Assembly (NCBI GenBank): GCA_045587685.1
Contig: JAZNCS010000051.1
Coordinates: forward strand, 17,149-81,148
Direction of reading: 5' to 3'
DNA: 64,000 nucleotides
From: Acutalibacteraceae bacterium
GTDB lineage: Bacteria > Bacillota > Clostridia > Oscillospirales > Acutalibacteraceae
The position numbers were made by a program, and so were the translations under genes. Of this stretch, positions 1 to 64,000 are shown one piece after another. Within the stretch, counting starts at the first letter, position 1. Each line of letters opens with the position of its first letter. The notes below the pieces were generated by a model. That model was not told the DNA's origin. It did no database searches and saw only the letters and a list, made by a program, of their open reading frames with translations.

Positions 1-823
1 ACAAGTGAAGCGGAATACCTTGCGGACAAACACGTGAACATTCGCCACAGTCGGTACATCTACCTGCAACGTGGAACGCGCGGATTATGTGGAACATTTT
101 TTCTTCAAAAGAATCAACGTTTGCTTTTTGTGCTGAATCAAATTTTGTGCTATCAAAAACACATTTTCTACAACTACAAGCAGGGCAAACATTTCTACAA
201 GCATTACAACGAATACATTTGCTAAGTTCTTTTTGGAAAAATGCGAACTTTTCTTCAGGCGACATTTTTTCGATTTTTTCGATTTCACTGAAACGCTCTT
301 TATCATTTGTTTCCTTTGATTCGCCTATAAGTTCATCATAAATTTTATGTTCTTTACCCTTACAAACGTGACAACGCTCAAGCAAAGCATCGTTATACTT
401 CATTTGTGAATTACCATAAAGGGTTTCAATTTCGAGGTTATCGCCATTTTCGGTAATATTTAAAATACCGCTAACGCCATTTGCCTTGATTGTTTCAACG
501 TTGAGTTTACCTTTACAGCCAACGCCGATAATATACGCTTTATCGCGATTAACTCTGTGTTCGTTAATAAGTTGGTTAAAGCTATAAGTATCGCAAGGTT
601 TAAGCAATACTAAAGTTTTGCCCTCTAATTTAGAGGCTTCAATCATATATTTGCTTAAGTTTGCACCGCAAAAACCATCATACACAAAGCTTTCTAATTC
701 TTCTGCGTTTTCAAAAAATGCAGGTTCGGGATTATATGCAAAATCGCCTTTTTTCCAACCGAGTACGCGATTTACTGTACCATCGGCCAAAAGTTCTTTT
801 GCACGGGCAATTATTTCTTGCAT
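1..823 (-). CDS. Fe-S protein, N-terminal 274 codons only (runs off window); FlxB/C-, AsrA- or FrhB-like partner of the Hdr/MvhD genes
   Basis: Absent from the ORF track because there is no stop in the window. Reading the minus strand from ATG 823 (GGGGGA RBS upstream) is open to position 1: MQEIIARAKELLADGTVNRVLGWKKGDF... Two ferredoxin motifs, CIRCNACRNVCP and CTDCGECSRVCP. Start overlaps the mvhD stop by 13 nt. Confidence 0.55.
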   Translation of the reverse strand, partial: MQEIIARAKELLADGTVNRVLGWKKGDFAYNPEPAFFENAEELESFVYDGFCGANLSKYMIEASKLEGKTLVLLKPCDTYSFNQLINEHRVNRDKAYIIGVGCKGKLNVETIKANGVSGILNITENGDNLEIETLYGNSQMKYNDALLERCHVCKGKEHKIYDELIGESKETNDKERFSEIEKIEKMSPEEKFAFFQKELSKCIRCNACRNVCPACSCRKCVFDSTKFDSAQKANVDSFEEKMFHIIRAFHVAGRCTDCGECSRVCPQGIPLHL

Positions 824-1248
824 CTTAAATCCCCCAATCTTACATTTTCGCCAAGAGAATGAATTTTTTCTACAAATTCGTTCATTGTAGTTGAAAACTT
901 TACACCCTCAGCCGCAGAAACCCATTCAACACGGGTTCTACCGTTTTCAATACCCATATAATCAAGCATTGAAAATAATAATGTCATTCTTCTACGAGCA
1001 TAGTAGTTACCTGTTGAATAGTGACAGTCACCAGGGTGGCAACCACACATAATAACACCGTCAGCACCCTTTTCAAACGCGCGAAGAATAAACATTGGGT
1101 TTACTCTACAAGAGCAAGGCACTTTTATAATTTTAACATCAGCAGGGTAAGCAAGACGGCTACTACCTGCCAAGTCAGCACCCGCATATGAGCACCAGTT
1201 ACAGCAAAAGGCAACAATTTTCGGTTTAAATTCTTTGTTTATCGACAT
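811..1248 (-). CDS. mvhD: MvhD/FlxD-like iron-sulfur protein (methyl-viologen-reducing hydrogenase delta subunit family)
   Basis: Track ORF 811..1347 trimmed to ATG 1248 (MSINKEFKPKIVAFCCNWCSYAGADLAG...). Cys pattern CCNWC..CSCR..CGCHPGDCHY. Overlaps the hdrA stop. Confidence 0.8.
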   Translation of the reverse strand: MSINKEFKPKIVAFCCNWCSYAGADLAGSSRLAYPADVKIIKVPCSCRVNPMFILRAFEKGADGVIMCGCHPGDCHYSTGNYYARRRMTLLFSMLDYMGIENGRTRVEWVSAAEGVKFSTTMNEFVEKIHSLGENVRLGDLRCKK

Positions 1249-3227
1249 ATTGCATCTACCTCCGCCATAATTTGTAAGTTTGAGAAGCCTTGTAAGTCCA
1301 TAGCGCCCGAAGGACAAGTAACGGTACAAGCACCGCAACCTTGACAAAGCGCATTATTTACAACTGCAACTCTTCTTGTTTCTCTAATTCCGTGGTCATT
1401 AATTTCTTTTTCTTCGTAAGAAATTGCGCCGTAAGGACATACATTAGCACACTTTGAACAACCATTACACAAAAGTTCATCGGATTTTGCAGTGCAAGGG
1501 TTGGTCATTAACTTATCCTTAGCCAACAAACCAATCGCCTTAACTGCCGCAGCACCTGCTTGTGCTACTGTTTCAGGAATATCCTTAGGGCCTTGGCAAA
1601 CGCCCGAAAGGAATATACCCGCTGTTGGAGACTCAACAGGGCGAAGTTTTGCGTGTGCTTCTGTTAAGAAGTTATCGTTATCAATACTAGCCGTTAGCAT
1701 TGTAGCAATTTTTCTAACATCAGGGTTTGGCTCAATAGCAGCCGCTAAAACTACCATATCAGCCTCTTTTAAGATTTGCTTGTTATCAATTAAATCTACG
1801 CCTTGAACTAAAAGTTTTCCATCAGGTTGAGGTATTACCTTACCAACCTGACCTTTAACGTAATTTACACCGTATGTTTCAACTGCACGACGGTAGAATT
1901 CATCAAAGTTTTTACCCGGAGTACGAACGTCAATATAAAATACTGTTACATTAACATCGGGGTACTTATCGCGGATAAGCATTGCGTGTTTTGCAGTATA
2001 CATACAGCAAATTTTAGAGCAATAACCTTTACCTCTATCATCCGCACAACGAGAACCTACACATTGAATAAACACAATTTCTTTAGGTGCTTTACCATCA
2101 GAAAGTCTTTCGAGGTGTCCCTTTGTTGGACCTGCCGCGTTCATAACACGCTCTAATTCTAAAGATGTAATAACATCCTTGCTTTGTGAGTATGCATATT
2201 CATCATATTTGTCGAGTTTAATCATATCAAAGCCGGTAGCAACAACGATTGCGCCGTACTTTTCGGTAACTATTGTATCTACTTGGTCGTAATCAATAGC
2301 ACCTGCCAAGCAAACTGTTGAGCAAAGACCGCATTTGCCTGTTTTAAACTTAATACAAGCATTTCTATCAATAACAGGAACATTAGGAATTGCTTGTGCA
2401 AAAGGAGTGTAAATAGCGCTTCTATTTTCAAGACCGCGGTTAAATTCGCTTGGAGTTTTCTTCATTGGACATTTTTCTTGACAAAGTCCACAACCTGTGC
2501 ACTTATCCATATCAATACTACGTGCTTTTTTGCGAATGTCTACCGAGAAATTACCTACGAAGCCCGAAACATTTTCAACCTCACTATAGGTATGAATTGT
2601 AATGTTTGGATGAGCCGCAGCCTCAACCATTTTTGGTGTTAAAATACACGCCGAACAGTCAAGGGTTGGGAAAGTTTTATCAAGTTGGGACATTCTGCCG
2701 CCGATACTTGGTTCTTTTTCAACAATATCAACAGGGAAACCTGCATCAGCAATATCAAGCGCAGTTTGGATACCTGCAATACCGCCACCTATAACAAGGG
2801 CGCGTTTTACAACACCGCTTTCCCCTGCTTGTAAAGGCGCATTAAGATTTACCTTTGCAATAGCGGCGCGAGCTAAAATAACCGCCTTTTCGGTTGCTTC
2901 ATCTATATCCTTATGTATCCAAGAACAATGCTCACGAATGTTAGCAATTTCTACCATATAAGGATTTATTCCCGCTCTTTCAGCACATTTGCGGAAGGTT
3001 GCTTCGTGCATACGAGGAGAGCAAGAGCAAACAACAAGACCGTTAAGTTTATATTCTTTTACCGCCTCAATAATTTTTGCCTGACCCGCTTCGGAACACA
3101 TATACTGATAATCATCAGCAAAAATAACGCCAGGTTCGGTTTTAATCATTTCAACTACTTTTTTAACATCAACTGTAGCCGCAATATTACTACCACAGTG
3201 ACATACAAATACACCTATTCTTTGCAT
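1239..3227 (-). CDS. hdrA: HdrA-like FAD/Fe-S oxidoreductase (heterodisulfide reductase subunit A family)
   Basis: 662 aa. N-terminus MQRIGVFVCHCGSNIAATVD, GGGIAGIQTALD FAD fold, several CxxCxxCxxxCP clusters. Confidence 0.85.
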   Translation of the reverse strand: MQRIGVFVCHCGSNIAATVDVKKVVEMIKTEPGVIFADDYQYMCSEAGQAKIIEAVKEYKLNGLVVCSCSPRMHEATFRKCAERAGINPYMVEIANIREHCSWIHKDIDEATEKAVILARAAIAKVNLNAPLQAGESGVVKRALVIGGGIAGIQTALDIADAGFPVDIVEKEPSIGGRMSQLDKTFPTLDCSACILTPKMVEAAAHPNITIHTYSEVENVSGFVGNFSVDIRKKARSIDMDKCTGCGLCQEKCPMKKTPSEFNRGLENRSAIYTPFAQAIPNVPVIDRNACIKFKTGKCGLCSTVCLAGAIDYDQVDTIVTEKYGAIVVATGFDMIKLDKYDEYAYSQSKDVITSLELERVMNAAGPTKGHLERLSDGKAPKEIVFIQCVGSRCADDRGKGYCSKICCMYTAKHAMLIRDKYPDVNVTVFYIDVRTPGKNFDEFYRRAVETYGVNYVKGQVGKVIPQPDGKLLVQGVDLIDNKQILKEADMVVLAAAIEPNPDVRKIATMLTASIDNDNFLTEAHAKLRPVESPTAGIFLSGVCQGPKDIPETVAQAGAAAVKAIGLLAKDKLMTNPCTAKSDELLCNGCSKCANVCPYGAISYEEKEINDHGIRETRRVAVVNNALCQGCGACTVTCPSGAMDLQGFSNLQIMAEVDAICR

Positions 3228-3231
3228 ACGC

Positions 3232-3618
3232 TCACCTCCTATATCTTCTAAATGCGCTAACTAATAACTGTTGAGGAGTTTCCTCATCCAAAAGTTCTGG
3301 TATTTCGTTAGGGGATAAAAATGTTTCACCCTTTTGTCTTATAATTAATTGTCTTGCCGCATCAATAAGTTTTGCAGGTTTAACGTCTCTTGGGCAACGT
3401 TCAATACAAGCAAAGCAAGAAAGACATTTCTCTAGTGATTTTGAATTCACCAAAGCTTCAATATCACCATTAACAACGTAAGACACAAATTGGTGTGGTT
3501 TTATATCCATTTCGTTAAATGAAGGGCAAGAAGCCGAACATTTACCGCATTTCATACATTTAAGCGGATTAACACCGCTAATTTCTTTAATTAAGTCAGC
3601 CTTATTTACAGTACTCAT
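3232..3618 (-). CDS. hdrC: HdrC-like 2x[4Fe-4S] subunit
   Basis: 128 aa with CMKCGKCSASCP and CLSCFACIERCP. 4 nt from the hdrA start. Confidence 0.8.
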   Translation of the reverse strand: MSTVNKADLIKEISGVNPLKCMKCGKCSASCPSFNEMDIKPHQFVSYVVNGDIEALVNSKSLEKCLSCFACIERCPRDVKPAKLIDAARQLIIRQKGETFLSPNEIPELLDEETPQQLLVSAFRRYRR

Positions 3619-3619
3619 A

Positions 3620-4399
3620 TTACGCCTCCTTAATTCCTAAAGCTTCTGCCAAAAGTTCTGTAAAGTAAACTACAGGCAACTCGCCGCACTTGTTTAAATT
3701 ATAAAGACAAAGCGGACAAGCAGTTATTAACATTTCAGCGCCAAAGCCTTTAGCACTTTCCATTATCTTTTGACACATATTTTGTGCCTTCTCACCGTCT
3801 TTAAGTGAAATATATCCGCCGCAACATTCATTACGGTAAGGATAAACTACAGGTGTAGCACCTAAAGCTTTAATAAAATCTTCAATAATTGTTGGGTTTT
3901 CAGGATTATCAAAAGCCAAAACCTTGCTTGGTCTTAAAAGAAGGCAACCATAATATGCCGCAATCTTTCTATCTTTGAGTGGGTTTTTAACCGCTTTTTT
4001 AAGATTATCAAAACCAACCCTGTCACGAAGTACTTCCAAGAAATGAAGCACATTTGTTTCACCCATATATGGTTGTTCTAATTGCATATAGTTATTTGCG
4101 CGGTTTCTGATGTCTTCCACATTTTTTATATCATCATTAACACGCTTAATAACGTGGTGACAAGCAGAACAAAGGGTTACTAAATCTTGGCCTTTTTCTT
4201 TTGCATCATTAAGTGCGCGAACCGAAGAAAGTTTAGAACCGATTTCATCGCTTCCGAGCGGATACACACCGCCGCAACATTGCCAATTTTCAATTTCCTC
4301 TAATTCAAAGCCTAACTCTAAAGCCGAAAGCCTTGCATATTTATCTAAATTTTTAGCTTTAGTTTTAAGCGTACAACCCGGATAATAGCTGTATTTCAT
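3620..4399 (-). CDS. hdrB: HdrB-like subunit with two CCG domains
   Basis: 259 aa. Motifs NWQCCGG and NECCGGY plus downstream CxxC. 1 nt from the hdrC start. Confidence 0.8.
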   Translation of the reverse strand: MKYSYYPGCTLKTKAKNLDKYARLSALELGFELEEIENWQCCGGVYPLGSDEIGSKLSSVRALNDAKEKGQDLVTLCSACHHVIKRVNDDIKNVEDIRNRANNYMQLEQPYMGETNVLHFLEVLRDRVGFDNLKKAVKNPLKDRKIAAYYGCLLLRPSKVLAFDNPENPTIIEDFIKALGATPVVYPYRNECCGGYISLKDGEKAQNMCQKIMESAKGFGAEMLITACPLCLYNLNKCGELPVVYFTELLAEALGIKEA

Positions 4400-4420
4400 A
4401 TTCTTACTCCTACTAAAAAA

Positions 4421-5368
4421 TTACAATTCGATTTGTGAAATAATGTCCTTCAATGTTTTAGCACTGTGTCTTAATTGTTCAATTTCTTCTTCGGTCATAT
4501 CCATTGGAATTTTACCTTGTGCACCGTTAGGACCTACGAGTGTAAGTGTGCTTAAGCAAACATCTTCAATGCCGTATTCACCGTGCATCATAGTTGAAAT
4601 TGTTACTATAGAGTTGTGAGATGAGCACAAAATACCGCAAAGGTTTACTACAGAACTTGAAACCGCATAGAATGTAGCGCCTTTTTTGCTGATAATTTCG
4701 CCACCCGACTTACGAACATAGTTGTATAAAGCTTCTTTATCCAACTTAGGAATTTCTTGACCGCAACGCTTAACAACATCAGCATATTCATCAAGTTTTA
4801 CACCTGAAACGTATGCGCTTGACCAAGGGATAAATGAAGTGTCGCCGTGTTCACCGAAAACGTAAGCGTGAATATTCTTTTGAGCAACTTGGAAATGCTC
4901 TGAAAGACCACAACGAAGACGAGCAGTATCAAGAATGGTACCTGAACCGATAACTTGATTTTCAGGAATGCCTGAAATCTTTGTGAAAACGTATGTCATA
5001 ATATCAACAGGGTTACTAACAATTATGTAAAGTGCATTTGGACAAACTGAAACTATTTTTGGAGTGATTTCTTTTAAGATATTAACGTTTGTTTGGGTAA
5101 GTTCAAGTCTTGTTTGACCTGGTTTACGAGCAATACCAGAAGTAATAATTACTATCTCAGAATCTTTTGCATCTTCATAGTCACCGGCTACCAAAGAAAT
5201 AGGGTCTCTAAAGCAGGTACCTTGAGCAATATCCATTACTTCGCCTTCAACCTTTTCTTTGTTAATATCAATTAACACGATTTCAGAAGCCAAGTCTGTA
5301 GCAGATAAGTTGTATGCGATTGTTGAACCTACGCTACCCGCACCGATAATAGTAATTTTGTTATTCAT
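4421..5368 (-). CDS. ldh: NAD-dependent L-lactate dehydrogenase
   Basis: 315 aa. IIGAGSVGS Rossmann motif, SNPVDIMTY, GSGTILDTARLR, GEHGDT. 21 nt upstream of hdrB. Confidence 0.9.
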   Translation of the reverse strand: MNNKITIIGAGSVGSTIAYNLSATDLASEIVLIDINKEKVEGEVMDIAQGTCFRDPISLVAGDYEDAKDSEIVIITSGIARKPGQTRLELTQTNVNILKEITPKIVSVCPNALYIIVSNPVDIMTYVFTKISGIPENQVIGSGTILDTARLRCGLSEHFQVAQKNIHAYVFGEHGDTSFIPWSSAYVSGVKLDEYADVVKRCGQEIPKLDKEALYNYVRKSGGEIISKKGATFYAVSSSVVNLCGILCSSHNSIVTISTMMHGEYGIEDVCLSTLTLVGPNGAQGKIPMDMTEEEIEQLRHSAKTLKDIISQIEL

Positions 5369-5462
5369 AATATTTTCCCCTTTTTGTACAATTTTTTTGT
5401 TAATTTTTTGTATTATTGTGCAGTATGAACAATAATACTTTTTATTACCTTTCCAAATAGCT

Positions 5463-5491
5463 ATTATACCACATTGTTATAAATTTAACAA
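5463..5491 (-). promoter_or_regulatory. ldh operon promoter (extended -10 TGgTATAAT) with overlapping Rex-type operator TTGTTAAATTTATAACAA
   Basis: 18 bp inverted repeat at 5474..5491 matches the clostridial Rex consensus TTGTTAA-N4-TTAACAA in 17 of 18 positions. TATAAT on the minus strand at 5468..5463. Confidence 0.55.
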
Positions 5492-5523
5492 GTATTTTTT
5501 CGCATTTTTTGTAATTTTTTGAA

Positions 5524-5554
5524 GAAAAATAAAAAGCGCCAAAAAAGGCGCTTT
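5524..5554 (-). terminator. intrinsic terminator after glgP
   Basis: AAAGCGCC-6 nt-GGCGCTTT hairpin followed by a T-run on the minus strand. Confidence 0.7.
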
Positions 5555-5558
5555 AAAT

Positions 5559-7904
5559 TCATATTTTCCAAATTTCTTTTGCGTACTCTTTAATTGTTCT
5601 GTCGGACGAAAATTTACCCGCGTTACACATATTAATCCACTGCTTTTTAGCAAATTCTTTTGAGTTTTTAAAATCTTTATTTACCTTAATTTTAGCATTT
5701 AAAAATTCTTCAAAATCAAGCAATAAATAATAGTTGTCAGGCTTGTGCCAAGAAGCGCCCTCTAAAATAGAGGTATAAAGTTCCTTAAAGTCACCTGTAC
5801 CACCATCCGAAAACGTTCCGTCAACCAAGGTATCTAAACAACGTTTAATACGGCTGTCGCTATTATAAAATTCTTTAGGGTTGTAGGTTTCTTTAAGTCT
5901 TTCTATATCCTCTACCCTTGCGCCGAAGATATAGTTATTTTCCTCTCCCGCTTCGTTCACAATTTCGATATTAGCGCCGTCATAAGTGCCAAGGGTTACA
6001 GCACCGTTGAGCATAAGTTTCATATTGCCTGTACCCGAAGCCTCGGTACCTGCAGTTGAAATTTGTTCCGAAACATCGGCGGCGGCAATAATCTTTTCAG
6101 CATAAGAAACGTTGTAATTTGAAACAAAAACAACATTTATATACTTATTAACTTCGCTGTCGTTCTCTATTAGTTTTGCTATTTCATTTATAAACTTTAT
6201 AATTGCCTTTGCACGTTTGTAACCGGGGGCAGATTTCGCACCAAAAATAAAGGTTGTAGGTGTAAAGTCTTTTAATTTTCCCTCTTTAATTTCAAAATAA
6301 AGTTCCAAAATGCAAAGTGCGTTAAGCAACTGGCGTTTATATTCGTGTAAACGCTTAATTTGAACATCAAAAATACTGTCTACACTAATTTGTTTTTTAT
6401 CGCTTAAATAGATATATTCCGCTAACGCCTTTTTATTTGCATTTTTTATTGAAATAAACTTTTGTAAAATTTCGCTGTCGTTAGAATAAACTTCAAGTTT
6501 TTTCAGTTGTTTTAAATCAGTAACCCATCGTTTGCTACCCAAAAGCGAAGTTATAAACTCGCTCAAAGGCGGATTTGTAACCCCTAACCAACGGCGAGGA
6601 GTTATACCATTGGTTTTGTTTTGGAATTTTTGGGGATATATTTTGAACCAATTTTTAAGCACATCTTGTTTTAAAATATCACTGTGAATTTTTGCAACAC
6701 CGTTAATATAGGACGAGCAAAAACAAGCAAGATATGCCATATGCACTCTGTTTTTTTGAACAATTAAAAGTTCGGGCAATTTTTCCTTTTCAACCTTTAA
6801 TTTGCGAAGTTCCTCTTTAAAAAATTTGTTTATATCAACAATAATTTGAGCAATTTCAGTATTTACCTTTTTAATAAGTTTTAAGTCCCATTTTTCTAAA
6901 GCTTCTTGCATTATTGTATGGTTAGTATAGTTAAAGCTTTTCTTGGCGATTTCCAACGCCTCGCTAAACGGCACACCCTCATTAAGAAGCAACCTTATAA
7001 GTTCAGGTATTGAAATTACAGGGTGGGTATCGTTTAACTGAATTGTTACATATTCAGGTATTTTCGAAAAATCTTCACTGTGATTTTCTTTAAAGTTTTT
7101 CAATATATCCTGCATCGAAGCGCTCGAGAAAAAATACTGCTGTTTAAGTCTTAAAAGTTTCCCTTTTTCGGTATTATCATTAGGATAAAGCACTCTTGAA
7201 ATATCTTCGGCTCTGTTTTTTTCTAAAACCGCTTTGTCATATTCACCATTATCAAAAAGCGAAAAATCCAACTGTTCTATCGGTTCTGCTTGCCATAATC
7301 TTAAATTAGAGATATGCTTTTTCTTGTAAGCGATAATCGGCATATCATAAGGCACTGCGTAAACTTGCGCATCGGTAAACTGAACCTTTACCTTTTCAGC
7401 TTCTCTTCTTACCGACCAAGCATCGCCAAAACTTGTCCAATCATCAAGTGCTTCTTTTTGAAACCCATTTTCAAAATATTGCTTAAAAAGACCAAATTTA
7501 TAGCGAATTCCATAACCATCAAGTGGTAACGACAAATTAGCCGCGCTATCCAAAAAACAAGCCGCAAGTCTTCCGAGTCCGCCGTTACCGAGCGCCGCAT
7601 CTTCTATTTCTTCCAAAAAAGAAATATCCAAACTGTAGTCCTTTAAAATTTTCTTTGCTTCGGTGAAATTTTCGGTGCAAAACAAATTGTTATAAATCGC
7701 TCTGCCAACTAAAAATTCCGCCGATAAATAGTAGGCTCTGCGCTTTTCATTGTGTTCTTTTTGAGATTTTTGTGCCACAGGCGCTATATCCGCCATAACC
7801 GCACGGGATAAACAATCGTGAAGTTCGAAAACATTTAATTTTTCAGGTTCTTTTAAATAGTTCGCTCTTGAAAGAACTTCTATGTTATTTCTTAATTTAC
7901 TCAT
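5559..7904 (-). CDS. glgP: glycogen/maltodextrin phosphorylase
   Basis: About 780 aa. EASGTGNMK pyridoxal-phosphate motif. Start placed at the second ATG (MSKLRNN), which has a GAAAGGG RBS; the track start is 7922. Confidence 0.9.
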   Translation of the reverse strand: MSKLRNNIEVLSRANYLKEPEKLNVFELHDCLSRAVMADIAPVAQKSQKEHNEKRRAYYLSAEFLVGRAIYNNLFCTENFTEAKKILKDYSLDISFLEEIEDAALGNGGLGRLAACFLDSAANLSLPLDGYGIRYKFGLFKQYFENGFQKEALDDWTSFGDAWSVRREAEKVKVQFTDAQVYAVPYDMPIIAYKKKHISNLRLWQAEPIEQLDFSLFDNGEYDKAVLEKNRAEDISRVLYPNDNTEKGKLLRLKQQYFFSSASMQDILKNFKENHSEDFSKIPEYVTIQLNDTHPVISIPELIRLLLNEGVPFSEALEIAKKSFNYTNHTIMQEALEKWDLKLIKKVNTEIAQIIVDINKFFKEELRKLKVEKEKLPELLIVQKNRVHMAYLACFCSSYINGVAKIHSDILKQDVLKNWFKIYPQKFQNKTNGITPRRWLGVTNPPLSEFITSLLGSKRWVTDLKQLKKLEVYSNDSEILQKFISIKNANKKALAEYIYLSDKKQISVDSIFDVQIKRLHEYKRQLLNALCILELYFEIKEGKLKDFTPTTFIFGAKSAPGYKRAKAIIKFINEIAKLIENDSEVNKYINVVFVSNYNVSYAEKIIAAADVSEQISTAGTEASGTGNMKLMLNGAVTLGTYDGANIEIVNEAGEENNYIFGARVEDIERLKETYNPKEFYNSDSRIKRCLDTLVDGTFSDGGTGDFKELYTSILEGASWHKPDNYYLLLDFEEFLNAKIKVNKDFKNSKEFAKKQWINMCNAGKFSSDRTIKEYAKEIWKI

Positions 7905-9390
7905 TTTTACCCTTTCTGCCATAAATGTTTGTATAATTTAAAAGTTTTGTTGCTAATTCTTGCCTTTTTTGTTCTTTTGTCATTCTCCATTTCCAATTTT
8001 CGCCAACAGTTGAAGGAGTATTCATTCTGCTTTCACCATCAAGACCTATTAAATCTTGCATAGTCAGTATACACAAATCAGCAACACTCGACATAGCCGC
8101 AACCATTACCTTTTCTGCAATTTCCTCTTTAGAACACTGCAAGTATTTTTTTGTAAATTCCACTTCTTTTTCGTTTAAGGTTTCTACCCAACCAAGCAAA
8201 GTGTCGTTATCGTGTGTGCCGGTATAAACAACGCAATTATTTTTGTAATTATGCGGCAAATATTCGTTTTCCATATCGCCTGAAAAGGCAAATTGTAACA
8301 CCTTCATACCCGGAAAACCGCTTCGTTTTAACATTTTCCTTACGCCGTTTGTTAAAAAACCTAAATCTTCGGCAATAATTGGCACATCGCCAAGTTTTTG
8401 CTTTACAAACCTCCAAAAAGCGATTGAAGGGCCCTTTTTCCACCTACCGTTACAAGCGTTTTTACTGCCGTACTTTATGGTATAATATCCTTCAAAACCT
8501 CTAAAATGGTCTATACGCACTACATCATAAATCTTAAGTGATGCTTCAAGCCTTTTTAACCACCAAGAATAGCGGTCAAACTTCATATAACGCCAATTAT
8601 AAACAGGATTTCCCCACAACTGCCCTTCTTTTGAAAAACTATCAGGCGGGCAACCGGCAACTACTTTAGGCGTTAAATCTTTATTCAAAACAAAATTTTT
8701 GAGGTTAGACCATACATCAGCGCTATCCGCCGCTACATAAATAGGCAAATCTCCAATAATTTTTATCCCGTTTTTATTGGCATATTCTTTTAAAGCAAAC
8801 CACTGTTTAAAGAAAAAATACTGCAAAATTTTATAGTATTCAATTCTTTCTTTGCACTTTTTTCTCCACTTATTTAATGCGGTTTGTTCGCGTTTTTTAA
8901 TGTCTTCATCCCAAAGGGTATACTCTTTACCTAAAAACTCATCTTTTACCGCCATAAAAAGCGCGTAATCTTCTAACCAATAGGAATTTTTAGCACAAAA
9001 ATCAAAAAAATCTTTAGGGATATTATTTTTAAAATTTTGTTGTAACTTTAAAAATACCTTGTTTCTATTTTTGAAAATTAACGGATAATCAACCGTAGTT
9101 TCATTACTTTCCCAAACAATATTTTTATAATCTTCGGGCGCTAAATATCCTTCTTTTGCTAAAATATCAAGGTCGATAAAATACGGATTTCCCGCAAAGG
9201 TAGAAAAACTTTGGTAAGGTGAATCTCCAAAACTTGTTGGACAAATAGGAAGTATTTGCCAATAACTTTGACCGCTTTGCTTTAAAAAATCTACAAACTC
9301 ATATGCCTCTTTACCGAGAGTTCCTATACCGCTATTAGATACAAGCGATGAAATATGCATAAGTACGCCACTTGCTCTTTTAAATTTCAT
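7897..9390 (-). CDS. malQ: 4-alpha-glucanotransferase (amylomaltase)
   Basis: Track ORF trimmed to MKFKRASGVLMHISSL (GAGAGGA RBS). GH77 motifs VRIDHFRGF and GDLPIYV. Confidence 0.9.
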   Translation of the reverse strand: MKFKRASGVLMHISSLVSNSGIGTLGKEAYEFVDFLKQSGQSYWQILPICPTSFGDSPYQSFSTFAGNPYFIDLDILAKEGYLAPEDYKNIVWESNETTVDYPLIFKNRNKVFLKLQQNFKNNIPKDFFDFCAKNSYWLEDYALFMAVKDEFLGKEYTLWDEDIKKREQTALNKWRKKCKERIEYYKILQYFFFKQWFALKEYANKNGIKIIGDLPIYVAADSADVWSNLKNFVLNKDLTPKVVAGCPPDSFSKEGQLWGNPVYNWRYMKFDRYSWWLKRLEASLKIYDVVRIDHFRGFEGYYTIKYGSKNACNGRWKKGPSIAFWRFVKQKLGDVPIIAEDLGFLTNGVRKMLKRSGFPGMKVLQFAFSGDMENEYLPHNYKNNCVVYTGTHDNDTLLGWVETLNEKEVEFTKKYLQCSKEEIAEKVMVAAMSSVADLCILTMQDLIGLDGESRMNTPSTVGENWKWRMTKEQKRQELATKLLNYTNIYGRKGKNE

Positions 9391-9421
9391 ATAATCAATC
9401 CTCTCGGTTATTTTGTGCTGT

Positions 9422-10081
9422 TTAAGCAAACTTATCCAAATTTTTATCGTAAATCATTGTTCTTGTAACGCTGTAATCTAAAGTTTGTCCTATAAATTGA
9501 AAAAGTGCTGTGAGTACAAGCGTTGGATTTAAGTTTTCTTCATTACCCGCAGTTAAAATCAAAGTCAAAATATCTTTGTTTAATTCCGCTTTTCTAATAT
9601 TGGGCATTATATTTATTTGCTTAATACCGCCTTTTTTGGTCTTTTTATCACATAAAACGGTATCTTTTTCAAAAAATTCATTTATCTTTGAAACAAGAGT
9701 TTCATCTAAATTTTCGAGTTCAACTAAAAACTCGGCAAAGCCTATTTCTTTCATAGCCTTTTTCACTTCGCAAACACCAAAAAATTCTATATCAGGTATC
9801 GAGACAGCGTTTAAAATGTTTGGAATTTCTTCTAAAGGAAATTCATCATCAATAAGTCGGATATCTAATATTTCATAATTTCCCTCAAAACCGAGAGAAA
9901 GCGGAACCGCAAAGTTTAAATAAATATGCTGATTAAACCCTTCGGTAAACCAAACAGGCAAATTTGTTCTTGCAATAAGTCTTGCCATAAATCTATTCAT
10001 ATCCAAATGAGAAACAAATTTCATATTTCCCGTCTTTTTATAAAATAATCTAACGTTTTTCAAAACAAACACCCTTTCCAT
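9422..10081 (-). CDS. TIGR03936/DUF2344 radical-SAM-associated protein
   Basis: Conserved start region VRLFYKKTGNMKFVSHLDMNRFMARLIAR. The upstream part of track ORF 9422..10318 overlaps the preceding gene. Exact start uncertain (ATG 10081, GTG 10072 or TTG 10063). Confidence 0.7.
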   Translation of the reverse strand: MERVFVLKNVRLFYKKTGNMKFVSHLDMNRFMARLIARTNLPVWFTEGFNQHIYLNFAVPLSLGFEGNYEILDIRLIDDEFPLEEIPNILNAVSIPDIEFFGVCEVKKAMKEIGFAEFLVELENLDETLVSKINEFFEKDTVLCDKKTKKGGIKQINIMPNIRKAELNKDILTLILTAGNEENLNPTLVLTALFQFIGQTLDYSVTRTMIYDKNLDKFA

Positions 10082-11894
10082 AGCAATTAGCACCACAAGC
10101 CGAACATTTTTCGCGGCAGTTTGGTGTTGTTTTTTCGTTATGAGCCTCTTTGTTTTCTTTAATAAGAAAATCCTTTGTAACGGCATAATCCAAGTGGTCC
10201 CAAGGATTAATTCCCTCATAAGCCCTTTCTCTTTCAGAATAAAAATCAATAGAAAGACCGTTTTCACTAAAGGCTTCTTCCCATAGCGACAGGTCAAAAC
10301 ACTCATTCCAACCGTCAAATACGCAACCCTTTTTATATGCCGCTTCTAAAACGTCACAAAGGCGGCGGTCACCACGCGCAAAAGCCCCCTCTAAATGTGA
10401 GGTAGAGCTGTCGTGCGTACTTAAATCTATTTTGCGGGTTTTAATGCATTGTTTTAAGAAGTTTTGCTTTCTTTCCATTTCCGTCTTGCTTATTTGCGGC
10501 TCAAATTGGAAAGGTGTAAACGGCTTTGGAACAAAAATAGATACACTAATAGAAACCGAAACCGACCTACCCTTTGGTCTATTCGGCATAGAATAATAAG
10601 TATCAACTATTTTTTGGCCTAAATCGGCAATACCTTGTAAATCTTCGTCAGTTTCGGTTGGAAGACCCATCATAAAATAAAGTTTTACCGAAGTATATCC
10701 GCCTTGGAACGCGGTTTTACAGGTGTTTATAATTTCTTCTTCGGTTACATTTTTATTTATAACATCGCGAAGTCTTTGAGTACCTGCTTCGGGTGCAAAA
10801 GTAAGACCGCTTTTGCGAATATGATTGATTTTTTCAAGCAATTCTTCGGAAAAATTATCAATTCTTAAAGATGGTAACGCTAAACTTATATGCTTGTCCT
10901 GTGTAAAATCAAGCAAACCGTTTAACATAGGTTCTAATTCGGTATGGTCACTTGTGCTAAGCGAAGCAAGTGAAATTTCGTCATAGCCTGTACTTTCACA
11001 AAGGCATTTAGCTTGACTCACAATAGTTTCTGCGCTTTTTTCGCGTACAGGGCGGTAAATAAAGCCCGCTTGACAAAATCTACAACCTCTAATACATCCT
11101 CTAAATATTTCTTGCACCGCGCGGTCGTGAACAATTTGAATAAAAGGTACTACAAAGTTTTTAGGATAAAAAACCTTATTCATATCATCAATTATTCGTT
11201 TTTTAACAGTTTTAGGCGCAGTTTCTTTATTAACAATAGCCTTTATTGTACCATCTTCATTGTATTCAATATCATAAAGCGAAGGTACATACACACCCTC
11301 TATTTTAGCCGCTTCACGCAAAAATTCTTGCTTTGTAGAGCCTTTTGCCTTGTGCTTTTTATAAAGGTCAATTACCTCTAAATCAACCTCTTCGCCCTCA
11401 CCCAAAAAGAAAATATCAATAAAATCGGCAATAGGTTCGGGGTTACAAGCGCAAGGTCCACCCGCTACAACAAGAGGACTTAAATCTTTTCTATCCTTTG
11501 CTCTTAAAGGCACACCCGCTAAATCAAGCATACTTAAAACATTGGTATAACTCATTTCGTACTGAAGTGTAAAACCAATAAAATCAAAGTCTTTTATTGG
11601 GTCACGGCTTTCAAGACCATAAAGCAAAATGTTGTTTTTGCGCATAACTTCGGCAAAATCAAGCCAAGGCGCAAAAACCCTTTCACACCAAATATCTTCT
11701 CTTTCGTTAAATTGCGAATAAAGGATTTTCATTCCAAGGTGGGACATACCTATTTCGTAAGTATCTGGAAAACAAAATGCAAAACGAACGTCTACTTTGG
11801 TTTTATCTTTAATAATACTTCCCATTTCACCACCCGAATATCTACCGGGTTTTTGAACGGTTAAAAGCAGTTTTTCAAATTCCTTAGTTTTCAT
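10050..11894 (-). CDS. TIGR03960-type B12-binding-domain radical SAM protein
   Basis: 614 aa. CIRGCRFCQAG radical SAM motif, QKPGRYSGGE N-terminus. Confidence 0.8.
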   Translation of the reverse strand: MKTKEFEKLLLTVQKPGRYSGGEMGSIIKDKTKVDVRFAFCFPDTYEIGMSHLGMKILYSQFNEREDIWCERVFAPWLDFAEVMRKNNILLYGLESRDPIKDFDFIGFTLQYEMSYTNVLSMLDLAGVPLRAKDRKDLSPLVVAGGPCACNPEPIADFIDIFFLGEGEEVDLEVIDLYKKHKAKGSTKQEFLREAAKIEGVYVPSLYDIEYNEDGTIKAIVNKETAPKTVKKRIIDDMNKVFYPKNFVVPFIQIVHDRAVQEIFRGCIRGCRFCQAGFIYRPVREKSAETIVSQAKCLCESTGYDEISLASLSTSDHTELEPMLNGLLDFTQDKHISLALPSLRIDNFSEELLEKINHIRKSGLTFAPEAGTQRLRDVINKNVTEEEIINTCKTAFQGGYTSVKLYFMMGLPTETDEDLQGIADLGQKIVDTYYSMPNRPKGRSVSVSISVSIFVPKPFTPFQFEPQISKTEMERKQNFLKQCIKTRKIDLSTHDSSTSHLEGAFARGDRRLCDVLEAAYKKGCVFDGWNECFDLSLWEEAFSENGLSIDFYSERERAYEGINPWDHLDYAVTKDFLIKENKEAHNEKTTPNCREKCSACGANCYGKGVCFEKR

Positions 11895-11952
11895 AAATCT
11901 ACTCCAAATTTTTTATTGCTTTAATGATACAATAATTTTAATTTTCTTTCAA

Positions 11953-12546
11953 CTATAATTTAACTAAAGCCATTATAAAAAGATATATTCCTATTATATA
12001 AAGCGAAAGATTAAGTTTGTGTTTTATTGTTAATATTACCGCCGCCGCAATAAGTAACGCCGAACTTATAATGGTTATTATTTTCATAATTACTGCCGCT
12101 TTGTTTATATCATTATTTTTGCACAAAAGCGTATAAAGTATGGTTCCGCCGTCAAGCCCTACAAACGGCAAAAGATTAAAAGCCGCAATTACTATATTAA
12201 GCAGCGCATAACAAAGTACCGCTTGATTTTTAAAGGCAATATAATTTATATAAAGGGTGAAAAACAAAAGAATATTAGCCAAAGGTCCACTTAAGGACAC
12301 CAAAATATCGGTTTTATACCGCTTTGTAAAAGATGCCGTGATTTGAACCGAGGCAGGTATTAATTTTATCCTTTTTGGCGCACACTCTAAAACCCACATT
12401 GCAAACAAATGCCCTAATTCGTGCGCAAAAACCGCAAAAAGTGCAGGTAGCATAAACCCCGTTCTATCGGTTGCTAACATTATTGTAATTAAAGCCGCAA
12501 ACAAAAAAGATATGTAAATTTCGGTTCCAAACAACTTAAAACTCAT
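11953..12546 (-). CDS. M50 family site-2 metalloprotease (short form, no CBS domain)
   Basis: Polytopic membrane protein with HELGH and an LLPFVGLDGG (NxxPxxxLDG-like) motif. Start trimmed to MSFKLFG, which overlaps the stop of the upstream micro-ORF. Confidence 0.7.
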   Translation of the reverse strand: MSFKLFGTEIYISFLFAALITIMLATDRTGFMLPALFAVFAHELGHLFAMWVLECAPKRIKLIPASVQITASFTKRYKTDILVSLSGPLANILLFFTLYINYIAFKNQAVLCYALLNIVIAAFNLLPFVGLDGGTILYTLLCKNNDINKAAVIMKIITIISSALLIAAAVILTIKHKLNLSLYIIGIYLFIMALVKL

Positions 12547-12748
12547 AGTTTTCCTCCATAACCTCATTTACATCGGTAGAAACACAAATATTTTGCTCAT
12601 ACCAATTTTTTATTTTTTGATATGTTCCCTTAAAAAAATACTTTGTGGCTAAAACCGATAAAATAACAGCTATTACAAACACACTTTGCACTATACAAAT
12701 TTTCATATATGAATCGGCTGAAGTTTTTTCTCTTTCTTCCATTTGCAA
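12536..12748 (-). CDS. small single-pass membrane protein (hypothetical)
   Basis: 70 aa with one hydrophobic helix (IVQSVFVIAVILSVLA). Stop overlaps the M50 start. Confidence 0.35.
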   Translation of the reverse strand: MQMEEREKTSADSYMKICIVQSVFVIAVILSVLATKYFFKGTYQKIKNWYEQNICVSTDVNEVMEENYEF

Positions 12749-12811
12749 ATCTCCTTGTAATAAAAAAGGTAATATGATATACTAAAATATATTATTTTTC
12801 AAGGTGATATT

Positions 12812-14677
12812 ATGCCCTTTTTACCTATAACCGTTAAAGAAATGAAAACTTATGGTTGGGACACTCCCGACTTTATAATTGTTACAGGGGATGCTTATGT
12901 TGACCATCCCTCTTTTGGTACTGCAATTATTTCCCGCGTACTCGAAAGCAAAGGCTATAAAGTTTGTATTATACCGCAACCAAGAAGTCATGCGGATTAC
13001 ACCCGTTTCGGTAAACCGCGCCTTGCTTTTTTGGTGAACGGCGGCAATATTGACTCTATGGTAGCGCACTACACCGCTTCTAAAAAGAGAAGAAGTGATG
13101 ATGCTTATACTCCTGGCGGTAAAGCAGGAGCAAGACCTGACAGAGCGACTATTTGTTACTGCAAAAAACTTCGCGAAATTTACGGCGATGTACCTATTGC
13201 AATAGGCGGTATCGAAGCCTCACTTCGCCGTTTTGCGCATTATGACTATTGGTCGGACAATGTGCGCCCCTCTATACTCATAGAATCTACTGCCGATTTG
13301 CTTATGTTCGGTATGGGCGAAAAGCATATTGTAGAAATTGCTGACCGATTAAATAACGGTGAAGATATTCATTCATTAACCGATATTTTAGGCACTTGTT
13401 ACGCCGTTAAAACAACCGAATTTTCACATATTGAGGGTGCGGTTGAGTGCCCATCATACGAAAATGTTAAAGAGCCTACCGAACAAGGCAAAAAACAATA
13501 TGCTATTTCTTGTAAAATACAGCAATCAGAACACGATGCTGTAAGGGGCAAAACCATTATTCAAAAACACGGTTCGTTAATTGTGGTCCAAAACCCACCT
13601 ATGCCCCCTTTAAGTGAGCAAGAAATGGACAAGGTTTATTCACTTCCATTTATGCGTGACTATCACCCATCTTATGAAGCCTTGGGCGGTGTTCCCGCTA
13701 TTGCCGAGGTTAAGTTTTCGGTAATCCATAACCGCGGTTGCTACGGCGCTTGTAACTTTTGTTCACTCGCTTACCACCAAGGCAGACAAATTAGTTGTCG
13801 CAGTCACGAATCGGTTATAGAAGAAGTCAAAAAAATAACCGAAATGCCTGACTTTAAGGGGTATATTCACGATATTGGCGGACCTACCGCAAACTTCCGC
13901 GCACCATCTTGTGATGCACAACTAAAACGCGGTCTTTGTGCCGATAAAAAATGTTTAGCACCTACTATGTGCCCCGCGGTTAAGGTTGACCACAGCGACT
14001 ACTTAGAACTTTTAAGAAAGTTACGCAAACTACCTAAAGTAAAAAAAGTTTTTATTCGTTCGGGTATTAGGTTTGACTATCTTATCGCCGACCGTGACGA
14101 AGAATTTTTCAAAGAACTTGTTAACCACCACACAAGCGGTCAATTAAAGGTAGCGCCCGAACATTGTTCAAATAATGTATTAAAATATATGGGTAAACCA
14201 CCTATTGAAGTTTACAAAAAATTTGAAAAAAGATTTTATGAACTCACAAAATCAGCAAACAAAAAACAATATTTAGTGCCATACCTTATGTCCTCACATC
14301 CGGGAAGCAGTATGAAAGATGCTATTGAACTTTCGGTTTTTCTTAAGCAAAACAATATGCACCCCGAACAAGTTCAGGACTTTTACCCAACACCCGGTAC
14401 TGTATCTACTTGTATGTTCTACACAGGGCTTGACCCGTTTACAATGAAAAGTGTTTATGTTCCAAAAACGCCTAAAGAAAAAGCGGAACAACGTGCCCTC
14501 TTGCAATATTTCAAACCCGAAAACAAACAACTCGTTCTTTCGGCGCTTAAAAAAGCAGGTCGCTACGACCTTATCGGCACTGATAAAAAATGCCTTGCCG
14601 CCCCAGATAGAAACGACAAAGCAAACTATAAAAAACCTAAAAAAACAATTAGAAATATTCATAAAAAGAAAAAATAA
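12812..14677 (+). CDS. ygiQ: YgiQ family (UPF0313) radical SAM protein
   Basis: 621 aa. N-terminus MPFLPITVKEM..DFIIVTGDAYVDHPSFG, CYGACNFCS cluster motif, Lys-rich tail. Confidence 0.85.
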   Translation: MPFLPITVKEMKTYGWDTPDFIIVTGDAYVDHPSFGTAIISRVLESKGYKVCIIPQPRSHADYTRFGKPRLAFLVNGGNIDSMVAHYTASKKRRSDDAYTPGGKAGARPDRATICYCKKLREIYGDVPIAIGGIEASLRRFAHYDYWSDNVRPSILIESTADLLMFGMGEKHIVEIADRLNNGEDIHSLTDILGTCYAVKTTEFSHIEGAVECPSYENVKEPTEQGKKQYAISCKIQQSEHDAVRGKTIIQKHGSLIVVQNPPMPPLSEQEMDKVYSLPFMRDYHPSYEALGGVPAIAEVKFSVIHNRGCYGACNFCSLAYHQGRQISCRSHESVIEEVKKITEMPDFKGYIHDIGGPTANFRAPSCDAQLKRGLCADKKCLAPTMCPAVKVDHSDYLELLRKLRKLPKVKKVFIRSGIRFDYLIADRDEEFFKELVNHHTSGQLKVAPEHCSNNVLKYMGKPPIEVYKKFEKRFYELTKSANKKQYLVPYLMSSHPGSSMKDAIELSVFLKQNNMHPEQVQDFYPTPGTVSTCMFYTGLDPFTMKSVYVPKTPKEKAEQRALLQYFKPENKQLVLSALKKAGRYDLIGTDKKCLAAPDRNDKANYKKPKKTIRNIHKKKK

Positions 14678-14756
14678 TGCACCAAGTGCAAATCATGCGC
14701 TTTAGCGCAACTTATGAAACTTTGTTTCAAATCACGCCGTAAGGCAATTCATAAAT

Positions 14757-14780
14757 AAAAGCACCCTTTTGGGTGCTTTT
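14757..14780. terminator. bidirectional terminator between ygiQ and rex
   Basis: AAAAGCACCC-TTTT-GGGTGCTTTT. Confidence 0.7.
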
Positions 14781-14782
14781 TA

Positions 14783-15412
14783 TTATTCATTATTCATTTT
14801 ATAAGAAAGTCTCATTAAAATGTCACCAAAATGCACATTTTCTACTTTTACTTCAGGGTGATTTATTGCTATATCATAATGACTGAAATTCCAAAAGCCT
14901 TTAACACCTAATTTAATTAACTGTTCACAAATACCCTCTGCTGCATTTTTAGGTATGCAAAGAATTGCAACCTCGGGGAAATTCTCGCGGCAAAATTCAT
15001 CTAAATCATCAGTGCTTCTAATAGGTAAATTTTTAACCACTTGACCCACCAAAGATTCCTTTGCATCAAAAAGACCGGTCAACTTAAAACCTTTAGACTC
15101 AAAATTTATGTGCATTGTAACTGCTCTACCTAAATTACCCATACCTATAAGTATTGCACTTTTAATTTTATCAAGTCCTAAAATATGCGCAATTTCAGAT
15201 TGCAACAATTCAATATTATAGCCATAGCCTTGTTGACCAAAACCACCGAAACAGTTTAAATCTTGACGGATTTGACTGGCAGTAAGCCCCATTTTTTCGG
15301 AAAGTTCGCGCGAAGAAATTCTTGTATAACCAGCCGACTTTAAATCACCTAAAAATCTATAATACCTTGGTAATCTACTTATAACTGAATTTGAAATTGA
15401 ATTATTATTCAT
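14783..15412 (-). CDS. rex: redox-sensing transcriptional repressor Rex
   Basis: 209 aa. ISRLPRYYRFL winged-helix motif, GMGNLG Rossmann motif. Confidence 0.9.
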   Translation of the reverse strand: MNNNSISNSVISRLPRYYRFLGDLKSAGYTRISSRELSEKMGLTASQIRQDLNCFGGFGQQGYGYNIELLQSEIAHILGLDKIKSAILIGMGNLGRAVTMHINFESKGFKLTGLFDAKESLVGQVVKNLPIRSTDDLDEFCRENFPEVAILCIPKNAAEGICEQLIKLGVKGFWNFSHYDIAINHPEVKVENVHFGDILMRLSYKMNNE

Positions 15413-15510
15413 TTATAATCACCATTTAACCAAACATTTTCACATATACTACTAATAATGATAATTGATTGTCAAAAAAATGTCAACTAAAAATTTTTTC
15501 AAAAAAAGTA

Positions 15511-15556
15511 TTGACAAACGGTGAAATTCGTGTATAATAAAATAGTAATCATTACT
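15511..15556 (+). promoter_or_regulatory. sigma-A-type promoter (TTGACA-16-TATAAT) followed by a Fur/PerR-box-like palindrome AGTAAT-C-ATTACT
   Basis: TTGACA 15511..15516, TATAAT 15533..15538, 6-1-6 palindrome 15544..15556 just upstream of the regulator gene. Confidence 0.5.
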
Positions 15557-15572
15557 GATTTGGGTGATTGAA

Positions 15573-15947
15573 ATGAAAAATTATTCTCGTCAGCGTGAAG
15601 CTATTTTAGAAGTTTTACGCTCAACAGATACTCACCCTACAGCAAATTGGATTTACACAAAGGTTAAAGAAAGAATTCCTAATATTAGTTTAGGTACTGT
15701 TTACCGTAACCTTAAATGCTTGACTGAAGAAAAGGATATTATAAGCCTTAATTTAGGAGATGGGTTTGAACGTTTTGATGGAAACCCTCTCCCACATCTT
15801 CATATGCACTGTAAATGTTGCGGAAATATTACCGACGCTTACTTTAAAGATGATATATTATCTTTAAAAGCAATGGAACAAGGCTTTACACCTGAAAATT
15901 CACTTTATATAGTGTATGGTATCTGTAAAAATTGTAAAAAAAATTAA
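15573..15947 (+). CDS. Fur family regulator, PerR-like
   Basis: RQREAILEVL..HPTA..IY, HxH and CxxC..CxxC motifs. Precedes rubrerythrin. Confidence 0.8.
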   Translation: MKNYSRQREAILEVLRSTDTHPTANWIYTKVKERIPNISLGTVYRNLKCLTEEKDIISLNLGDGFERFDGNPLPHLHMHCKCCGNITDAYFKDDILSLKAMEQGFTPENSLYIVYGICKNCKKN

Positions 15948-15971
15948 ACTTATTATCGGAGGAAAAAAAAT

Positions 15972-16514
15972 ATGAAAAAATATGTATGTCTTATCTGCGG
16001 TTACACACACGAAGGCGATGCAGCACCTGCTGAATGCCCAATCTGCCACGCTCCTGCTTCTAAATTCCAAGAACAAGCAGGTGAAAAAACTTGGGCTGCT
16101 GAACACGTTGTAGGTATTGCTAAAGGCGTTGATGAAAGAATTATTGAAGGTCTTCGCGAAAACTTTAACGGCGAATGCTGCGAAGTTGGTATGTACCTTG
16201 CAATGTCAAGAGTAGCGCATAGAGAAGGCTATCCTGAAATCGGTCTTTATTGGGAAAAAGCTGCTTTAGAAGAAGCAGAACACGCTGCAAAATTTGCTGA
16301 ACTTTTAGGCGAAGTTGTAACCGACAGCACAAAGAAAAACCTTGAAATGCGTATAGATGCTGAAAACGGTGCAACACTCGGCAAATTCGAACTTGCTAAA
16401 CTTGCAAAAGAACTCGGTCTTGATGCTATTCACGACACAGTTCACGAAATGGCTCGTGATGAGGCTCGTCACGGTAAGGCTTTTGAAGGTTTACTTGGTC
16501 GTTATTTTAAATAA
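15972..16514 (+). CDS. rbr: reverse rubrerythrin (N-terminal rubredoxin domain, C-terminal diiron ferritin-like domain)
   Basis: CLICGY..CPICHAP followed by ExxH diiron motifs ([18 protein letters not shown]). Confidence 0.9.
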
Positions 16515-16535
16515 TATAAGCTGTGTAAAATAATA

Positions 16536-16575
16536 AAGGCGGAGGGATAGAATATTACCCCTCCGCCTTTTTCTT
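16536..16575 (+). terminator. intrinsic terminator after rbr
   Basis: AAGGCGGAGGG ... CCCTCCGCCTT plus T-run. Confidence 0.8.
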
Positions 16576-16634
16576 TAAAATTTTTTGAATTTTTAATAAC
16601 AAAAAACAAAAACTATTACGGGAGGGAAATCAAA

Positions 16635-17024
16635 ATGAAAAAAATACTTTTATTAGCTTTATCTTTAATCTTTGCTTTTTCATTTGCGGCTTGCGGTATG
16701 GACAATAGCGGCACTGAAAGTGATATGAACGCAAGAAACGGTTCTTCCGGCAATAACGGAACTGTACTAGAGTCGGCTATGGACAATACCGGACTTAACG
16801 GAAATTCGGGCGCGGGAAAAATTGGTTCTGAACGCGCAAAGCAAATTGTACTCGAACACGCAGGTTTATCCGAGCAACAGGTTAAAAATCTTAAAATTGA
16901 CCTTGACCGTGATAATGGTGTTTTAAAATACGAAATTGATTTTTATTACGGCAATGTTGAGTATGATTATGACCTAAACGCTCTAACCGGCGAAATCATA
17001 TCATTTGATAGAGATATTGATTAA
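16635..17024 (+). CDS. PepSY-domain lipoprotein
   Basis: Lipobox LIFAFSFAAC-G. C-terminal PepSY-like ..AKQIVLEHAGL...YEIDFYYGNVEYDYDLNALTGEI. Confidence 0.6.
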   Translation: MKKILLLALSLIFAFSFAACGMDNSGTESDMNARNGSSGNNGTVLESAMDNTGLNGNSGAGKIGSERAKQIVLEHAGLSEQQVKNLKIDLDRDNGVLKYEIDFYYGNVEYDYDLNALTGEIISFDRDID

Positions 17025-17117
17025 ACTAAAAAGCACCCAAATGGGTGCTTTTTATTTATATCTTGAAAATCTCTTTTTTAAATGTTATATTGTTTTAAAG
17101 AATAGTTTTAAACTCTG

Positions 17118-17137
17118 CCTCCCTCTGACGAGGGAGG
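17118..17137 (+). repeat. hairpin CCTCCCTC-TGAC-GAGGGAGG upstream of the DUF559 gene
   Basis: Perfect 8 bp stem. Same CTCCCTC/GAGGGAG core as the hairpin at 17543..17562. Confidence 0.7.
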
Positions 17138-17171
17138 TGGCAAAACTTTAGTTTTGACGGAGGGAGAGAAT

Positions 17172-17540
17172 ATGAAAAAATATAATAAATCAAACATCCC
17201 TCTTGCAAAAACTTTAAGAAAAAATATGACCCCTTGGGAAAGAAAACTATGGTATGATTTTTTACGCACTTATCCTATAAGATTCCAACGCCAAAAAGCT
17301 ATTGATAACTATATAGTGGACTTTTATTGCGCAAAAGCAAAATTAGTTATTGAGATAGATGGCGGCGGGCATTACACCGATGAACAAATCAGAAAAGACC
17401 TTTTGCGCTCAAAAGATTTGGAAAATATGAACTTAACTGTTATAAGTATATGCAATTTGGATATTGACCGTAATTTTAACGGTGTATGTGAATATATAAA
17501 TTCAACTTTAAAAAATCTCTCCCTCAGTCAGCTACGCTGA
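17172..17540 (+). CDS. DUF559 (Vsr-like) endonuclease-domain protein
   Basis: LRKNMTPWERKLWYDFLR..FQRQK..YIVDFYC...LVIEIDG. Start trimmed to the ATG with a GGAGGGAG RBS. Confidence 0.8.
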   Translation: MKKYNKSNIPLAKTLRKNMTPWERKLWYDFLRTYPIRFQRQKAIDNYIVDFYCAKAKLVIEIDGGGHYTDEQIRKDLLRSKDLENMNLTVISICNLDIDRNFNGVCEYINSTLKNLSLSQLR

Positions 17541-17542
17541 CA

Positions 17543-17562
17543 GCTCCCTCATCAGAGGGAGC
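17543..17562 (+). repeat. hairpin GCTCCCTC-ATCA-GAGGGAGC downstream of the DUF559 gene
   Basis: Perfect 8 bp stem, preceded by a second hairpin GTCAGC-TAC-GCTGAC (17527..17541) that contains the stop codon. Confidence 0.7.
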
Positions 17563-17589
17563 CTAAATAAATCACACGAGGTATAAGAT

Positions 17590-19524
17590 ATGTCGGTTTT
17601 TGAAAATTCGAAATGGATTTGGAATAAACATAAGTCTTTTGGAGATGAATATTGCGAATTTTATAAAGAATTTTTATTCGATGGCACAAAGGCTTTTTTA
17701 AACATTTCTTGCGACAGCGACTATACATTATATATAAATGGTGAATTTTTTGAATGTAACCAATTTTTTGGTTTTGAACATTATAAGGTTTACGATAGTC
17801 TTGATATTACGCCATTTTTAAATAAAGGTAAAAACAGTATTGCTGTTCTTGTTTGGCATATTGGTAACAATAAAGGTATTCAGCGCTATTTTATAGCAAA
17901 ACAAGGTCTTATTTTCGAAATTTATGACCAAAGCGAAAACACACTTGCCGTTAGCGATGAAAACACACTTTCGAGATTAAGCAATACATATAAAAACGGC
18001 TACAAAAAGATTATTTCCGACCAAGTAGGTTACAGTTTTCTTTACGATGCTTCAAAAGAAGATTGTTTCCCTAAAAATGCGTGTGAAAATTTTACAAAAT
18101 CGGTCATAATTGATAAGCCTTGCAATTTTTATATTCGCCCCAATAAAAAACTTTGTCTTAATAAAAAATGCGATATAAATATAATAAGAATTTCCGAAGA
18201 TAAAACCAAATACTTAATCGACTTAGGTCACGAAACTGTTGGTTTGCCTCATTTAGAACTTTTCTCAGATTGTGAGCAAAAAATCACTATATCATATAGC
18301 GAATGCCTCGAAAACGATGAAATAAGACGCTTTGTTTTATCCCACGATTACAGTTATGAATACATTACCAAAGTAGGCGAAAACAACTTTACGCATTATA
18401 TGTTACGCCTCGCTTGTCGTTATATTGAAATTTCTAGCGAAAAACCTTTTACACTCGGCTACTGCGGTATAATTCCGCAATACTACCCCGCAAAAGTAAA
18501 AAAGGTTACTGCAAAAGAAAAACTCGATAAGCAAATCTATGATGTTTGTCTTCGCACCTTACAACTTTGTATGCTTGAACATTATGTCGACTGTCCTTGG
18601 CGCGAACAATGTCTTTACTCTTTTGACTCAAGAAACCAAATGCTTTGCGGTTATTTTGCTTTTGAAGATAAGAATTTCCTATACGCAAAAGCAAACCTTA
18701 AACTAATAAGCGAAGACAAGCGAAGCGATAATCTTTTATCTATTTGTTTTCCCTGTTCTAAAGACCTTACCATACCCTGCTATTCATTATATTATATATT
18801 AGCGGTTAAGGAATATCTTGAATATTCTGGCGATATTGCCTTTATAAAGGAAATTTATCCAAAACTTAAAAGCATAATCTCTACATTTATAGATAAAATG
18901 CAAAACGGTTTGCTTTGCAAATTCGAGGATAAAGCACATTGGAATTTCTACGATTGGTCGGAATATCTTGCAGGTTTTTGCGGTCTTAGAGATGAACCTA
19001 TACCCGATATTATGATAAATCTAATTACCGTTATGGCGCTTGACAGTTTCGAGTATATTTGCAAAAATACCGGAAACGATTTTCCTTATAAAAATACCGC
19101 AAACGAAATACGCCAAAAGGTAAACGAAACTTTTTACCGCGAAAAAGAAGGTGCTTACGCCGTAACCGAAAATGGCAACGAATTTTGCGACCTTGCAAAC
19201 GCTTTTGCCGTTTTAACGGGTACTGCTACGGGTGATATTGCAAACAACATTTGTGAGCGTTTACTTACAGGCACTTGGCACAGTTGTTCCTTGAGTATGA
19301 AAACCTTTGTTTATGATGCACTACTTAAAAATAATACTGAAAAATATAAAGACACTGTACTTAACGATATTCGCAATAATTATAAATATATGTTAGATAA
19401 CGGTGCAACTTCGGTTTGGGAAACACTTGAAGGCTACAAAGACCAACAAGGCTCAGGTAGTTTGTGCCACGGTTGGAGTGCAATTCCTGTGTATTATTTC
19501 AACAAATTAGGCATTGTTTTTTAA
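17590..19524 (+). CDS. alpha-L-rhamnosidase-like (GH78-like) six-hairpin glycosidase
   Basis: N-terminus ..SKWIWNK.., DCPWREQ motif, CHGWSA near the C-terminus. Family assignment from memory of motifs only. Confidence 0.55.
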   Translation: MSVFENSKWIWNKHKSFGDEYCEFYKEFLFDGTKAFLNISCDSDYTLYINGEFFECNQFFGFEHYKVYDSLDITPFLNKGKNSIAVLVWHIGNNKGIQRYFIAKQGLIFEIYDQSENTLAVSDENTLSRLSNTYKNGYKKIISDQVGYSFLYDASKEDCFPKNACENFTKSVIIDKPCNFYIRPNKKLCLNKKCDINIIRISEDKTKYLIDLGHETVGLPHLELFSDCEQKITISYSECLENDEIRRFVLSHDYSYEYITKVGENNFTHYMLRLACRYIEISSEKPFTLGYCGIIPQYYPAKVKKVTAKEKLDKQIYDVCLRTLQLCMLEHYVDCPWREQCLYSFDSRNQMLCGYFAFEDKNFLYAKANLKLISEDKRSDNLLSICFPCSKDLTIPCYSLYYILAVKEYLEYSGDIAFIKEIYPKLKSIISTFIDKMQNGLLCKFEDKAHWNFYDWSEYLAGFCGLRDEPIPDIMINLITVMALDSFEYICKNTGNDFPYKNTANEIRQKVNETFYREKEGAYAVTENGNEFCDLANAFAVLTGTATGDIANNICERLLTGTWHSCSLSMKTFVYDALLKNNTEKYKDTVLNDIRNNYKYMLDNGATSVWETLEGYKDQQGSGSLCHGWSAIPVYYFNKLGIVF

Positions 19525-19637
19525 TCTTTTTGTGACCTGTCAAGCCTTGATGGGTCACTTTTTTATGTTTTAGAGCATTTTTTAGATAAAAAATGTGGAT
19601 TTTTGGGTGTTTTTATTGTTTTTTTAGCAGATTTGTG

Positions 19638-19666
19638 TTGACTTTTATGTTGTTTTTGTGTAAAAT
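19638..19666 (+). promoter_or_regulatory. putative promoter of the GRE operon (TTGACT-17-TAAAAT)
   Basis: Hexamer spacing read directly from the sequence. Confidence 0.45.
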
Positions 19667-19699
19667 AAAATTAACAATAGAGTGAGGAGGTATCTCTAA

Positions 19700-22228
19700 A
19701 TGTCACAATATTATACTAAAGATATTGAAAAATCAAGTCGTATTACGGCTCTAATAGATGCATTATTTGAAAATATGCCTCAAATCGAAGCGGACCGTGC
19801 AGTTTTACTTACTGAGTCTTACCGTGAAACTGAAGGTCAGCCTATAATTCTTCGTCGCGCTAAAGCTTTTGCTCATATATTAGAAAATATACCGATTACT
19901 ATTCGCCCTAACGAATTAATTGTCGGAAGTAATACAAAAGCCCCCCGTAGTTGTCAGGTTTTCCCTGAATATTCTTTCGAGTGGTTAGAGGATGAGTTTG
20001 ATACTGTTGCAACCCGTAGCGCTGACCCTTTTTATATTTCCGAAGAAACAAAGGCTATTTTAAAGGAAACCTATAAATATTGGAAAGGCAAAACTACCAG
20101 CGAACTTGCAACCGCTTATATGTCACCTGCGGCACTTACCGCGATTGACCATAATATATTCACCCCGGGTAACTATTTTTATAATGGTATCGGTCACGTT
20201 ACAGTTGACTATGGTAAGGTTTTAAAAATCGGTTATAAAGGAATTATTAAAGAGGCTAAAGAGGCTCTCTCTAAACTTAATGTTAGTGACAGCGACTATG
20301 CAAGACGCAGCAACTTCCTTAACTCTGTAATAATTAGTTGTGAGGCTGCTTCTGCTTACGCTAAACGCTATGCTGACCTTGCTAAAAAGGAAGCCAGTGA
20401 ATGTTCAAGCGAAGAACGCCGCAACGAACTTTTTGCTATTGCCGCAAACTGTTCTCGTGTTCCTGAAAACGGTGCAACTTCATTCTATGAAGCTTGTCAG
20501 TCTTTCTGGTTTATACAAATGCTTTTACAGACCGAATCAAGTGGTCACTCAATCTCTCCCGGTAGATTTGACCAATATATGTACCCTTACTACAAAGCTG
20601 ACCTTGAAAACGGTAAAATAACCCGCGAACAAGCACAAGAATATATTGACTGTATTTGGGTTAAACTTAACGACCTTAATAAGTGTCGTGATGCTGCATC
20701 GGCTGAAGGCTTTGCAGGTTACAGTTTGTTCCAAAACTTAATAGTTGGCGGACAAGATGAATTTGGTAGAGACGCTACAAACGATTTGTCTTTCATGTGT
20801 ATGAATGCAACAATGCACGTTATGCTTCCTCAGCCTTCTCTTTCAGTTCGCGTTTGGAATGGAACACCGCATGACTTTATGCTTAAGGCTGCTGAGGTTA
20901 CAAGAACAGGCGTAGGCCTCCCCGCTTACTACAATGATGAAGTTATCATCCCTGCTCTTCAAAATAGAGGTCTAACTTTACAGGATGCGCGTGACTACAA
21001 TATTATAGGTTGCGTTGAGCCGCAAAAATCAGCCAAGACTGACGGTTGGCACGATGCCGCATTCTTTAATATGTGCCGCCCACTTGAAATGGTATTCAGC
21101 AACGGTGTTGATAAGGGCGTTCAAATAGGCCCTCGCACAGGCGATGTTGCTAATATGAAGACCTTTGAAGAGTTTTATGATGCTTACAAAGCGCAAATGG
21201 TTTACTTTATTGAGTTACTTGTAAACGCTGATAACGCGATTGACTTAGCTCACGCTGAGCGTTGCCCACTTCCTTTCCAATCTTGTATGGTTGAAGATTG
21301 TATCGGCAGAGGTAAGAGTTTACAAGAAGGCGGCGCTATTTACAACTTCACCGGTCCTCAAGGTTTCGGTATTGCAAATATGGCTGACGCACTTACCGCT
21401 GTTAAAACTCTTGTTTTCGAACAAAAGAAATTATCACTTCAAGAATTTAAAGAAGCGCTCGATAATAACTACGGTAAAGATATGGATGTTCGTACCGCGG
21501 AAAAACTTACAAAACAGGTTGCTTCTCAACTTGTTGAAAGCGGTAAAACATTAACTGCCGATGATGTTAAAAACATTTATCTTGCAGTTTCACAAAATCC
21601 TTGTTCAGATGAGCAAAAAGCAAAATATCAAAAATTGCTTGATGAAATTGAAGCGTTGCCAAAATTCGGTAACGATATTCCTGAAATTGATAGTTTTGCT
21701 CGCGATGTTGCTTATACATATACAAGACCTATTGAAAAATATAGAAACCCACGTGGTGGTATTTACCAAGCAGGTCTTTATCCTGTTTCAGCAAACGTTC
21801 CTTTGGGCGCTCAAACAGGCGCTACACCTGACGGCCGTTTAGCATTTACCCCTGTAGCAGATGGTGTTTCCCCTGCAGCAGGTCGCGACATTAAAGGTCC
21901 AACCGCTTCGGCTAACTCGGTTTCAAGACTTGACCATTATATTGCTTCTAACGGAACATTATTTAATATGAAGTTCCACCCAAGTGCACTTGCAGGTAGA
22001 AGCGGTCTTGAAAGTTTCGTAGCATTAGTTCGCGGATATTTCGACCAAAAAGGCAGCCACGTTCAATTTAACGTTGTTAGCCGCGAAACCTTACGCGATG
22101 CTCAAGCCAACCCTGAAAAATATAAATCCTTGGTAGTTCGTGTTGCGGGTTACAGTGCTTTGTTCACTACCCTTTCCCGTTCTTTACAAGATGATATTAT
22201 TAACCGTACCGAGCAAGGAGGATTTTAA
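19700..22228 (+). CDS. glycyl radical enzyme, diol-dehydratase-like (PFL2 family)
   Basis: 842 aa. Glycyl radical motif VVRVAGYSALF (Gly817), Cys loop IIGCVEPQ (Cys438, Glu440). Confidence 0.9.
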   Translation: MSQYYTKDIEKSSRITALIDALFENMPQIEADRAVLLTESYRETEGQPIILRRAKAFAHILENIPITIRPNELIVGSNTKAPRSCQVFPEYSFEWLEDEFDTVATRSADPFYISEETKAILKETYKYWKGKTTSELATAYMSPAALTAIDHNIFTPGNYFYNGIGHVTVDYGKVLKIGYKGIIKEAKEALSKLNVSDSDYARRSNFLNSVIISCEAASAYAKRYADLAKKEASECSSEERRNELFAIAANCSRVPENGATSFYEACQSFWFIQMLLQTESSGHSISPGRFDQYMYPYYKADLENGKITREQAQEYIDCIWVKLNDLNKCRDAASAEGFAGYSLFQNLIVGGQDEFGRDATNDLSFMCMNATMHVMLPQPSLSVRVWNGTPHDFMLKAAEVTRTGVGLPAYYNDEVIIPALQNRGLTLQDARDYNIIGCVEPQKSAKTDGWHDAAFFNMCRPLEMVFSNGVDKGVQIGPRTGDVANMKTFEEFYDAYKAQMVYFIELLVNADNAIDLAHAERCPLPFQSCMVEDCIGRGKSLQEGGAIYNFTGPQGFGIANMADALTAVKTLVFEQKKLSLQEFKEALDNNYGKDMDVRTAEKLTKQVASQLVESGKTLTADDVKNIYLAVSQNPCSDEQKAKYQKLLDEIEALPKFGNDIPEIDSFARDVAYTYTRPIEKYRNPRGGIYQAGLYPVSANVPLGAQTGATPDGRLAFTPVADGVSPAAGRDIKGPTASANSVSRLDHYIASNGTLFNMKFHPSALAGRSGLESFVALVRGYFDQKGSHVQFNVVSRETLRDAQANPEKYKSLVVRVAGYSALFTTLSRSLQDDIINRTEQGGF

Positions 22229-23022
22229 TGGACGAAAATTATTTGTCGGTTAAAGGCAGAATTTTCGATATCCAACGCTTCTCCACACACGATGGCCCCG
22301 GTATAAGAACTATCGTTTTTTTAAAGGGATGTTCTTTAAGGTGCCGTTGGTGTTGTAATCCTGAATCACAGTCTTACCAAATTGAAGAAATGATTCAAGG
22401 TGGAAAAACAAAAATAATCGGTAAAGATGTAACGGTTAAAGAAGTGCTTGATGAAGTAATATGCGATAGACCTTATTACAAACATTCAGGCGGCGGCGTT
22501 ACCCTTTCAGGTGGCGAATGCTTAAACCAACCCGAATTTGCAGCAGCGATTTTAAAAGCTTGTAAAGATGTTGGTCTTTCAACCGCAATAGAATCTACGG
22601 GTTTCGCTAAACCCGAGGTTATTGAAAAACTTTTACCTTATTTAGATTATTATTTAATGGATATCAAACACACCGATAGTAATAAACATAAAGAATTCAC
22701 TACTCAACCTAACGAGTTAATACTTGAAAACGCAAAATACATTGCAAGTAGATTAGGTGAAAGACTTATTATTCGTGTGCCGGTTATTCCAACCTTTAAC
22801 GATACCGAAAGTGAAATAGCAAATATTGCCTCTTTTGCCGCTTCGCTTAACGGTGTTCGCGAAATACACCTTCTCCCATATCACAGAATGGGTAAGGATA
22901 AGTACGATGGTCTTAACCGTCCGTACTTAATGGGAGACATTCCTTCTCCTACAAACGAAAAAATGCAATCGTTAATCCAAGTTGCAAAATCCTACGGATT
23001 AACAGTACATATGGGAGGTTAA
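22228..23022 (+). CDS. glycyl-radical enzyme activating enzyme (radical SAM)
   Basis: 264 aa. FSTHDGPGIRT, CSLRCRWCCNPE. Start overlaps the GRE stop. Confidence 0.9.
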   Translation: MDENYLSVKGRIFDIQRFSTHDGPGIRTIVFLKGCSLRCRWCCNPESQSYQIEEMIQGGKTKIIGKDVTVKEVLDEVICDRPYYKHSGGGVTLSGGECLNQPEFAAAILKACKDVGLSTAIESTGFAKPEVIEKLLPYLDYYLMDIKHTDSNKHKEFTTQPNELILENAKYIASRLGERLIIRVPVIPTFNDTESEIANIASFAASLNGVREIHLLPYHRMGKDKYDGLNRPYLMGDIPSPTNEKMQSLIQVAKSYGLTVHMGG

Positions 23023-23025
23023 TTT

Positions 23026-23397
23026 ATGGCTTTTGATTCTATTAACGACCAAAACAAGACAAGAATTATTCAAGAGCTTGTTCCCGGTAAACAAATCACA
23101 TTAGCCCATATAATTGCTAACCCTGATGAAGTTCTTTATCAAAAGTTAGGTCTTGACCCCGCAAAGAACCACGCAGGCGCAATTGGTATTCTAACCTTAA
23201 GCCCAAGCGAAACCGCAATTATTGCAGGCGATATTTCTCTAAAGGCTTCGGGTGTTGAACTTGGATTTGTAGACCGTTTTAGCGGAACCGTTATTGTAAC
23301 AGGAAGCGTTTCACAGGTTGAAGCTTCACTTGCAGCAGTTACGGAATACGCTATTCAAAAACTTGGCTTTTCAGTTTGTGAGATTACACGCACATGA
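23026..23397 (+). CDS. PduU/EutS-type circularly permuted BMC shell protein
   Basis: RIIQELVPGKQITLAHIIANP ... GFVDRFSGTVIVTGSVSQVEASL. Confidence 0.8.
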   Translation: MAFDSINDQNKTRIIQELVPGKQITLAHIIANPDEVLYQKLGLDPAKNHAGAIGILTLSPSETAIIAGDISLKASGVELGFVDRFSGTVIVTGSVSQVEASLAAVTEYAIQKLGFSVCEITRT

Positions 23398-23864
23398 GCA
23401 AACGGCTTTTACTTATAGGCCGCAGCGGTTGCGGTAAAACCTCCCTAACTCAAGCATTAAAGGGCGAAACAGTTACCTATCACAAAACACAATATGTAAA
23501 TTACGGTGATGTTCTTATTGACACACCCGGCGAGTATGCCGAAAACCACAATTTAGGTTGCGCTTTAGCTTTATACTCTTACGAAGCCGATGTTGTTGCA
23601 CTTCTTATAGCAGCAAATGATGATTATTCCCTATTTCCGCCTTGCATTACCTGTCTTGTTAACCGCGAGGTAATAGGAATTGTCACCAAAATCGACAAAG
23701 CTGATCCAAAACGCGCTGAAAATTGGTTGCGACTTTCGGGGTGTAAAACCGTTTTTCATGTCAATTCTTTGACCGGTGAAGGTGTTACTGATGTATTAAA
23801 CCACATCGAAAACAACAAAAACCCAAAAAAAGTTGACAAAAAACAAGAAAAAACCAACATTTAA
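23394..23864 (+). CDS. EutP/PduV family small GTPase
   Basis: P-loop GRSGCGKTSL, DTPGEY, TKID. Confidence 0.8.
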   Translation: MSKRLLLIGRSGCGKTSLTQALKGETVTYHKTQYVNYGDVLIDTPGEYAENHNLGCALALYSYEADVVALLIAANDDYSLFPPCITCLVNREVIGIVTKIDKADPKRAENWLRLSGCKTVFHVNSLTGEGVTDVLNHIENNKNPKKVDKKQEKTNI

Positions 23865-23866
23865 TG

Positions 23867-23895
23867 TTGACTTGTGATAAAAACTGTGTTATAAT
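23867..23895 (+). promoter_or_regulatory. internal consensus promoter TTGACT-17-TATAAT ahead of the aldolase gene
   Basis: Read directly from the sequence. Lies in the 78 nt gap after pduV. Confidence 0.5.
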
Positions 23896-23942
23896 TAAGA
23901 TGTCAAAAAAGTATATTATTATGCAAAGGAGAAAAATGCATT

Positions 23943-24737
23943 ATGGTAAATGAGTACGAAATTAAAAAACAAATTTGCGAAATCGGTAAGCGTATCTATG
24001 ACAGAGGAATGGTTGCTTCTAACGATGGTAACATCTCTGTAAAGCTTAACGATAACGAATTTCTTTGCACCCCTACAGGTGTTAGTAAGGGCTTTATGAC
24101 CCCTGAATACATTTGTAAGGTTGACAAAGACGGTAAGGTTTTACAAGCAAATCCTGGCTTTAAACCTTCTTCAGAGATTAAGATGCACATGCGTGTATAC
24201 AAAGAGCGTCCTGATGTTAATTCAGTAGTTCACGCTCACCCAATGTATGCTACTGGCTTCGCTATCGCTGGTATCCCACTTACACAACCTATTATGCCTG
24301 AAGCTGTTATCGCTTTAGGATGTGTTCCAATCGCTAAATACGGTACACCTTCTACCGAAGAAATTCCAGACGCAGTTTCTGAACACTTACAACATTTTGA
24401 TGCTGTATTACTTGAGAACCACGGCGCACTCGCTTTCTCAGACAGCCTTTTAAATGCTTATCATAAGATGGAATCAGTTGAATTCTATGCTCAACTTCTC
24501 TTCATCTCTAAACAATTAGGCGGTCCTAAGGAACTTTCTGATTCACAAGTTCAAAGACTTTATGAAATCCGCCGTCAATTTGGTCTCCCAGGCAAACACC
24601 CTGCAAACCTTTGTCCTAACAAGAAGGCAGGTCTTCCAAGTTGCCACGGCTGCAACGGTAGTTGCAACCACTCTTCTAACGAAGGTGATTTAGTTTCTGA
24701 AATTACAAAGCGCGTTTTAGAACAGCTTGGTAAATAA
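23943..24737 (+). CDS. class II aldolase (L-fuculose/rhamnulose-phosphate aldolase-like) with a C-terminal extension
   Basis: GNISVK, HAHP, ENHGAL motifs. About 45 aa Cys/His-rich linker, then an amphipathic tail DLVSEITKRVLEQLGK. Confidence 0.85.
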   Translation: MVNEYEIKKQICEIGKRIYDRGMVASNDGNISVKLNDNEFLCTPTGVSKGFMTPEYICKVDKDGKVLQANPGFKPSSEIKMHMRVYKERPDVNSVVHAHPMYATGFAIAGIPLTQPIMPEAVIALGCVPIAKYGTPSTEEIPDAVSEHLQHFDAVLLENHGALAFSDSLLNAYHKMESVEFYAQLLFISKQLGGPKELSDSQVQRLYEIRRQFGLPGKHPANLCPNKKAGLPSCHGCNGSCNHSSNEGDLVSEITKRVLEQLGK

Positions 24738-24748
24738 GAGGTGGCACT

Positions 24749-25231
24749 ATGGATGAACAAGCCCTGCGTTCAATAGTTGAAGCGGTTGTTGAAAAAGTTA
24801 AACCGCAAAACGAAATAACGCTTAAGGCTGCGCTTCGTCTGGCAGAAAAGGTAAAAGCCAAGGCAAGAGAAATGGGCGTAAATGCTGTGGTTGCAATTTC
24901 CAACCGTTCAGCAAGACCTATTTTAGTTGAATGTATGGATGATTCGTACATAGCCAGTTACGATATTGCAGTCGGCAAGGCGTTTACCGTAGTTTCATTA
25001 AAAATGTCCACTTCTAAACTTAAAACCCTTGCTCAACCGGGTGGCTCACTTTACGGAATACAATTTACTAATGATAATAAAATTGTTATTTTCGGCGGTG
25101 GCGAACCTTTATACGATTCCTACGGAAATATTGTAGGCGGACTTGGAGTAAGCGGTGGCAGTGAAGAACAGGACACTGCTCTTGCTGAATATGGCAAGGA
25201 AATATTTGAAAACAGCGGAGGCAAACACTAA
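24749..25231 (+). CDS. DUF336 (GlcG / PduO C-terminal domain-like, haem-binding family) protein
   Basis: 160 aa. ..VAISNRSARPIL.., GGLGVSGGSEEQD. Confidence 0.7.
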   Translation: MDEQALRSIVEAVVEKVKPQNEITLKAALRLAEKVKAKAREMGVNAVVAISNRSARPILVECMDDSYIASYDIAVGKAFTVVSLKMSTSKLKTLAQPGGSLYGIQFTNDNKIVIFGGGEPLYDSYGNIVGGLGVSGGSEEQDTALAEYGKEIFENSGGKH

Positions 25232-26427
25232 TGGATATAAATTCTCAAAATATTGAAGTTATCGTTCGCCAAGTTTTAGAAGGTATGAAGGGCAACGCTG
25301 CTCCTTCTGCTTCAAACGGCAACATTCCTTCAAAATGCCGTGTCGCTATGCTTACAAAACTCGAAAACTTTGACCTTAAAGAATATCCAATCCCTGAAAT
25401 CGGTGATGATGATATTTTAGTTAAGGTTGAAGGCTGCGGTGTTTGTGGTACTGACGCACACGAATTTAAAAGAGACCCATTCGGTTTAATTCCTGTTGCC
25501 CTCGGTCACGAAGGTACAGGCGAAATCGTTAAGATGGGTAAAAATGTTAAGGTAGACTCTGCAGGTAAACCTTTAAATATAGGTGATAAAGTTGTTACCT
25601 GTATGATTTTCAAGGATAATCCTGACATTACAATGTTCGACCTTAATAAGCAAAACGTTGGCGGTGCTGATGTTTATGGTCTTCTTCCTGATGACGATAT
25701 TCATCTTAACGGCTGGTTTGCTGATTATATGGTAATTCGCGGTGGTTCAACAGTATTTAATGTTAGCGACCTCGACTTAGATTCACGTATTCTTATCGAA
25801 CCTTGTGCAGTTTTAATTCACGCTGTAGAACGCGCAAAGACCACCGGTATTTTACGTTTTAACAGCCGTGTAGTTGTTCAAGGTTGCGGACCTATCGGTC
25901 TTATTTGTATCGCAATCCTTCGCACAATGGGTGTTGAAAACATTGTTGCGGTTGATGGTGATGAAAAGCGTCTCGCTTTTGCTAAAGAAATGGGCGCTAA
26001 TACATCAGTTAACTTTAAAGAACATAAAGGCATTGAAGCTTTGGCTGGCGCAGTACAAAATGCTTTCGGCGGTTATCTTGCTGACTTTGCTTTCCAATGC
26101 ACAGGTTCACCTATAGCTCACGCTAACATTTACAAGTTTATCCGCAACGGCGGTGGCTTGTGTGAACTTGGTTTCTTCATTAACGGTGGCGATGCTACAA
26201 TCAATCCACACTTTGACATTTGCGCAAAAGAAATTACAACTGTTGGTTCTTGGGTATACACACTTCGTGACTATGCTACAACCTTTGATTTCTTAAAACG
26301 CGCTAAAGGTATTGGATTACCGATTGAAAAGCTTATAACCCACAAATTCCCTCTTGAACAAATCAACGAAGCATTAGAGACTAACTTGAAAATGGAAGGT
26401 CTCAAGATTGCTATCGTTAATAAATAA
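25231..26427 (+). CDS. zinc-dependent medium-chain alcohol dehydrogenase with an N-terminal extension
   Basis: GCGVCGTDAHEF, GHEGTGEIV, VQGCGPIGL. About 35 aa N-terminal extension. Confidence 0.85.
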   Translation: MDINSQNIEVIVRQVLEGMKGNAAPSASNGNIPSKCRVAMLTKLENFDLKEYPIPEIGDDDILVKVEGCGVCGTDAHEFKRDPFGLIPVALGHEGTGEIVKMGKNVKVDSAGKPLNIGDKVVTCMIFKDNPDITMFDLNKQNVGGADVYGLLPDDDIHLNGWFADYMVIRGGSTVFNVSDLDLDSRILIEPCAVLIHAVERAKTTGILRFNSRVVVQGCGPIGLICIAILRTMGVENIVAVDGDEKRLAFAKEMGANTSVNFKEHKGIEALAGAVQNAFGGYLADFAFQCTGSPIAHANIYKFIRNGGGLCELGFFINGGDATINPHFDICAKEITTVGSWVYTLRDYATTFDFLKRAKGIGLPIEKLITHKFPLEQINEALETNLKMEGLKIAIVNK

Positions 26428-26439
26428 GAGGTGTAATCA

Positions 26440-26754
26440 ATGGGAAAAGCAACCGGAATAATTGAAGTTTATGGTTTGGTGGCTGGATTTGTTGCTTGTG
26501 ACGCAGGTTGCAAAGCTGCAAATGTTACCGTTGAAAACTTTGATAAAAACAAGCCCGGAAACGCTGACGCTTTACCGGTTCCGCTTATTGTTACATTAAA
26601 ATTCAGAGGTACTGTTGATAATGTTACCGCAGCTGTTGAAGCTGCAAGAGAGGCTGCTGAACGTGTTTCAGGCGTTATCTCTACACACATTATCCCTAAC
26701 ACCGAATCTCAAACAGAACCGTTACTCAAGCTTAACGCTTTTGATAAAAATTAA
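26440..26754 (+). CDS. BMC-domain shell protein (divergent BMC-H)
   Basis: 104 aa. [24 protein letters not shown]. Confidence 0.75.
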
Positions 26755-26780
26755 AACAAATCTATTGGAGGATAAATATT

Positions 26781-27056
26781 ATGTCTAAAGAAGCTCTTGG
26801 TATGGTAGAAACCCGCGGTCTTACCGCAGCAATCGAAGCAGCAGATGCAATGGTTAAAGCTGCTGAAGTAACTCTTATCGGTACTGAAAAAATCGGTTCC
26901 GGACTCGTATCTGTTATGGTACGTGGTGACGTAGGTGCAGTTAAAGCTGCTGTTGAAGCTGGTTCTTCTTCTGCTTCTAAACTCGGCGAATTAGTTGCTG
27001 TACACGTAATCCCAAGACCACACGCAGACGTTGAAAAGATTTTACCAAAACTCTAA
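26781..27056 (+). CDS. BMC-H shell protein (PduA/PduJ-like)
   Basis: [39 protein letters not shown]. Confidence 0.9.
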
Positions 27057-27093
27057 TAGGTAAACATATAATCTCACTAAGGAGTTTTTTTCA

Positions 27094-27399
27094 ATGAAAT
27101 CTTTAGGACTAGTAGAGGTTTCTGGTGTAACTGCTGCTATTGACTGCCTTGATATTATGTGCAAATCCGCTGAAGTGGAATTTGTTACATGGGAACGTAA
27201 ACTTGGTGGTCGTTTAGTTACAGTTATAGTTCAAGGTAATATTTCTGCTGTTTCTGCAGCTGTTGAAAATGCAGTTGCAGGTTGTATTAAAAAGCCTTGT
27301 GCATATGCAGTTATTGCAAGTCCACACGAGGAAACAGAAAGAATACTTGAACTCAGCGCCTCAAGAATTAAGAAAAAAGCAGGTGTTGAAAATGGCTAA
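27094..27399 (+). CDS. BMC-H shell protein (divergent)
   Basis: [26 protein letters not shown]. Confidence 0.8.
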
Positions 27400-27466
27400 A
27401 GAACAAACAACTCCAGCCACAGAGCAAACTGCTCAGGATACTAAACCTGTAAAGGAGGTTAAAAAA

Positions 27467-27748
27467 ATGACACTTCAAGCACTCGGTATGGTTGAAACCA
27501 GAGGTTTAGTAGCTTCCATCGAAGCTGCTGATGCTATGGTTAAAGCTGCAAACGTTGAACTCATCGGTACTGAAAAAATCGGTTCCGGACTCGTATCTGT
27601 TATGGTACGTGGTGATGTTGGCGCTGTTAAGGCTGCTGTTGAAGCTGGTGCATCATCCGCTTCTAAACTCGGCGAATTAGTTGCTACTCACGTAATCCCA
27701 AGACCACACACAGATGTGGAGAAAATTTTACCCACTCTTAATAAATAA
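27467..27748 (+). CDS. BMC-H shell protein (PduA/PduJ-like), paralog 2
   Basis: Start placed at the ATG with an AAGGAGG RBS 8 nt upstream. The track ORF starts at 27263. The alternative ATG at 27392 would add a 25 aa Lys/Thr/Gln-rich extension. Confidence 0.85.
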
Positions 27749-27774
27749 TTAAATTAATACAGGAGGAAACAAAA

Positions 27775-28053
27775 ATGGCACTCGAAGCATTAGGTATGGT
27801 TGAAACCAGAGGTTTAGTTGCTTCTATCGAAGCTGCTGATGCTATGGTTAAAGCTGCAAACGTTGAACTCATCGGTACTGAAAAAATCGGTTCCGGACTC
27901 GTATCTGTTATGGTACGTGGTGATGTTGGCGCTGTTAAGGCTGCTGTTGAAGCTGGTGCATCATCTGCTTCTAAACTTGGCGAATTAGTTGCTACTCACG
28001 TAATCCCAAGACCACACGCAGACGTGGAGAAAATTCTCCCTGTTTTAAAGTAA
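27775..28053 (+). CDS. BMC-H shell protein (PduA/PduJ-like), paralog 3
   Basis: Core residues 5-80 are identical to paralog 2. Confidence 0.9.
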
Positions 28054-28065
28054 TTTAAACTTTTT

Positions 28066-28094
28066 CGGCGGGAGGGCGTTTGCCTTCCCCGCCG
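28066..28094 (+). other. GC-rich 12 bp stem-loop inside the operon, no U-tract
   Basis: CGGCGGGAGGGC-GTTT-GCCTTCCCCGCCG (one bulged C). Lies between the shell-gene block and the pduN-like gene. Confidence 0.5.
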
Positions 28095-28162
28095 TAGCGT
28101 GACATTAAACGTAAAAAAGAATATTTTTTACACCAATCTTCAAGAAAGTTACGGTGAACAAT

Positions 28163-28444
28163 ATGTTCGTTGGAAAAGTTGTAGGAAGTATTGTTTCTAC
28201 ACGCAAAAATGAAAAGTTAATCGGCTGTAAATTTATGGTTGTTGAACCTTTAGAAAAATGGGGCAACTCAGCTGAAAAAATTATTACTATTGATAATGTT
28301 GGCGCCGGTATAGGCGAAATTGTTTTAGTTGCTACAGGCAGCGCTGCAAGAATCGGCTGTGATATGACCGACTCTCCTATTGATGCTGCTATTGTAGGTA
28401 TTGTAGATGATGGAATCGGATTAGCCGGAGTCGTTAAGAAATGA
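28163..28444 (+). CDS. BMC-P pentameric vertex protein (EutN/PduN/CcmL family)
   Basis: MFVGKVVGSIVSTRKNEKL.G.KFMVV. The track start at GTG 28154 is also possible. Confidence 0.85.
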   Translation: MFVGKVVGSIVSTRKNEKLIGCKFMVVEPLEKWGNSAEKIITIDNVGAGIGEIVLVATGSAARIGCDMTDSPIDAAIVGIVDDGIGLAGVVKK

Positions 28445-29772
28445 ATTTAGAGGAATTAAAAAACCTATTACGTGAAGGTGGCGTTGTAGGTGCTGGCGGT
28501 GCAGGATTTCCTACATACGCAAAGCTTGACAAACGTGCCGACACTATTATTCTAAACTGTGCGGAATGTGAACCGCTTTTGAAACTTCACCGTCAGGTGT
28601 TAGAGCGTTACACTGATGATATTTTATCCGCATTAGATTTAATTGCGAAAACAATAGGAGCAAAGAATGTAATCATTGGCATTAAAAAGGCTTATAAAAG
28701 AACCTTTAATGCCGTTGAAAGCCAACTTGACTCCTTTGATAATATGAAAATACACGCTTTGCCGGAGGTTTACCCTGCCGGTGATGAAGTTGTGCTTATT
28801 TATGAAGCAACCAAACGTGTAGTTCCACCCGGAAAGTTACCAATTGATGTTGGTGTTACAGTTTTTAATGTTGAAACTGTTTACAACCTTTCTAAACTTC
28901 TTGGTGGTCACCCCGTTACACACAAATTTGTTAGCGTTGTTGGTGAGGTTGCGAGCCCCGTTACATTAAATGTACCTATAGGTACACCCGTTTCAAGATT
29001 AATTGAACTCGCGGGTGGCGCTACTACCGAAGAACCCGTTTTAATAATGGGCGGTCCTATGACTGGTAATATCGGAAGCGAATACCAAACGGTTACAAAA
29101 ACCACAAATGCAGTTATTGTTTTACCTGCATCACATACATTAGTTAAAAAGAAACAAAGCAAAACTACTATTGATATTAAACGTGCTATGGCTGCTTGTT
29201 GCCAATGTGACTATTGCACAAGCCTTTGCCCTCGCAATCTTTTAGGACATCCGATTGAACCTGGCAAATTTATGCTTTACGCTTCAAATAATTTTACTAA
29301 GGATGCTTCACCATACGTTAATTCATTGTTCTGCTGCAGTTGCGGACTTTGCGAACTTTATTCTTGTGGCCAAGGACTTCATCCACGTTCTTTGTTAGAT
29401 TCTTGTAAGTCAGGGCTTCGCTCAAACGGTGTTCGCCCACCGCAAGATGCTGAACAAAAGTCAGTTAACCCTTCAAGAGAAAGACGTTTGGTTCCTATGA
29501 GCCGTTTAATTGCAAGACTCGGTCTTGTTGCTTATAATAAACCCGCTCCGCTTAAAAGTGCGCCTGTTACTGCTACAAGCGTTAAAATACCTTTATCACA
29601 ACATATCGGAGCACCTGCTATACCTGTCGTAGCAGTTGGCGACCTTGTAAAAGAAGGTCAAGTTATAGCCGCTGCCGCAGATAAAGCATTAAGTGTAAAT
29701 ATTCACTCTTCTATCAAGGGTGAAATCACAAAGATTTCAGACAAATTTATTACTATTGAAGTTAGAAATTAA
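28441..29772 (+). CDS. PduS-like flavin/Fe-S oxidoreductase (RnfC/NuoF-like fold)
   Basis: GAGGAGFPT, CCQCDYCTSLCP, CCSCGLCELYSC. Confidence 0.8.
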   Translation: MNLEELKNLLREGGVVGAGGAGFPTYAKLDKRADTIILNCAECEPLLKLHRQVLERYTDDILSALDLIAKTIGAKNVIIGIKKAYKRTFNAVESQLDSFDNMKIHALPEVYPAGDEVVLIYEATKRVVPPGKLPIDVGVTVFNVETVYNLSKLLGGHPVTHKFVSVVGEVASPVTLNVPIGTPVSRLIELAGGATTEEPVLIMGGPMTGNIGSEYQTVTKTTNAVIVLPASHTLVKKKQSKTTIDIKRAMAACCQCDYCTSLCPRNLLGHPIEPGKFMLYASNNFTKDASPYVNSLFCCSCGLCELYSCGQGLHPRSLLDSCKSGLRSNGVRPPQDAEQKSVNPSRERRLVPMSRLIARLGLVAYNKPAPLKSAPVTATSVKIPLSQHIGAPAIPVVAVGDLVKEGQVIAAAADKALSVNIHSSIKGEITKISDKFITIEVRN

Positions 29773-29793
29773 TTCTAATTAGGAGGATTCACA

Positions 29794-30342
29794 GTGCGAA
29801 AAGCAATTGGAATGGTTGAATTTAAAACTGTATCTTCGGGTATTAAAGCCGCAGATGTTATGGTTAAAACCGCCGAAGTTGATATTATCGAAGCAAATAC
29901 TGTTTGCCCCGGTAAATATATTGTACTTATTAGTGGCGAGTTAAGTGCCGTTAGAGCATCTGTAGAAGCTGCGTACACAAATAATCCCGATGCATTGATT
30001 GATAAATTTGTTTTAGGTAACCCACACGAATCAATATTTGATGCACTTTACGGTTCAACCAATATTGAAGCTCCTAACGCTTTAGGCGTTTTGGAAACCT
30101 TCTCTTCTTCAGCTGCTATTGTTGCTGCTGATATTGCCGCAAAAACCGCTATGGTTGATTTAATAGAGCTTCGTTTAGCGCGTGGTATGTGCGGTAAATC
30201 TTACTTGCTTCTCACAGGTGAAATTGCTGCAGTTGAGGCTGCTATTGAAAGAGCAACCCAAGGTGCCGGTGAAAACGGAATGTTCCTTGACAGTGCTGTT
30301 ATTCCTCACCCTGACGAGAAAAGTTGGCAAAGTATTCTTTAA
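29794..30342 (+). CDS. PduT-like tandem-BMC-domain shell protein (BMC-T)
   Basis: Two BMC repeats. GTG start with an AGGAGG RBS. Cys38 in ..NTVCPGKY.. is at the position of the PduT [4Fe-4S] ligand. Confidence 0.8.
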   Translation: MRKAIGMVEFKTVSSGIKAADVMVKTAEVDIIEANTVCPGKYIVLISGELSAVRASVEAAYTNNPDALIDKFVLGNPHESIFDALYGSTNIEAPNALGVLETFSSSAAIVAADIAAKTAMVDLIELRLARGMCGKSYLLLTGEIAAVEAAIERATQGAGENGMFLDSAVIPHPDEKSWQSIL

Positions 30343-30385
30343 TATTGCCGTTTAAAACATAAAATATTTAAAAGGATGTGTCCTT

Positions 30386-31144
30386 ATGCTCGCTATTGAA
30401 AGGCGAAACGCCATCCTCACAAAGCTTACTATGGAAGGTAAAGTTATAGTTGCTGATTTAAGTCAGGAATTTGATGTTACCGAAGAAACCATTCGCCGCG
30501 ATTTAGAAAAGCTTGATAAGGAAGGACTTGCTAAAAAAACCTACGGCGGTGCGGTAGCAAATCAAAACCTTAATACCGACCTTCCCTATAGCGTTCGCAA
30601 ACGCTCAAATGTTGAGTTAAAACAACATATTGCTGAAAAAATAGGTGATATGATTCACGATGGCGATTATATTATGCTTGACGCTAGTTCAACCGCTATC
30701 TTTGTTACAAAATATATTAAAAACCGCAAAAATATAACCCTTATTACAAACTCGGTTGAAATTCTTTTAGAACTTGCCGATAAGGAAGATTGGAACATAC
30801 TTTCAACAGGCGGAAATCTTAAAAAAGGCGCTTTATCATTGGTTGGCGATTGCGCTAAAAAAATGATTAACGGTTTCCACGTAGATTTAGCCGTGTGTTC
30901 TTCAAAGGGTATTGATATTTCAAATGGTATTACCGATTCTAACGAGCGTGATTCCCTTATAAAACGGGCAATCTTCGCTGCGGCAGAAAAGAAAATACTC
31001 GCTATTGACAGCACAAAGTTCGATAAAATTTCTTTTGTTAAGGTTTGCGATTTTGATGCTATTGATACCATTGTTACTGATAGTGAACCAACTAAAGAAT
31101 GGGTTGACTTTTTAAATAAAAAAGAAGTTGAACTGATTTTTTAA
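30386..31144 (+). CDS. DeoR family transcriptional regulator
   Basis: HTH ..VADLSQEFDVTEETIRRDLEKL.. plus a sugar-phosphate-binding C-terminal domain. Confidence 0.85.
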   Translation: MLAIERRNAILTKLTMEGKVIVADLSQEFDVTEETIRRDLEKLDKEGLAKKTYGGAVANQNLNTDLPYSVRKRSNVELKQHIAEKIGDMIHDGDYIMLDASSTAIFVTKYIKNRKNITLITNSVEILLELADKEDWNILSTGGNLKKGALSLVGDCAKKMINGFHVDLAVCSSKGIDISNGITDSNERDSLIKRAIFAAAEKKILAIDSTKFDKISFVKVCDFDAIDTIVTDSEPTKEWVDFLNKKEVELIF

Positions 31145-31207
31145 AATAAAAAACATTAAAATCAAATAAGGTTTTGTACCTTCAAATTTATAAGGAGTGA
31201 AAAACAA

Positions 31208-32653
31208 ATGGCAACAACAATTTCTGAAGCTGAAATTCGTCAGGTAGTTAGTCAAGTTTTAAATAAAATGCAAGATGCACCAACTAACAGTTGGGATTCC
31301 ACACAATACGGTGGACGCAAACTTATCGGTGTATTTGATGATATGAACGATGCTATTGCAGCTGCAAGCAAAGGCTATCAAGCTGTTCGTGCTATGTCGG
31401 TTGAAGAACGTGAAAAAATCATAACCGAAATTCGCCGCTTAACACGTGAGGAAGCTCCAATTATGGCTAAACTCGGCGTTGCTGAAACAGGTATGGGTAA
31501 GGTTGAGCATAAACGCTTAAAGCACCTTTTGGTTGCTGACAAAACCCCCGGTACCGAAGATATTATTTCAGCCGCAAAAACAGGCGATAATGGTCTTACA
31601 TTAGTTGAAATGGCACCATTTGGTGTTGTTGGTGCAATCACACCAAGTACCAACCCAAGTGAAACTGTTATTTGTAACAGTATTGGTATGATAGCTGCAG
31701 GTAACGGCGTTGTATTCAACCCACACCCAAATGCTATTGCTACTTCTAACTATGCAGTTGACCTTGTAAACCGTGCTTGTAAAGCAATGGGCGGTCCTGA
31801 CATTTTGGTTTGCTCTATGAAGAAGCCAACCTTAGAATCTGCTTCTATAATGCAATCTCATCCTGCTATTCGTTTATTAGTTTGCACAGGTGGTCCTGGC
31901 GTTGTTCGCGCAGTTCTTTCTTCAGGTAAGAAGGCAATCGGCGCAGGTGCAGGTAACCCTCCTGTTATCGTTGACGATACTGCAGACATCGCAAAAGCAG
32001 GTAAAGATATTATTGATGGTTGCACATTTGATAACAACTTACCTTGTATTGCTGAAAAAGAAGTTTTTGCTTTCCGTAATATTGCTGATGAGCTTATTTC
32101 AAATATGCTTAAAAACGGTGCTTACTTAATCAACGCTGAACAAGCTGACCGCTTAGCTAAGGTTGTTCTTGTTGAAAAGACCGATAAAAACGGTAAGGTT
32201 AAGAAAATCGTTAACCGCGACTGCGTTGGCCGCGATGCTGATGTTTTACTTGCAAAAATCGGCGTTCAAGTTAGCAAAGATATCCGTTGTATTATCTGCG
32301 AAACCGGATTTGACCACGAATTTGTTCAAGAAGAACTTATGATGCCAATATTACCTATCGTTCGCGTTGATAATATTGATGAAGCTATTGAATTAGCTGT
32401 TAAGGCTGAACACGGTAACCGCCACACTGCACATATGCACTCTAAAAACATTGACAACCTTTCTCGCTTTGCTAAAGCGGTTGAAACTACTATCTTTGTT
32501 AAGAATGCTCCTTCTTATGCAGGTATCGGTTTTGGAGGCGAAGGTCACGCAACCTTCACAATCGCAGGTCCTACAGGCGAAGGTATCACCTGTGCTCGTA
32601 GCTTTACACGTCAACGCCGTTGTGTAATGGCTGACAGTTTCCGTATTATTTAA
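31208..32653 (+). CDS. CoA-acylating aldehyde dehydrogenase (PduP/EutE family)
   Basis: 481 aa. ..TPSTNP.., catalytic Cys in the DNNLPCIAEKE context. Confidence 0.9.
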   Translation: MATTISEAEIRQVVSQVLNKMQDAPTNSWDSTQYGGRKLIGVFDDMNDAIAAASKGYQAVRAMSVEEREKIITEIRRLTREEAPIMAKLGVAETGMGKVEHKRLKHLLVADKTPGTEDIISAAKTGDNGLTLVEMAPFGVVGAITPSTNPSETVICNSIGMIAAGNGVVFNPHPNAIATSNYAVDLVNRACKAMGGPDILVCSMKKPTLESASIMQSHPAIRLLVCTGGPGVVRAVLSSGKKAIGAGAGNPPVIVDDTADIAKAGKDIIDGCTFDNNLPCIAEKEVFAFRNIADELISNMLKNGAYLINAEQADRLAKVVLVEKTDKNGKVKKIVNRDCVGRDADVLLAKIGVQVSKDIRCIICETGFDHEFVQEELMMPILPIVRVDNIDEAIELAVKAEHGNRHTAHMHSKNIDNLSRFAKAVETTIFVKNAPSYAGIGFGGEGHATFTIAGPTGEGITCARSFTRQRRCVMADSFRII

Positions 32654-32672
32654 TTGATTGGAGTTTTTTACT

Positions 32673-33317
32673 ATGGCTTATGATTCTAAATTAGTTGCCG
32701 AAGTGGTTGAACGTGTTATGGCTGAATACGGCAAAACCTCATCTAACAATATGGTTCCCGTTGGTGTTTCAAACCGCCACATTCACTTAAGCACTGCTGA
32801 CCTTGAAACTCTTTTCGGAAAAGGTTACGAACTCACCCCTATTAAAGATTTGTCTCAACCGGGTCAATTCGCTTGTAAAGAAGTTCTTACTATTGTTGGT
32901 CCTTCTCTTCGCCCTATTGAAAACGTAAGAGTTTTAGGTCCTGTTCGTAAAGCTTCACAGGTTGAAATTTCCCGTACCGACTCTTTTGTATTAAAGGTTA
33001 AACCTCCTGTTCGCGAATCAGGTGATATTGCAGGTTCTGCTCCAATTACTATTATTGGACCAAAAGGTACTGTAACATTAAAAGAAGGTTGCATTATTGC
33101 TAACCGCCATATCCATATGAGCGAAGAAGAAGGCGCTGCTTTCGGTATTAAAGATGGTGCTTATGTAACCGTTGATGTTGAGGGTGCGAGACGCACTACT
33201 TTCTACGACGTTCAAGTTAGAGTTAATAAGGCATTCCGTTTGGAAATGCATATTGATACTGACGATGCTAATGCCGCAGGTATTGGTAACGGTGCTAAAG
33301 TAAAGGTTATAAAATAA
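32673..33317 (+). CDS. pduL: phosphate propanoyltransferase PduL
   Basis: Duplicated VSNRHIHLS / IANRHIHMS motifs. Start trimmed to the ATG with a GGAG RBS. Confidence 0.85.
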   Translation: MAYDSKLVAEVVERVMAEYGKTSSNNMVPVGVSNRHIHLSTADLETLFGKGYELTPIKDLSQPGQFACKEVLTIVGPSLRPIENVRVLGPVRKASQVEISRTDSFVLKVKPPVRESGDIAGSAPITIIGPKGTVTLKEGCIIANRHIHMSEEEGAAFGIKDGAYVTVDVEGARRTTFYDVQVRVNKAFRLEMHIDTDDANAAGIGNGAKVKVIK

Positions 33318-33322
33318 TTTTA

Positions 33323-33356
33323 AACCCCGTATTTTAAAATACGGGGTTAATTTTTT
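33323..33356 (+). terminator. intrinsic terminator ending the BMC locus
   Basis: AACCCCGTATTTT/AAAATACGGGGTT plus T-run. Confidence 0.8.
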
Positions 33357-33437
33357 ATGAATAAATATTGTAAACTATTGGAAAAATTAAAATAATATGG
33401 TATACTAATTATATTCTTATTATATGGAGGATTTTAA

Positions 33438-36050
33438 ATGATTGCTCATTCTACTGATGCAAAAGAAGTTATTAAAACCCTTTCTACCGACCAAAGCACA
33501 GGTCTTTCAAGCAAAGAAGCCGGTGTTCGTTTAGAAAAATATGGTGCTAATAAACTTCGCGAAAAGAAAAAGAAAACTAATTTTCAACGCTTTATTGACC
33601 AATTTAAAGATGCAATGATTTTAATACTTATTGCAGCAGCTATTGTTTCTTTTACTGTAATTTGTGTTGAAAAAAATTGGGGCGAATTGTTTGAACCCGC
33701 TTTAATTCTTCTTATTGTTATATTAAACGCCGTTATGGGTGTTTACCAAGAAGGTAAAGCCGAAAAGGCACTTGATGCGCTTAAGAATATGTCCGCGCCA
33801 CACGCAAGGGTTATTCGTGACGGTGTTGAAAAAATAATCGATGCGTCTGAACTTGTTCCCGGTGATATCATTCGCCTTGAAGCCGGTGATTTTATCCCTG
33901 CTGATGCTAGACTTTTGCAAAGCGCAAGTTTAAAATCCGAAGAATCCGCCCTTACGGGTGAATCGGTTCCTTCTGAAAAAGATTATTTGGCTAATGTAAA
34001 AGAAGATGCGCCTATTGGCGACCGTACAAATATGGTATTCTCAGGTTGTTCAGTTACCTATGGTACTGCTGTAGCTGTTGTTACTGCTACAGGTATGGAT
34101 ACCGAAATGGGTAAAATCGCTAATTTGCTTGATAATGAAAGCGAAACCCAAACCCCTCTCCAACAAAAACTTGCCCAACTTGGTAAATATCTTGGTATTA
34201 TGGCTATTGCCGCTTGTGCTATTATATTTATAGTTGGTATTGCTAATAAAATCCCTGTTTTAGAAATATTTATGACATCAATTTCTCTTGCCGTATCGGC
34301 TATTCCTGAAGGCCTTCCTGCTATTGTAACGGTTGTGCTTTCTATTGGTGTTCAACGTATGGTTAAGAAAAACGCGCTTATTCGTAAACTCCCTGCAGTT
34401 GAGACTTTAGGTGGCGCTTCGGTTATTTGTTCGGATAAAACGGGTACTTTGACCCAAAACCGTATGACACTTACAAAGGCTTACGTTGACGGTGGCGAAA
34501 TTGAACTTATAAGCAATAATAATAGCGAACAAATAAAACAACTTTTAAATTACGGTACACTTTGTTCAGATGGCTCGGTAGTATTTAATGGTACTGAAGA
34601 ACAGCACATTGGCGACCCTACCGAAACTGCTATTGTTTTAGCCGCATATAAAAACGGTAGCACTAAAGAAGACCTTAATAATAAATATCCTCGAATTTTT
34701 GAAATTCCTTTTGACTCTGACCGTAAGTTGATGTCAACAGTTAATAAAATTGATGGCAAAACAATAGTTATTGTTAAGGGCGCTTTTGATATGATGGCTG
34801 AACGTTGTATTAAAGGTGACCTTGAAAAAGCAAAAGTTATTACCGAAAGTATGAGTAATGATGCGCTTCGTGTTTTGGCTATTGCTTATAAAGAAATTGA
34901 TGCTTTGCCCGAAAACGCTACAAGCGAAACCCTTGAAGACGGACTTACCTTTATGGGTCTTGTTGGTATGATTGACCCACCCCGCCCCGAAGCAAAGGCA
35001 GCTGTTGCTATTTGCCGAAAGGCTGGTATTAAACCTATTATGATTACAGGCGACCATATTGTTACTGCTTCCGCTATTGCGCGTGAATTAGGCATTTTAT
35101 TAGAGGGTGACCTTGCTATTACAGGTACCCAACTTGATAATATGACCGATAGTGAACTTGATAGTAAGGTTGAAAACATAAGCGTTTATGCGCGTGTTTC
35201 ACCTGAAAATAAAATCCGTATAGTTAAGGCTTGGCAAAGAAAAGGTCAAGTAGTTTCTATGACAGGTGACGGTGTTAACGATGCTCCTGCCCTTAAAGCT
35301 GCTGACATTGGTTGCGCTATGGGTATAACCGGTACTGATGTTGCTAAAGGCGCCGCTGATATGACCCTTACTGACGATAACTTTGCTACAATAGTTGACG
35401 CTGTTAAAGAAGGTAGAGGTATTTACGCTAACATTAAAAAAGTTGTTGGCTTCTTATTAGGAACAAATATCGGTGAAGTTATAACCGTTTTTGTGGCTAT
35501 GCTTTTATGGCACAAAACCCCACTTCTTTCTATGCAACTTTTGATGATTAACCTTGTAACCGACTCGCTACCCGCTATTGCGCTCGGTATGGAAGCGGTT
35601 GAAAAAGATGTTATGGACAAAAAACCTAAACCTAAAAATGAAAGTATTTTCGCTAACGGTTTTGGTGTGCGTATGGTTTTACAAGGCTTTATGTTTGCCC
35701 TTTTAACCCTTATTGCTTTCTATGTCGGTGAAAAATCTACAGGCACACTTGAGGGTGGTCAAACAATGGCTTTTGCAGTTTTAGCATTAAGCCAAGTAGT
35801 TCAAGCATTTAATATGCGTTCTGAACATTCACTATTTAAAATCGGTTTCTTTACAAACCGCAACTTAAATTTAGCCGCTCTCGCTTCTACCGCTTTGGTA
35901 CTTTTGGTATTATTTACACCTTTGCGCGTGATTTTCGAACTCACCACTTTGAACCTAAAACTTTATTTAATAACATTAGGCCTTATATTAGTACCTCTTG
36001 TAGTTATGGAAATTTCAAAAGCCTTAGGATTAATTAAGCATAAAGGATAA
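33438..36050 (+). CDS. P-type Ca2+-transporting ATPase (P2A/PMCA-like)
   Basis: 870 aa. [26 protein letters not shown]. Confidence 0.9.
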
Positions 36051-36091
36051 ACAAAAAGTGAAGTTAAGTCTGCCAAAAGGCACACTTAGTT

Positions 36092-36128
36092 AAAAAGGCA
36101 CTAATCGTATAACGATTAGTGCTTTTTT
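36092..36128 (+). terminator. intrinsic terminator after the ATPase gene
   Basis: GCACTAATCGT-ATA-ACGATTAGTGC plus TTTTTT. Confidence 0.8.
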
Positions 36129-36273
36129 GTGAAAGGGCTACGAAAAGGATACAAAATTGAAAGCGGATGAGTAAAGTCAAAAACGGATGATTTTTCACCC
36201 AAGCGGATTCAAATTTAATGATAGGTTGATTTTATAGTCTACAGACGCGTAGATTTCAAAAACAATATTGTTA

Positions 36274-37215
36274 CTATGGTGATACAATCTCCTGCCCCAC
36301 TTCATATAATTTTTGTTCTTGACTCTCCATCATACTAAGTTGATTTACTGTATCCTGCATTATTATTGTAGCTACAAAAGGTATAAATATTGCTAATACC
36401 AAGCACAAGGTTGCCATATTTGAATTGCGATTCTTGCTTTGACAAATACTATCAATTCTTTGCCCGTGTTTGTAAAACCAAAATATTTGATAAAATGGAA
36501 CAAATATGCAAAGCAACAATTTGCTTGTAGGATTATAATATTCACTATTAGGAGCCTTGTTGAGATATGTAGTAATTCGATAAATCCATATCAACGGCCA
36601 AATACCGCAGGTAAATATGGATAGAAAAATATGCTTTGCCATCGAACAATATGCATCACCATAGTCAACATCTTTATAAGGATTTATAAGCCAATTAACA
36701 AGGGAAATAAAAGTAAATATGTGTAACAAGGAAAAAATCAATACTCCGATGGCCGTTGAAAACAGCAAAATTATATCACTCCAATAAATAGTACTCATAA
36801 ATGGAGCTACTAAAAAAAGAATTAAAGCTATCCTATTCAACATTTTATAATGCTTTTTAACTTTGCTCAAATCGATTTTAATCAGCGATTGATCACTGAA
36901 GGCTATTGCGAGAAGTAATACAAGACAATAAGCAACTGCATTAAATAGCACATTGATATTCAAATTTGTAATATGTACAACAAAGCTTATTAAACTTTTG
37001 AGAGCATATGCGGCTATTGCAAATATCAAAATATTATCTTTTTTCTTTTTAAAAAGAATAATACACAAGAATATATCGAGTGGAATCGATAGCATAATAA
37101 GTGGGTTACTTGCCAGTCCTATAGGAGACATTGCAATAAATGACACTATATCTAGTATAGTGTGCAATAATGATAGAATTGCAGCAATCGGGGTTCGAAG
37201 TTTTTGTGTGCTCAT
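36274..37215 (-). CDS. polytopic membrane protein with a C-terminal DUF4234-like domain
   Basis: Start trimmed to MSTQKLRTP (AAGGAG RBS). About 8 predicted helices. C-terminal ..FTCGIWPLIWIYR...FVPFYQIFWFYKHGQRI. Confidence 0.55.
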   Translation of the reverse strand: MSTQKLRTPIAAILSLLHTILDIVSFIAMSPIGLASNPLIMLSIPLDIFLCIILFKKKKDNILIFAIAAYALKSLISFVVHITNLNINVLFNAVAYCLVLLLAIAFSDQSLIKIDLSKVKKHYKMLNRIALILFLVAPFMSTIYWSDIILLFSTAIGVLIFSLLHIFTFISLVNWLINPYKDVDYGDAYCSMAKHIFLSIFTCGIWPLIWIYRITTYLNKAPNSEYYNPTSKLLLCIFVPFYQIFWFYKHGQRIDSICQSKNRNSNMATLCLVLAIFIPFVATIIMQDTVNQLSMMESQEQKLYEVGQEIVSP

Positions 37216-37580
37216 AATGATTTTAACTCCTTGAAAATTTGATAAATAAAAAGTGCGGCTACCGAAGTAAACCGCACTAAAAACGCAAACTCCGATAGTC
37301 GCCAAACCAACTGATATAGCAAGAACTATACCTAATTATCGCCATACTCAGTAGGAATTTGCATTTTTAACAAACTCATAATAAGTATGACTAAAAAAGG
37401 GTACAACTATCCCATAAAGATAAAAATAGCCCTTGCTAAAAATATTCAGTTGGTTTGGCATAATCAGTATAGCACTATTTTGGAGAAAAATCAATACAAA
37501 TTGGAATAAAAAATGAAAAACTTCAATTTTAACGATCACTCACAAAATTAACGATATACCGTAGTTTTAACGAAAGTAAA

Positions 37581-37632
37581 AAGAACCCATCCACCGAAGG
37601 TGCGAACACCTCCGAGAGATAGGTTCTTAAAT
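37581..37632 (-). terminator. branched terminator after the four-helix-bundle gene
   Basis: Minus strand AAGAACC...GGTTCTT plus TTTT, enclosing GGAGGTG-TTCG-CACCTTC. Confidence 0.5.
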
Positions 37633-37636
37633 TGTA

Positions 37637-37981
37637 TTAAGTATTCTCTTTTAATGTTTTACAACTTGAAATCAGCATTCGTCTAATTCGCCCGCAAAGA
37701 TTGCGATATGTCTTGAAAGTTTCTTCGTCTATAGCGTTAGTGTTAAACAATAGCTTTAACCAGCCTTCTGTTTCACTACATTCTTTGAGAGCAATTTCAA
37801 ACTTTGAAACCATATCCGATTTGCTCTGTCCGTAATTCGCTTCACGAATATTCGCATAAATACTGCTTGAGCTTTTACGAATTTGGAAGAAGGTGTTTGA
37901 CGGAGCTTTTATGTTTTGGCAAAGCAGTTCTATTTCTGTTGCAAGTTGTTCGGAATATATGAGCAAATAATTCTTTGGCAT
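37637..37981 (-). CDS. four-helix-bundle protein (TIGR02436; 23S rRNA intervening-sequence protein / Avd-like family)
   Basis: 114 aa. ..QIRKSSSSIYANIREANYGQSKSDMVSKFEIALKECSETEGWLKLL.. Own extended -10 promoter (TGATATAAT) and AGAGGTGA RBS. Confidence 0.75.
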   Translation of the reverse strand: MPKNYLLIYSEQLATEIELLCQNIKAPSNTFFQIRKSSSSIYANIREANYGQSKSDMVSKFEIALKECSETEGWLKLLFNTNAIDEETFKTYRNLCGRIRRMLISSCKTLKENT

Positions 37982-38026
37982 AATATCACCTCTTTGAGTG
38001 TATTATATCACATTCTAACAAAAAAT

Positions 38027-38202
38027 CAACGGCTTGCCGTTGTATATCATCAATTTCGAAGAAATTGCATATCATCCACTCGAAGAGTGGCATATCATCA
38101 TGTCGCAGAGAATACACGCCGGAGCGTGATGATATACAGCCCAAAGGGCTGATGATATCCACCACACTTCGTGCGGTGATGATATGCCAAGTCTGCGACT
38201 TG
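38027..38202. repeat. composite array: 3x ATATCATC(A) then 3x TGATGATAT, interleaved with seven different short hairpins
   Basis: 9-mers at 38044, 38069, 38092 and their complements at 38127, 38150, 38177. Hairpins at 38027-42, 38052-66, 38076-90, 38115-28, 38137-51, 38160-78, 38188-202. Confidence 0.7.
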
Positions 38203-38205
38203 AAT

Positions 38206-38237
38206 AAAAAAGTCGTATCCTATTGATACGACTTTTT
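38206..38237 (-). terminator. intrinsic terminator of ssrA (bidirectional shape)
   Basis: AAAAAAGTCGTATC-CTATT-GATACGACTTTTTT. Confidence 0.8.
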
Positions 38238-38584
38238 TGGTGGAGGTGAGGGGAATCGAACCCCTGTCCAAAAATCTATCCATATCGGCATCTCCGAGCG
38301 CAGACACATCTTTAAAATTCCCTTATATTGCCGTTAAGTGTCGAACTGCAATATTCGGTAGTCTCTACTTCGTGACAGCAAATGAGACACTTTGCTGTTC
38401 ACGTTCATCGCTAAAATGACACCTTCCCCCGACCGCGATACTTCGGGTTCAGATGAGCCGCCTAATTAGGCAGCTAAAGCAACTTTATTGTTGTTACTTA
38501 ATTTTGTGTGCGGCTTGTTAAGCGGTACCGCACCGCTGCTCGCTTCCAATACTTCAAAATCCCTGTCGAAACCTTTACACCCCC
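38238..38584 (-). ncRNA. ssrA: tmRNA
   Basis: Minus strand 5' GGGGGTGTAAAGGTTTCGAC ... 3' GGGGTTCGATTCCCCTCACCTCCACCA. Acceptor stem pairs with G3:U. Tag frame ends ..NNNKVALAA-TAA (stop 38466..38468). Adjacent to smpB. Confidence 0.9.
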
Positions 38585-38631
38585 GTATTTGAAGTAAAAA
38601 GTAATAGTGAATAGTGAAGAAGTATACTTTT

Positions 38632-39090
38632 TTATCTATTTTGTTCTTTGATTGCTCTGTCGATTGCGCGGTTAGCATCGCGTTTTGCGGCAACTTGACG
38701 CTTATCGTGAAGTTTTTTACCTCTGCAAAGTCCTAACTGCACCTTTACAAGAGAACCTTTAAAATAAAGTGACAATGGCACTAACGCCAAACCCTCTTGC
38801 TTGACTGTTCCAAAAAGGCGCATAATTTCACGCTTGTGAAGAAGCAACTTACGGTCTCTTGCGGGAGGTTTGTTGAAAATATTTCCGTGGTCATAAGGGC
38901 TAATGTGCATTTGTTTAATCATCATTTCGCCGTTTTCAACATTACACCAAGCATCTTTTAAATTAACGCCACCTGCACGAATTGACTTTATTTCAGTACC
39001 CGAAAGCACAATACCGCATTCGAAACTTTCCTCAACAAAATATTCGTGAAAAGCTTTTTTGTTTGTAGTTATTGTTTTTATATTTTCCAT
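38632..39090 (-). CDS. smpB: SsrA-binding protein SmpB
   Basis: NKKAFHEY, GTEIKS, LLLHK.EI. Confidence 0.9.
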   Translation of the reverse strand: MENIKTITTNKKAFHEYFVEESFECGIVLSGTEIKSIRAGGVNLKDAWCNVENGEMMIKQMHISPYDHGNIFNKPPARDRKLLLHKREIMRLFGTVKQEGLALVPLSLYFKGSLVKVQLGLCRGKKLHDKRQVAAKRDANRAIDRAIKEQNR

Positions 39091-39232
39091 TCTCCCACCT
39101 CCTTAAACTATAAGACAGTGATTATACCTTACTTTTTTTTAAATGTCAAGCAAAAAATGTCGAAGAAAAACGCCTTTACAAAATGTAAAGGCGTTAATTC
39201 TCTAAAACGTATAACCTTTATGTATATAAAGA

Positions 39233-39403
39233 TTAGTCTTCAACGATAGCCTCAACAGGACATCCTGCTTGACATGCGCCACAGCTGCAGCACTTATCAG
39301 CATCAATTTCATAACGTTCTGCACCTTCAACAATAGCGTCGCAAGGGCAACCAGCTGCACAAGCACCACAGCTAATGCAAGCATCAGTAATACTATAAGC
39401 CAT
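39233..39403 (-). CDS. fdx: clostridial-type 2x[4Fe-4S] ferredoxin (56 aa)
   Basis: Below the track length cut-off. Hand translation: MAYSITDACISCGACAAGCPCDAIVEGAERYEIDADKCCSCGACQAGCPVEAIVED. GGAGGTG RBS. Confidence 0.85.
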   Translation of the reverse strand: MAYSITDACISCGACAAGCPCDAIVEGAERYEIDADKCCSCGACQAGCPVEAIVED

Positions 39404-39475
39404 CTAAAACACCTCCATAGATTTACTACTTAATCATTTTAACAATAATTACTCTAAAAATCAAGTAAAATATTT

Positions 39476-40297
39476 TTACTTTCGTTTACCTTTTGAAATT
39501 ATTTCAACATCATCTCTATGAACCTTAAACGGAATACTGTCGCCATCAACTAATTTAACAATAAGATTACCTGTTATAAGGTTAGCGTCAATAACATTTG
39601 CTACACCCGAATTTGTTTTAACTGTAGAGCCAACATTTGGAGTAAATGAATTCAAATACTCATACGCATCTTGTTCATATTTAAGGCAACACATAAGGCG
39701 ACCACAACTACCCGAAATTTTAGTAGGGTTAAGAGAGAGCCCTTGTTCTTTTGCCATTTTAATTGAAACCGACTGAAACTCGCCCAAAAAACGCTTACAA
39801 CAATAAGGTTGACCGCATATTCCTATACCGCCAAGCATTTTCGCTTCGTCTCTAACACCAATTTGTCTGAGTTCAATTCTTGTATGGAACTTTGCAGCTA
39901 AATCCTTAACAAGTTCGCGGAAATCTACGCGGTTGTCAGAAGTAAAGAAGAATATTATCTTTCCGCCATCAAAAGAATACTCAACCTCAACAAGTTTCAT
40001 ATCCAACTTGTGATTTTCTATATACTTTTCGCAAACCTTAAAAGCTTCCGTTTCTTTTTTTTGGTTTTCAATTTGCCTTGCCAAATCCTTTTCGTTTGCA
40101 AAACGAACCATTCTTTTAAGGGGCAATACTAAGGTTTCATCCTCTACCATATGGTTTTCTTCGGAAACAGTACCAATTTCTAATCCATACTGTGTTTCAA
40201 CAATTACCTTGTCGCCTATTTTAACCTTTTTTTCTTCGGGTGAAAAATAATATCCCCTGCCGGCATCCTTAAATTTAACCGAAATAACCTCTGTCAT
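39476..40297 (-). CDS. yaaT: PSP1-domain protein YaaT/RicT
   Basis: 273 aa. ..CGRLMCCLKYE.. motif. Follows holB as in Bacillus. Confidence 0.85.
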   Translation of the reverse strand: MTEVISVKFKDAGRGYYFSPEEKKVKIGDKVIVETQYGLEIGTVSEENHMVEDETLVLPLKRMVRFANEKDLARQIENQKKETEAFKVCEKYIENHKLDMKLVEVEYSFDGGKIIFFFTSDNRVDFRELVKDLAAKFHTRIELRQIGVRDEAKMLGGIGICGQPYCCKRFLGEFQSVSIKMAKEQGLSLNPTKISGSCGRLMCCLKYEQDAYEYLNSFTPNVGSTVKTNSGVANVIDANLITGNLIVKLVDGDSIPFKVHRDDVEIISKGKRK

Positions 40298-41223
40298 AAT
40301 TCCTCCGAAATTTGTTTTGCCTTACAAACCATACTACAAAACAAAAGATTTAAGTTTATATTGGTCTTTAAACTTTTTTCAAATTCTGGTATAGCGGAAT
40401 AAAACTTAGCAATTTGCAAACCAAATACACCGTTTGGTTTTTTTCTTAATTCCGCCGCTAACTGATATTTTAAGTTGCTTAAAAATTTATCCGCGTTAAT
40501 GCGGTCTTTTTCAAATTTTGCCGCTACTTTAAGCATAGAAAATTCATCGCCATTTAAAAACGCGCTTAAAAATTCGGTTGCTAAAAGTTCGGTCTTTGTT
40601 GCCGCTCCCTTTAAAACCTTTAATGCTCTACCAATATTGTTTTTAGATATTTTCAAAGCATTAATTATTTCTTCCCTGCTTTTTTTAGTATTATTAGCAA
40701 TATATTCCAAAGCAGTTTCTTCATCGGGCGCGTTTAAACTGAGTACTGAACAACGCGATATAATTGTGTCCAAAAAGGAAGCCTTACTTTCAGCAATTAT
40801 TATAAACATAACACATTCAGGCGGTTCTTCAAGCAATTTTAAAATAGTATTTTGCGAATCTTCTTTTAAAGTTTCGCCGTTTTCTATAATATAAACCTTT
40901 TTATTCGCCGTGTGCGGTTTAATATATGCTTTATTTTTAAGTTCCTTTATTTGCGCAACCGATATGCTTTTTTTGTTTTCAAGCGGCGCTATGGTTATAA
41001 TATCAGGGTGATTTGCCGAAAAACACAATCTGCAATTATTGCAATTTTTACAAGGCGCATTGTCACTTTCGCAAACTGCGGCAGCAGCCAAATACAAAGC
41101 AAGAGTGTGTTTTCCTAAACCCGCTTCCCCCTCAATCAAAATCGCGTGGGGTATTCTTTTGGTTTTAATCCAAGCCTCAACCGCAAGTTCTACATTTTGA
41201 TTGGCTACAAGCGGGAAACTCAT
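40294..41223 (-). CDS. holB: DNA polymerase III delta' subunit
   Basis: HAILIEGEAGLGK, Zn-module C..C.NC..C, LLEEPP. Confidence 0.85.
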   Translation of the reverse strand: MSFPLVANQNVELAVEAWIKTKRIPHAILIEGEAGLGKHTLALYLAAAAVCESDNAPCKNCNNCRLCFSANHPDIITIAPLENKKSISVAQIKELKNKAYIKPHTANKKVYIIENGETLKEDSQNTILKLLEEPPECVMFIIIAESKASFLDTIISRCSVLSLNAPDEETALEYIANNTKKSREEIINALKISKNNIGRALKVLKGAATKTELLATEFLSAFLNGDEFSMLKVAAKFEKDRINADKFLSNLKYQLAAELRKKPNGVFGLQIAKFYSAIPEFEKSLKTNINLNLLFCSMVCKAKQISEEL

Positions 41224-42230
41224 AGCACAAAACCAACCTTTTTCATAGCCTTAAAGTAGGTTTTTCTTGCTATGTATTCTGCCTTTTCGGCACCCTCTTT
41301 ATAAAGAACTTCAAGTTGTTTTTTATCTTTAATGATTTCGTCATAAGAAGCCTTAATCGGCGCTAAAGTATCGGCTACTGCTTCACCAACGGCGAGTTTA
41401 AAGTCGCCATAGCCTTTACCTTCGAACTCTTTTTCAATTTCCGAAACAGTTTTGTTTGTTACTGCCGAATAAATTGTAATAAGGTTTGAAATACCCGGTT
41501 GTTCATCACTCATACGAACTACTCCCAAGGAGTCGGTTACAGCGCGTTTGAACTTGCGAATAATATCATCCTTGCTATCCAAAATAGCAACCCAAGAATT
41601 CAAATTATCATCCGATTTAGACATTTTTTTAGTTGGGTCTTGAAGTGACATTACTCTAGCCCCTGTTTTTGGAATATAAGCATCAGGCACAGTGAACACA
41701 TCGCCATAAAGATTGTTAAAACGAATAGCGATATCTCTTGCAATTTCAAGGTGTTGCTTTTGGTCAGCACCAACAGGTACTAAATCGGGCTTGTAAAGTA
41801 AAATATCCGCCGCCATAAGCACAGGGTAAGAAAACAAGCCTACATTTATATTGTTAGCGTGTTTTGCCGATTTATCTTTAAACTGTGTCATTCTTGACAT
41901 TTCGCCAAATTGGGTATTGCATGAAAGTAACCAAGCAAGTTGTGCGTGTTCAGGCACGTGTGACTGAATAAATACAGTGTTCTTTTCGGGGTCGATACCT
42001 AACGCCAAAAGTAACGCATAGGTAGAATATATTTGACTGCGAAGTTTTGCGGGTTCTTGTCTTACTGTTATTGCGTGTAGGTCAGCCACAGCAAAGGTAC
42101 AATCAAACTCATTCTGCATATTAACCCAATTTTTAAGCGCACCCAAATAATTACCCAAGGTCAACATACCACTGGGTTGAATACAACTTAAAACTCTTTT
42201 TTGTGTATTGTTTTCAATATTTTGACACAT
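41220..42230 (-). CDS. trpS: tryptophan--tRNA ligase
   Basis: CIQPSG.LTLGNYLGA, KMSKS. Confidence 0.9.
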   Translation of the reverse strand: MCQNIENNTQKRVLSCIQPSGMLTLGNYLGALKNWVNMQNEFDCTFAVADLHAITVRQEPAKLRSQIYSTYALLLALGIDPEKNTVFIQSHVPEHAQLAWLLSCNTQFGEMSRMTQFKDKSAKHANNINVGLFSYPVLMAADILLYKPDLVPVGADQKQHLEIARDIAIRFNNLYGDVFTVPDAYIPKTGARVMSLQDPTKKMSKSDDNLNSWVAILDSKDDIIRKFKRAVTDSLGVVRMSDEQPGISNLITIYSAVTNKTVSEIEKEFEGKGYGDFKLAVGEAVADTLAPIKASYDEIIKDKKQLEVLYKEGAEKAEYIARKTYFKAMKKVGFVL

Positions 42231-42294
42231 ATTTATTCCGCCTTTAATCTTTATCCTATCTATTATATCATATCAATCAAAAACTTACAAGAGA

Positions 42295-42876
42295 TTAGTT
42301 TTGTTCATCTAACGATAGCGAGAAACTTTCCATAAATTCTTCCATAAAAATATCGGCTTCTTTACAGTTTAGTTCTTTTATTGCTTTTCTTGTGCTTTTT
42401 TCGGCTACTGAAAATTCTTTATTTCCCATATTAAGTTCTTCGATACACTTAATAAGTGCCGAAATTTTATCCGCCGCCTTTACAAGCAAATTTGTCAACT
42501 CGTCCGGGTTATAAATTGTTTCAAAATCGCTTTTAAAATCTTCGGGCAATTTGTCCATAAGTCTTTTTTGGGCAGTAGCCTCTATTTTTTTGTAAACTTC
42601 CCTTATTTCAGGGTTTTGATATTTTATAGGAGTAGGCATATCGCCGGTTATTATTTCGGAAGTGTCGTGATACATAGCAACAACCGCGGTGAATTCGGGG
42701 TTTGCGTTACCGCCTAAACGCTTTTTATTTATAATAGCAAGAGCGTGTGCAATTTGAGCCACTTCTAAAGAATGTTCGCTTAAATTTTCAAAACGGGTAT
42801 TGCGCATAAGCCCCCATCTATTAATATTCTTCATTCTTGACATTACCGCATAAAAATGATTTCGCAATTTTTTCAC
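42295..42876 (-). CDS. HD-domain 5'-deoxynucleotidase (YfbR-like)
   Basis: RW...R..ENLSEHS..VA..AH, YHDTSE. Confidence 0.8.
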   Translation of the reverse strand: MKKLRNHFYAVMSRMKNINRWGLMRNTRFENLSEHSLEVAQIAHALAIINKKRLGGNANPEFTAVVAMYHDTSEIITGDMPTPIKYQNPEIREVYKKIEATAQKRLMDKLPEDFKSDFETIYNPDELTNLLVKAADKISALIKCIEELNMGNKEFSVAEKSTRKAIKELNCKEADIFMEEFMESFSLSLDEQN

Positions 42877-42957
42877 TTTCCTTTCTTTTATATTGAATAT
42901 TATAACATTTATTGTTATAATATCAATATAAATTTAATTTTAGGAGAATTTTTAAAT

Positions 42958-45630
42958 ATGGTTTTTTCCGAACTTAAATCAACAACGCTTAAGCCTCAAA
43001 AGGAAAAGAAACTTTTAACCTTTTCTGTTGCTTTTTTGGTTGCCGCATGTCTTTTTTTACCATATATTTTTATGGATAACGGATATTTTTTATTTTACGG
43101 TGATTATAACGTTCAACAAATCCCGTTTTATATGCACTGCCACGAGGCTATAAAAAACGGAAATATTTTTTGGGACTTTGGTACTGATTTAGGCGCTAAT
43201 TTTATTGGTTCTTATAGTTTTTATCTTTTAGGAAGTCCTTTCTTTTGGTTTACACTTTTATTCCCAACCAGTTTTGTTCCTTACCTTGTAGCGCCGCTTT
43301 TAATTTTAAAGTTTAGCCTTGCAGCGCTTACAGGTTATCTTTTTATACGCCGTTTCACAAAAACACCCTTAGCCGCTTCTTTAGGCGGACTAATGTACGC
43401 TTTTTCAGGTTTTTCAATTTACAACATTTTTTATAACCACTTTCACGAAGCTTTAATCATTTTTCCTTTGTTACTTTTATCTGTAGAACTTTTGCTTACC
43501 GAAAATAAGCGCTTTTTCTTCGCGCTTATGGTTATGGTAGCGGCTATAACAAACTATTTTTTCTTTTTCGGAATGGTAATATTTATAATAATATACTTCT
43601 TCGTAAGATTGTTTTCAGGGGCGATTGAAATTAAAGTTTCGCGCTTTTTGGCCTTTGCTTTTGAAGCAATTTTAGGATTGGCTCTTTCGGCAATAGTTTT
43701 ATTACCGTCTATACTTGCTATTATTGATAATAGCAGAGTTTCAAATTCGCTTATCGGATGGAACGCAATTATGTACGGCAAAGAGCAAATTTACGCTAAT
43801 ATTTTGCAATGCTTTTTCTTCCCACCCGATATTCCCGCGCGTCCTGTTTTCTTCCCTTACGCCGAAGTACAATGGTCTTCATTGGGCGGTTGGTTACCTC
43901 TTTTTAGCACAGTTGGTATTTTCACCTTGTTTGCAAAAAAGAAAAATCATTGGCTAAAGCGCCTTATTGGAATTTGTATATTTATGGCGTTAGTGCCAAT
44001 TTTAAATAGCGCGTTTTACGCTTTTAACACAGCCTATTACGCAAGATGGTTCTATATGCCTATTCTTATGATTTCTTTAGCTTCGGTTACTTTGGCTGAG
44101 GATAGTAATATCGATTGGTCTTATGGTTATAAGTGGGTAATGGGCATAACTATTGCCATAACCCTTGTTATTGGCTTTTTCCCGCAAAAGAACTCCAATG
44201 GCGAACTTATTTACGGACTTTACACCCAAAGTTCCGACAACACCTATATTATCCGCTACTGGATCACCTGCGCAATTTCAATAATCAGCCTTATTGTTTT
44301 AGGATTTTTACTAAAACTAATAAAATCAAATCCTAAAGCATTTTTCAAATCAGCCATCGCTTGTGTTTGTATAATTACTGTAGTATACGGCAATGTATTT
44401 ATTTCTTCAGGCCGTTCACATTCGTACGATATACAAACCGTTATGATAGATTCTTTACTTGAAGGTGAAGTTGATTTAAACGATGACAGCAATTATAGAA
44501 TAGACGTTTACGAGGGTGTAGACAATACCAGTATGTATTTAGGTTATTCTACCATAAACGCTTTCCATTCAATTATTCCTGCTTCGGTTATAGAATTTTA
44601 CGAATATATTGGAATTGAACGAAGCGTTGCAAGTAGACCGGACACTACCTACGAGGCAATAAGACCTTTACTTTCGGTTAAATACCTTTTAGACCCTAAA
44701 GATGATACCGATTTTTTGATTTCAAATAATCAAACCGAAATGGCGGGTTATAAATATCTCAATACACAAGACAACTATTATATTTACGAAAACGAAAATT
44801 ATATTCCTTACGGTTTTTCTTACGAATACTATATGAGTTATGATTTTTGTAATTCTTACCCACAAAAAGACCGCGCAGCCCTTATGCTTAAAGCTATTTT
44901 GCTTACCGATGAACAAATAGAAAAATACGGCAGTTTATTTAAAAATATTGAAGAATTAGAACCGGAAATTTCGGAAGAACCAAACTTTATAGAAGACCCA
45001 GACATTACAGAAGAACCGGAATATTCTGAAGATGATTTACCGATAGCTGATTACGATAATACCGAAGAAACTATTGATTCAACTATTCTTGATACCACAA
45101 ACGAGGCTTTAAAGTATGACTCAGAAAAATTAGCTAAAACTTCAGCTTCCACCTTTAAAACCGATAAATACGGCTTTACAGCAACAGTAGAGCGCGATAA
45201 AAAAACTCTTGTATTTTTCTCAATTCCTTATGACGAGGGTTGGTCCGCTACAGTAAACGGCGAAAAAGCCAAAATTGAAAAAGTAAATGCCGGATTTATG
45301 GCAGTAAGAGTGCCTAAAGGCGAAAGCACTATTTGCTTTAACTACACTACTCCAGGTTTACAAAGCGGTATTCTTATAACAATCGCTTCTGCCGGAATTT
45401 TCATTCTTTATATCATTATTTTCTTAGTTTACAATCATAACCGCACCGGTGAAGAAAACTATCCCGAAGGCAACGAACTTTTATGCAAATGGTCGTTAGA
45501 AGAAGTTACCGAAGAAAAAGAAGATACACCAAAACAAAGTTTGCTTGACGATATCCCCGATATTGACATTCCAAGTATAAACAACGGTTTTGAAGGCGGT
45601 TTCAAAATAAATACTAATATTGATGAATAG
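42958..45630 (+). CDS. yfhO: YfhO family polytopic membrane (glycosyl-transfer related) protein
   Basis: Start trimmed to MVFSELK (AGGAG RBS). GDYNVQQIPFY motif. Many TM helices, acidic linker, C-terminal TM. Confidence 0.8.
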   Translation: MVFSELKSTTLKPQKEKKLLTFSVAFLVAACLFLPYIFMDNGYFLFYGDYNVQQIPFYMHCHEAIKNGNIFWDFGTDLGANFIGSYSFYLLGSPFFWFTLLFPTSFVPYLVAPLLILKFSLAALTGYLFIRRFTKTPLAASLGGLMYAFSGFSIYNIFYNHFHEALIIFPLLLLSVELLLTENKRFFFALMVMVAAITNYFFFFGMVIFIIIYFFVRLFSGAIEIKVSRFLAFAFEAILGLALSAIVLLPSILAIIDNSRVSNSLIGWNAIMYGKEQIYANILQCFFFPPDIPARPVFFPYAEVQWSSLGGWLPLFSTVGIFTLFAKKKNHWLKRLIGICIFMALVPILNSAFYAFNTAYYARWFYMPILMISLASVTLAEDSNIDWSYGYKWVMGITIAITLVIGFFPQKNSNGELIYGLYTQSSDNTYIIRYWITCAISIISLIVLGFLLKLIKSNPKAFFKSAIACVCIITVVYGNVFISSGRSHSYDIQTVMIDSLLEGEVDLNDDSNYRIDVYEGVDNTSMYLGYSTINAFHSIIPASVIEFYEYIGIERSVASRPDTTYEAIRPLLSVKYLLDPKDDTDFLISNNQTEMAGYKYLNTQDNYYIYENENYIPYGFSYEYYMSYDFCNSYPQKDRAALMLKAILLTDEQIEKYGSLFKNIEELEPEISEEPNFIEDPDITEEPEYSEDDLPIADYDNTEETIDSTILDTTNEALKYDSEKLAKTSASTFKTDKYGFTATVERDKKTLVFFSIPYDEGWSATVNGEKAKIEKVNAGFMAVRVPKGESTICFNYTTPGLQSGILITIASAGIFILYIIIFLVYNHNRTGEENYPEGNELLCKWSLEEVTEEKEDTPKQSLLDDIPDIDIPSINNGFEGGFKINTNIDE

Positions 45631-45633
45631 AAC

Positions 45634-45666
45634 AAAAAGGTTGACTCATTTGAGTCAACCTTTTTT
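45634..45666. terminator. bidirectional terminator
   Basis: AAAAAGGTTGACTC-ATTT-GAGTCAACCTTTTT. Confidence 0.8.
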
Positions 45667-45668
45667 AA

Positions 45669-47195
45669 TTACTTTATACTTTGATTTTGGGCTACCTTCT
45701 GGGCATATTTAATTACTTTTCTAAGCGAAGAAGAACTAAGTCTTCCCATATCAATACCATTTACATTATATTGATATTTGGTTTCAGTAGCCTTTGTAAA
45801 ACTAACAACTGTATCTTTTGCAGAATCGTTATACTTAAAGGTTATAACAATTTCACTTTGAGCATTCAACTTTTCAACATTATATTCCGAACAAGTAAGG
45901 GAAACAAGTTCTTCAAAAAACGCTTTAAAGTAGTCTTCTTTTATTGTTTTTCCGTTACAAGCTATCTTATAAGTGTTTTTTTCTTCGCTTGTAATTTCAA
46001 AATTATATTCCTTATCCGCTGTTTTAAATACAACTGCTGACAATTTATCAAGTGTTTGCATACAAACCCAATTAGAATAAAAATCAACCGTTTTATAGTC
46101 GATAAATCCTAAATATGATGGGGAAACCATTTTAATATTAACACTGTCACTCGAAACAACAGCATAATTTCCGTCATCTTGAAGTTTGAATTTATAAACA
46201 AAAGTTTTATCCTTGATTTTAAGGGTTGCTGTAAAATCGGGATTGTCGAGTCCTACTTTACGGATAGATTTATCCGACACATCAAAAGAATAAGCACCAT
46301 CTACTGTTAAGCCCGACTTGAAAATACCAAACAATTCGTCAACATTATTGGCTATACGCTCATTTGGTTTTTTTACAACATAAGTTGCATACTCCGAAAT
46401 GGTTTCATTTTTATTCATTTCGATAACAACAGGTGTTTCAAGGTTTTTGCCTGTTACAGTTAATGTGTCAAATTTTTCAAGAGCATCATCAACAATATAA
46501 TCCCCGTATCCCAAGCCTAACTCTACACCTTTAAAACTATCACTGTTAGCAAGTGCGATTTCTTCAAAAATTAATGTTTCAGCTTCATAAGTTTCAACCA
46601 AATAAATCTTTTCGCTATTTGAAACTTTTAAATATGTGCCGCGATTATCGGGAGAGTTTTTACCTACTAACACCGAAACTTTAGAATTATCACTCATTGT
46701 GACAACAGCCTTAGCTTCTGGTGTTTCAAGTCCGCAATCGCTTAAAGATTTAGAAGTAATTTCCCTAAAAGCAGTAACGTTTGAAACATAACCCACTATA
46801 TCCGAAATAAAATCACTATTTACAACTTCTTTTCCGTAACCCTTAACATACCAATTTTTTAAGTTGCCTTCGGTTTCACTGTAAAACTCATAACTACCAT
46901 TTTTGTTTTCCAAGTTAACGGCAGTAATATTATTTTGGTTAAGGAAAAGCACCGAAATTTCAGTGTTTTGTTCAGTAGTGTCGTCCTTTAATTCTGGAAT
47001 AAATTTAACAACTGCAAAAGCACCACCAAAAAGCAACACAACCGATAAAACCGCAGAAACCACCATTGGCCAACGTGCCTTTTTTTCTTTTTTCGCTACC
47101 TTTTTATACTGAGTTGTAGGGTCCGAAAAAACTGTCGAAAATTCTTCATTTGTATCTATTAAGTTTTCTCTATCTTCATTTGGTAAATTATTCAT
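45669..47195 (-). CDS. DUF4340-like protein, N-terminal membrane anchor
   Basis: 508 aa. One TM (WPMVVSAVLSVVLLFGGAFAVV). Typically follows GldG-like genes. Confidence 0.65.
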   Translation of the reverse strand: MNNLPNEDRENLIDTNEEFSTVFSDPTTQYKKVAKKEKKARWPMVVSAVLSVVLLFGGAFAVVKFIPELKDDTTEQNTEISVLFLNQNNITAVNLENKNGSYEFYSETEGNLKNWYVKGYGKEVVNSDFISDIVGYVSNVTAFREITSKSLSDCGLETPEAKAVVTMSDNSKVSVLVGKNSPDNRGTYLKVSNSEKIYLVETYEAETLIFEEIALANSDSFKGVELGLGYGDYIVDDALEKFDTLTVTGKNLETPVVIEMNKNETISEYATYVVKKPNERIANNVDELFGIFKSGLTVDGAYSFDVSDKSIRKVGLDNPDFTATLKIKDKTFVYKFKLQDDGNYAVVSSDSVNIKMVSPSYLGFIDYKTVDFYSNWVCMQTLDKLSAVVFKTADKEYNFEITSEEKNTYKIACNGKTIKEDYFKAFFEELVSLTCSEYNVEKLNAQSEIVITFKYNDSAKDTVVSFTKATETKYQYNVNGIDMGRLSSSSLRKVIKYAQKVAQNQSIK

Positions 47196-48784
47196 TATGA
47201 ATTTCTTCTCCTAATATAAACAACTATACCAGCAACAATCGAAGCTACCGGAATAATTATTACAAAAATCCAAAGCACAGCATTAGCATCGCCTTCAGTA
47301 ATTTGGTCAAGGAAAGTATCGTTTGATATTTTTTTAGAAGTAAACTTAATTCCTGTATTTTCAGCACCTGCGGCACGTTCTGTAATAGCAAGAACTATAT
47401 CTTGGTTAGATACTGTAGCCATATTGCTGTAATCCGAGAAAATAAATTCAATACTGCCAACCGCAAATACATAACTTGAGTTCAAAGTTTTTTCATCTTC
47501 ATAATCCATCATTACAGACTGAACAACTGATGAAAATTGTTCTTTGTTATACTTGCTTGCATCTTGCCAAGTATCAGATGTTCCAACAGGAGCATTTATA
47601 ACAGTATCGGTAGTTTCTAAAATAGAAGTAACTTTAATATTTTCTTCTTCTTCAAATAAAACCGAAAGTCCTACGTTGTAACCCGAAATACAAGTGCCTA
47701 TTCCCGCTGTAATATCATCATTTTCGGTTGGGTATATACCAATTACAGTTGGTTGGTCAGGCATATGGTTATTTGTGTTGGTTTCAAACAAAATACCCTG
47801 TTCAACTGCAATTCCCCAGTCATTAAGGAAATCGCTTAAATTTGGAAGATAAGGAGCGTTAGAATCTGCAAAATAAATAAGACCTTTGTTTAATTTCCCT
47901 TTATTTTCAAGATATTCTTGCAAAGCTTCAAGTTCGCTACCTAAAAAGTCTGATGTAGGAGCCGCAATAACTACTGCGTCATACTTATCAGGAATGCTTG
48001 AAATAATGTTATCTTCAATTAACTCTACTTCAAAATTATTAACCTTTAAAAGTTCACGATAATCATCGGTATAATCTTCTTTAGAATGTCCTGTGATAAT
48101 CGCTATGGTTTTTGTTTCATCGCTTGTTACAAATGCTATTGCACTTGTAAGCGCGGTTTCAATACTATTACCGGTTACGTCATAAACCATTTGTCCATAA
48201 GCGGCATAAGTCTCATTTTGAGTTAAAACATAAATATCCTCAAAGCCAACAACTTTAACTCTTCTATTCTCACCTTCACCGCGAGAAACAATAATATCGC
48301 CGTATTTTACAGTGTAATCAGAATATTCGTTAGCCACTTTAGCAAATTCAGTGCTTTGGGTGTCTATAAACTGAACGTCTATTTTCTTATTATAAGCGCC
48401 GTATTTTTCAACAAGATTAACGGTTTGTTGATAATAATCGGTACCGCCTTCAAGCACAGCATATTCTTGCGCATAAGTTGCCATATACTCTTGGTATTGG
48501 CTTTTTTCAGCACAAAATATTACAGTAACATCATCTTTAACTGTTTTAATAAAATCAATATTTTCTTTACTGATTGTATTAACCTTTTGTTCCGACATAT
48601 CAAATTCAAGTACAAATCTATCAGCCAAAAGACCTACAACAGCATTTAAAAGTATTAATCCTGCTAAAGCACAAGCAGTTATTACAACTAAAATACTTGA
48701 ACGCTTTAAAAAAGCTTCATTTTTTAATTTATTACCATTTTTAGAGGTGAAAAATGTTTTGATTTTTCCAAAAAATTATTTCAT
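47195..48784 (-). pseudogene. GldG-like ABC-system auxiliary protein with an in-frame TAA at codon 3
   Basis: AGGAGG RBS, ATG 48784, AAA, TAA (48778..48776). The same frame then continues open: FFGKIKTFFTSKNG..SSILVVITACALAGLILLNAVVGLLADRF.. into track ORF 47195..48628. No ATG/GTG/TTG in between. Confidence 0.6.
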
Positions 48785-48796
48785 TTTTTAACCTCC

Positions 48797-49498
48797 TTAA
48801 GACCATCTTCTCTTCTCAAGTGAGCAAACACTTAAGAAAATAAAGAAAGCAGTTATACTTGCAAAATAAACAATATCTTTAATAGCAAAAATATTTTGAC
48901 CAAAACTCTCAAAAGCAGTAATAAAATCAAAATTATTTAAAAATGCTTTTATCCACTCAACATTAATTAAACTTGTAAGGCTTGACATAAACAAAACTAT
49001 AAAATTAACAATTATAGTGATTATTGCAGCTACTACAGGACTTTCGGTGAGTGATGAAATAAACATACCTATAGAAATCAAAGCGCCAGAAAGAAGTAAT
49101 ATGCCTATTAAAGCGTAAATATAAGACACAATATTTACCGTAATTAATGAAGCAACTATTATTTCAAAAATAACTGTTGGCACAAAACCTAAAGCAACCA
49201 CAGCCAGCGCTGCTAAAAATTTACCCATTACTATTCCTGTAAGCGATACGGGAGCAGTTAGTAAAGCTTGGTCGACTTTTTGTCTGCGGTCTTCACTCAT
49301 TAAGCGCATTGTTAAAACAGGAATTGTGAAAACCGTAATACTTGACATTGAAACAATTACAAATGGTACTTGAGGTGCGCCATAACCAAAAATAATTGAA
49401 AAGTAAACACCTAAAAAGAAATAGAAGGCAGCTAATACAATATAGCCAATAGGTGTAGAAAAATATGCTTTAAATTCTCTTTTAAATATCGCTGTCAT
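48797..49498 (-). CDS. ABC-2 type permease (GldF-like)
   Basis: 233 aa, 6 TM. Confidence 0.8.
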   Translation of the reverse strand: MTAIFKREFKAYFSTPIGYIVLAAFYFFLGVYFSIIFGYGAPQVPFVIVSMSSITVFTIPVLTMRLMSEDRRQKVDQALLTAPVSLTGIVMGKFLAALAVVALGFVPTVIFEIIVASLITVNIVSYIYALIGILLLSGALISIGMFISSLTESPVVAAIITIIVNFIVLFMSSLTSLINVEWIKAFLNNFDFITAFESFGQNIFAIKDIVYFASITAFFIFLSVCSLEKRRWS

Positions 49499-50489
49499 CT
49501 ACATCTTCCTCCTCTTCTTCATTTACTATTCCAAGTAATCTTCTTGCTTCGTCATTATCAGCCGCTTGGGTTAAGCGCAAGAAAATTTGCTCAAGCGAAA
49601 GGCTATTACTTGTAAGTGAAAGCAATACTTTATTTCTTGCCGCTACACGCTTAAATATTTCGGCTCTAATATCAACATTTTCCTCGGGTTCAATAAGGAA
49701 ATCGCAACTTGCTTCTTCTTTACGACCGAGTGAAACAACGCTTTTTACACCCTTAATAGTTTGTAAAGCTTGAAGCATATCATTTTCATCACAAATAATT
49801 CTTGCAACTTGTGAGTGGTCGCTTGATAATTTGTTCGAAAGATTTTCAGGTGTGTCATCTGCAATAATTTGACCCTTGTTTATAATGATAACACGCTTAC
49901 AAACCGCTTGAATTTCCGAAAGGATATGCGAAGATAAAATAATTGTGTGGTTTTTGCCGAGTCTTGCAATAAGATTTCTTATTTCAATTATTTGTTTTGG
50001 GTCAAGACCAACTGTTGGTTCGTCCAAAATAAGCACGTCAGGGTTGCCAATAAGCGCTTGGGCAAAACCTACTCTTTGGCGATAACCTTTTGAAAGGTTT
50101 TTAATAAGTCTATTTTCAACATTATCAATCTTCACAAGGCGCATAATTTCATCAATATGCGCTTTTTTAGGGAACTTAACCTTTTTTAAATCATAAATAA
50201 AGTTAAGATATTCCCTAACCTTCATATCTATATATAAAGGTGGAATTTCAGGTAAATAACCAATACGCTTTTTAGCCTCTTCAGGAAATTCCATTATATT
50301 AAATCCATCAATCGAGACCTTACCTTGTGTTAATGAAAGATATCCTGTTAAGATATTCATTATTGTAGATTTACCTGCACCGTTAGGACCTAAGAAACCT
50401 ATAACTTCACCCTTTTTAATGCTGAAATTAACATTATCAACAGCAAGGTGAGTACCATAGCGTTTACTCAAACCGGTAACTTCAATCAT
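49482..50489 (-). CDS. ABC transporter ATP-binding protein (GldA-like)
   Basis: GPNGAGKST, LSKGYRQR, ILDEPT. Acidic C-terminal tail. Confidence 0.9.
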   Translation of the reverse strand: MIEVTGLSKRYGTHLAVDNVNFSIKKGEVIGFLGPNGAGKSTIMNILTGYLSLTQGKVSIDGFNIMEFPEEAKKRIGYLPEIPPLYIDMKVREYLNFIYDLKKVKFPKKAHIDEIMRLVKIDNVENRLIKNLSKGYRQRVGFAQALIGNPDVLILDEPTVGLDPKQIIEIRNLIARLGKNHTIILSSHILSEIQAVCKRVIIINKGQIIADDTPENLSNKLSSDHSQVARIICDENDMLQALQTIKGVKSVVSLGRKEEASCDFLIEPEENVDIRAEIFKRVAARNKVLLSLTSNSLSLEQIFLRLTQAADNDEARRLLGIVNEEEEEDVDDSDI

Positions 50490-50583
50490 TCTTATTCCTC
50501 CTTGGTAAATTTTTATATAAAAACATCATCAATTTATTATACTAAAATACAAAACTGATTTTTTTAAATTTTTGTAAATTTAA

Positions 50584-50616
50584 GAAAAAATGCAGGTCGC
50601 ATAAAACAACCTGCAT
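50584..50616 (-). terminator. terminator after rpsI
   Basis: ATGCAGGT..ACCTGCAT plus T-run on the minus strand. Confidence 0.7.
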
Positions 50617-50629
50617 TTGTAAACAAAAA

Positions 50630-51028
50630 TTATCTCTTTGAGAACTGAGGTGCACGACGAGCGCCCTTGAGACCGTACTTCTTTCTTTCCTTCATACGAG
50701 GGTCACGAGTGAGAAGACCAGCTTTCTTGAGTTCACCGCGGAGTTCAGCATCAAATTGTAAAAGTGCACGAGCAATACCGTGACGGATTGCACCAGCTTG
50801 ACCGGTAACACCGCCGCCTGCTACGCGACAAATAATATCGAACTTATCAGCAGTACCTGTAAGGTTAAGTGGCTGACGAACGATAAGCTTTAAAGTTTCG
50901 AGACCGAAATAATCATCAATTTCTCTGTCGTTGATGATGATTTTACCGGTACCGTTATATACGCGAACACGGGCAACAGAACTCTTTCTTCTGCCTGTGC
51001 CGTAAAAATATGGCTTTGCTTCAAACAT
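50630..51028 (-). CDS. rpsI: 30S ribosomal protein S9
   Basis: GTGRRK...ARVR, C-terminal [16 protein letters not shown]. Confidence 0.95.
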
Positions 51029-51045
51029 AGTTTCTGTCTCCCTTC

Positions 51046-51474
51046 TTAAAATTCAAACTTTTCAGGTTTTTGAGCTACTTGAGCGTAGTCAGAACCGCTG
51101 TAGATATGAAGTCTTGTAAGTGCTTTACGACCGATTGTAGTATCAGGAACCATTCCCTTAACTGCAAGTTCCATAGCAAGTTCAGGACGAGTCTTCATAA
51201 GAGTGCCGTATTTAACCTCTTTAAGACCGCCAATATAACCTGTATGACGGCGATAGTACTTGTTTTCTAATTTTCTACCTGTTAAAACTGCCTTATCAGC
51301 ATTGATAACTACAACGTGGTCACCGCAATCAACATGAGGGGTAAATTCAGGTTTGATTTTACCGCGAAGAATATCAGCAACCTTAGCAGCTGTACGACCG
51401 AGTGGTCTGTCAGCAGCATCTATAATATACCATTTACGCTGAATTTCAGCAGGTTTTGCCATAAATGTTTTCAT
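51046..51474 (-). CDS. rplM: 50S ribosomal protein L13
   Basis: W..IDA....LGR.A..VA..LRGK. Confidence 0.95.
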
Positions 51475-51671
51475 AATTCAAAACCTCCAAAATTTTTTTG
51501 TTTTTCATAGCCAAAATATAATACCACACAAAGTATACATTGTCAACACATTTTTTATAAAATTTTAATTTACGCCTTTCAATCTCTCGTTTTCTCCGAA
51601 ATGCTCCGTTTTTCTCTCGTTTCCTCATTTGCGATTTTTAAAAAAGCGCCGTTTAACACGGCGCTTTCATA

Positions 51672-53762
51672 TTAAAATATACTGTAATTTACAACAAGTG
51701 CTGCAAAAACGATTGAAACCATACTTAAAAGTTTAATCAAAATGTTAATTGCAGGACCGGAAGTATCTTTGAATGGGTCGCCTACTGTATCGCCAACAAC
51801 CGCACCTTTATGTTGTTCACTACCTTTACCGCCGTGAACACCAGACTCGATATACTTTTTAGCGTTATCCCAAGCACCGCCTGAGTTTGACATAAATATC
51901 GCAAGTAAGAAACCGCTAACAGTTGCACCTGCAAGCATACCCACAACGCCGGTAACACCTAAAACCATACCTACTAAAACAGGGATTATAACTGCTACAA
52001 CTGTAGGAAGAACCATTTCTTTAAGACTTGCTTTTGTGCAAAGGTCAACACACTTTGCATAATCAGGGTCGTTTTCGCCTTCCATAAGTCCTGTCATTTC
52101 TTTGAACTGACGGCGAACTTCAATAACAACCGATTGTGCTGCCTTGCCAACTGAATCCATTGTTAACGCAGCAAATACAAATGGTAAACAAGCGCCCACA
52201 AACAAACCTATCAAAACTGTTGGGTCCATAAGGCTTATAGCACCGATTTTTCCGCCAACCGATTTTACCTTATCTATATAAGATGCCATTAACGCCAATG
52301 CAGTAAGTGCCGCAGAGCCAATCGCAAAACCTTTACCTGTAGCCGCTGTTGTATTACCTAAAGCATCTAAAGCATCTGTTCTTTCGCGAACTTGAGCTTC
52401 AAGACCTGACATCTCAGCAATACCACCCGCATTATCCGCAACCGGACCATACGCGTCAGTAGCCAAAGTAATCCCTAATGTTGAGAGCATACCAACTGCA
52501 GCTAAGCCTATACCATAAAGACCTTGGGAAGCGCCGTTTGAAGCGAATCCGCCCGCAGCACCGTAAGCTACTAAAATACAAATTGATATTATAATAATAG
52601 GTAAAGCAGTTGAAAGCATACCTAATGACAAACCGCCAATAATAACAGTTGCAGAACCCGTTTCACTTTGACCTGCTAATTTACGGGTTGGCTTATAGGA
52701 TTCGCTTGTGAAATATTCGGTAGCTTGGCCAATAAGAACACCTGAAACAAGACCTGCTAAAATAGCAAAGTAAAGACCCATATTTTCCTTACCTAAAACA
52801 TACCATATAACAGGGAATGCTAAAACCGCAATTATAATTGCACTTAAGTTTGTACCATAACTTAAAGACTTAAGCAAATCTTTTTGGGTTGCATTTTCTT
52901 TAGTACGAACAAAGAAAGTACCGAAAACTGAACAAACAACGCCGAGCGCTGCTATAATAACAGGTACTGCCATCGCTTTAAAAGAACTAAACGCTGCAAC
53001 ACCTAACGCCATTGCTGAAATTATAGAGCCTACATAAGACTCATAAAGGTCAGCACCCATACCTGCTACGTCACCAACGTTATCACCTACGTTATCCGCA
53101 ATAACTGCAGGGTTACGAGGGTCATCTTCAGGAATACCTGCTTCAACCTTACCAACAAGGTCGGCACCTACGTCGGCAGCTTTTGTAAACACACCGCCGC
53201 CAACACGAGCAAACAAAGCCATTGAAGAAGCGCCCATACCAAAAGTGAGCATTGCACTTGTTATTTCAGCCGGATCAGATGGTGGGAAAACAAATTTAAG
53301 TAATACAAACCAAACTGATATGTCAAGAAGTCCCAAACCTACAACAGTAAAGCCCATAACCGAACCTGCCGAAAAAGCAACACGAAGACCTTTATTAAGT
53401 CCTGTCCTACAAGCGTTAGCTGTTCTACTATTTGCCGCTGTAGCAATCTTCATACCAACATAACCGGAAAGTGCCGAGAAAACACCCCCAGATAAAAATG
53501 CAAACGGTACGTAAGGTGTGAGCAAATCAAATATTGCCATTACCGCTAACACAACAAACATACACGCAAAGAATATTGCTACTACTATGTATTGTCTTTT
53601 TAGATAAGCATTTGCACCCGAACGGATTGCAGATGCAATCTTTTTCATTTTTTCTGTTCCTTCATCAAACTTCATAACTTTACGAGCAGTTATCAAAGCA
53701 TAAAGCAAAGCTACTACTGCTGCTGCAAATGTTACAATAGACATTAGAACTTCTATTCTCAT
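51672..53762 (-). CDS. hppA: membrane-integral pyrophosphatase (ion-pumping PPase)
   Basis: Start trimmed to ATG 53762 (GGAGG RBS). GGG.FTKAADVGADLVGKVE, DNVGDNVGD, GD.VGDPFKDT. Confidence 0.9.
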   Translation of the reverse strand: MRIEVLMSIVTFAAAVVALLYALITARKVMKFDEGTEKMKKIASAIRSGANAYLKRQYIVVAIFFACMFVVLAVMAIFDLLTPYVPFAFLSGGVFSALSGYVGMKIATAANSRTANACRTGLNKGLRVAFSAGSVMGFTVVGLGLLDISVWFVLLKFVFPPSDPAEITSAMLTFGMGASSMALFARVGGGVFTKAADVGADLVGKVEAGIPEDDPRNPAVIADNVGDNVGDVAGMGADLYESYVGSIISAMALGVAAFSSFKAMAVPVIIAALGVVCSVFGTFFVRTKENATQKDLLKSLSYGTNLSAIIIAVLAFPVIWYVLGKENMGLYFAILAGLVSGVLIGQATEYFTSESYKPTRKLAGQSETGSATVIIGGLSLGMLSTALPIIIISICILVAYGAAGGFASNGASQGLYGIGLAAVGMLSTLGITLATDAYGPVADNAGGIAEMSGLEAQVRERTDALDALGNTTAATGKGFAIGSAALTALALMASYIDKVKSVGGKIGAISLMDPTVLIGLFVGACLPFVFAALTMDSVGKAAQSVVIEVRRQFKEMTGLMEGENDPDYAKCVDLCTKASLKEMVLPTVVAVIIPVLVGMVLGVTGVVGMLAGATVSGFLLAIFMSNSGGAWDNAKKYIESGVHGGKGSEQHKGAVVGDTVGDPFKDTSGPAINILIKLLSMVSIVFAALVVNYSIF

Positions 53763-53914
53763 AACTCTTGCCTCCAATAAAATGAGTGTACCTTATATCA
53801 TACACCAACACAATTTAAATTTCAAGTGGAATTTTACGAAATAAACCGCGCATCTCAAAAAATACGCATTTTTCAATATAAACCACACCTAAAATAAAAA
53901 AATTTCAAAAAGTA

Positions 53915-53943
53915 TTGACTATTTTTAAAAAATGTGCTATCAT
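53915..53943 (+). promoter_or_regulatory. promoter of tRNA-Gly (TTGACT-17-TATCAT)
   Basis: Read directly from the sequence, 14 nt upstream of the tRNA 5' end. Confidence 0.5.
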
Positions 53944-53956
53944 ACTTTTTGTTCTT

Positions 53957-54031
53957 GCGGGTGTAGTTCAACGGCTAGAATCCCAGCCTTCCAAGCTGGT
54001 TGTGTGGGTTCGATTCCCATCACCCGCTCCA
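53957..54031 (+). tRNA. tRNA-Gly (anticodon UCC), CCA encoded
   Basis: Acceptor GCGGGTG/CACCCGC, anticodon stem CCAGC/GCTGG with loop CTTCCAA, T-loop GGTTCGATTCC. Confidence 0.9.
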
Positions 54032-54037
54032 AAACGA

Positions 54038-54072
54038 AAGCACTAACCTTTATGGTTGGTGCTTTTATTTTT
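54038..54072 (+). terminator. terminator-like hairpin immediately after tRNA-Gly
   Basis: AAGCACTAACC-TTTAT-GGTTGGTGCTT plus T-rich tail. Confidence 0.6.
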
Positions 54073-54212
54073 ATAGTTACTATCGTTGGGAATCGAACAA
54101 GTTCCTCTCTTGCGGTTACCGACTCTGCGCTCACTTGGAGCGTGGCGCAATCGTCGACCGCAGCGCTTCGTTTTGCTCCCTTATTCCGCCACAGGCGGCG
54201 GTCGCAACCTCA

Positions 54213-54230
54213 CCCATCACCCGCTCCAAA
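54213..54230 (+). repeat. 18 nt direct repeat of the tRNA-Gly 3' end (CCCATCACCCGCTCCAAA)
   Basis: Identical to 54016..54033. Confidence 0.85.
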
Positions 54231-54235
54231 TTAAG

Positions 54236-54262
54236 AGTCATACCTTTTGGTATGACTTTTTT
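54236..54262 (+). terminator. strong intrinsic terminator after the duplicated tRNA end
   Basis: AGTCATACC-TTTT-GGTATGACT plus TTTTT. Confidence 0.75.
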
Positions 54263-54339
54263 ATTTATCATTGCAAAACTTTTAAAAATGTTATATAATT
54301 GTTATAATAATAAAACAAAACACACTTTGGAGAAGTTTT

Positions 54340-54858
54340 ATGAAAAACAAACGGCATTTGCATTTTATTATAACAGGTGCTTTAATTGCTGCCTTTTATG
54401 CAGCGCTCACCTTTTTATTTAATGTTTTTGGACTTTCGTATGGTCCTATCCAATTTAGAATATCCGAGATTTTAACAATTCTTCCTATTTTCACCCCGGC
54501 CGCTATACCCGGGCTTACAATAGGATGCTTTATTGCTAATATTGGTTCCTTTAATCTTCTTGATATGATTTTTGGGACATTTGCAACACTTGTGGCCGCT
54601 TTGCTGACATACGCATTTAGAAATATTAAGTTTAAGGGCATACCTTTATTATCAATGTTTATGCCGGTGCTTTTTAATTCGGTAATAATCGGACTCGAAA
54701 TTGCATTTTTCTTCTTACCGCAAGGATTTACGTTTTTAGGATTTGTTATTTCAGCAATCGAGGTTGGAATAAGCGAATTTGTTATTTGTTTTGTATTAGG
54801 GATTCCCTTTTATATTATGGTTAAAAAATACTTTAAAAAGAACAATTTGAGGATTTGA
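54340..54858 (+). CDS. queT: QueT queuosine-precursor transporter (ECF S-component-like)
   Basis: 172 aa, 5-6 TM. ..GPIQFRISEILTILP..PGLTIGCFIAN.. Promoter TTGCAA-17-TATAAT at 54271..54299. Confidence 0.7.
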   Translation: MKNKRHLHFIITGALIAAFYAALTFLFNVFGLSYGPIQFRISEILTILPIFTPAAIPGLTIGCFIANIGSFNLLDMIFGTFATLVAALLTYAFRNIKFKGIPLLSMFMPVLFNSVIIGLEIAFFFLPQGFTFLGFVISAIEVGISEFVICFVLGIPFYIMVKKYFKKNNLRI

Positions 54859-54863
54859 AATTT

Positions 54864-56243
54864 ATGAAAACATTAATTACATTTAGAAAGTCTATAATGC
54901 TTCTTGTTAAGGCTTTGCTTGTAGCTTCTATCACTTTTGGATTTATTGAAATTTGGGTTACAAACTATCCTTCCTCTTTGTTTAGTAAAAACGGAAACTA
55001 TGTTGTTATTTTTTCATTTGTTTTCTTGTTTTTAATTTTCGGTTCGCTTTATGGCGCATTTAGAATAGGTATTTCACGTATACACGAGATTATATACAGT
55101 TTTTCTCTTTCAATTATTATAACAAACTTTTTAATGTATCTTGAATTAAGCCTTATTGCCCGTGAAATGTTAAGCGTACAGCCAATTTTGTTTGGCACAA
55201 TCTATCAAATCGCGATCGCGTTTTTAGGTTGTTGGTGCACAAATATTATTTATTTCAAACTTTACCCTGCCAAAAAAATGTTAGCTATTCTTGACGGCGA
55301 TGAAAACGGTTATTCACTTATTAACAAAATAAACCGAATGAGTGAAAGATTTAAACTTGAAAAAGGCATTAACGCAAACACTTCTTCTATTGAAGAAATC
55401 AAAAAGGTGATCGATGGTTACGAATGTGTTGTTATATGCGATATTGATAAAAATCTCCAACGCGAGATTTTAACATATTGCTATGCAAACAAAAAAAGCA
55501 CCTATCTTTTACCAGATATTACAAATATTATCATAAATAACGCGTACTCTATTCAAATTGGCGACTCTCTTGTTCTTCGCAGTCGAAACCACGGACTTTC
55601 CCCTGAGCAAGAAGTTATAAAAAGAGCAATGGACCTTGTGATTTCTGCAATCGGTTTGATAGTAGCTTCTCCTTTTATGATAATTACAGCTATTGCTATC
55701 AAACTTGATGATGGTGGTCCGGTTTTCTTTAAACAAAACCGAATCACAAAAGACGGTAATATATTTAATGTATTAAAATTCCGTTCTATGATTGTTGATG
55801 CAGATAAAGATGGTGCAAAAAAAGCCGAAAACGACGACAACCGTATAACACGTGTCGGTAAAATAATACGTGCTTGTAGAGTTGATGAACTCCCTCAACT
55901 TATAAACGTTTTAAGAGGCGATATGTCTATAGTAGGTCCTCGCCCTGAAAGAATTGAAAACGTTTACGAATATTCAAAAGAATATCCCGAATTCGAACTC
56001 AGACACAAAGTTAAGGGCGGTATTACAGGTTACGCACAACTTTACGGTAAATACAATACTTCCCCTAAAGATAAACTTAATATGGACTTAATGTACATCG
56101 AAAACTATTCGCTTGTACAAGATCTTAAACTTATGATTTTAACCTTTAAGGTTTTGTTTATGAAAGAAAGCACCGAAGGATTTGATGCATCAGCTAACAA
56201 ATCGGTAACCGCTTCAAAATCAAAAAAAGAAATTAAAAAATAA
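54864..56243 (+). CDS. polyprenyl-phosphate sugar phosphotransferase (WbaP/EpsL-like initiating transferase)
   Basis: C-terminal domain ..KRAMDLVISAIGLI..PVFFKQNR.TKDG..F...KFRSM..DA......D.RIT.VG...R...DELPQL.NVL.G.MS.VGPRP. Confidence 0.85.
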   Translation: MKTLITFRKSIMLLVKALLVASITFGFIEIWVTNYPSSLFSKNGNYVVIFSFVFLFLIFGSLYGAFRIGISRIHEIIYSFSLSIIITNFLMYLELSLIAREMLSVQPILFGTIYQIAIAFLGCWCTNIIYFKLYPAKKMLAILDGDENGYSLINKINRMSERFKLEKGINANTSSIEEIKKVIDGYECVVICDIDKNLQREILTYCYANKKSTYLLPDITNIIINNAYSIQIGDSLVLRSRNHGLSPEQEVIKRAMDLVISAIGLIVASPFMIITAIAIKLDDGGPVFFKQNRITKDGNIFNVLKFRSMIVDADKDGAKKAENDDNRITRVGKIIRACRVDELPQLINVLRGDMSIVGPRPERIENVYEYSKEYPEFELRHKVKGGITGYAQLYGKYNTSPKDKLNMDLMYIENYSLVQDLKLMILTFKVLFMKESTEGFDASANKSVTASKSKKEIKK

Positions 56244-56275
56244 AAAAATCCGCACAAAAGTGCGTATTTTTTGTT

Positions 56276-56548
56276 TTAATTTTTCAATGCTCTTTCAAGC
56301 CAAACAAAGCCAACGTCTAATGCTTCATACATAGAGCCTTTAACGGTGTCTTTAACAACTCTGTCTTTTTCAGGTAATTCTGTATCACTCTTTAAAAGTT
56401 GAACCGAAATTTTATCAGGTGTGTTATCCTTTTCCGATAAAATTGTAAATTTTACAACAAAAGTCTCGGCCATGTCGCCATAATAAATTTCATTTTTACT
56501 TCTTACTAAAGGTTTTCCCTTATAACTTAAAAAATTTGTATCAGCCAT
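56276..56548 (-). CDS. hypothetical protein (90 aa)
   Basis: Track ORF trimmed to MADTNFLSYKGKPL (GAGGTG RBS inside the end of the upstream ORF). No family recognised. Confidence 0.4.
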   Translation of the reverse strand: MADTNFLSYKGKPLVRSKNEIYYGDMAETFVVKFTILSEKDNTPDKISVQLLKSDTELPEKDRVVKDTVKGSMYEALDVGFVWLERALKN

Positions 56549-56552
56549 TTTT

Positions 56553-56813
56553 TTACACCTCAGGCTTCTCACCGTAAAGATTGAATCTAAAAAGCATTGT
56601 CTCATCTTCTTGATTAGCGCAACGAACGGTTGCTTCTTCAACCTCGGTATTCTTTAAAATTGTGCTAAGACCAATCATTTGGCAAAGCTTTGATTTAAGG
56701 TTTAAAACATCGCCCTCTTTGGTTTCGAGATATACATCACCCTTGCATTTATCAATGGCATCAATAAAATCATCAAAATTTATATTATGAAGTTGAATTT
56801 TTTTCTTATCCAT
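56553..56813 (-). CDS. hypothetical protein (86 aa)
   Basis: AGGAGG RBS. No family recognised. Confidence 0.45.
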   Translation of the reverse strand: MDKKKIQLHNINFDDFIDAIDKCKGDVYLETKEGDVLNLKSKLCQMIGLSTILKNTEVEEATVRCANQEDETMLFRFNLYGEKPEV

Positions 56814-56970
56814 ATTAAATACCTCCTAAATTCTTCTAATTATAAAGTATAAACTATATGCTTAAATATGTCAAGAATGTCTTGACTTTTCAGGTTTTTT
56901 CAAATATATTATATTATGTATAGATATAATGTATAATAGGGTGATTTCCCTTTATTGAGGAGGAAAAAAA

Positions 56971-58362
56971 GTGAAAAATTCTGAAAAAAGTATGGAAACG
57001 GTTGTAACACTTGCTAAAGGTCGCGGTTTCGTATACGCAGGAAGTGAAATTTACGGTGGTCTTGCAAACTCTTGGGACTACGGTCCTTTGGGTGTTGAAC
57101 TTAAAAATAACATTAAAAGAGCTTGGTGGAAGAAGTTCGTTCAAGAATGTCCTTACAACGTAGGTCTTGATAGTGCTATTATTATGAACCCTGAAACTTG
57201 GGTAGCTTCAGGTCACTTAGGCGGTTTCTCCGATCCGCTTATGGACTGTAAGAGCTGTAAAACCCGCCATAGAGCTGACAAACTTATTGAAGACTATGTT
57301 GCCGAAAACAATCTTTCGGATAACCCCGCTGCTATGAGTGACGCTGAAATGGCTGAATACATAAAAGAACACAAAATCGCTTGTCCTGACTGCGGTTCAC
57401 ACGATTTTACCGACATTCGTAAGTTTAACCTTATGTTTAAAACTTTCCAAGGCGTTACTGAGGATAGTACTTCTACCCTTTATCTTCGCCCTGAAACCGC
57501 ACAAGGTATTTTTGTAAACTTTAAAAACATTGCGCGTACTTCAAGAAAGAAAGTTCCTTTTGGTGTAGCGCAAATCGGTAAATCATTCCGTAACGAAATC
57601 ACCCCCGGTAACTTTATTTTCCGTACCCGTGAATTCGAACAAATGGAACTTGAATTCTTCTGCAAACCGGGTACCGACTTAGAGTGGTTCGATTTTTGGC
57701 GTTCTTACTGCCGCGATTGGCTTTTAAATCTTGGTATGGATGAAGATAGTCTTCGTCTTCGTGACCACGATAAAGACGAACTTTGTTTCTATTCAAAAGC
57801 TACTACCGACTTTGAATTCTTATTCCCGTTCGGTTGGGGCGAACTTTGGGGCGTGGCTGACCGTACTGATTATGACCTTACTCAACACGCTAACCACTCA
57901 GGCGAAGCAATGGAATATTTTGACCCTGAAACAAACGAAAAATATGTTCCTTATGTAATTGAGCCATCTTTAGGCGCTGACCGTGTACTTTTAGCATTCC
58001 TTTGCAATGCTTACGATGAAGAAATCGATGAAAAGGGTGACACACGCGTTGTTTTACGTTTCCACCCCGCTCTTGCTCCTTTCAAGGCAGCAGTTCTTCC
58101 TCTTTCCAAAAAGCTTTCAGATAAAGCAGGCGAAATTTACTCCGAACTTTCTAAATACTTCTCGGTTGATTTTGACGATGCCGGTTCTATTGGTAAACGT
58201 TACCGCCGCGAAGATGAAATTGGTACTCCTATTTGTATTACTTACGACTTTGACTCGGTCGAAGATAACTGTGTAACAGTTCGCGACCGCGACACTATGG
58301 AACAAAAACGTATTCCTATTTCCGAATTAAAGGAATACATTGAAAACGCTATTGCGTTTTAA
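56971..58362 (+). CDS. glyQS: glycine--tRNA ligase (alpha2 type)
   Basis: GTG start with a [40 protein letters not shown]...[14 protein letters not shown]. Confidence 0.9.
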
Positions 58363-58373
58363 GGAGAATTTAT

Positions 58374-60113
58374 ATGGAACAAATCTTCACTATGGCAATT
58401 ATGCTTATTAGCGGACTTGTATTTTTCCTTTTTGGTATGAACGTTATGTCCGGTGGTCTTGAAACAATGGCAGGTAGCGGACTTGAAAAAACTATGAATA
58501 AAGTTACTTCTAACGATTTTTCGGGTTTTTTCCTTGGCGCCGGTATTACGGTTGCTATTCAGTCTTCTTCCGCATTTACGGTTATGCTTGTAGGTCTTGT
58601 AAACTCGGGCATTCTTGAGTTTAGCAACACTTTCGGTATGATAATGGGCTCTAACGTTGGCACAACCCTTACCGCTTGGCTTTTAAGTCTTGCAGGGCTT
58701 GAAGGTAATTTCTTTATAACACTTTTAAACCCAAGTTCATTTGCGCCTATTCTTGCAGGTATAGGTATTGTAATGCAAATGTTCTCTAAAAGCGATAAGA
58801 AGAAACAACTCGGCAATATATTTATTGGTTTTTCAATTTTAATTTGCGGTATGGACTTTATGAGTGACTCTATGGTTAGGGTTCGTACCTTAGACGGATT
58901 TGACACCTTCCTTACAACCCTTAAAAGCCCAATTATAGCGCTTTTGGTTTCAACCGCTTTTACCGGTGTTATTCAGTCTTCCGCTGCTACAATAGGTATT
59001 GTTCAAGCGTTAGCACTTGCGGGTGGCATTACTTGGGAAATGGCTATTCCATTAGTACTTGGCGCTAATATCGGTACTTGTGTTACTGCTTTAATAAGTG
59101 GTATAGGCGCAAACAAAAACGCTAAACGTGTTGTTGCTATGCACTTTACCGTTAATGTTTTTGGTTCTATTTTATGTATGATTATAATGTATATAATGAA
59201 AGCGTTTAACGTTACTATTTTGAGTGCTGAAATTGCAATGGTTGGCGTTGCTATAATTCATACATTATTTAACTTTATTAATACAATTATCTTGTTGCCA
59301 ATAAAGAAATGGATTATAGGTTTCTGCATATGGGCTGTTAAAAACGGGGACGAAAAAACCCACACAGTCTTCTTGGACGAGCGTTTGTTCAACACCACTC
59401 CCCTTGCAATTTCAGAATGTAAAAGACTTACTAACGAAATGGCTGAAATTTGCCGCTCATCTATTCTTAAATCAATAGACCTTTTCAATAATTACGACCA
59501 AGAAACTATTGACTTAATCAGAGAAAACGAAACCCTTTCGGATAAATACGAGGATAAGCTTGGCACATATCTTGTTAAGTTAAGTAACAGTGCTCTTTCA
59601 AAGAATGAATCCCACAGTATTGCTCGTATGCTTCACAGTATTGGTGACTTTGAAAGAATCAGCGACCACGCGCTTAACATTTGCAAACTTTCGGAAGAAA
59701 TGCACACAAAAAATATTACTTTCTCAGAAGAGGCTGTTAAGGAACATTCCATTATAGCCAATGCTTTAAGAGAAATTATGGATATGTCGGTTGACTGCTT
59801 TATAAATGACGATGCCGAACTAGCTTCTCACGTAGAACCACTCGAACAAGTTATTGATAAACTCAAAAAGAAACTTAAAGAGCTACATATTGTTCGTTTG
59901 CAAAACGGAGACTGCACTATTGAAAACGGATTCATTTATAGCGATATTCTCTCAAATTATGAGCGTATTTCCGACCATTGTTCAAACATTGCGGTTTATA
60001 CAATGCAGTTACCTTCCGACTTGCTTGATACACATAAATACTTAAATAAGTTTAAAATCAACAGCAACTTCGCTGAAGATTACGATATGTATCTTCATAA
60101 ATATAGAGTTTAA
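58374..60113 (+). CDS. Na/Pi cotransporter family protein with C-terminal PhoU-like repeats
   Basis: FLFGM..M..GL, QSSSA.T repeats, ERISDH twice. Confidence 0.85.
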   Translation: MEQIFTMAIMLISGLVFFLFGMNVMSGGLETMAGSGLEKTMNKVTSNDFSGFFLGAGITVAIQSSSAFTVMLVGLVNSGILEFSNTFGMIMGSNVGTTLTAWLLSLAGLEGNFFITLLNPSSFAPILAGIGIVMQMFSKSDKKKQLGNIFIGFSILICGMDFMSDSMVRVRTLDGFDTFLTTLKSPIIALLVSTAFTGVIQSSAATIGIVQALALAGGITWEMAIPLVLGANIGTCVTALISGIGANKNAKRVVAMHFTVNVFGSILCMIIMYIMKAFNVTILSAEIAMVGVAIIHTLFNFINTIILLPIKKWIIGFCIWAVKNGDEKTHTVFLDERLFNTTPLAISECKRLTNEMAEICRSSILKSIDLFNNYDQETIDLIRENETLSDKYEDKLGTYLVKLSNSALSKNESHSIARMLHSIGDFERISDHALNICKLSEEMHTKNITFSEEAVKEHSIIANALREIMDMSVDCFINDDAELASHVEPLEQVIDKLKKKLKELHIVRLQNGDCTIENGFIYSDILSNYERISDHCSNIAVYTMQLPSDLLDTHKYLNKFKINSNFAEDYDMYLHKYRV

Positions 60114-60117
60114 AATT

Positions 60118-60150
60118 AAAAGCATCTACTTTTCAGTAGATGCTTTTTTA
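60118..60150. terminator. bidirectional terminator
   Basis: AAAAGCATCTACT-TTTC-AGTAGATGCTTTTT. Confidence 0.75.
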
Positions 60151-60477
60151 TTTGTTTTTATACTTTTGTTTTACAAACTGTGCATATTCTTTAAGTTCTT
60201 GCCACATTTCTTCGGTAACAACTGTATCGGCGCCAAAAAGCATTGATTTTAGCGTGTTTTCTTGTGCAACATTCTCCTTGCCTGTGCAAATATATTCAAC
60301 GCTAACATCAAAATAATCGGCAATTTTGCAAAGTGTATCGGTAGAAAGGCTTTTTATTCTTCCCTTTTTATAATCGGTAAGCGAAGAACGCGGTATTTTA
60401 CAGTGACGGCAAAGAGCAGTTATATTAACCCCCTTTTTTCGACATAATTCTTCTATCAAATCATAAACAAATATCAT
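60148..60477 (-). CDS. XRE family HTH repressor-like protein
   Basis: Trimmed to MIFVYDLIEELCRKKGVNITALCRHCKIPRSSLTDYKKG (AAGAGG RBS). Confidence 0.8.
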   Translation of the reverse strand: MIFVYDLIEELCRKKGVNITALCRHCKIPRSSLTDYKKGRIKSLSTDTLCKIADYFDVSVEYICTGKENVAQENTLKSMLFGADTVVTEEMWQELKEYAQFVKQKYKNK

Positions 60478-60491
60478 AATATACCTCTTTT

Positions 60492-60568
60492 TTACTAAAT
60501 TTAGTAATTTTAATCTTGACATTTACTGATTTTAGTATTATAATTCTAAATAATACGAAATTCAGTAA
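60492..60568. promoter_or_regulatory. divergent control region with three 16 bp operator-like palindromes and a consensus promoter
   Basis: TTACTAAATTTAGTAA (60492..60507), TTACTGATTTTAGTAT (60523..60538), and ATACGAAATTCAGTAA (60553..60568), which is the reverse complement of TTACTGAATTTCGTAT. TTGACA 60516..60521 and TATAAT 60539..60544, with site 2 filling the 17 nt spacer. Confidence 0.55.
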
Positions 60569-60625
60569 TTTTATTAGATTATAATACTTTTTTTCGTAAA
60601 AGTCAATACAAAAAGAGGTTTTTTA

Positions 60626-61006
60626 ATGTATGTTTGTAAAAAGTGCGGTTTTGAGTTTAGAACTGCTAAAACCGCTTATCGAAATCACGGGCTTTTAAAC
60701 CCTCCTTATGAAGAAATTTTTGTTTGCCCAAACTGTGAAAGCACTGCCTTTGAAGAAAAAAGGGTGACCCATTGCCGTTGTTGCGGCGCAAAGCTTTTAA
60801 ATAATGAAAAAGAATATTGTAGTGAAAAATGTAAAAAATTAGGATTAGCCCTTCGAAAAAAAGAACAAAAGCGAAGAAAAGAATACCTTGAAAGTCCGAT
60901 TTGCCGAATTGTGAAAGAAGTTGAAATTTATAATAAAACGCACCATACAAATTACAGTTACGGACAATATGTTGCGCTTATTAAACCACGCTTTAAGAAA
61001 AAATGA
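60626..61006 (+). CDS. zinc-ribbon protein (hypothetical)
   Basis: CKKCG...CPNC and CRCCG...C..KC, basic C-terminus. Confidence 0.5.
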   Translation: MYVCKKCGFEFRTAKTAYRNHGLLNPPYEEIFVCPNCESTAFEEKRVTHCRCCGAKLLNNEKEYCSEKCKKLGLALRKKEQKRRKEYLESPICRIVKEVEIYNKTHHTNYSYGQYVALIKPRFKKK

Positions 61007-61314
61007 ACACTGCTAAAAAAGAATACTTAAACCTTTACCTTTTGCAAGAAGTAAAAATTACTCGGCTTGAAAAAATGGCAATACAAAACCCCGCGCAAAA
61101 AGAAAAATTTAACACCCAAATTAAAAAAGCTTTAACTTTACGAGATGAAATTGAAGAAAAAATACGAAATGTAGATAACGCCGTTTTAAGCGAATTGCTT
61201 TTTCAAAAATATATATGCGGCAAAACACTTGAAGAAATCGCCTACATATTAAATTACAGCAAACGGCATATTGAAAGACTGCACATTGAGGCGCTTAAAA
61301 AGTTTCAAATTTAA
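61003..61314 (+). CDS. DUF1492-like small sigma-70 region-4 HTH protein (phage-type transcription factor)
   Basis: ..KEYL....L.......TLEEIAYILNYSKRHIERLHIEALKKF. Confidence 0.6.
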   Translation: MNTAKKEYLNLYLLQEVKITRLEKMAIQNPAQKEKFNTQIKKALTLRDEIEEKIRNVDNAVLSELLFQKYICGKTLEEIAYILNYSKRHIERLHIEALKKFQI

Positions 61315-61354
61315 ATTTTACCACTTTACTTTTTAAATAATATCCCTTATAATT

Positions 61355-61368
61355 AGAACGGATGTTCT
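61355..61368 (+). promoter_or_regulatory. LexA (Cheo-type) box AGAAC-GGAT-GTTCT
   Basis: GAAC-N4-GTTC directly after a TTTACT-17-TATAAT promoter (61325..61353), 17 nt before the dinB start. Confidence 0.6.
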
Positions 61369-61384
61369 AAAAGGAGGGGTTGAA

Positions 61385-62563
61385 ATGAATGACAGAATAA
61401 TTTTACACTGTGACCTTAATAATTTTTTCGCTTCGGTTTCGCTTTTGTTTAACCCCACCCTTAAAGATATGCCGGTTGCGGTTTGCGGGGATAAAGAAAA
61501 TCGCCACGGAATTGTTCTTGCAAAAAACGAAATCGCAAAAAAATATGGCGTAAAAACTGCCGAACCTATTTTTGAGGCTAAAAACAAATGCCCTGACCTT
61601 ATAACTTTACCGCCTATATATAATGAATACGAAAAATACTCAAAAAAAGCACGAGAAATTTACTCGCGTTATACCGATATAATAGAACCCTTTGGGATTG
61701 ATGAATGTTGGCTTGATGTTACGGGTAGCACTGTTCTTTTCGGCAGCGGTGAACAAATTGCAAACAAAATAAAAAACGATATTAAACTCAAACTCGATAT
61801 TACCGCCTCGGTAGGCGTTAGTTTTAACAAAGTTTTTGCAAAATTAGGGTCCGACCTTAAAAAGCCTGACGCCGTTACGGTTATAAGCAAAGAAAATTTT
61901 AAGCAAAAGGTATGGCCGCTCCCTGTTACTGACCTTTTATTTGTAGGCAAAAGTACCGCCGAAAAATTGAAAACCATTGGCATTACGAAAATCGGCGATT
62001 TAATTGACTGCTCGGAAAACACCCTTAAAAAATTGCTTGGCAAAAATGGTTTAGACCTTAAAAATTATGCTTTAGGTTTGGATACTTCGCCCGTTGTTCC
62101 CTACACTCAAAGTTCAAAACCAAAAAGCATTGGTAAATCCGAAACTAAAGGCACCGATTTTTGCACTTATGAAGATGTTTGGAAAGCTTTTTTAACCTTT
62201 AGCCAATCCATTACCGATACCTTGAGAAAGCACGATCTTTACGCAGGTGGAGTTCAGGTGCATATTCGCACTTCTTCTTTAGCGGTTAAAGAATTTAGCC
62301 ACACCTTTAGTGATACTACCAACTGCTCATTAACACTTGCTAAACGCGGTTTCGAACTTTTTAAGGAAAATTACCACTTTTCAGAACCGCTACGTTCGGT
62401 AGGAATAAGAGCAATAAATTTAAAAACAGAAGAAAGCGCCATTCAACAAAATCTTTTTGGTGATGATGAAAAAGACTACCTCGAAAGCCAAATAGAAAAT
62501 TCTATCTATTCGGTACGCGAAAAATTTGGTAAATCAAGTATAAAACGCGGCAGCACTATGTAA
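61385..62563 (+). CDS. dinB: DNA polymerase IV (Y-family)
   Basis: ILHCDLNNFFASV, ..PFGIDECWLDVT.., SVGVSFNKVFAKLGSD.KKP. Confidence 0.9.
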   Translation: MNDRIILHCDLNNFFASVSLLFNPTLKDMPVAVCGDKENRHGIVLAKNEIAKKYGVKTAEPIFEAKNKCPDLITLPPIYNEYEKYSKKAREIYSRYTDIIEPFGIDECWLDVTGSTVLFGSGEQIANKIKNDIKLKLDITASVGVSFNKVFAKLGSDLKKPDAVTVISKENFKQKVWPLPVTDLLFVGKSTAEKLKTIGITKIGDLIDCSENTLKKLLGKNGLDLKNYALGLDTSPVVPYTQSSKPKSIGKSETKGTDFCTYEDVWKAFLTFSQSITDTLRKHDLYAGGVQVHIRTSSLAVKEFSHTFSDTTNCSLTLAKRGFELFKENYHFSEPLRSVGIRAINLKTEESAIQQNLFGDDEKDYLESQIENSIYSVREKFGKSSIKRGSTM

Positions 62564-62626
62564 ATAAAAATGAAATACGACAAGCCCCTCTTTTCATATA
62601 TTTATGTAAAAGGGGCTTGATTTGTT

Positions 62627-63043
62627 ATGTTTTCACTAATTTTAGAAATTCTTTCAAGTATTTACTATTTTGCTTTGCACGTAACAGGTGCCGGGGCTTT
62701 CCCCGCACCACTTTCGGCCGCAAAAGAAACTGAACTTTTAGAAAAAAGCCAAAATGGTGATATTGAGGCCAGAAACACTCTTATTGAACACAATTTGAGA
62801 CTTGTCGCCCACATAGTTAAAAAATATTACAGTAACTCGGGCGACCAAGACGACCTCATTTCCATCGGAACTATAGGCCTTATAAAAGCGGTTTCAACAT
62901 TTAAGTCGGACAAAGGAATCCGCCTTGCTACCTACGCCGCAAGGTGCATTGAAAATGCAACCCTCTCACAAATGAGTTTTTGGTTACGAAAAGAACTCCC
63001 AACTGGAGAATTACCGAACAGACTGCGGAAAATATGTATATAA
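62627..63043 (+). CDS. sigK: 5' segment of sporulation sigma factor K (spoIVCB-like), interrupted after codon 110
   Basis: Pro-sequence plus region 2: ..[52 protein letters not shown]. Then 28 unrelated codons to TAA. The expected continuation (EILMHLR...) is absent from the window. Confidence 0.8.
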
Positions 63044-63558
63044 TGTCGCACACCGAAAACGGCGAAACAAAACATTCCCCCTTATTTGTTTTAAGCTTTA
63101 GACTTATGGCTCCGAGAAAACTGCTCGAAGCACAGTTGTTTAACAAGCAATATCATTCTTACGAGGATATTGATAACATCCCCGACCGCTTACGCTTTTG
63201 CCGACATAAGCTTGGTCTTATGCAAAAGGAAGTGGCGCAGATTGTTGGCATTGCTCGTAGCACATACATAAATCTTGAAACAGGCAATCACAACGGCTTT
63301 GATAAAACCGTAGCGGACAAGCTTTCCAAACTCTATAATATCCCTGTATATGACCTTCTTGATGATTATAACCGCTTTATAGCAGTCGGACAAGGCAAAC
63401 TAATACGAGAGCACCGAGAAAGCCTTAATCTCGGCAAAAGACCGTTTGCAAGGCTTGTTGGCGTAGATGCCAATATGATTAGGCTATGGGAAAGTGAGCG
63501 AAAGCAAATTAGTCTTAAATCTTGGGAGAAATATTTTAAGGATCGCATCACTCTTTAA
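63034..63558 (+). CDS. protein with two XRE-type HTH domains
   Basis: ..[30 protein letters not shown].. and ..[30 protein letters not shown].. Start uncertain (TTG 62980 or ATG 63034). Confidence 0.6.
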
Positions 63559-63604
63559 CGGACGACCGCCTCACATTTTTGTGAGGCGGTCAACTTGTTT
63601 CAGA

Positions 63605-63817
63605 CTACTTTTTCTGTTCAGCTTTAATCTGTTCTTTTGTATCTTTTATAATCGCATTAAGCAGTCTTTCCTTTTCTCTGATTGGGCAATCTAACTTAGA
63701 AATGCTATTAAGTACTCCATCGGCGTGAACACCGGCTACACGCCGTCTTAGTTCACGCCATCCTTCTTCTGTCGTGGGATAGTGGACAATAACGTTAATC
63801 GGTGCAAATGTCTTCAT
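63605..63817 (-). CDS. small hypothetical protein of mobile-element type (70 aa)
   Basis: GGAGG RBS. No family assigned with confidence. Confidence 0.45.
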   Translation of the reverse strand: MKTFAPINVIVHYPTTEEGWRELRRRVAGVHADGVLNSISKLDCPIREKERLLNAIIKDTKEQIKAEQKK

Positions 63818-64000
63818 ACCGAGAACCTCCTATGTGCATAAACTATATGCGCGAAGTGTTGTCCGCTATTCCTATGTTTATTTACGAAAGTTGCCCAAAT
63901 CAGATGATGCATATAAAAATACATCATAAGATTTCCTTTCTACATATCTCAATTAAAACTTCTCCTTCTTGTCCTTGCCTTTGAGTTTTGCAAGGTATGT

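Follow-up and report, generated by a model that had tools for sequence, protein, structure and literature searches.

Gene organization of the operon

The first six genes of an operon lie on the minus strand at the beginning of the window (the whole stretch of 64,000 nt that was analyzed). Their predicted families are an LDH/MDH-type dehydrogenase, hdrB, hdrC, hdrA, mvhD, and an Fe-S gene (Table 1). The first-pass annotation had described one compact operon of the Flx/Hdr type preceded by a Rex operator, and the genes, order, spacing, and operator box were all confirmed. The gaps re-measured from the open reading frames along mdh-hdrB-hdrC-hdrA-mvhD-flxC are 21, 1, and 4 nt, followed by overlaps of 10 and 13 nt, exactly as previously given. 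The earlier claim that no terminator separates the genes was also upheld. Every intergenic gap of the window operon is free of terminator-like hairpins, with the weak matches all inside coding sequence, and the 21 nt junction between the head gene and hdrB contains a ribosome-binding site only.

Genes similar to flxA and flxB had been predicted past position 1. When the sequence was extended, the operon was found to continue 7 kb further, and flxC, flxB, and flxA follow there. The full order is mdh-hdrB-hdrC-hdrA-mvhD-flxC-flxB-flxA-frdB-frdA-fumA-fumB-AAEx transporter. The operon consists of 13 genes over roughly 12.4 kb with a widest gap of 21 nt, and its sole strong terminator (13 bp stem, 7 GC pairs) comes after the transporter gene. 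On the upstream side, the glgP stop at 5559 is directly followed by the glgP terminator.

Table 1 Features of the operon and its regulator. Positions marked L001 lie outside the window and are given in L001 numbering (window position = L001 position - 17148).
Feature	Position	Strand	Product length	Description
glgP terminator	5533..5554	-		8 bp stem, 5 GC pairs, T-run; upstream operon boundary
Rex-type operator	5474..5491	-		overlaps -35; 1 mismatch to TTGTTAA-N4-TTAACAA
mdh promoter	5463..5491	-		-35 TTGTTA, 17 nt spacer, extended -10 TG-n-TATAAT
Inverted repeat, 5' leader	5411..5437	-		9 bp arms: TATTATTGT, 9 nt spacer, ACAATAATA
mdh	4421-5368	-	315 aa	almost certainly LDH-type malate dehydrogenase; L-LDH in public records
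hdrB-like	3620-4399	-	259 aa	two CCG domains (PF02754 matched twice)
hdrC-like	3232-3618	-	128 aa	TIGR03290 and Fer4 dicluster matches
hdrA	1239-3227	-	662 aa	FAD and Fe-S flavoprotein
mvhD/flxD	811-1248	-	145 aa	from Met34 of longest ORF; 10 nt overlap with hdrA
flxC-like Fe-S gene, 5' part	1..823	-	319 aa (whole)	start at 823; exits window, end at L001 17012
flxB	L001 15977-17008			
flxA	L001 15123-15977			
frdB	L001 14434-15108			
frdA	L001 12810-14420			
fumA	L001 11959-12801			
fumB	L001 11397-11957			
AAEx transporter gene	L001 10135-11394			
Operon terminator	L001 10123-10095			
rex	14783-15412	-	209 aa	redox-sensing repressor

The linkage of the head gene to hdrB was looked for in related genomes and was present: out of 66 loci extending as far as hdrB, 56 begin with mdh. 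All fetched loci keep the order hdrBCA-mvhD-flxCBA-frdBA, and fumAB and usually the transporter gene come next. The species genome collection contains FrdB relatives at no fewer than 568 sites, most of them in gut Clostridia, where this operon design is common.

Promoter and probable Rex control

The mdh promoter is the top promoter-like site of the region, with 10 of 12 matches plus the TG; promoter-like matches in general were not enriched over shuffles (15 vs 18.0, sd 4.9). The arrangement of a Rex-type box with an extended -10 recurs 5' of mdh in three loci (L017, L019, and L020), and variant forms of it are found upstream of mdh in two others (L022 and L091). The sequence TTGTTAA-N4-TTAACAA is what we take to be the clostridial Rex consensus. 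Only 9 sites in the 1.38 Mb genome come within one mismatch of it, the mdh box among them. Among 57 orthologous loci, 25 have such a box no more than about 300 nt 5' of mdh, compared with a shuffle mean of 0.06 and 0/228 coding controls. Together with the rex gene found in the window, this conserved box bears out the earlier proposal of a Rex operator 5' of the head gene.

The Rex protein matched the profiles NF003990 with 277.4 bits (cut-off 233) and PF06971 with 76.6 bits, and it is the probable regulator of the mdh-flx-hdr-frd operon. Rex would hold the operon repressed until NADH/NAD+ rises. A further Rex box lies directly upstream of the PEP carboxykinase (PEPCK) gene, which is probably under the same Rex repression. 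The core of the inverted repeat in the 5' leader has Rex-like half-sites, but it spans 17 nt instead of 18. A true Rex-like box is located at a comparable place in L019 and L020, and the repeat is possibly a degenerate second Rex site.

The Flx-Hdr subunits

All seven Flx-Hdr subunit types, HdrA, HdrB, HdrC, MvhD, FlxC, FlxB, and FlxA, are encoded together. HdrB carries two complete CCG motifs (Cys9/41/42/77/80 and Cys152/192/193/228/231), and the ten cysteines are invariant among 45 orthologues. Its best solved relatives are methanogen HdrB proteins (8rvv, E 4e-37). HdrB holds the only CCG matches found in the genome, whose 87% completeness bounds all the genome-wide absences reported here (second CCG protein, quinone synthesis, other LDH/MDH). 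HdrC has eight Cys in two CxxCxxCxxxC motifs for two [4Fe-4S] clusters, and its conserved C-terminal tail (residues 103-128) touches FrdB in the complex model described below. HdrA contains Pyr_redox_2 and several Fer4 domains, matched the HdrA2 model NF040770 with 790.7 bits over model positions 1-640 of 777, and is the presumed site of bifurcation. MvhD matched PF02662 (FlpD) with E 1.7e-54, and its orthologues are 144-146 aa long. FlxC has a Fer4 dicluster domain and is a paralogue of FlxB, which is AsrA/HydB-like. FlxA combines FAD_binding_6, NAD_binding_1, and DHODB_Fe-S_bind domains.

Malate or lactate dehydrogenase at the head of the operon

The head protein has the two-domain LDH/MDH fold (Ldh_1_N, PF00056; Ldh_1_C, PF02866). 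The first-pass annotation had taken it for a classical L-LDH. If it were a true NAD-dependent L-LDH, the Hdr/Flx complex would link the pools of pyruvate/lactate and of NADH with ferredoxin and a disulfide. The protein does pass the curated cut-offs of two L-LDH models (TIGR01771, 336.3 against 303.55; NF000824, 346.4 against 339), its best solved relatives are LDHs, and its orthologues are named L-LDH in public records. Arg173 and His188, which we take to be apparently retained residues of the LDH fructose-bisphosphate site, also count for lactate. The MDH subfamily model NF004863 is passed as well (286.8, cut-off 283), with the LDH models scoring slightly higher than the MDH models. The catalytic set of Arg87, Asp147, Arg150, and His174 (LDH Arg109, Asp168, Arg171, and His195) does not discriminate, because it is common to LDHs and MDHs.

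The discriminating position is LDH Gln102, where the alignment has Gln in the Q-type LDH 4m1q and Arg in 1y6j. The head protein has Arg81 there and lacks the Gln that selects pyruvate over oxaloacetate. Arg is found in all 56/56 operon-linked orthologues examined, and the Arg-type proteins group in a clade of their own, which excludes four Gln102 LDHs from related genomes. In congeners the head gene sits between the PEP carboxykinase gene and fumC, in the order pepck-mdh-fumC-hdrBCA-mvhD-flxCBA-frdB. Among 41 relatives, 10 have an Arg-type mdh and 10/10 of those have frdB, whereas none of the relatives carrying only a Gln102 LDH has frdB. A second LDH/MDH-family gene was not found in this genome (87% complete). 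A lactate role is further disfavored by the acceptor already at hand, with fumarase, fumarate reductase, and a dicarboxylate-type exporter in the operon. The Gln102Arg rule is cited in Li et al. 2012 (PMC3268733), where Ccel_0137, first predicted as an LDH, carries Arg81 and is the main MDH; Arg-type enzymes can retain some lactate dehydrogenase activity (PMC3268733). From the residue, clade, and gene context, the head gene almost certainly encodes an LDH-lineage malate dehydrogenase, and a true L-LDH is highly improbable.

Fumarate reductase and its predicted contact with HdrB

FrdA is closest to TfrA (E 7e-100). It retains the HPTG, HYxNGG, and NRLxGNSL motifs, and Asn replaces the His that binds FAD covalently. 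FrdB (224 aa) has one [2Fe-2S] and two [4Fe-4S] motifs and no CCG domain. Neither FrdA nor FrdB reached the cut-offs of the curated TfrA and TfrB models, and the solved relatives of FrdB do not go beyond generic ferredoxin domains. No FrdC/D-like membrane-anchor gene is present in the operon, and no operon protein apart from the transporter has TM-like segments. The electron acceptor had been put down as an unknown disulfide. It is most simply fumarate instead, because the remaining genes of the operon code for FrdB, FrdA, fumarase, and a dicarboxylate-type transporter.

A complex model of HdrB, HdrC, and FrdB gave an ipSAE of 0.79, versus 0.00 for the best of 3 controls. The ipSAE mark is attained by 58/80 solved complexes and 2/110 mismatched pairs, counts that are rough here with self-made alignments. 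The runs had at least 90% of contacts in common with a partner pLDDT of at least 70, values that express the model's own confidence and were obtained with shallow alignments of 45 rows that are 57-92% identical to the query. The predicted interface is formed by FrdB residues 108-114 and 159-160, beside Cys110, Cys113, and Cys158, and by HdrB residues 9 and 38-43, including Cys9 and Cys41.

Proposed pathway and energy conservation

Judged by protein families, motifs, and synteny, the operon likely leads from oxaloacetate to exported succinate, with a soluble fumarate reductase fed by a probably bifurcating Flx-Hdr complex. MDH would convert oxaloacetate and NADH to malate, the class I fumarase FumAB would convert malate to fumarate, and the membrane-free FrdA (non-covalent FAD) with FrdB would reduce fumarate to succinate, which would leave the cell via the AAEx-family transporter. 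Electrons from NADH would enter at FlxA (FAD/NAD-binding) and reach the HdrA FAD by way of FlxB, FlxC, and MvhD. There they are probably bifurcated, one electron going downhill via HdrC and HdrB to FrdB, FrdA, and fumarate, and the other uphill to ferredoxin. The sum would be 2 NADH + fumarate + 2 oxidised ferredoxin -> 2 NAD+ + succinate + 2 reduced ferredoxin. We infer the reduction of ferredoxin, NADH rather than NADPH as the donor, and this stoichiometry. Reduced ferredoxin would then be able to drive Rnf or hydrogenases; the genome has GTP-PEPCK, RnfC, four [FeFe]-hydrogenase genes, and PFOR. A UbiA/MenA prenyltransferase was not found in the genome (87% complete). With Rnf and ferredoxin-dependent enzymes present and no quinone prenyltransferase found, only bifurcation would let the cell conserve energy from reducing fumarate. 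If true, the pathway is a quinone-free form of fumarate respiration.

The complex might instead be a soluble NADH:fumarate reductase that does not bifurcate, in which Flx-Hdr serves as a mere wire and ferredoxin is not reduced. Electron transfer from NADH to fumarate is already strongly exergonic alone, the operon is without a ferredoxin gene, and we know of no Flx-Hdr complex for which bifurcation has been shown, which also counts for a simple wire. Such a wire would however be costly, as it takes seven further redox subunits, a complete HdrA among them, whose gene order does not vary between the fetched loci, and the genome has Rnf and ferredoxin-dependent enzymes to use the reduced carrier. 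We consider the non-bifurcating enzyme unlikely. Coupling could also be mediated by thiols as in methanogen Hdr plus Tfr, with Flx-Hdr reducing a soluble disulfide with NADH and FrdAB re-oxidising the thiols; in such a scheme the Flx-Hdr step would itself bifurcate to ferredoxin. The two complete CCG motifs of HdrB represent disulfide-reduction chemistry, and a thiol intermediate may follow from them. HdrB is nearest to true methanogen HdrB, FrdA is nearest to the TfrA subunit of thiol:fumarate reductase, and electron transfer to 'ferredoxin (and thiols)' is spoken of in PMC7282089. A thiol-oxidising site is nevertheless not apparent, since a CCG domain is missing from FrdB and the search of the genome yielded no CCG protein besides HdrB, which leaves no other apparent oxidiser of a thiol carrier. 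The operon also lacks a candidate thiol-carrier gene, and in the complex model a [4Fe-4S] site of FrdB faces the N-terminal CCG cluster site of HdrB. A soluble thiol/disulfide shuttle is accordingly rated as quite unlikely, and direct protein wiring from HdrB to FrdB is favored.

Comparison with known systems

The first-pass annotation was aware of no described system of this kind, which did not hold, as a 'succinate operon' that combines Flx-Hdr with fumarate reductase has been published (PMC7282089, PMC6315080). The operon design is already known and was proposed in 2019-2020; no biochemical test of it was found in the literature. The co-occurrence of Arg-type mdh with frdB, HdrB as the only CCG protein found, and the FrdB docking model are new here.

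The 'succinate operon' of Pseudoclostridium (Hungateiclostridium) thermosuccinogenes, CDQ83_RS03365-03315, was described by Koendjbiharie et al. 2020 (PMC7282089), after a 2019 preprint by Koendjbiharie and van Kranenburg (cited in PMC7282089). It likewise joins, in one operon, fumarate hydratase with seven Flx-Hdr genes, two fumarate reductase genes, and the gene of a putative succinate transporter, and the same bifurcation idea was proposed for it with support from transcripts only (PMC7282089). The operon reported here differs in being headed by malate dehydrogenase, in having class I FumAB after frdA whereas fumarase is the first gene there, in the Rex box on its promoter, and in its host, an uncultured gut Clostridia MAG. 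Orthology to P. thermosuccinogenes was judged from the published description, not from sequences.

Ccel_0137 and Cthe_0345 of cellulolytic clostridia resemble the head protein in having been first predicted as L-LDH and in carrying Arg at the Gln102 position. Both act as the main NADH-dependent MDH and are paired with malic enzyme in a malate shunt (PMC3268733), whereas the head gene belongs to a fumarate-reductase operon. Common descent of the Arg with 1y6j (C. thermocellum, Arg-type) is left unsupported, because the head protein is no closer to 1y6j (270.1 bits) than to a Q-type LDH (271.3).

The Methanothermobacter TfrAB (Heim et al. 1998, cited in PMC6315080) is the enzyme whose TfrA subunit FrdA resembles most. 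TfrB is one chain with its own CCG domains and SdhB-like clusters, and uses CoM-SH and CoB-SH. Its cofactor modules are matched collectively by FrdB, HdrC, and HdrB, the CCG module being the HdrB of the Hdr complex and not a part of FrdB. Desulfovibrio vulgaris FlxABCD-HdrABC (Ramos et al. 2015, cited in PMC7282089 and PMC6315080) has the same seven subunit types. The order here is inverted to hdrBCA-flxDCBA, the partners are mdh, frdBA, and fum instead of alcohol dehydrogenase, and the proposed acceptor is fumarate instead of DsrC or another disulfide. In the flxABCD-hdrABC-korABCD-tfrAB rTCA clusters of tubeworm symbionts and Thioflavicoccus mobilis (Rubin-Blum et al. 2019, PMC6315080), Flx-Hdr genes are similarly interspersed with a Tfr-like soluble fumarate reductase, and the authors suggest one complex from which the reductase receives electrons directly. 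In these Gammaproteobacteria the clusters are used to fix CO2 autotrophically and include a 2-oxoglutarate:ferredoxin oxidoreductase, whereas the operon here would form a fermentative succinate branch with an exporter.

Extent and layout of the operon

The first-pass annotation listed a six-gene minus-strand block. All six ORFs were present and their families matched, and the spacings were as it had given them, with gaps of 21, 1, and 4 nt followed by overlaps of 10 and 13 nt. Between the head gene and hdrB, the 21 nt gap contains a ribosome-binding site and nothing else. No terminator was found to separate the genes, as had also been stated: the terminator-like matches in the block are weak and every one lies within coding sequence. 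Promoter-like matches were not above those of shuffled sequence, and a division into sub-operons by internal promoters or terminators was rejected.

In the 17 kb preceding the window (L001; the window is C51:17149-81148, and window position is L001 position minus 17148), the operon continues past position 1 unbroken. The predicted flxA/B-like genes are located there, and the genes downstream of them alter the meaning of the entire block. The complete order, over about 12.4 kb, is mdh-hdrB-hdrC-hdrA-mvhD-flxC-flxB-flxA-frdB-frdA-fumA-fumB-transporter, and a strong terminator (13 bp stem and T-run) appears only past the transporter.

Immediately upstream of the operon, on the same strand, window positions 5559-9429 encode a glycogen/maltodextrin phosphorylase (787 aa) and the 4-alpha-glucanotransferase MalQ (510 aa); the two genes overlap by 26 nt and have their own terminator at the end. 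Past the operon terminator lies a 133 aa ORF (L001 9646-10047) with five TM-like segments and its own promoter-like site and terminator, for which a family search gave no match.

Features of the operon and its upstream boundary (window positions unless L001 is named)
Feature	Position	Strand	Basis or remark
glgP terminator	5554-5533	minus	upstream of operon promoter
Operon promoter, extended -10	5491-5463	minus	-35 buried in Rex-type box
Rex-type box	5474-5491	minus	covers promoter -35
LDH/MDH-family gene (head gene, mdh)	4421-5368	minus	family match
HdrB-like gene, two CCG domains	3620-4399	minus	family match
HdrC-like gene	3232-3618	minus	family match
HdrA gene	1239-3227	minus	family match
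MvhD/FlpD gene	811-1248	minus	family match
Fe-S gene (FlxC-like, 319 aa)	starts 823, exits window into L001	minus	family match
FlxB, AsrA/HydB-like Fe-S protein	L001, after FlxC-like gene		family match
FlxA, FAD/NAD-binding protein with [2Fe-2S] domain	L001, after FlxB		family match
FrdB, 224 aa, one [2Fe-2S] and two [4Fe-4S] motifs	L001, after FlxA		
FrdA, flavoprotein, closest to TfrA of thiol:fumarate reductase	L001, after FrdB		
Class I fumarase, both subunits	L001, after FrdA		
AspT/YidE-family (AAEx) transporter	L001, last gene of operon		

The head gene is most likely a malate dehydrogenase gene

The head gene had been read as an L-lactate dehydrogenase gene, which implied a link between lactate and the Hdr complex. 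In the profile search the protein scores above the cut-offs of two LDH models and one MDH subfamily model. These scores are ambiguous, and the decision comes from residue and context evidence. In the alignment, Arg81 of the head protein faces the Gln of the AQKPGETR stretch in the Q-type LDH 4m1q. An Arg is also found at the equivalent position in the C. thermocellum entry 1y6j, which we take to be the characterised malate dehydrogenase Cthe_0345; the literature mentions of 1y6j that were found only pair it with a halophilic MDH and do not confirm this identity. All 56 orthologues heading the same operon elsewhere carry the Arg, and in a tree these operon-linked proteins form a clade separate from four Gln102 LDHs of related genomes. 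Gln102Arg is the classical switch cited by Li et al. 2012 (PMC3268733), who studied two C. cellulolyticum paralogues first predicted as LDHs; the one bearing the Arg81 residue, Ccel_0137, is the main NADH-dependent MDH.

The gene context points in the same direction. Congeners have the order pepck-mdh-fumC-hdrB, in which mdh sits between the oxaloacetate-making and the malate-using enzymes. The head gene is the only LDH/MDH-family gene found in this genome, which is 87% complete. The Arg-type gene is present in 10 of 41 related genomes, all 10 of which have frdB, and none of the genomes carrying only a Gln102 LDH has frdB. This co-occurrence analysis, which the first-pass annotation had called for, ties the Arg-type gene to fumarate reduction, not to lactate, and there is no support for the proposed lactate-Hdr link. 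Judging from sequence and context, the head gene and its many orthologues are most likely malate dehydrogenases. Some lactate dehydrogenase activity may be kept, because such enzymes overlap in specificity (PMC3268733).

Two public orthologue records (P0005 and P0022, 79% identity) are named L-lactate dehydrogenase in NCBI, UniRef, and JGI, and P0022 is present on 1000 or more contigs. With an Arg at position 102 and this operon context, a whole clade of malate dehydrogenases seems to have been systematically misnamed. If the orthologues are MDHs, predictions for these species may overstate lactate production and understate the succinate branch. In one further locus (L028) an Arg-type mdh occurs twice in tandem, and the copies share 54% and 75% identity with the mdh of the window.

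Rex-type boxes

A rex gene is located within the window, 10 kb from the operon. Of 57 orthologous loci, 25 have a box with at most one mismatch to the Rex-type consensus upstream of mdh (shuffle mean 0.06; coding controls 0/228), and in the closest relatives a box again overlies the -35 of a promoter whose -10 is extended. The PEPCK gene has a one-mismatch Rex-like box just upstream of its ORF (contig C61, 61034-61051; L104 2135-2152). Because this gene also has a box, the entire PEP-to-succinate branch may be one Rex regulon. The motif alone does not prove regulation, since two perfect boxes look non-regulatory: one lies within a parB/noc-like gene (C20:41918) and the other at the 3' end of one for rubrerythrin (C45:465). 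A further intergenic Rex-like box (C58:25730) precedes serC by 59 nt. In the 5' leader of the operon, a 9 bp inverted repeat (window 5411-5437) carries Rex-like half-sites whose spacing is one base short; L017, a locus of another Acutalibacteraceae MAG, lacks it, and in the loci L019 and L020 a proper second Rex-like box is found there.

Redox subunits and the probable route of electrons to fumarate

FrdA keeps the substrate-site motifs of fumarate reductase, and an Asn replaces the His that binds FAD covalently in membrane-bound enzymes. This replacement is the pattern of soluble, reduction-only enzymes. Among the operon proteins only the transporter has a TM-like segment. Assignment of FrdA as an L-aspartate oxidase was rejected: its score is far under the NadB cut-offs and nearer to TfrA, and it has an FrdB partner and fumarase neighbours. 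In HdrC there are two [4Fe-4S] motifs, and its C-terminal tail is conserved.

Electrons could pass from HdrB to FrdB by a thiol shuttle or by direct wiring. HdrB has both CCG cysteine sets, invariant in 45 orthologues, and its nearest solved relatives are true methanogen HdrB proteins. A search of the genome for CCG domains matched the two in HdrB and no others, and FrdB is without any; therefore, an Hdr-made thiol would have no site for its re-oxidation. A complex of HdrB and HdrC with FrdB as the partner was modelled from our own 45-row alignments. The score, which is the model's confidence and a prediction rather than a measurement, was 0.79 versus 0.00 for the best of three controls. Of 80 solved complexes, 58 attain this mark, as do 2 of 110 mismatched pairs; these counts are only approximate here because the alignments were our own. 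Contacts agree between runs to at least 90%, with a partner pLDDT of 70 or more. In the model, FrdB 108-114 and 159-160 lie against HdrB 9 and 38-43. These FrdB residues adjoin Cys110, Cys113, and Cys158 of one [4Fe-4S] site, the N-terminal CCG site contributes Cys9 and Cys41 on the HdrB side, and the HdrC tail (residues 103-128) clamps FrdB. The model thus predicts that the FrdB cluster held by Cys110, Cys113, Cys116, and Cys158 would be close enough to the N-terminal CCG cluster for electron transfer. The result is unlikely to be a memory of a similar complex, because no solved relatives of FrdB were found besides generic ferredoxin domains. With HdrB as the sole CCG protein found and with this predicted docking, direct HdrB-to-FrdB wiring is favoured over the thiol shuttle. 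The fuller reading, to which we give somewhat less than an even chance, is a thiol-independent, directly wired, bifurcating NADH:fumarate/ferredoxin oxidoreductase, in which the non-cubane clusters of HdrB would be a relay to the docked FrdB and not a disulfide-reducing site.

Conservation and mosaic structure

With the FrdB profile, at least 568 relatives were obtained from a one-genome-per-species collection. Cultured carriers among them include Blautia celeris NSJ-34, Anaeromassilibacillus senegalensis An867, and Lachnospiraceae bacterium 3-2. The best 80 of the relatives belong to gut and rumen Clostridia of the Acutalibacteraceae, Lachnospiraceae (including Blautia and Dorea), Oscillospiraceae, Ruminococcaceae, and Anaerovoracaceae. 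In the loci of these 80 the core order hdrB-hdrC-hdrA-mvhD-flxC-flxB-flxA-frdB-frdA does not vary; fumAB comes next, and the transporter lies before or after fumAB. An Arg-type mdh is first in 56 of the 66 loci that reach hdrB.

The operon (window 1-5368 and L001 10135-17148) was compared with the loci L017, L014, L015, and L016. The core proteins, HdrB to FumB, are 86-99% identical to those of L017, with only 76% for mdh and 63% for the transporter. FrdB has 92% identity to that of a genome of another family (G026) versus 71-75% to congeners, which carry the mdh-fumC-hdrB operon type. The operon is mosaic, and these differences between core and ends, and between G026 and the congeners, suggest its horizontal transfer and exchange of end modules. 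In the loci L027 and L089, hdrA is found as two consecutive ORFs, for which a frameshift, an error of assembly, or an in-frame stop (a selenocysteine codon, for example) are possible explanations.

Proposed physiology

Genes for PFOR, RnfC, and a GTP-dependent PEP carboxykinase are present, along with four of the [FeFe]-hydrogenase type; a search of this 87% complete genome gave no UbiA/MenA-type prenyltransferase. In the simplest scheme, PEP would be carboxylated to oxaloacetate, the operon would carry oxaloacetate to succinate, and ferredoxin reduced by bifurcation would pass electrons to Rnf or hydrogenases. The bifurcation, which we infer, is thermodynamically feasible because of the standard potentials of about +30 mV for fumarate/succinate, -320 mV for NAD, and -450 mV for ferredoxin. 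If this mechanism is true, succinate formation in many gut Clostridia would be coupled to ferredoxin reduction, with quinone-free energy conservation or H2 release via Rnf or hydrogenases. The thiol-independent reading, if true, would mean that hundreds of gut Clostridia species without quinones have an energy-conserving fumarate respiration, and it would identify a physiological acceptor of bacterial Hdr complexes. The mechanism, if it holds, would be relevant to gut succinate and H2 fluxes and to the acceptor used by these complexes. An RnfC/PduS-like frame (window 28429-29370) lies in a microcompartment locus, with 197.5 bits to TIGR01945 and one TAA stop within the match.

Comparison with known systems

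For rTCA clusters, Rubin-Blum et al. 2019 (PMC6315080) proposed that Flx-Hdr passes electrons directly to a Tfr-like fumarate reductase. In the literature searched, no purification or assay of an Flx-Hdr-linked or bifurcating fumarate reductase was found, and searches pairing Flx-Hdr or electron bifurcation with fumarate reductase led to PMC7282089 alone. The operon is of the same type as the "succinate operon" that it describes in Pseudoclostridium thermosuccinogenes, with a fumarate hydratase, seven Flx-Hdr genes, two fumarate reductase genes, and a putative succinate transporter; ferredoxin-coupled fumarate reduction was proposed for that operon, which is induced about 4-fold under CO2 limitation (PMC7282089). 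The system is a new member of a known, biochemically unproven kind, and the idea itself is not new. Added here are the residue and context evidence for mdh, the co-occurrence count, the single-CCG check, and the docking model, in a clean, testable case with cultured carriers for experiment.

Follow-up and report, generated by a model that had tools for sequence, protein, structure and literature searches.

The window, the whole stretch of 64,000 nucleotides that was analysed, carries smpB and the tmRNA gene ssrA on its minus strand, followed by a variable segment that harbors a hairpin array. Read along the minus strand, the locus is composed of the following parts:

39090-38632, minus strand: smpB.
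38238..38584, minus strand: ssrA (tmRNA; Rfam RF00023, 155.3 bits), with its CCA 3′ end (38238-38240) as the left insertion junction.
38206..38238: cassette terminator, which reads as bidirectional, A6 - GTCGTATC - aatag - GATACGAC - T6.
38027-38202: hairpin array of 176 nt, between the cassette terminator and the promoter of the four-helix-bundle gene, with the next four lines as its parts.
38188..38202, minus strand: H0, terminator-proximal hairpin CAAGTC-GCA-GACTTG.
38111..38187, minus strand: near module, three units of ATATCAT(C) plus a CA...TG hairpin (H1 38160-78, H2 38137-51, H3 38115-28).
38099..38110, minus strand: centre element c′ (CTCTGCGACATG), 3′ strand of the long-range helix P1.
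38027..38099, minus strand: far module, three units of (G)ATGATAT, one base, and a hairpin (H4 38076-90, H5 38051-67, H6 38027-42).
38002..38029, minus strand: sigma-70-type promoter TTGATT-16-TGTGATATAAT, 10/12 matches, with a TG motif (extended -10).
37637..37981, minus strand: four-helix-bundle gene of the 23S rRNA intervening-sequence protein family (PF05635, 69.6 bits; TIGR02436).
37578..37628, minus strand: terminator of the four-helix-bundle gene (from sequence).
36274..37305, minus strand: DUF4234 membrane protein gene (Pfam), the second cargo.
36129..36247, minus strand: conserved non-coding tail (...TTTTCGTAGCCCTTTCAC), the end of the variable segment.
36092..36128: presumed native bidirectional terminator (A-run/stem/T-run, from sequence), the right insertion junction.

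The placement of the array between the ssrA terminator and the promoter of a four-helix-bundle gene, as described in the original prediction, is borne out by these assignments. The promoter overlaps the far end of the array, as its -35 box TTGATT is partly made by the end of H6, and its -10 region contains the word-like GTGATAT. It is conserved in the homologous loci L533 and L535. A 94% identical copy of the cassette terminator precedes the homologous array in L533, and the terminator stems covary between L048 and L141. The second-cargo slot varies and holds WapI, ASCH, DUF4234, or other ORFs in other copies. The tail is 85% identical to positions 1113-1236 of L526, where it stands directly upstream of the next terminator, array, and gene, and 69% identical to the tail after the L517 cassette. 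The presumed native terminator is common to ssrA and a convergent P-type ATPase gene, and a homologous hairpin closes a much shorter ssrA-ATPase spacer in L001 and L006. The only known RNA families that reach the Rfam threshold in the window are tmRNA and tRNA. An antisense promoter beyond the far end of the array is neither called in the window nor conserved in the flanks of other arrays.

The array is built from six copies of a conserved word and seven mini-hairpins. The word ATATCATC stands at 38044, 38069, and 38092 on the plus strand, and its inverted form GATGATAT at 38128, 38151, and 38178, each copy with a T before it. When the sequence is read again, the three plus three words and the seven hairpins all agree with the earlier description in coordinates and sequence. 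That description also had a hairpin in every gap; all hairpins are present, but the central gap consists of a hairpin plus a 12-nt non-hairpin element at 38099-38110. This centre element is complementary, with one mismatch in the window copy, to the 5′ arm and loop of H0, which double as the 5′ strand of P1. The mismatch in the hairpin at 38160-78 reads A.C on the plus strand and G.T on the minus strand. The array starts 3 nt past the T6 of the terminator with a junction of AUU or AUC, not CAAY, and at its far end H6 together with ATTTTTTG resembles a weak terminator and is called terminator-like in the promoter/terminator scan. The 8-mer word occurs 15 times in the window versus 1.36 times expected; six copies lie inside 142 nt, and the remaining nine are dispersed and belong to no other array. 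The word spacing of 23-36 bp is irregular and out of phase with the DNA helix. Chance or low complexity is ruled out by these 8-mer counts, the fold z-scores, and the counts of hairpins in the spacers.

The predicted folding stands out against shuffled controls with z of about -8. The folding energy is -87.2 kcal/mol on the minus strand (z = -8.1) and -82.5 kcal/mol on the plus strand (z = -7.5), versus about -50 for shuffles. In eight arrays of the window's type, a hairpin of at least 5 bp is found in 31 of 32 spacers (5.4 expected), and the 341 base pairs of their 53 hairpins comprise 334 Watson-Crick pairs, six G.T pairs, and one mismatch. Arrays of this type are termed class II, and those with the opposite module order class I. 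A covariance model constructed from seven class II arrays, with the window excluded, finds the window array with 181.7 bits (E = 3.3e-48) over model positions 1-191 of 191. The same model has no second match in the 64-kb window; with one copy in 64 kb, the array is not the common multi-copy repeat that had been considered at the outset. Class I arrays are scored weakly (13-22 bits) and a module from phage L221 with 57 bits.

The RNAalifold consensus of the seven arrays places P1 (15 pairs) around three hairpins, which are followed by three more hairpins. Standard pairs occur in 98.7% of cells versus 85.2% in shuffles and 30-44% with slid partners. Changes on both sides are seen in 21 of 57 pairs versus 10.8 ± 2.1 in shuffles, with 0 of 500 shuffles as high, in a test whose sequences are related and whose structure was taken from the same alignment. 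The view that the words are conserved and the spacers keep only their ability to fold is thus upheld in the homologous arrays, whose hairpins do covary. P1 alone is fully paired at all 15 positions in the seven-array model, with six covarying pairs and no broken cell. In 16 of 21 arrays, P1 exceeds every other long-range helix in length, and these 21 use 18 different 5′ strands for their best long-range helix. In L527, a change of the H0 loop from GCA to GTA is matched by a change of the centre element from TGC to TAC, and a third locus holds the uncompensated intermediate of this loop change. The H0 hairpin and P1 are mutually exclusive, yet both are conserved. The aligned arrays show hairpins and P1 to be kept by compensatory changes, so that the array acts as a folded single-stranded nucleic acid.

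Unconstrained folding gains 7-23 kcal/mol over local hairpins by themselves, on either strand, and the predicted energy minimum for class II is a stack of four-way junctions in which words pair with words. Such a ladder had been proposed originally, and it finds no support in the comparison. No change in the partner word makes up for the word variants ATCTCAT, GTGATAT, ATTATAT, and ATGATAC, and the number of words may differ between the halves (2 versus 4 or 3 versus 4). The long-range pairing that is conserved is P1, which had escaped notice earlier, and not the pairing between words. All word variants but one either fall in the linker or leave the closing pairs of the stems intact on the strand that carries the G-word. 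Their placement suggests that each module folds on its own strand. The strand signals are in conflict, as it is the C-word strand that has the GNRA tetraloops and C(GNA)G triloops but only on the G-word strand do the closing pairs A-U / U.G / G.U hold.

A relative of the array exists among known RNA motifs, where the original description had found no match among those familiar to it. In a permissive scan, Rfam Gut-1 (RF01706) matches the window array at 38000-38100 on the minus strand (17.7 bits) and at 38127-38190 on the plus strand (15.3 bits), both below the curated gathering threshold of 50 bits. The far module is Gut-1-like on the minus strand, and the near module reads as a Gut-1-like module on the plus strand. 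Other class II arrays have no Gut-1 match at E <= 5. Above-threshold Gut-1 is found at seven ssrA-adjacent arrays (L062, L075, L083, L051, L012, L043, and L049; 52-79 bits), and among the matches listed the tRNA-adjacent IMG/VR arrays L365 and L405 match at 77 bits. L046 matches on both strands with 46.9 and 37.6 bits, which indicates that a full array consists of two opposed Gut-1-like modules.

The window array contains at least three tandem short hairpins split by a fixed 7-nt word R-U-G-A-W-A-U. Its word (G)AUGAUAU can be read as AU | GAU | AU, in which the outer bases extend the stems and the centre forms a 3-nt linker. In this reading, each copy bridges two neighbouring stems by closing the first, supplying 3 nt of linker, and opening the second, as in [AU-stem-GU] GAA for class I and [AU-N-CA..UG-AU] GAU for class II. 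The intermediate word GUGAUAU is found in L043, L517, L221, and the published Gut-1 seed. As in Gut-1, in which the consensus YYYYYCARY precedes the motif, the window array lies directly 3′ of the U-run of an intrinsic terminator. On the strand that encodes the upstream gene, the G-word (GUGAAAU) module of class I is the one beside the terminator. In class II, to which the window array belongs, that place is taken by the module with the complementary word AUAUCAU, and the G-word module is distal. This opposite order holds in every class II array examined (six fully segmented), and inversion cannot convert class I into class II. The centre element pairs with the terminator-proximal hairpin in both classes, and P1 closes the near module in class II. 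Further class II arrays come from a filtered metagenome pattern scan (at least four) and from IMG/VR (at least two), both broad scans being mostly noise before filtering, and six further class II contexts were reached through homologues of the four-helix-bundle protein.

Gut-1 was discovered in human-gut sequences only and was rated as certainly RNA (Weinberg et al. 2010, Genome Biol 11:R31). The published alignment, when read with its flanks, contains a tRNA, a terminator, the motif, a complementary centre element, and four inverted words, a context that is undiscussed in Weinberg et al. 2010 (Genome Biol 11:R31). The searchable literature contains nothing on Gut-1 beyond the discovery paper, in which a single sentence is given to the motif. 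By score and layout, the window array is a rearranged relative of Gut-1 and not a threshold member; because of its score below threshold and its opposite module order, it is filed outside Gut-1 proper.

Arrays occupy the same address in relatives. Contigs that encode an identical SmpB share about 97% identity with the window from smpB to ssrA, and the similarity ends exactly at the CCA end (38233). Two of them regain homology at window position 36057, after 285 bp versus 2.2 kb in the window. The 285-bp segment consists of its own terminator and an array of the same layout with the word AATGATG four times and then CATCATT. An array directly follows the ssrA terminator in nine of 68 related species (species-level relatives from Acutalibacteraceae and other Oscillospirales), whose flanks are too diverged for an empty-site comparison. 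The words in those nine arrays are GTGAAAT, GTGATAT, ATGAAAT, TGAAATA, or GTGAAGT. A pattern scan for three forward and at least two inverted words finds no array elsewhere in the window or in loci L001-L090; the 64-kb window has a single array, and in related loci totalling about 0.45 Mb arrays are seen only beside terminators.

The same block of terminator, array, and gene is found in other contexts. As the exact four-helix-bundle protein is not on record, homologues were used for the look-ups. It has 3105 homologues, and the best 120 of these 3105 are 77-96% identical and mostly lie on contigs shorter than 2 kb. A class II array stands directly upstream of every close homologue looked up, with the following features before the terminator and array:

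L517 and nine like it: tRNA-Arg next to mnmA.
L527: tRNA-Arg next to tsaD.
L533: tmRNA plus a gene-less mini-element.
L535: a tRNA-like CCA end.
L532: barstar.
L526: the tail of a preceding unit.
L145: tRNA-Tyr.

The block occurs in at least six other contexts with 77-86% identity, after tmRNA, tRNAs, protein genes, and a previous cassette. Window 38211-37647, which includes the terminator, is 86% identical to L517 and L526, 82.5% to L533, and 73-81% to L527, L532, L535, and L145. The gene behind the array differs between loci: in L141 (tRNA-Gln), the array is 81% identical to that of the window and a different gene follows, and elsewhere TIR-domain, PHP-domain, and small proteins without assigned family are encoded behind arrays. 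The predicted linkage to ssrA and four-helix-bundle genes is real but not general, as arrays of both classes are followed by many unrelated genes or by none. In L463, a radical-SAM gene adjoins an array terminator, and the run of terminator, array, promoter, and gene is present twice in series, first with a class I and then with a class II array. In L487, two arrays flank one bidirectional terminator, each with its near module on the terminator side.

Units of terminator, array, and tail can also do without a gene. In the published Gut-1 alignment, one identical unit of this kind, about 330 nt long, is found at three different tRNA genes, in each case between the CCA and a different terminator, and it is also seen in tandem, up to four units with a 240-nt period. 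The left junction is always located just before the A-run of the terminator, after CCA or CAC, and the right end reads ...CAC (...TCAC in the window tail), followed by another terminator. Breakpoints inside arrays are seen in L048, in L005, between L365 and L405, and in a remnant in L527, and identical hairpin units occur in different order among arrays. These comparisons, which in part draw on metagenome contigs and the supplement of a paper rather than complete genomes, show the terminator and array, with or without the gene, to be portable between tmRNA, tRNA, and other sites, and the position of the array to be fixed directly behind a terminator.

Several identities for the array or its segment were rejected. 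On inspection of the sequence, arm-type integrase sites, Tn7/Mu-type end sites, type III antitoxin repeats, a CRISPR-like mini-array, k-turns, start-codon or UGA arrays, and mimicry of promoter -10 boxes were all dropped because they leave the covarying palindromic spacers unexplained or their needed partners are absent. REP/BIME or another high-copy repeat does not apply, given that hairpin sequences differ within and between arrays and that 64 kb hold a single array. The UGAUGA in the word had been recorded as box-C-like; RUGAUGA is present in the far words, but no separate D-box partner is seen, the Rfam snoRNA matches are noise-level (13-15 bits), and nothing supports a box C/D reading. 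A phage or plasmid origin was rejected, with no blastn match in INPHARED or PLSDB. Among the matches listed, the IMG/VR arrays L365, L405, and L454 border on prophages, being placed in the host DNA beyond a partial-tRNA att site, a location to which the copy in phage L221 is the exception. A classical integrase island was dismissed as well, since no second copy of the ssrA 3′ end exists in the window. A small insert behind tRNA-Gly carries such a 3′-end repeat, so the two kinds of insert differ.

Slightly short of even confidence, and hence tentatively, we regard the array as the cis-acting, single-strand-folded head of a family of mobile cassettes. The cassette would comprise its own bidirectional terminator, the two-module array, a promoter, the four-helix-bundle gene, a variable second gene, and the conserved tail, and its insertion would have separated the CCA end of ssrA from the terminator once shared with the convergent ATPase gene. 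The array would be the cis part needed for spread, a folded single-strand recognition or recombination site whose uniform words may be read by a factor supplied in trans and whose hairpins and P1 may give it shape, as in integron attC sites. Its cis-acting role in spreading is probable because units of terminator, array, and tail still spread. The cassette's own terminator could make the insertion harmless to the stable-RNA gene. The repeated words may further make the array recombinogenic, which would explain the shuffling of units and the swapping of cassettes at the site.

Several findings weigh on this reading, among them the conflicting strand signals of loops and closing pairs. The flanks of the fetched loci show no recombinase, transposase, or reverse transcriptase. 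The ssrA 3′ end is present once, and no target duplication is found in the window. With respect to IS200/IS605 elements, the junctions follow CCA or CAC without duplication, and an approximate IS200 TnpA query matched in tblastn only L019, an array-free locus. The context junctions lie upstream of the terminator, 35-45 nt from the array, which speaks against the mobile-head reading, as the crossover point is then not inside the array itself. The phage L221 copy, which has the G-module only, is located inside an operon between a gene and its terminator, upstream of terS, and this placement fits an RNA role better than a recombination role.

The main rival is an RNA that insulates against read-through, an explanation that we consider possible but on the unlikely side. 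Transcripts that run past the terminator, whether from the ssrA side or in antisense from the cassette side, would form a very stable domain of many hairpins and then stop at the weak second terminator (H6 and the U6) or decay. The very strong ssrA or tRNA promoter would thereby be kept from interfering with that of the cassette, and antisense transcription from reaching the stable-RNA gene. The order of terminator, array, and promoter at nearly all loci is as expected for such an insulator, as are the two inward-facing near modules around the single terminator of L487, the terminator-like call of H6 with ATTTTTTG, the overlap of the -35 box with H6, and the stability gained over local hairpins on both strands. 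Closing pairs that hold on the G-word strand only are RNA-like, and the rating of Gut-1 by Weinberg et al. points the same way. The gene-less units, however, sit before intact native terminators with nothing there to protect, and most arrays are without a U-run past the last hairpin. No space for an array promoter is seen behind the terminator and none is called on the other strand, so that array RNA would arise only through leakage past a strong terminator. The uniformity of the words within an array and their family-wide conservation are left unexplained by an insulator.

Weaker than the insulator are the readings as an sRNA or protein sponge and as a duplex operator. The former, which appears improbable to us, takes the array as a trans-acting or protein-binding RNA whose modules present the word and bind several copies of a protein; for the window's subtype, the neighbouring four-helix-bundle (Avd/HEPN-like) protein could be the partner. 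It draws on the Gut-1 matches of each half on its own strand in the window and in L046, on versions with a G-module only, such as the one in the transcribed operon of phage L221 before its terminator, and on word variants that spare the closing pairs and alter linker bases only. An array is also present at all contexts of close four-helix-bundle homologues that were looked up, but most arrays, including all checked class I arrays, are without such a gene nearby. No promoter for the array is found on either strand, and nothing is conserved past its far end. The array lies upstream of the gene's promoter and is thus not part of the four-helix-bundle mRNA. A duplex operator is very improbable. 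It would offer six sites to a DNA-binding regulator of the adjacent promoter, with palindromes that are incidental or cruciform-prone. Words that are conserved regardless of pairing, in two opposed sets that reach the -35 box, would suit it, as would the GTGATAT in the -10 region. A duplex site, however, does not need spacer palindromes that are kept by compensatory changes, and the irregular, out-of-phase spacing, the gene-less units, and the differing cargo genes, which imply no common regulator, argue against it.

The mobile-head reading can be extended further, in a form that we consider doubtful. The arrays would be the folded single-strand recombination sites of an unrecognised integron-like cassette system of gut Clostridia, with the tRNA/tmRNA CCA end or the CAC end of the previous cassette as the landing pad. 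Terminator and promoter would arrive with every cassette, and the abundant PF05635 protein would be an array-binding accessory encoded on the cassette. If true, this would explain the presence of the PF05635 family inside 23S rRNA intervening sequences.

To the extent that the literature could be searched, five things are new: the two-module architecture, P1, the terminator/CCA address, the cassette context, and the PF05635 link. Gut-1, an orphan since 2010, can now be assigned to organisms (Acutalibacteraceae and other Oscillospirales) and to a fixed address immediately past intrinsic terminators, which mostly belong to tRNA/tmRNA genes, and it gains a full architecture of two opposed modules with a covarying closing helix. 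The evidence for its travel in a discrete insertion unit turns it into a set of testable alternatives: recombination site, insulator, or protein-binding RNA. A very abundant and highly conserved PF05635 cassette is exposed as well. Members of PF05635 occur in 23S rRNA intervening sequences and, as Avd proteins, in diversity-generating retroelements; outside these retroelements the family is not known to have an assigned function. For annotation, the region behind ssrA/tRNA genes in these genomes should be viewed as a stack of small gene-less and gene-bearing units, which breaks assemblies and is easily mistaken for an integrase island.

Among known systems, Gut-1 resembles the window array most directly in its tandem mini-hairpins of 4-9 bp between a fixed word whose ends close the neighbouring stems, in its position after a terminator U-run, and in its occurrence in human-gut Clostridia. 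They differ in the word (AUGAUAU in the window versus GUGAAAU), in the window stems, which all start with CA and end with UG, and in the window modules, which face the opposite way relative to the terminator. The Rfam Gut-1 model covers 77 nt and one module; the second inverted module, P1, the link to tRNA/tmRNA genes, and mobility are undescribed there. BOX, ERIC, REP/BIME, Correia, and MITE-like elements are likewise small, gene-less, hairpin-rich intergenic units near terminators. All of these elements are modular, vary in the number of their internal modules, and are spread by an activity that may act in trans. The array differs from them in its low copy number, with one in 64 kb, and in that it conserves its words and not its hairpin sequences, and belongs to a unit with a precise insertion point and its own terminator.

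Class C group II introns and attTn7 illustrate the same harmless, position-specific insertion by the 3′ end or terminator of a conserved gene. The array element, however, is without intron RNA domains, reverse transcriptase, or Tns genes, and it inserts ahead of the native terminator, bringing along a new one. In 23S rRNA intervening sequences, a PF05635 protein is likewise carried on a small insertion at a stable-RNA gene with stem-forming flanks; the array insertion lies outside the mature RNA, behind its CCA, and both array inverted repeats are upstream of the gene instead of flanking it.

The array shares with attC sites short conserved inverted boxes and intervening DNA that is conserved only in its folding, and in attC it is the folded single strand that acts. 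Both punctuate small accessory-gene cassettes that are stacked in tandem at one chromosomal site. The window array is without the R/L box consensus (GTTRRRY), and arrays have three or four boxes per side plus branch hairpins. No IntI-type integrase is found among the genes annotated in the flanks of the fetched loci. The cassettes also differ from those of integrons, as they carry their own promoter and terminator and use the CCA end of a tRNA or tmRNA gene as their platform.

The ssrA gene of this family is followed in relatives by two further kinds of insert, gene-less modules and integrase-type islands, at the following places:
L011, L012, L014, L023, L040, L041: gene-less modules directly 3′ of ssrA
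L049, 4349-4573; L533, 1081-1267 and about 2290-2440: further copies of gene-less modules
L002, L020, L031, L032, L033: integrase-type islands past the ssrA terminator

The direct repeats of the islands (GCACGAATTTT or TACGAATT) sit immediately behind the ssrA terminator in the five island loci and show that this family's ssrA serves as a classical integration site as well. The gene-less modules measure ~100 nt or 150-190 nt, and each finishes with a repeat of the 3′ end of ssrA (..CTCCACCA). They stand singly or in tandem rows of two or three, with ssrA on one side and its terminator or the next unit on the other. They have no Rfam match at E ≤ 0.1. As for the calling of the tmRNA itself, ARAGORN returned none at 38238-38584 of the window, where Rfam scores 155 bits, and in L533 it called the tmRNA together with a spurious, overlapping permuted one.

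Heptamers recur both as tandem CTTCACT after terminators in other loci (L040, L022, L042, L532) and as a periodic run upstream of ssrA in the window:
Window ~38598-38627: 7-nt periodic run AGTAAAA AGTAATA GTGAATA GTGAAGA, in the interval separating the smpB stop from the 5′ end of ssrA
A GTGAA core is common to the 7-nt periodic runs and the Gut-1 word.

Arrays in other arrangements were found in other loci:
L221, 8630-8796 (also L302, L450): single Gut-1-like module in a phage contig
L487, 628-1056: class I arrays (Gut-1 proper, Rfam RF01706) flanking a single bidirectional terminator, one to each side
L001, 4065-4110: class I array remnant (GCCTGCGGGC GTGGGTGGATTTATT) past an AATGATG-type array

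The L221 module, with the word GTGATAT once and then ATGATAT four times, follows rusA and a 75-aa Cys-rich ORF and precedes an intrinsic terminator; terS lies ~60 nt downstream, which places the module at the boundary of the early and late operons. In L487, the near module of each array adjoins the shared terminator. The L001 remnant resembles the third near-module hairpin and the 12-nt centre element, and its position behind another array suggests that elements have inserted and decayed here more than once.

The four-helix-bundle protein of the cassette (window 37637-37981) has >3000 homologues, the best 120 of which share 77-96% identity and are mostly carried on contigs <2 kb, suggesting that the sequence is multi-copy or mobile and causes assemblies to break. 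The cassette ends in a conserved tail:
Window 36129-36247, minus strand: non-coding tail (...TTTTCGTAGCCCTTTCAC)
L526 (1113-1236) matches it with 85% identity. The tail contains CCTATCATTAAATTTGAA, to which a direct repeat, ATCGTTAA(AA), is akin; this stands twice before the DUF4234 gene (window 37521-37558) and also past the L062 array.

An insert elsewhere in the window is bracketed by repeats of a tRNA:
Window 54016-54033 and 54213-54230: 18-nt direct repeat of the tRNA-Gly 3′ end (CCCATCACCCGCTCCAAA)
The 197-bp insert between them is devoid of genes, opens with its own terminator and has the look of a miniature element that integrated with duplication of an att site. In this att-type duplication it differs from the ssrA-side cassette.
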